Below, piece by piece: positions 1 to 9,878 of a stretch of DNA of 9,878 nt. The stretch is taken from the IMG/VR virus record IMGVR_UViG_2690316241_000022; one strand, given 5' to 3'. The notes under the pieces were generated by a model, which saw only the letters and a program-made list of their open reading frames with translations, was not told the origin of the DNA and did not search any database. This stretch comes from a virus. Taxonomy: Duplodnaviria; Heunggongvirae; Uroviricota; Caudoviricetes. Numbering within the stretch: position 1 is the stretch's first letter; each line of letters opens with the position of its first letter. The position numbers and the translations under genes are program-made.

Positions 1-219
1 TCACATCCACATAATTTGCTGCCCTGACGGTAACGGGTGCGGCCTTACGGCGTGGACTTCTCCCGGCTTTACGATGTATCGCTGTACCGACTCATAAGTG
101 ATGAACGTGGCGCTGCAATTCACGTTCTGACACTGGTGATAACGCTCTTTTGTCGTGTCAGTGATATAGCGGCTTGTACGCGCATGTGCGGCATGCTGGC
201 ATAAAGGACAATGAAACAT
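1..219 (-). CDS. ogr: Ogr, zinc-finger activator of P2 late transcription (72 aa)
   Basis: Translation MFHCPLCQHAAHARTSRYITDTTKERYHQCQNVNCSATFITYES... matches P2 Ogr as I recall it, with the C-x2-C-x22-C-x4-C zinc motif. The ORF track extends it to 93 aa (start 282), but the ATG at 217-219 has an AGAGG Shine-Dalgarno about 8 nt upstream and gives the canonical 72 aa. Stop codon is at window positions 1-3. Confidence 0.92.
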   Translation of the reverse strand: MFHCPLCQHAAHARTSRYITDTTKERYHQCQNVNCSATFITYESVQRYIVKPGEVHAVRPHPLPSGQQIMWM

Positions 220-300
220 CGCGAGCACCTCTTCCGGTTTTGTTGATGGTGCCATTTTAGTTAATTTATCCTTATAAAACAAACAGATAAAACAAAAACA
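220..300 (-). promoter_or_regulatory. ogr upstream region with candidate sigma70 promoter and RBS
   Basis: AT-rich D-ogr intergenic region. On the minus strand a TAAAAT (-10-like, plus 254-259) lies about 35 nt upstream of the ATG with a TTGTTT 17 bp further upstream. Motif reading only. Confidence 0.3.
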
Positions 301-1464
301 TCACTCATCATCTTCTGTTTCGTACTCCACATCAGAAAGCCTGACCTCAAGTTCCAAGGACGTCGTGAAGCCGCTATTATTCAGAAAATGTGTCACCTTA
401 GTGATTGTCCAGTCCTGCTCGTCTATGACGCGCTTAAAGCCTGACACTTTAACCGGTGTTTCCGTGTAAATATCTGCCCGACCGGTAGCCAGGCTGATGG
501 AGAACTCCGCCACACCCCGTTGCAGTTTATCCCACTTCGCCTGAGCGGCGCGCATGGCCTGCGCTTTCGTGGCATATACCGTAGTCAGGGCAAAAACGTT
601 GTCAGCCTCACCGGCCATGTATTCACCTTCGCGCGCTTCCGGTACTTTTGGCGCTTTCTTCTGCGTGACCGGTTTCGCTTTCGGGTGCTCCAGTGCGCGC
701 AGGTGTTTTTCTTTCTTTTTGCGTTTCAGTTTTACCTTCTGCTTTTGTGGTTTCGGGTCTTTGGTGTGTAACCACTTTGCCGTTACGCCGGTATAGGCTC
801 CACGGTCAGCAATCGCAAAATGATGGCGGTCGCCGTCGCTGCGGGTGATGGTGACCTGCGGGATTTTTTTACCGCTGGCCGTCACCCCCTGCCCCGCTTT
901 GAGAAACAACAGTTTTCCCATTTTTACCGACACCTCACCGCCGTTGCGTTCTGCAAGACGGGTCAGGAATTTCGCATCAGACTCCTGCGACTGGTCGATG
1001 TGTGGAATTTTTATTCCGGCCAGTGACGGAGCGACACTGGCTTCCAGCCTGTTACGGGAGGCTATCGCCTCAACAATCGCACCGAGCGTAATGTCATGCC
1101 ATGAGCCTTCACGGCGGGAATTGAGCGTCCCGCGAAAATCTGCACTCCGGGCGCGGATGGTGACCACATCCGGCGCGCCCCGGTGTTCAACCTCATCAAC
1201 GGTAAATTTCCCTTTGCATACCAGGGCAAAACCTTTCCAGCCGATATACACCGTCAGGACAGCGCCACGAACCGGCAGCCCGACCTGCCCGTCGGCATCG
1301 TTCAGTTCAATATCAAGCTGGTCAGCCTCAAAGCCCCGGTTATCCGTCAGGGTCATGCTCATCAGACGGTCGCTGATATTGCCGGTAATATCCCTGCTGT
1401 CGAGCATCAGCATGTAATCCGGCGTCAGCGTACTGCCTGCATCAAATGTCAGCGCATCCAGCAT
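301..1464 (-). CDS. D: Tail protein D (baseplate hub, phage late control D / gp27-like family), 387 aa
   Basis: 387-aa ORF in the position and with the length of P2 gpD. Its start overlaps the U stop by 1 nt (TAATG), consistent with translational coupling. Confidence 0.93.
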   Translation of the reverse strand: MLDALTFDAGSTLTPDYMLMLDSRDITGNISDRLMSMTLTDNRGFEADQLDIELNDADGQVGLPVRGAVLTVYIGWKGFALVCKGKFTVDEVEHRGAPDVVTIRARSADFRGTLNSRREGSWHDITLGAIVEAIASRNRLEASVAPSLAGIKIPHIDQSQESDAKFLTRLAERNGGEVSVKMGKLLFLKAGQGVTASGKKIPQVTITRSDGDRHHFAIADRGAYTGVTAKWLHTKDPKPQKQKVKLKRKKKEKHLRALEHPKAKPVTQKKAPKVPEAREGEYMAGEADNVFALTTVYATKAQAMRAAQAKWDKLQRGVAEFSISLATGRADIYTETPVKVSGFKRVIDEQDWTITKVTHFLNNSGFTTSLELEVRLSDVEYETEDDE

Positions 1465-1943
1465 TATCCCGCCCCCGTCATACCCGTGAATTTAGTCGCC
1501 ATACTGCCAGCCTTACCGATGAGCGATTCCGCCTGTTTACCGATATCGCCATAAAGCGCGGCCAGTGACTCATCAACGCGGGTGAGCGACAGCGTAAAAT
1601 CAATTTTCCGTGGTGTGCCGTCTGCAAAGAAAATACTCCCTGTTTCACTCACCTTGCTGATGACATACATGCCGTAAATCATGCCGGTGCCATCCAGCAA
1701 CGGCCACGCCCGGCCTTCCTCTGCCATCAGCCTGAGCGTGGTCATCGTCAGCTTTCCGCCGGTCAGTTCGGGATAAAGCACACCGGCAAGCGTCATGTTT
1801 TCCTCGCCAACACCGAGAAACTGGTAGGCATCCCGTTTACCGATACGGGAATTTGACGGCCAGCGATAATCTGATTCACGCTGCATGGTCTGGTGTGGCA
1901 GCGTCTGGCGCATAAAAACAAACATACCTAACGCGAGCATCAT
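1464..1943 (-). CDS. U: Tail protein U, 159 aa
   Basis: 159-aa ORF matching P2 gpU in length and synteny (T-U-D). Strong AAGGAGGTGA Shine-Dalgarno upstream of the ATG. Confidence 0.92.
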   Translation of the reverse strand: MMLALGMFVFMRQTLPHQTMQRESDYRWPSNSRIGKRDAYQFLGVGEENMTLAGVLYPELTGGKLTMTTLRLMAEEGRAWPLLDGTGMIYGMYVISKVSETGSIFFADGTPRKIDFTLSLTRVDESLAALYGDIGKQAESLIGKAGSMATKFTGMTGAG

Positions 1944-1957
1944 TTTTCGTCACCTCC

Positions 1958-4405
1958 TTAACCGTCATGCATCATGCTGGCACGGGCACGCGCGCGTTTA
2001 TCCCGCTCGTATTTTTCGAGCGCATCCTGTAACTGGCGGTCAAGCTGTGTCCCCGGCGCAGTACCACCCGTCAGGCTGATGTGATATTCGTTTTTACTCT
2101 GGTCCACATAAGAGCGGCCAGCCGGTGCCGTAACCGGCTGATAAGCCTGATAGCCTGCATAAGAGCTGGACGCCGGAATATAACCACCGGTGCCATACGT
2201 GGCGGCATGAGCTCTGGCGGCGGTCTGGTCAAGTGTGTCTGACTCTTTGTTGATAACACCGAGTTTTTCCAGTACCCAGTCAATACCGCTGCACAGTTTG
2301 TTGAACGCATTAAGCGGCAGCATCAGCGCGTCAGCCAGTGCCTGCCCGAACATGACGCCCGTGTCACGGCAACGGTTCAGCGCGTCCTGGGTGGCTTTGA
2401 CCGGGGCAATCAGGTTTTTAAACCGCTGCCACGCGGCCTGTAACTTTTCGCCCAGCCAGTCAAACACCGGCTTCAGTGGCGTAAACAGTTCCCCCACCGG
2501 CGCAAATGCCGCTTTCAGCCCTTCAACCACACCGCCAAAGAATGCGCTGACAGGCTCCCAGTATTTACGGATAAGCAACGCCCCGGCGACAATGGCAGCC
2601 ACCACGGCCACAACCGGCCAGCTAATCGCCCCGATGGCCGTCATAACGGCACTACCAACCGTCGTGAAGATTGCCCCCATTGCGCCTGCTGCCGCGATGA
2701 TGGCATTGATGCCGGTGATAACCGGCCAGGCCACGAGGCCAATGGCACCGATGATGCCAGTAAGCGCCAGTGCGCCACCGGCAATGAGACCAATGGTTGA
2801 CGCCAGTGATTTGTTTTTCTGTATCCAGCCGTCGAGTTTTAACACATACTTTGTGGCCGTCTGCATGAGCTTACGCAGTGCGCCTTCCTGCTGGTCAAAC
2901 AGGTCAGTCCCCACCGCCTCATAAGCGGACTGAAACTCCTTAAAGTCACCACCGAGATTGTCCTGCATGATATTTACCAGCTCTGCGGTCTTCCCGTCTG
3001 AGGCTTTAAACGCAGCGGTCAGTTTGTCCAGCTTTCCGGTTGAGGCGGCAGTCATCAGCACGGCGGCGGCTGAGCTGGCCTCCTCCCCGAAAATGGTTTT
3101 CATGTATTCAGCCTGCTGGGCAGTACCGAGCCGGTTTTTCTCAAAACTGGCCTGCATTTCTTTCAGAATGGTAAATACTGGTCGGGTATTCCCTTTACTG
3201 TCTGAGGTTTTCACGCCAAGCTCTTTGAGTGCATCCCATGCTTTTCCCGTTGGTGCCTGCAGGCGACTTAACACGGCACGGCTTCCCGTCCCCGCCATTG
3301 AGCCTGTGATTTTTGCATCATGCAGCGCCCCGACCATTGCGGCGGTTTCTTCAATGCTGACACCGGCATTTTTTGCCACTGGTGCGGCATAGGTCAGCGC
3401 ATCGCTCATGCCGTCAAAATCGGCGGCGGTTTTGTTCATCGTCATGGAGAGAACATCCCCGATATGAGCGACCTTATCGTTTGAAAGCTGAAAGGCGGAT
3501 TTCATCCCCATCAACAGGGCGGCGTTTTCTTCCATCGTGCGACGGTTCGCCAGCGCCATATTCAGCGTGACCGGCGTTGCCGCCTGAATGGCATCAACAT
3601 CCCCGCCGGCTTTCGCAATGATAATCTGCGCACCGGCTGCATCATCCGCCGAGGCGGCGGTGTTGTCGCCAAGCTGGCGCGCCTGTTTGCGTAGCGCGGC
3701 CATTTCGGCGGAGTCTTTTGCCACTCCGAGCACAGCCTGTAATTCTGAGTTTTTCTGCGCAAACTCATAACCGGGCATCAGCAACTTAACTCCGGCCATC
3801 GTTCCCGCCGCCGCAATCCCCACACCGGCAGCGCCCACCGAGGCCATATTTCCGGCCAGTTCCTTGCCTGCCTGATAACGCTGTTTTACTGCGTTAAGTT
3901 TTGCCTGTTGCGCACTGACACGCGCCAGCGCGTCACGCTGACGGTTAAGCTGTGCGGTGGTTTCACTGATACGGTTTTTCAGTCCCTGCTCATCATGTGC
4001 AAGATTGCGGGTATTAATTCCCACAGCGGCCAGCTCCCGCTGCTGGCGTTTAACGGAATCCGTCAGGCGGTTATATTTCGCCTGTAAGTCCTCCGCCGCA
4101 CGCTTTGCGGATTCCAGCACTTTCGCCTGAGCACGGGTCGGTCGTTCGGTGTTTTTAAACTGTGTGGCAAGGGCTTCGGCCTCCTGCCGTGCCTTTTCAA
4201 GTGCATGACCAGTCACGGCGAGCTGTGCACTGGTCTTGCGAAATCCCTCAATACGGGATGCCTGACCGTTCAGCTCGCGCAGTGATTTTTGTGTTTCCCG
4301 GATATCCCCCGACAGCGATTTGCTCGCTGTGCGGATGGATTTAAACGGGCGGGATGCCTGGTCAACAGCCCTGAGCAATACCTGTAATTTTACATTGTTA
4401 CTCAT
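1958..4405 (-). CDS. T: Tail tape measure protein, 815 aa
   Basis: 815-aa ORF, same length as P2 gpT. N-terminal half is rich in A/Q/R/K/E (coiled-coil-like); a long Gly/Ala/Ile hydrophobic segment lies at about aa 535-612, typical of tape measure proteins. Start overlaps the E' stop. Confidence 0.94.
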   Translation of the reverse strand: MSNNVKLQVLLRAVDQASRPFKSIRTASKSLSGDIRETQKSLRELNGQASRIEGFRKTSAQLAVTGHALEKARQEAEALATQFKNTERPTRAQAKVLESAKRAAEDLQAKYNRLTDSVKRQQRELAAVGINTRNLAHDEQGLKNRISETTAQLNRQRDALARVSAQQAKLNAVKQRYQAGKELAGNMASVGAAGVGIAAAGTMAGVKLLMPGYEFAQKNSELQAVLGVAKDSAEMAALRKQARQLGDNTAASADDAAGAQIIIAKAGGDVDAIQAATPVTLNMALANRRTMEENAALLMGMKSAFQLSNDKVAHIGDVLSMTMNKTAADFDGMSDALTYAAPVAKNAGVSIEETAAMVGALHDAKITGSMAGTGSRAVLSRLQAPTGKAWDALKELGVKTSDSKGNTRPVFTILKEMQASFEKNRLGTAQQAEYMKTIFGEEASSAAAVLMTAASTGKLDKLTAAFKASDGKTAELVNIMQDNLGGDFKEFQSAYEAVGTDLFDQQEGALRKLMQTATKYVLKLDGWIQKNKSLASTIGLIAGGALALTGIIGAIGLVAWPVITGINAIIAAAGAMGAIFTTVGSAVMTAIGAISWPVVAVVAAIVAGALLIRKYWEPVSAFFGGVVEGLKAAFAPVGELFTPLKPVFDWLGEKLQAAWQRFKNLIAPVKATQDALNRCRDTGVMFGQALADALMLPLNAFNKLCSGIDWVLEKLGVINKESDTLDQTAARAHAATYGTGGYIPASSSYAGYQAYQPVTAPAGRSYVDQSKNEYHISLTGGTAPGTQLDRQLQDALEKYERDKRARARASMMHDG

Positions 4406-4825
4406 TCGTGTTTCCGCTTCGCCGGAGCGCCTTTTCGCGCCATGTGATGAGTTCGGTCAGGCTCATGGGATACAGTTCTGATGGCGGCCAGTGAAATATC
4501 ACTGCCACATCCGCCATCAGGTCATCGACCGAGAGATTTTTCGGAAACGTCACTGCACCGAGTTCGGCGACAAAAAACCGACCACCTTACCGGCCAGCGC
4601 CACAAGGTCAGGCAGTTCCAGCGCGGCGACTTCCTGCTCGGTCAGCATCGGTGCCGTCATGCGCGGCAGCACTTTAATCAGTGCATCGACTTCGGAGTTC
4701 GCGACTGCAGCCAGACTGACACCGCGCAGCGTCCCGGCATTGGGTTTCATCAGCGTGACCTGTTCGATAACCTGCTCACCACGTTTGACCGGATTGTCCA
4801 GGGTAATGACGTTTTCTTTGTTCAT
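4398..4825 (-). CDS. E+E': Tail assembly chaperone E+E' (142 aa), made by programmed -1 ribosomal frameshift
   Basis: Manual translation: frame 0 to codon 85 (..GFL), then -1 shift at T_TTT_TTG gives VAELGAVTFPKNLSVDDLMADVAVIFHWPPSELYPMSLTELITWREKALRRSGNTNE and stop TAA at 4400-4398, overlapping the T start codon. Total 142 aa as in P2 E+E'. Confidence 0.85.
4550..4825 (-). CDS. E: Tail assembly chaperone E (91 aa), unshifted product
   Basis: 91-aa ORF MNKENVITLDNPVKRGEQ... in the position between FII and T; length equals P2 gpE. Confidence 0.9.
   Translation of the reverse strand: MNKENVITLDNPVKRGEQVIEQVTLMKPNAGTLRGVSLAAVANSEVDALIKVLPRMTAPMLTEQEVAALELPDLVALAGKVVGFLSPNSVQ
4571..4577 (-). 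promoter_or_regulatory. Slippery heptamer T_TTT_TTG for the E to E+E' -1 frameshift
   Basis: Plus-strand CAAAAAA at 4571-4577 is TTTTTTG on the coding strand, in the X_XXY_YYZ register relative to the E frame (GGT TTT TTG), 6 codons before the E stop. Confidence 0.8.
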
Positions 4826-4853
4826 GGTTTTCTCACTTCTGAATCGGGGTTAA

Positions 4854-4874
4854 CCGGTCAGCCAGGCTGACCGG
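4854..4874 (-). promoter_or_regulatory. Perfect 10-bp inverted repeat (CCGGTCAGCC-A-GGCTGACCGG) in the FII-E intergenic region; possible RNA hairpin
   Basis: Read directly from the sequence between the FII stop (4882) and the E start (4825). No downstream U-run on the mRNA, so not a canonical intrinsic terminator. Confidence 0.35.
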
Positions 4875-4881
4875 ATGAAAA

Positions 4882-5400
4882 TCACAGGCCGATATTGCGG
4901 CGGTGTTGCTCCAGCCGGTCGACGCCGTTCACCTTCTCAATCATGTTGATGGTGTCGATTTCGACCAGCTCCTTACCGTCCATCGTCAGCCGGAAATAGG
5001 TGCAGGCCACGGAGATTTTCGACTCGGTGTCTTCTCCCTGTTTGCCCTCGCCGGTGTCGATTTCTTTCTGACGTCCACGCATGACCACCTCGACGGCCAC
5101 CGTTTCGCCGGTATCGTCGCGCTGGTAAGAGCCGGCAAAACGAATCGGTACGGCATCCACACCGGTTGCGGCGTAAAGCTCCCAGATAACCGAATCCGGG
5201 AAGCCACCGAGCGACCACTCCATTGACAGCGCATCGTCATCAAGGCCGAGGTCTACCGGTGCGCTGCCGTTCATCCCCGCACCGCGATAGTTTTCGAGCT
5301 TACGGGTCAGTTTTGGCAGCGTGACGGACTTCGCGACGCCCTGATAGCTGTAGCCGTTCAGAAAGACGTTCATTAACTTGAGTTTGCGCGGCATTGCCAT
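4882..5400 (-). CDS. FII: Tail tube protein FII, 172 aa
   Basis: 172-aa ORF matching P2 gpFII in length and position, immediately downstream of FI. Confidence 0.94.
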   Translation of the reverse strand: MAMPRKLKLMNVFLNGYSYQGVAKSVTLPKLTRKLENYRGAGMNGSAPVDLGLDDDALSMEWSLGGFPDSVIWELYAATGVDAVPIRFAGSYQRDDTGETVAVEVVMRGRQKEIDTGEGKQGEDTESKISVACTYFRLTMDGKELVEIDTINMIEKVNGVDRLEQHRRNIGL

Positions 5401-5412
5401 CGGTCAGGCTCC

Positions 5413-6603
5413 TTAATTGCTGTTAACCGAGGTGACCAGATTTGCCAGGTATTTATCGGTAATACGCTGGCGCAGGGTCAGGTTTTCAAGAGGAGGCACC
5501 GGTGTATAGTCGTAGTCGATATACAGTTTTCCGGCCTTGAGGGTTTCCGCATCGTTGGATTCTTCGCTGAACCAGCAGGTCGCATCCACGATATAGCCGT
5601 TTGTTTTCAGCTCACGGAATTTGGCATTGATGCCGTCAACGATGTCGCGAATCAGCGTTGCAGTGATGGGCTTGTCCACCGCCCACATGTGCGCCTCAGC
5701 CATCGTGTCGGCCAGCACCTGCGCGGTGCGGGTGTAGTTTTCAAAGAGGAACAGCGGGTCATCAGAGCAGGTACGGTTACCCCAGAAGCGGAAACCGTCA
5801 CGGCGAATCAGCGTTGTGACACCTGACTCGTTCAACAGGTCAGCATCGGTGCCAGACTCCTGCAAATCCCAGAATACAGAGGCACTGATGCCGGTAACAC
5901 CGTTTACCCCGACGTTGGACAGCGTTTTATGCCAGCCCTGCTCCTGGTCGATTTTAGCGCGCAGGCCCAGCGCACGGGCGGTGGCATACGCGGTGGCGGT
6001 GGTACTGGCGACCGTATCCCATGCGAGGAAATCCGGCCAGATGACCATCAGCTCACGCTGGCTGAAATTCTGGCGGTAGGCTTTCACCTCGGAAATGGTT
6101 TTACAGCCCCATGCGCTGATATACCCGAAAGCGCGCAGCTTCTGACAGACTGATGCCAGTGCAACCGCCACCTCTTTGGTGTCCAGTCCCGGCACACCGA
6201 GAATACGCGGTTTAACACCGGTAACCGACTCCGCCGCCAGCAGGGCTTTCAGTCCGGTGTACTGACCGTTTTCGTCGGTGGTGCCGATGATATTGGAAAC
6301 AGTCTGCGCGAGTTTCGTTTCTTCGTCGTCGCCGGTGCCGTCTTCCACACGCACGACAACGGTGACCGGTTTTGACTGGTCAGCGATGGCCTGCAACGAT
6401 GCCGCCAGCGTGCCTTTTTTACCGGCCTTTGCAATTGCGCTCTGCACATTGGTAATCAGCACAGGTTTATTGAGGGGGAAGGTTTCCGCATCCGCATCGC
6501 TGGCCGTGCAGACCATGCCGACAATGGCAGTGGATACGGTGGAAATGACGCGGGTGCCGTCGTTAATCTCCAGCACCTGCACGCCGTGATGATAGTCACT
6601 CAT
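5413..6603 (-). CDS. FI: Contractile tail sheath protein FI, 396 aa
   Basis: 396-aa ORF MSDYHHGVQVLEINDGTRVISTV... matching P2 gpFI in length; first gene of the F operon. Confidence 0.95.
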   Translation of the reverse strand: MSDYHHGVQVLEINDGTRVISTVSTAIVGMVCTASDADAETFPLNKPVLITNVQSAIAKAGKKGTLAASLQAIADQSKPVTVVVRVEDGTGDDEETKLAQTVSNIIGTTDENGQYTGLKALLAAESVTGVKPRILGVPGLDTKEVAVALASVCQKLRAFGYISAWGCKTISEVKAYRQNFSQRELMVIWPDFLAWDTVASTTATAYATARALGLRAKIDQEQGWHKTLSNVGVNGVTGISASVFWDLQESGTDADLLNESGVTTLIRRDGFRFWGNRTCSDDPLFLFENYTRTAQVLADTMAEAHMWAVDKPITATLIRDIVDGINAKFRELKTNGYIVDATCWFSEESNDAETLKAGKLYIDYDYTPVPPLENLTLRQRITDKYLANLVTSVNSN

Positions 6604-6720
6604 CCGTTTAACTCCGTGGTTAATGGGTGAGTGATATTTTCAGTTGTGCCGGAGATGTCAGGCTATTTGTCCCGGTTGGCTAAGGGATGACACAATTTAT
6701 TCTTTGTCGCTGATGAGGGA
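6604..6720 (-). promoter_or_regulatory. Expected location of the Ogr-dependent late promoter PF; overlaps the invertase 3' end
   Basis: Only 59 bp separate the FI start from the invertase stop, so the FI promoter and activator site must lie here. GGAG RBS about 10 nt before the ATG. I could not find a clean TGT-N12-ACA dyad by eye. Confidence 0.3.
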
Positions 6721-7256
6721 AATTTTTTATAGAGCGTGGACAGACCAATATCAAAAATCAGTGCCACGCGTTGACGTGACTCCCCTGCAGCCAGCAACCG
6801 TCCGGCCTGCTCCCACTCACTCGTGGTGAGTTTCGGTCGTCTGCCACCAATACGACCTTTGGCTCTGGCCGCTTCCAGTCCGGCGCGTGTCCGCTCGACA
6901 ATGAGTTCTCGCTCCATTTCAGCCAGAGCACCCATCACATGAAAGAAAAAACGCCCCATCGGCGTGCTGGTATCAATAGCATCCGTCAGGCTGCGAAAAT
7001 TAACGCCGCGTTCGCGCAGTTCCTCAACCAGAATGACCAGATGCCGCATACTACGCCCCAGCCTGTCCAGCTTCCAGACAACCAGAGTGTCACCTTCCGA
7101 TAATGTTCTGAGCAGTTTTTTCAGCCCCGGTCTGTCGGACTTCGTGCCGCTGATTTTGTCCTCAAAAATCAGCTCACATCCTGCACACTCCAGTGCGTTA
7201 CGCTGCAATTCCGTGTTCTGGTCATTTGTTGATACGCGGACATAGCCAATAAGCAT
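6663..7256 (-). CDS. Serine DNA invertase, Gin/Pin/Cin/Hin family (copy 1), 197 aa
   Basis: N-terminus MLIGYVRVSTNDQNT with catalytic Ser9, then DTLVVWKLDRLGRS, MGRFFFHVMGALAEMERELIVERT and a C-terminal HTH (GLSTLYKKF): hallmark resolvase/invertase motifs, very close to Gin/Pin as I recall them. AGGGGA Shine-Dalgarno 9 nt upstream. Confidence 0.93.
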   Translation of the reverse strand: MLIGYVRVSTNDQNTELQRNALECAGCELIFEDKISGTKSDRPGLKKLLRTLSEGDTLVVWKLDRLGRSMRHLVILVEELRERGVNFRSLTDAIDTSTPMGRFFFHVMGALAEMERELIVERTRAGLEAARAKGRIGGRRPKLTTSEWEQAGRLLAAGESRQRVALIFDIGLSTLYKKFPSSATKNKLCHPLANRDK

Positions 7257-7283
7257 GACGGATCCCCTGAATAAAAACCGGAG

Positions 7284-7619
7284 ATGATGCCAGTTAGCCG
7301 CTATCTCTGCATTTTCTTAAACGTTGGTTTTGGAGAAGGTGCTAACTGGGTTATGTTACCTGGAGGAATGATAATTCAGCGTGTTTATCTTGGATTTCCT
7401 GTTGGCACCAATGTAAGACACATAACTTTCCCCCGGTCGTTTACAACAACGAACTATTCCATCTCAATTAACTGGAATGATATCGGTACTGTAACAACTG
7501 AAACACAATCGCCAGCAAATGTGGCGGTTGTTCATCAAACAAAATCATTAACAGGGGCCAGCATCTGGCAGGCAGGTCCCGGGGGATTTAATGTGGACAT
7601 TATAGCGGTGGGGTATTGA
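7284..7619 (+). CDS. Promoterless tail-fibre C-terminal variable cassette (cassette X); ORF as called from the first in-frame Met
   Basis: ORF runs through the crossover site (codons ..FLNVGFGEGA..) and is followed 1 nt later by a tfa start (ATGTACGTATGG). It lies next to the invertase on the strand opposite the tail operon, so it has no fibre N-terminal part. Markedly more AT-rich than the tail genes. Functional only if fused to the fibre constant part by inversion. Confidence 0.55.
   Translation: MMPVSRYLCIFLNVGFGEGANWVMLPGGMIIQRVYLGFPVGTNVRHITFPRSFTTTNYSISINWNDIGTVTTETQSPANVAVVHQTKSLTGASIWQAGPGGFNVDIIAVGY
7312..7337. promoter_or_regulatory. gix/hix-like 26-bp crossover site (copy 1): TTTTCTTAAACG-TT-GGTTTTGGAGAA
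   Basis: Two imperfect 12-bp inverted half-sites around a 2-bp core. The right half reverse-complemented (TTCTCCAAAACC) is 11/12 to the gix half-site TTATCCAAAACC as I recall it. Sequence identity between the two repeat copies ends a few bp beyond this site. Confidence 0.55.
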
Positions 7620-7620
7620 T

Positions 7621-7642
7621 ATGTACGTATGGAGCGCTAAAA
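7621..7642 (+). pseudogene. 22-nt stub of a tail-fibre assembly gene (MYVWSAK), truncated at the duplication junction
   Basis: ATGTACGTATGGAGCGCTAAA is identical to the first 21 nt of the tfa gene at 9878-9858 (minus strand); it then joins FI sequence at 7642/7643. Confidence 0.7.
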
Positions 7643-7707
7643 GTGGAAATGACGCGGGTGCCGTCGTTAATCTCCAGCACCTGCACGCCGTGATGATAGT
7701 CACTCAT
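7643..7707 (-). pseudogene. FI 5' fragment (start codon plus 21 codons) in repeat copy 2
   Basis: Identical to 6539-6603. On the minus strand it reads MSDYHHGVQVLEINDGTRVIST and then runs out of frame into antisense tfa/cassette X sequence, stopping after about 35 codons. Confidence 0.8.
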
Positions 7708-7766
7708 CCGTTTAACTCCGTGGTTAATGGGTGAGTGATATTTTCAGTTGTGCCGGAGATGTCAGG

Positions 7767-8360
7767 CTATTTGTCCCGGTTGGCTAAGGGATGACACAAT
7801 TTATTCTTTGTCGCTGATGAGGGAAATTTTTTATAGAGCGTGGACAGACCAATATCAAAAATCAGTGCCACGCGTTGACGTGACTCCCCTGCAGCCAGCA
7901 ACCGTCCGGCCTGCTCCCACTCACTCGTGGTGAGTTTCGGTCGTCTGCCACCAATACGACCTTTGGCTCTGGCCGCTTCCAGTCCGGCGCGTGTCCGCTC
8001 GACAATGAGTTCTCGCTCCATTTCAGCCAGAGCACCCATCACATGAAAGAAAAAACGCCCCATCGGCGTGCTGGTATCAATAGCATCCGTCAGGCTGCGA
8101 AAATTAACGCCGCGTTCGCGCAGTTCCTCAACCAGAATGACCAGATGCCGCATACTACGCCCCAGCCTGTCCAGCTTCCAGACAACCAGAGTGTCACCTT
8201 CCGATAATGTTCTGAGCAGTTTTTTCAGCCCCGGTCTGTCGGACTTCGTGCCGCTGATTTTGTCCTCAAAAATCAGCTCACATCCTGCACACTCCAGTGC
8301 GTTACGCTGCAATTCCGTGTTCTGGTCATTTGTTGATACGCGGACATAGCCAATAAGCAT
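7767..8360 (-). CDS. Serine DNA invertase, Gin/Pin/Cin/Hin family (copy 2), 197 aa
   Basis: Protein identical to the copy at 6663-7256; same flanking sequence. Confidence 0.93.
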   Translation of the reverse strand: MLIGYVRVSTNDQNTELQRNALECAGCELIFEDKISGTKSDRPGLKKLLRTLSEGDTLVVWKLDRLGRSMRHLVILVEELRERGVNFRSLTDAIDTSTPMGRFFFHVMGALAEMERELIVERTRAGLEAARAKGRIGGRRPKLTTSEWEQAGRLLAAGESRQRVALIFDIGLSTLYKKFPSSATKNKLCHPLANRDK

Positions 8361-8387
8361 GACGGATCCCCTGAATAAAAACCGGAG

Positions 8388-8885
8388 ATGATGCCAGTTA
8401 GCCGCTATCTCTGCATTTTCTTAAACGTTGGTTTGGGAGAAGGTGCCCCAGCTATTGGCGTTCCGTTCTTCTGGCCCTCCGCGGCAATGCCAAATACTGT
8501 AATCGACAGCTGGTCCGGTATGGTGTTTTTGAAGTTCAACGGGGCGAAATTTTCTGCCTCTGATTACCCTGTGCTGGCGAAAGTGTTTCCTTCGCTGGTA
8601 TTACCTGAAGCCCGCGGTGATTTCATTCGTATCTGGGATGACGGGCGAGGTGCAGATGGTGGTCGCGAATTATTAAGCTGGCAGGAAGCTACAAACTTTT
8701 CTCAGTTTGCCGGGAATATAGGCGGAGGTGCGGGACACGCAATTAACTTTCATGATGGCATCACCGGAAATCAGCCAGGATTTTCACGATTTAATTTCAC
8801 CAGTAACTCTGCGGGTGATGGTGTGAATTTTGTTGCTGTCAGACCGCGAAATATTGCATTTAACTTTCTGGTGAGGGCTAAATAA
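8388..8885 (+). CDS. Promoterless tail-fibre C-terminal cassette (cassette prime) with a phage tail-collar-like domain
   Basis: After the crossover site the ORF encodes ..FNGAKFSASDYPVLAKVFPSLVLPEARGDFIRIWDDGRGADGGRELLSWQEATN.., resembling the phage tail collar motif (LPDxRGRFxRGxDxGRGxDxGR) of fibre receptor-binding regions. Stop overlaps the start of the downstream tfa gene (TAATG). Confidence 0.65.
   Translation: MMPVSRYLCIFLNVGLGEGAPAIGVPFFWPSAAMPNTVIDSWSGMVFLKFNGAKFSASDYPVLAKVFPSLVLPEARGDFIRIWDDGRGADGGRELLSWQEATNFSQFAGNIGGGAGHAINFHDGITGNQPGFSRFNFTSNSAGDGVNFVAVRPRNIAFNFLVRAK
8416..8441. promoter_or_regulatory. gix/hix-like crossover site (copy 2): TTTTCTTAAACG-TT-GGTTTGGGAGAA
   Basis: Same as the site at 7312-7337 except T to G at 8435 in the inner (segment-side) half-site. 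Confidence 0.55.
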
Positions 8886-9478
8886 TGAAACCTGTTTTTG
8901 ATGAAAATGGGCTGGCCACAGTGCCGGGCGATATGCGTTGTTTTTATTATGATGCTGAAACATCTGAGTATACGGGCTGGTCTGATGAATATATTAATAC
9001 TGGCGTAAGTATGCCCGCCTGTTCCACTGGAATTGACCCTGGCGAAAACATTCTGGGAAGAGTGGCAGTATTTACAGGTAAGGGATGGAGCCATGAAGAA
9101 GATCATCGCAATGAGACTGTTTACTCAATCGAAAATGGTGCTGCTGTTACAGTGGATTATATCGGTGCCATCAAAAACGGTTATGTCACGCTTTCACCGT
9201 TAACGCCATATGATAAATGGGATGGTGAGAAATGGGTGACAGATACTGAGGCACAACACGGTGCCGCAGTAGAAGCGGCAGAAGCACAGCGCCAGTCACT
9301 GATTGATGCTGCAATGGCTTCCATCAGTCTGATTCAGCTGAAATTACAGGCCGGACGGAAACTGACTCAGGCAGAAACAACCCGACTTAACGCCGTGCTG
9401 GATTACATTGACGCGGTGACGGCAACAGATACCAGCACCGCGCCGGATGTCATCTGGCCTGAACTGCCGGAGGCGTAG
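8885..9478 (+). CDS. Tail-fibre assembly chaperone (Tfa; P2 G / Mu U-like), partner of cassette prime, 197 aa
   Basis: Translationally coupled immediately after the fibre cassette, the standard fibre-tfa arrangement. AT-rich. Convergent with, and overlapping by 29 bp, the tfa gene at 9450-9878. Confidence 0.75.
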   Translation: MKPVFDENGLATVPGDMRCFYYDAETSEYTGWSDEYINTGVSMPACSTGIDPGENILGRVAVFTGKGWSHEEDHRNETVYSIENGAAVTVDYIGAIKNGYVTLSPLTPYDKWDGEKWVTDTEAQHGAAVEAAEAQRQSLIDAAMASISLIQLKLQAGRKLTQAETTRLNAVLDYIDAVTATDTSTAPDVIWPELPEA

Positions 9479-9878
9479 GCCATTCAATATCGGGTGCTGT
9501 TGACGTATCAACACGCATCAGCAGCACACGGTATTTCTTCCATTGGGTGAGAGTTGTAGCTTCTTCATCAGTTGCGATATCAGCATCAACAGCATCCTGA
9601 CGCCAGGATATTTCACTGTCAGCTTTTTCCCGTAATTGGGATTTTTTAACTTCAGCAATAGCTATTAATTCCTTTTTGGTCGGCTGAGGAATATCTATCA
9701 GTGCTGGTTTTCCATTCAGTGTTCCAATCTGTTTTCCTGGTGGAATATCCATAAATAACTTTTTATGTTCTTCCTCACTGACTATTACACCATCATCAGG
9801 CCACAGGCCTGATGCCTCAAATTTTTCTTTCTCCGATATGGGGAAAAAGCCATTTGCTTTAGCGCTCCATACGTACAT
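9450..9878 (-). CDS. Tail-fibre assembly chaperone (Tfa), 142 aa, on the tail-operon strand; start codon is at the window edge
   Basis: Starts MYVWSAKANGFF at 9878, so its RBS and upstream partner fibre gene are outside the window. C-terminus VDTSTAPDIEWPTPP resembles the C-terminus of the other tfa (TDTSTAPDVIWPELP). It is on the same strand as FI..ogr, so it is presumably the currently expressed tfa. Confidence 0.75.
   Translation of the reverse strand: MYVWSAKANGFFPISEKEKFEASGLWPDDGVIVSEEEHKKLFMDIPPGKQIGTLNGKPALIDIPQPTKKELIAIAEVKKSQLREKADSEISWRQDAVDADIATDEEATTLTQWKKYRVLLMRVDTSTAPDIEWPTPPAVQAR

Follow-up and report, generated by a model that had tools for sequence, protein, structure and literature searches.

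Does a tail-fibre locus that carries two identical invertase genes and two directly repeated crossover sites represent an evolved multi-site switch, an ordinary two-site switch that has been partly duplicated, or a product of genome assembly? This question is raised by a 9,878-nt stretch of a tailed-phage genome (IMG/VR record IMGVR_UViG_2690316241_000022), referred to here as the window. Judged by its sequence, the locus is a conventional host-range switch for tail fibres, of the type seen in the Mu G segment and the P1 C segment, carried by an E. coli P2-like prophage with the cassette lying between genes G and FI. Such a switch is textbook biology on its own; the sole unusual element is a tandem copy of the entire invertase cassette. 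We consider that this copy probably reflects an 1104-bp tandem duplication on top of an ordinary two-site switch.

Anatomy of the fibre switch

The genes and regulatory elements of the cassette in the window are as follows.

5413..6603, minus strand: FI, the complete tail sheath gene, 396 aa (open reading frame; relatives' annotation, tail sheath protein; Pfam match on the source contig, Phage_sheath)
6627..6697, minus strand: putative pF late promoter with Ogr/activator site, copy 1; the identical copy 2 is at 7731-7801
6663..7256, minus strand: Gin-family serine DNA invertase, copy 1, 197 aa (Pfam Resolvase and HTH_7; Mu Gin structure match)
7172..7235, minus strand: predicted Fis-dependent recombinational enhancer, copy 1, inside the invertase gene; copy 2 is at 8276-8339
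7338..7619, plus strand: Sv1', silent copy of the C-terminal end of the currently expressed fibre gene (Pfam Gp53-like_C)
7621..7641, plus strand: tfa1', the opening 21 nt of a tail-fibre assembly gene, then broken (perfect 21-nt inverted repeat of 9858-9878, where the full-length tfa1 begins)
7643..7707, minus strand: FI', the opening 65 nt of the sheath gene, in a 35-aa open reading frame that runs into the antisense of tfa1' and Sv1'
7767..8360, minus strand: invertase, copy 2, identical to copy 1
8442..8885, plus strand: Sv2, silent alternative fibre C-terminal end
8885..9478, plus strand: tfa2, assembly protein for the Sv2 fibre, 197 aa (Pfam Caudo_TAP)
9450..9878, minus strand: tfa1, assembly protein for the Sv1 fibre, 142 aa (Pfam Caudo_TAP), its start codon being the final triplet of the window

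Enzymes of the Gin/Hin/Cin/Pin group are about 190 aa long, with a catalytic Ser near residue 9-10. Both invertase genes in the window are intact, and their product has the N-terminal catalytic domain, catalytic Ser and C-terminal helix-turn-helix of a small serine recombinase. It contains the motif YVRVSTNDQ, matches Pfam Resolvase (E 2e-52) and, over residues 1-182, matches the Mu Gin structures 3uj3 and 4m6f (E 1.6e-94). Two Fis-like 15-mers at nt 22-36 and 71-85 of the gene occupy the same positions as in Mu gin, with 15/15 and 14/15 bases matching, and homology at the sequence level suggests that they act as the recombinational enhancer. The distance from enhancer to site is ~96 nt, and the Hin enhancer lies ~100 bp from its site (PMC3798978). 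The spacing between crossover core and invertase start codon is 68 nt here and 67 in Mu. The pF element was assigned by alignment to the annotated activator site and transcription start of P2 pF, and its function as a promoter is predicted from that alignment.

The Gin-family invertase would flip a segment of ~1.75 kb by recombining the site adjacent to its own gene with an inverted site inside fibre gene H, and the Fis-type enhancer within the 5' portion of the invertase gene would serve the inversion. Depending on orientation, the constant part of H would be joined either to Sv1 (together with tfa1) or to Sv2 (together with tfa2). Relatives of the source contig illustrate these parts. For example, in the relative L006 Sv2 continues the reading frame of the constant part of H, and the Sv2 equivalent in the relative L001 is annotated as a partial phage tail protein. 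Window positions 7324-7641 are the reverse complement of L001 8671-8354 (99.4%), and Sv1' is identical to the 3' end of H in a sister contig, L010, except for one synonymous SNP at 7511. Of the two broken genes, tfa1' translates to a 37-aa out-of-context product, and the 35-aa FI' gene is called on the source contig only. Its absence from the sister assembly says little, as a contig with nothing but the junction would probably fall below the length for deposition.

Crossover sites

The preliminary description of this locus had proposed two gix-like sites in direct repeat, 1104 bp apart and differing at one base, and both were recovered at those positions.

7312..7337, plus strand: crossover site A, TTTTCTTAAACG TT GGTTTTGGAGAA, with the TT core at 7324-7325
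8416..8441, plus strand: crossover site B, TTTTCTTAAACG TT GGTTTGGGAGAA, with the TT core at 8428-8429; also in the single-copy relatives L001 and L010

The 26-mer of site A, TTTTCTTAAACGTTGGTTTTGGAGAA, recurs at site B on the same strand with one mismatch and had 0 matches in shuffled versions of the window. Sites A and B, as well as the third site (C) discussed below, have the 12+2+12 layout, with 8-9 of the 12 positions symmetric between half-sites and a TT core, and site A agrees with Mu gixR at 18/26 positions. These resemblances, along with the Mu Gin match, the conserved spacing between site and gene, and the enhancer motifs, bear out the assignment to the Gin type. In L001, the match between the active fibre-gene end and the window begins precisely at the TT core, at 7324.

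Site C is inverted and has no copy in the window, whose only two sites are direct. In L001, L006 and the sister contig L010 it lies at window-equivalent positions 10162-10187, which are 284-309 nt past the window end and beyond the end of the source contig. The expectation of a distal inverted site beyond 9878 holds, at ~290 nt past the window, in near-identical relatives, and it is in these relatives only that the site has been located.

The likeness of sites A and B is not an independent feature, because both sit in a longer direct repeat. Each lies at an end of this 804-nt repeat. The copies match perfectly as far as the crossover core and across it, and beyond the conserved inner half-site they have unrelated sequences, from 7343 and 8447 onward. 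The single difference, T at 7331 and G at 8435, falls in the half-site that follows the TT core toward the segment. In the sister contig, the Sv1 end of the invertible segment has T and the Sv2 end has G. A mutation after duplication was rejected as the origin of this difference, since it is simpler for the inner half-sites to come from two different segment ends.

A probable tandem copy of the invertase cassette

The repeat and the junction between its two copies are defined as follows (no strand applies).

6539..7342: direct repeat, copy 1, comprising FI nt 1-65, the putative pF promoter, the invertase gene, the outer half-site, the core and the conserved inner half-site
7643..8446: direct repeat, copy 2
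7641-7643: novel tfa1'/FI' junction, GGAGCGCTAAAAGTGGAAATGACG
7642..7642: junction base A, which fits neither parent (G at tfa1 nt 22; G at FI position 6538)

The copies are offset by 1104 nt, with 6539-7330 identical to 7643-8434 (792 nt), a mismatch at 7331 and then 11 further identical positions. The spacer between them consists of Sv1', 21 nt of tfa1 and one odd base. In the contig as assembled, the repeat is arranged head to tail with a period of 1104 and a single novel junction, and both parental junctions are retained: FI runs uninterrupted across 6538/6539, as does tfa1 across 9857/9858. One novel junction combined with two preserved parental junctions is the pattern of a tandem duplication. 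Likewise, single-copy relatives align over 2374 bp of a 3479-nt query, consistent with one extra 1104-bp unit in the window, and 3 of 2237 positions separate the copy-2 side from the single-copy sister contig. The right part of the second unit is replaced beyond the crossover core by inversion. With zero differences in 792 nt, the duplication would be very recent.

Several other sources of the junction were considered. Inversion or deletion was rejected, as both parental junctions persist in the contig, and action of the invertase at pseudo-sites was rejected because on inspection neither flank resembles a 12+2+12 site. With regard to the junction base, an FI allele with A at this position is present in a few other E. 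coli genomes (H31-H36); the odd base could also be left by a scaffolder's one-base gap closure.

We infer the following order of events. The duplication may have arisen while Sv1-tfa1 adjoined the invertase, that is, with the segment flipped, by illegitimate recombination without homology between endpoints at tfa1 nt 21/22 and FI nt 65/66. The duplicated unit would then comprise FI', the pF promoter, the invertase gene, the site, Sv1' and tfa1'. The present arrangement could then have followed from an ordinary inversion using the second site, or from crossing over between two sister chromosomes whose states were opposite.

Both orientations and distribution among relatives

Prophages of the same type as that on the source contig provide examples of both segment orientations. 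For instance, L001 and L006 encode identical invertase and tfa proteins and have their segments in opposite orientations, with the exchange located within the shared core. Among complete genomes, 81 carry the flipped joint, and one run-level contig terminates exactly one base before the T/G difference. The evidence for inversion thus comes from relatives of the source isolate (L001, L006 and the 81 genomes).

The tfa1'/FI' junction had 0 matches in 5,426 complete E. coli genomes, IMG/VR, GTDB representative genomes and JGI metagenomes, and two invertase copies were present in 1/24 contigs read with this exact invertase. A P1-like phage annotated 'Hin1 | Hin2' was considered as a precedent for tandem invertases and rejected, its annotation representing a single invertase gene split into two short open reading frames.

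Support for the duplication in the source and sister assemblies

The source of the window is CYBL01000043.1, a 31,184-bp short-read draft contig that stops 57 nt past the window, within Sv1, so that its end falls inside sequence already used in that contig. Short reads cannot reach across a perfect repeat of 792 nt, so it is the assembler that determined how many copies there are and in which order; a near-identical sister assembly is resolved as single-copy. Given a draft contig and a single-copy sister, it should be emphasized that the duplication itself is not secure and its copy number is unproven.

The second copy could have been invented during assembly if the genome has one cassette and the culture was mixed in orientation: the assembly graph would contain the invertase-Sv1 and the invertase-Sv2 joint alike, and the assembler, scaffolder or gap-closer would have threaded the two serially into the same contig. 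We regard this scenario as unlikely, though far from negligible. It would account for the draft contig ending inside the Sv1 repeat, for the sister's single-copy main contig with the invertase-Sv1 joint left as a 415-bp orphan, and for a junction base that matches neither parent; the contigs of relatives also commonly break at the crossover site. However, a mixture of orientations gives no cause for a graph boundary at either tfa1 nt 21/22 or FI nt 65/66, and tfa1 and FI have no common k-mer at the junction. The orphan contig of the sister isolate ends, to the base, at tfa1 nt 21, and together with the end of the source contig it points to a branch at the same base in two separate assemblies. 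Furthermore, L018, a close relative with a plain orientation mixture, reads through FI unbroken. Should the copy nevertheless be an artefact, it would serve as a warning that invertible segments of mixed orientation can enter draft genomes as duplications.

The same assembly data could also arise from a real junction that is subclonal, either confined to a minority of cells or present in more than two copies, or from an 1104-bp circle with the same junction. In principle, the k-mer graph is the same whether the unit is arrayed in tandem, amplified, or present once alongside a circle, and the junction path was not kept in the sister assembly, which low coverage would fit. This explanation appears improbable, as an 1104-bp circle would be without a replication origin, and the occurrence of the same branch point in two isolates differing by SNPs suggests inheritance and not a transient product. 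A real and clonal tandem duplication is the reading that we prefer.

Predicted arrangements

Two direct sites (A and B) together with an inverted C would make four arrangements reachable by inversion. As had been proposed, the geometry permits both a small inversion (B x C, ~1.75 kb) and a larger one (A x C, ~2.85 kb) that would invert invertase copy 2 together with the FI fragment. When these arrangements were simulated, state 1 encoded an H of 373 aa with tfa1 and state 2 an H of 427 aa with tfa2; states 3 and 4 encoded the same 373-aa H as state 1, followed by the 37-aa chaperone stub. The extra site opens no additional distinct fibre cassette, as site A leads only to Sv1', a copy of Sv1. 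In the simulated states, then, three sites give no new fibre specificity but the two usual fibres only. The earlier proposal of a multi-state array is borne out in its geometry; the array is better read as a recent 1104-bp tandem duplication than as an evolved multi-site design, and its extra states add no fibre.

It is possible, if on balance doubtful, that the duplication is heritable and site A is used, in which case the prophage would cycle through four arrangements driven by two identical invertase genes. Two of the arrangements would rebuild the fibre from Sv1', with the chaperone gene either absent or ~1.1 kb downstream, and one invertase gene would be turned against the late operon. 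The locus would then be a spontaneous three-site switch caught at birth, indicating how a switch such as Min or that of EPEC may start.

A more far-reaching interpretation holds that this is an evolved and selected three-site switch with two invertase genes, comparable to p15B Min or a shufflon, whose extra states are functional in providing, for example, a fibre-off state, a chaperone-uncoupled state or a higher dose of invertase. The three sites do have the right relative orientations, the predicted enhancers are intact, and a switch with three repeats and four variants has been documented experimentally in the P2-like prophage of EPEC E2348/69 (PMC4272514). Selection for such a switch nonetheless seems highly improbable here. 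The 0 differences in 792 nt imply a very recent event, the endpoints of the unit are arbitrary and lie inside two genes, no fibre end has been gained, and the architecture is missing from all other genomes searched. In addition, direct repeats of 804 nt are unstable in RecA+ hosts. As for the suggestion that the invertase's avoidance of deletion could help the array persist, such avoidance would not guard these repeats from RecA-dependent loss.

Comparison with known inversion systems

One of the closest known systems is the G segment of Mu with its invertase Gin (and likewise Cin with the P1 C segment and Pin with the P segment of e14). The 26-bp sites of 12+2+12 layout, the match to Gin and the positions of the Fis motifs are shared, as is an organization in which the alternative fibre ends, two in number and each paired with an assembly gene, are placed tail to tail. 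The present element differs from Mu in being a P2-family prophage with its cassette between G and FI, in having TT instead of GA as core dinucleotide, and in carrying the invertase cassette and proximal site twice in tandem.

Systems with more than two sites are known as well. In p15B, the Gin-family invertase Min, encoded by one gene, shuffles distinct fibre cassettes by means of six sites. The locus described here resembles Min in combining a Gin-family invertase with more than two crossover sites in tail-fibre gene segments, whereas it has three sites, no extra cassette diversity and two identical invertase genes.

For P2-like prophages, a switch with three sites and four variants has been published before. 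The prophage of EPEC E2348/69 has three homologous sites that support two overlapping inversions of ~1.8 and ~2.2 kb (Goldberg et al. 2014, PMC4272514), and the coexistence of four variants, each one inversion away from two others, was shown by sequencing and PCR (PMC4272514). The type of prophage, the three sites, the overlapping inversions (predicted here at ~1.75 and ~2.85 kb) and the four interconvertible variants are all similar. In contrast to EPEC, the third site here would have arisen when the invertase cassette was duplicated and brings only a second copy of a fibre end already present, and the arrangements are predicted from sequence.

Another close comparison is the single-copy form of the same prophage, found for example in E. 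coli Res13-Lact-PEB08-01, NH-21 and phage pro483, which has ~97% DNA identity to the window and the same gene order and sites. Both orientations are represented in this form, which has one invertase cassette and is without the 1104-bp unit. If the duplication is real, it would provide a snapshot of a two-site switch gaining a third site, a plausible first step toward multi-site fibre shufflers, as well as a natural substrate for studying the site choice of a Gin-type enzyme that is offered two equivalent direct sites and a single inverted partner.

Prophage setting and crossover sites

The window is contained in NCBI draft contig CYBL01000043.1 (assembly GCA_001284025.1), and its fieF-pfkA-sbp chromosomal flank is 100% identical to E. 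coli. Its minus strand carries a P2-family prophage tail module with its genes arranged as in P2 (ogr, D, U, T, E/E', FII, FI), and the sheath gene FI is followed on the right by the cassette of a Gin-type invertase and a tail-fibre segment that can invert. This cassette is missing from P2 itself and is common in relatives, among them phage pro483 and numerous prophages of E. coli. Homology to P2 begins exactly at the left edge of the activator-binding site of the late promoter pF, the point at which the inserted cassette ends; this activator-site homology (6663-6697, and again at 7767-7801) is overlapped by the last ~12 invertase codons. The E/E' tail genes (4398-4825) overlap in the way usual for the -1 frameshift pair of P2, and the ORF in the E' frame (4398-4553) extends over the start of T as well.

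Comparison confirmed the two same-strand 26-mers of the preliminary description, at 7312-7337 (site A) and 8416-8441 (site B), 1104 nt apart with one mismatch; shuffled windows gave zero matches. Each 26-mer sits at the tip of one copy of a longer direct repeat of 804 nt (6539-7342 and 7643-8446), identical over its first 792 nt and with a sole mismatch, T at 7331 versus G at 8435. Each copy contains the following:

FI nt 1-65
a stretch homologous to the pF promoter and activator site annotated in P2
a complete invertase gene, 197 aa
the outer half-site and TT core of a crossover site

Beyond the conserved inner half-site the copies are wholly diverged. In a near-identical sister contig (L010), the inner half-site carries T at the end of fibre end Sv1 and G at the end of the alternative, Sv2. 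The T/G difference between sites A and B is explained by each inner half-site moving with its own end of the segment.

A Gin-type switch that inverts in nature

By its sequence features this is a genuine Gin-type switch, with a mechanism shared with Mu Gin, P1 Cin and e14 Pin. The invertase has Resolvase and HTH_7 domains and matches solved Mu Gin structures over residues 1-182 (E 1.6e-94). The crossover sites have a 12+2+12 layout, site A agrees with gixR at 18/26 positions, and 68 nt separate the core from the start codon, compared with 67 in Mu. Fis-like 15-mers occur at gin-like positions, invertase gene nt 22-36 and 71-85 (15/15 and 14/15 matches), and predict an enhancer ~100 bp from the site, as in Hin (PMC3798978).

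The inverted distal site (site C) that had been expected beyond the window is present inside the tail-fibre gene H of the sister contig and of two single-copy relatives with complete genomes, L001 and L006. It reads TTCTCGCATACC TT GGTTT(T/G)GGAGAA and falls at window-equivalent 10162-10187, which is 284-309 nt beyond the window and ~230 nt beyond the end of the source contig. L001 and L006 have identical invertase and assembly proteins, opposite segment orientations and reciprocal joints, and the flipped joint is found in 81 complete genomes. In addition, one close relative has a run-level contig that stops precisely one base before the T/G difference, as expected if both joints coexist in one culture. 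Segment inversion thus occurs in nature.

Short-read contigs of relatives (Logan run-level contigs L017 and L018, at the locus start) break inside or just past the crossover site, L018 ending exactly at ...AACGTTGGTTT, and such breaks can serve in practice to flag sequenced cultures with mixed orientations. The identical 197-aa invertase is also encoded in five contigs (L009, L011, L012, L014 and L015), paired with differing cassettes that have Collar-domain ends and assembly proteins of 146, 147 and 200 aa. This suggests that cassettes are exchanged among prophages far faster than the invertase changes. The 'Hin1' and 'Hin2' of the P1-like phage vB_EcoM-813R1 (L005; 2814-3385) were set aside as overlapping short ORFs (83 and 110 aa), apparently one frameshifted invertase gene.

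Anatomy and origin of the probable tandem duplication

Window 7324-7641 is the reverse complement (99.4%) of the expressed H 3' end of L001 together with nt 1-21 of the assembly gene that follows it, and the match begins precisely at the TT core. A single A follows at 7642, and repeat copy 2 then starts inside FI. This A fits neither parent, since G stands both at nt 22 of tfa1 (the assembly gene of Sv1) and at FI position 6538. Read as part of FI, it would be a synonymous change (ACC to ACT), an allele carried by a few other E. coli prophages. Single-copy relatives match 2374 bp of a 3479-nt query, consistent with one extra 1104-bp unit in the window. Hence the source contig has one novel junction with both parental junctions kept, the pattern that a tandem duplication leaves.

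The duplicated unit could have formed only while Sv1-tfa1 adjoined the invertase, and in the present order Sv2-tfa2 adjoins invertase copy 2. This suggests either that the duplication came first and was followed by inversion at site B, or that an illegitimate exchange took place between sister chromosomes in opposite states.

The tfa1'/FI' junction was found in none of 5,426 complete E. coli genomes, IMG/VR, GTDB representatives or JGI metagenomes, and two invertase copies occur only in the source contig, one of 24 contigs read that encode the exact invertase. That contig ends 57 nt beyond the window, going back into Sv1, and 7564-7641 recurs inverted as its final 78 nt; this is the behaviour of a de Bruijn contig where a repeated node has its boundary at tfa1 nt 21/22. 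The sister assembly GCA_001285085.1 (3 differing positions in 2237 nt) has a single-copy main contig and an orphan contig of 415 bp, equal to window 7227-7641, whose final base is exactly tfa1 nt 21. Two assemblies therefore mark a branch at the same base, which a mixture of orientations alone cannot generate, and these contig ends support a real novel junction. An assembler or gap-closer may nevertheless have contributed; the number of copies, their clonality and the unmatched base at 7642 are to be taken as provisional. The structural variant is an unusual one, probably of very recent origin, and may be an artefact.

Arrangements if the duplication is real

Inversions were simulated on a composite of the window and the sister contig continuation.

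Simulated arrangements (state; inversion; H product; downstream)
State 1; present arrangement; H 373 aa, Sv1; then tfa1
State 2; B x C, ~1.75 kb; H 427 aa, Sv2; then tfa2
State 3; A x C, ~2.85 kb; H 373 aa, rebuilt from the silent copy Sv1'; then a 37-aa chaperone stub
State 4; state 3, then A x B'; H 373 aa, rebuilt from Sv1'; then a 37-aa chaperone stub

Full tfa1 lies ~1.1 kb further downstream in state 4, and state 3 has tfa2 only. The multi-state rearrangement proposed earlier is reproduced in its small (B x C) and large (A x C) inversions, with invertase copy 2 flipped in states 3 and 4, but none of the four simulated states has a new fibre specificity. If the duplication is true, the four states would still offer only the usual specificities. 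The preliminary description thus holds as an observation of sites, while its interpretation is supported only in part.

Wild-type Gin and Hin act via a Fis/enhancer-dependent, topologically selective synapse, so that invertase-mediated deletion between the directly oriented sites A and B should be rare. Both sites have the same asymmetric TT core; mismatched cores are not ligated by the wild-type enzymes (PMC4817059). RecA-dependent recombination between the 804-nt repeats would still delete the unit, which fits the apparent youth of the duplication. The duplicated pF promoter would be predicted to transcribe through the partial copies FI' and Sv1' antisense into invertase copy 1.

The p15B Min system is a larger multi-site example. 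In the P2-like prophage of EPEC E2348/69, a three-repeat switch has four coexisting, PCR-validated variants (PMC4272514). Here, in contrast to both, the third site would come from tandem duplication of the complete invertase cassette, with no cassette diversity gained. The locus is a known kind of system, and its one unusual element is this structural variant.

Annotation of the fibre cassettes

ORFs at 7284-7619 and 8388-8885 start upstream of the crossover site (MMPVSRYLCIFLNVG...) and continue into silent fibre ends. Silent cassettes of this sort are listed as genes by gene-calling programs and by RefSeq, under the names 'gp53-like domain-containing protein' and 'phage tail protein, partial'. 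The assembly genes tfa1 and tfa2 converge with a tail-to-tail overlap of 29 nt (9450-9478). In L006 (E. coli NH-21, flipped state; 5388-6671), RefSeq splits H into two partial pseudogene pieces separated by a ~360-nt gap (5921-6282), across which the sequence reads as an unbroken H constant region joined to Sv2.
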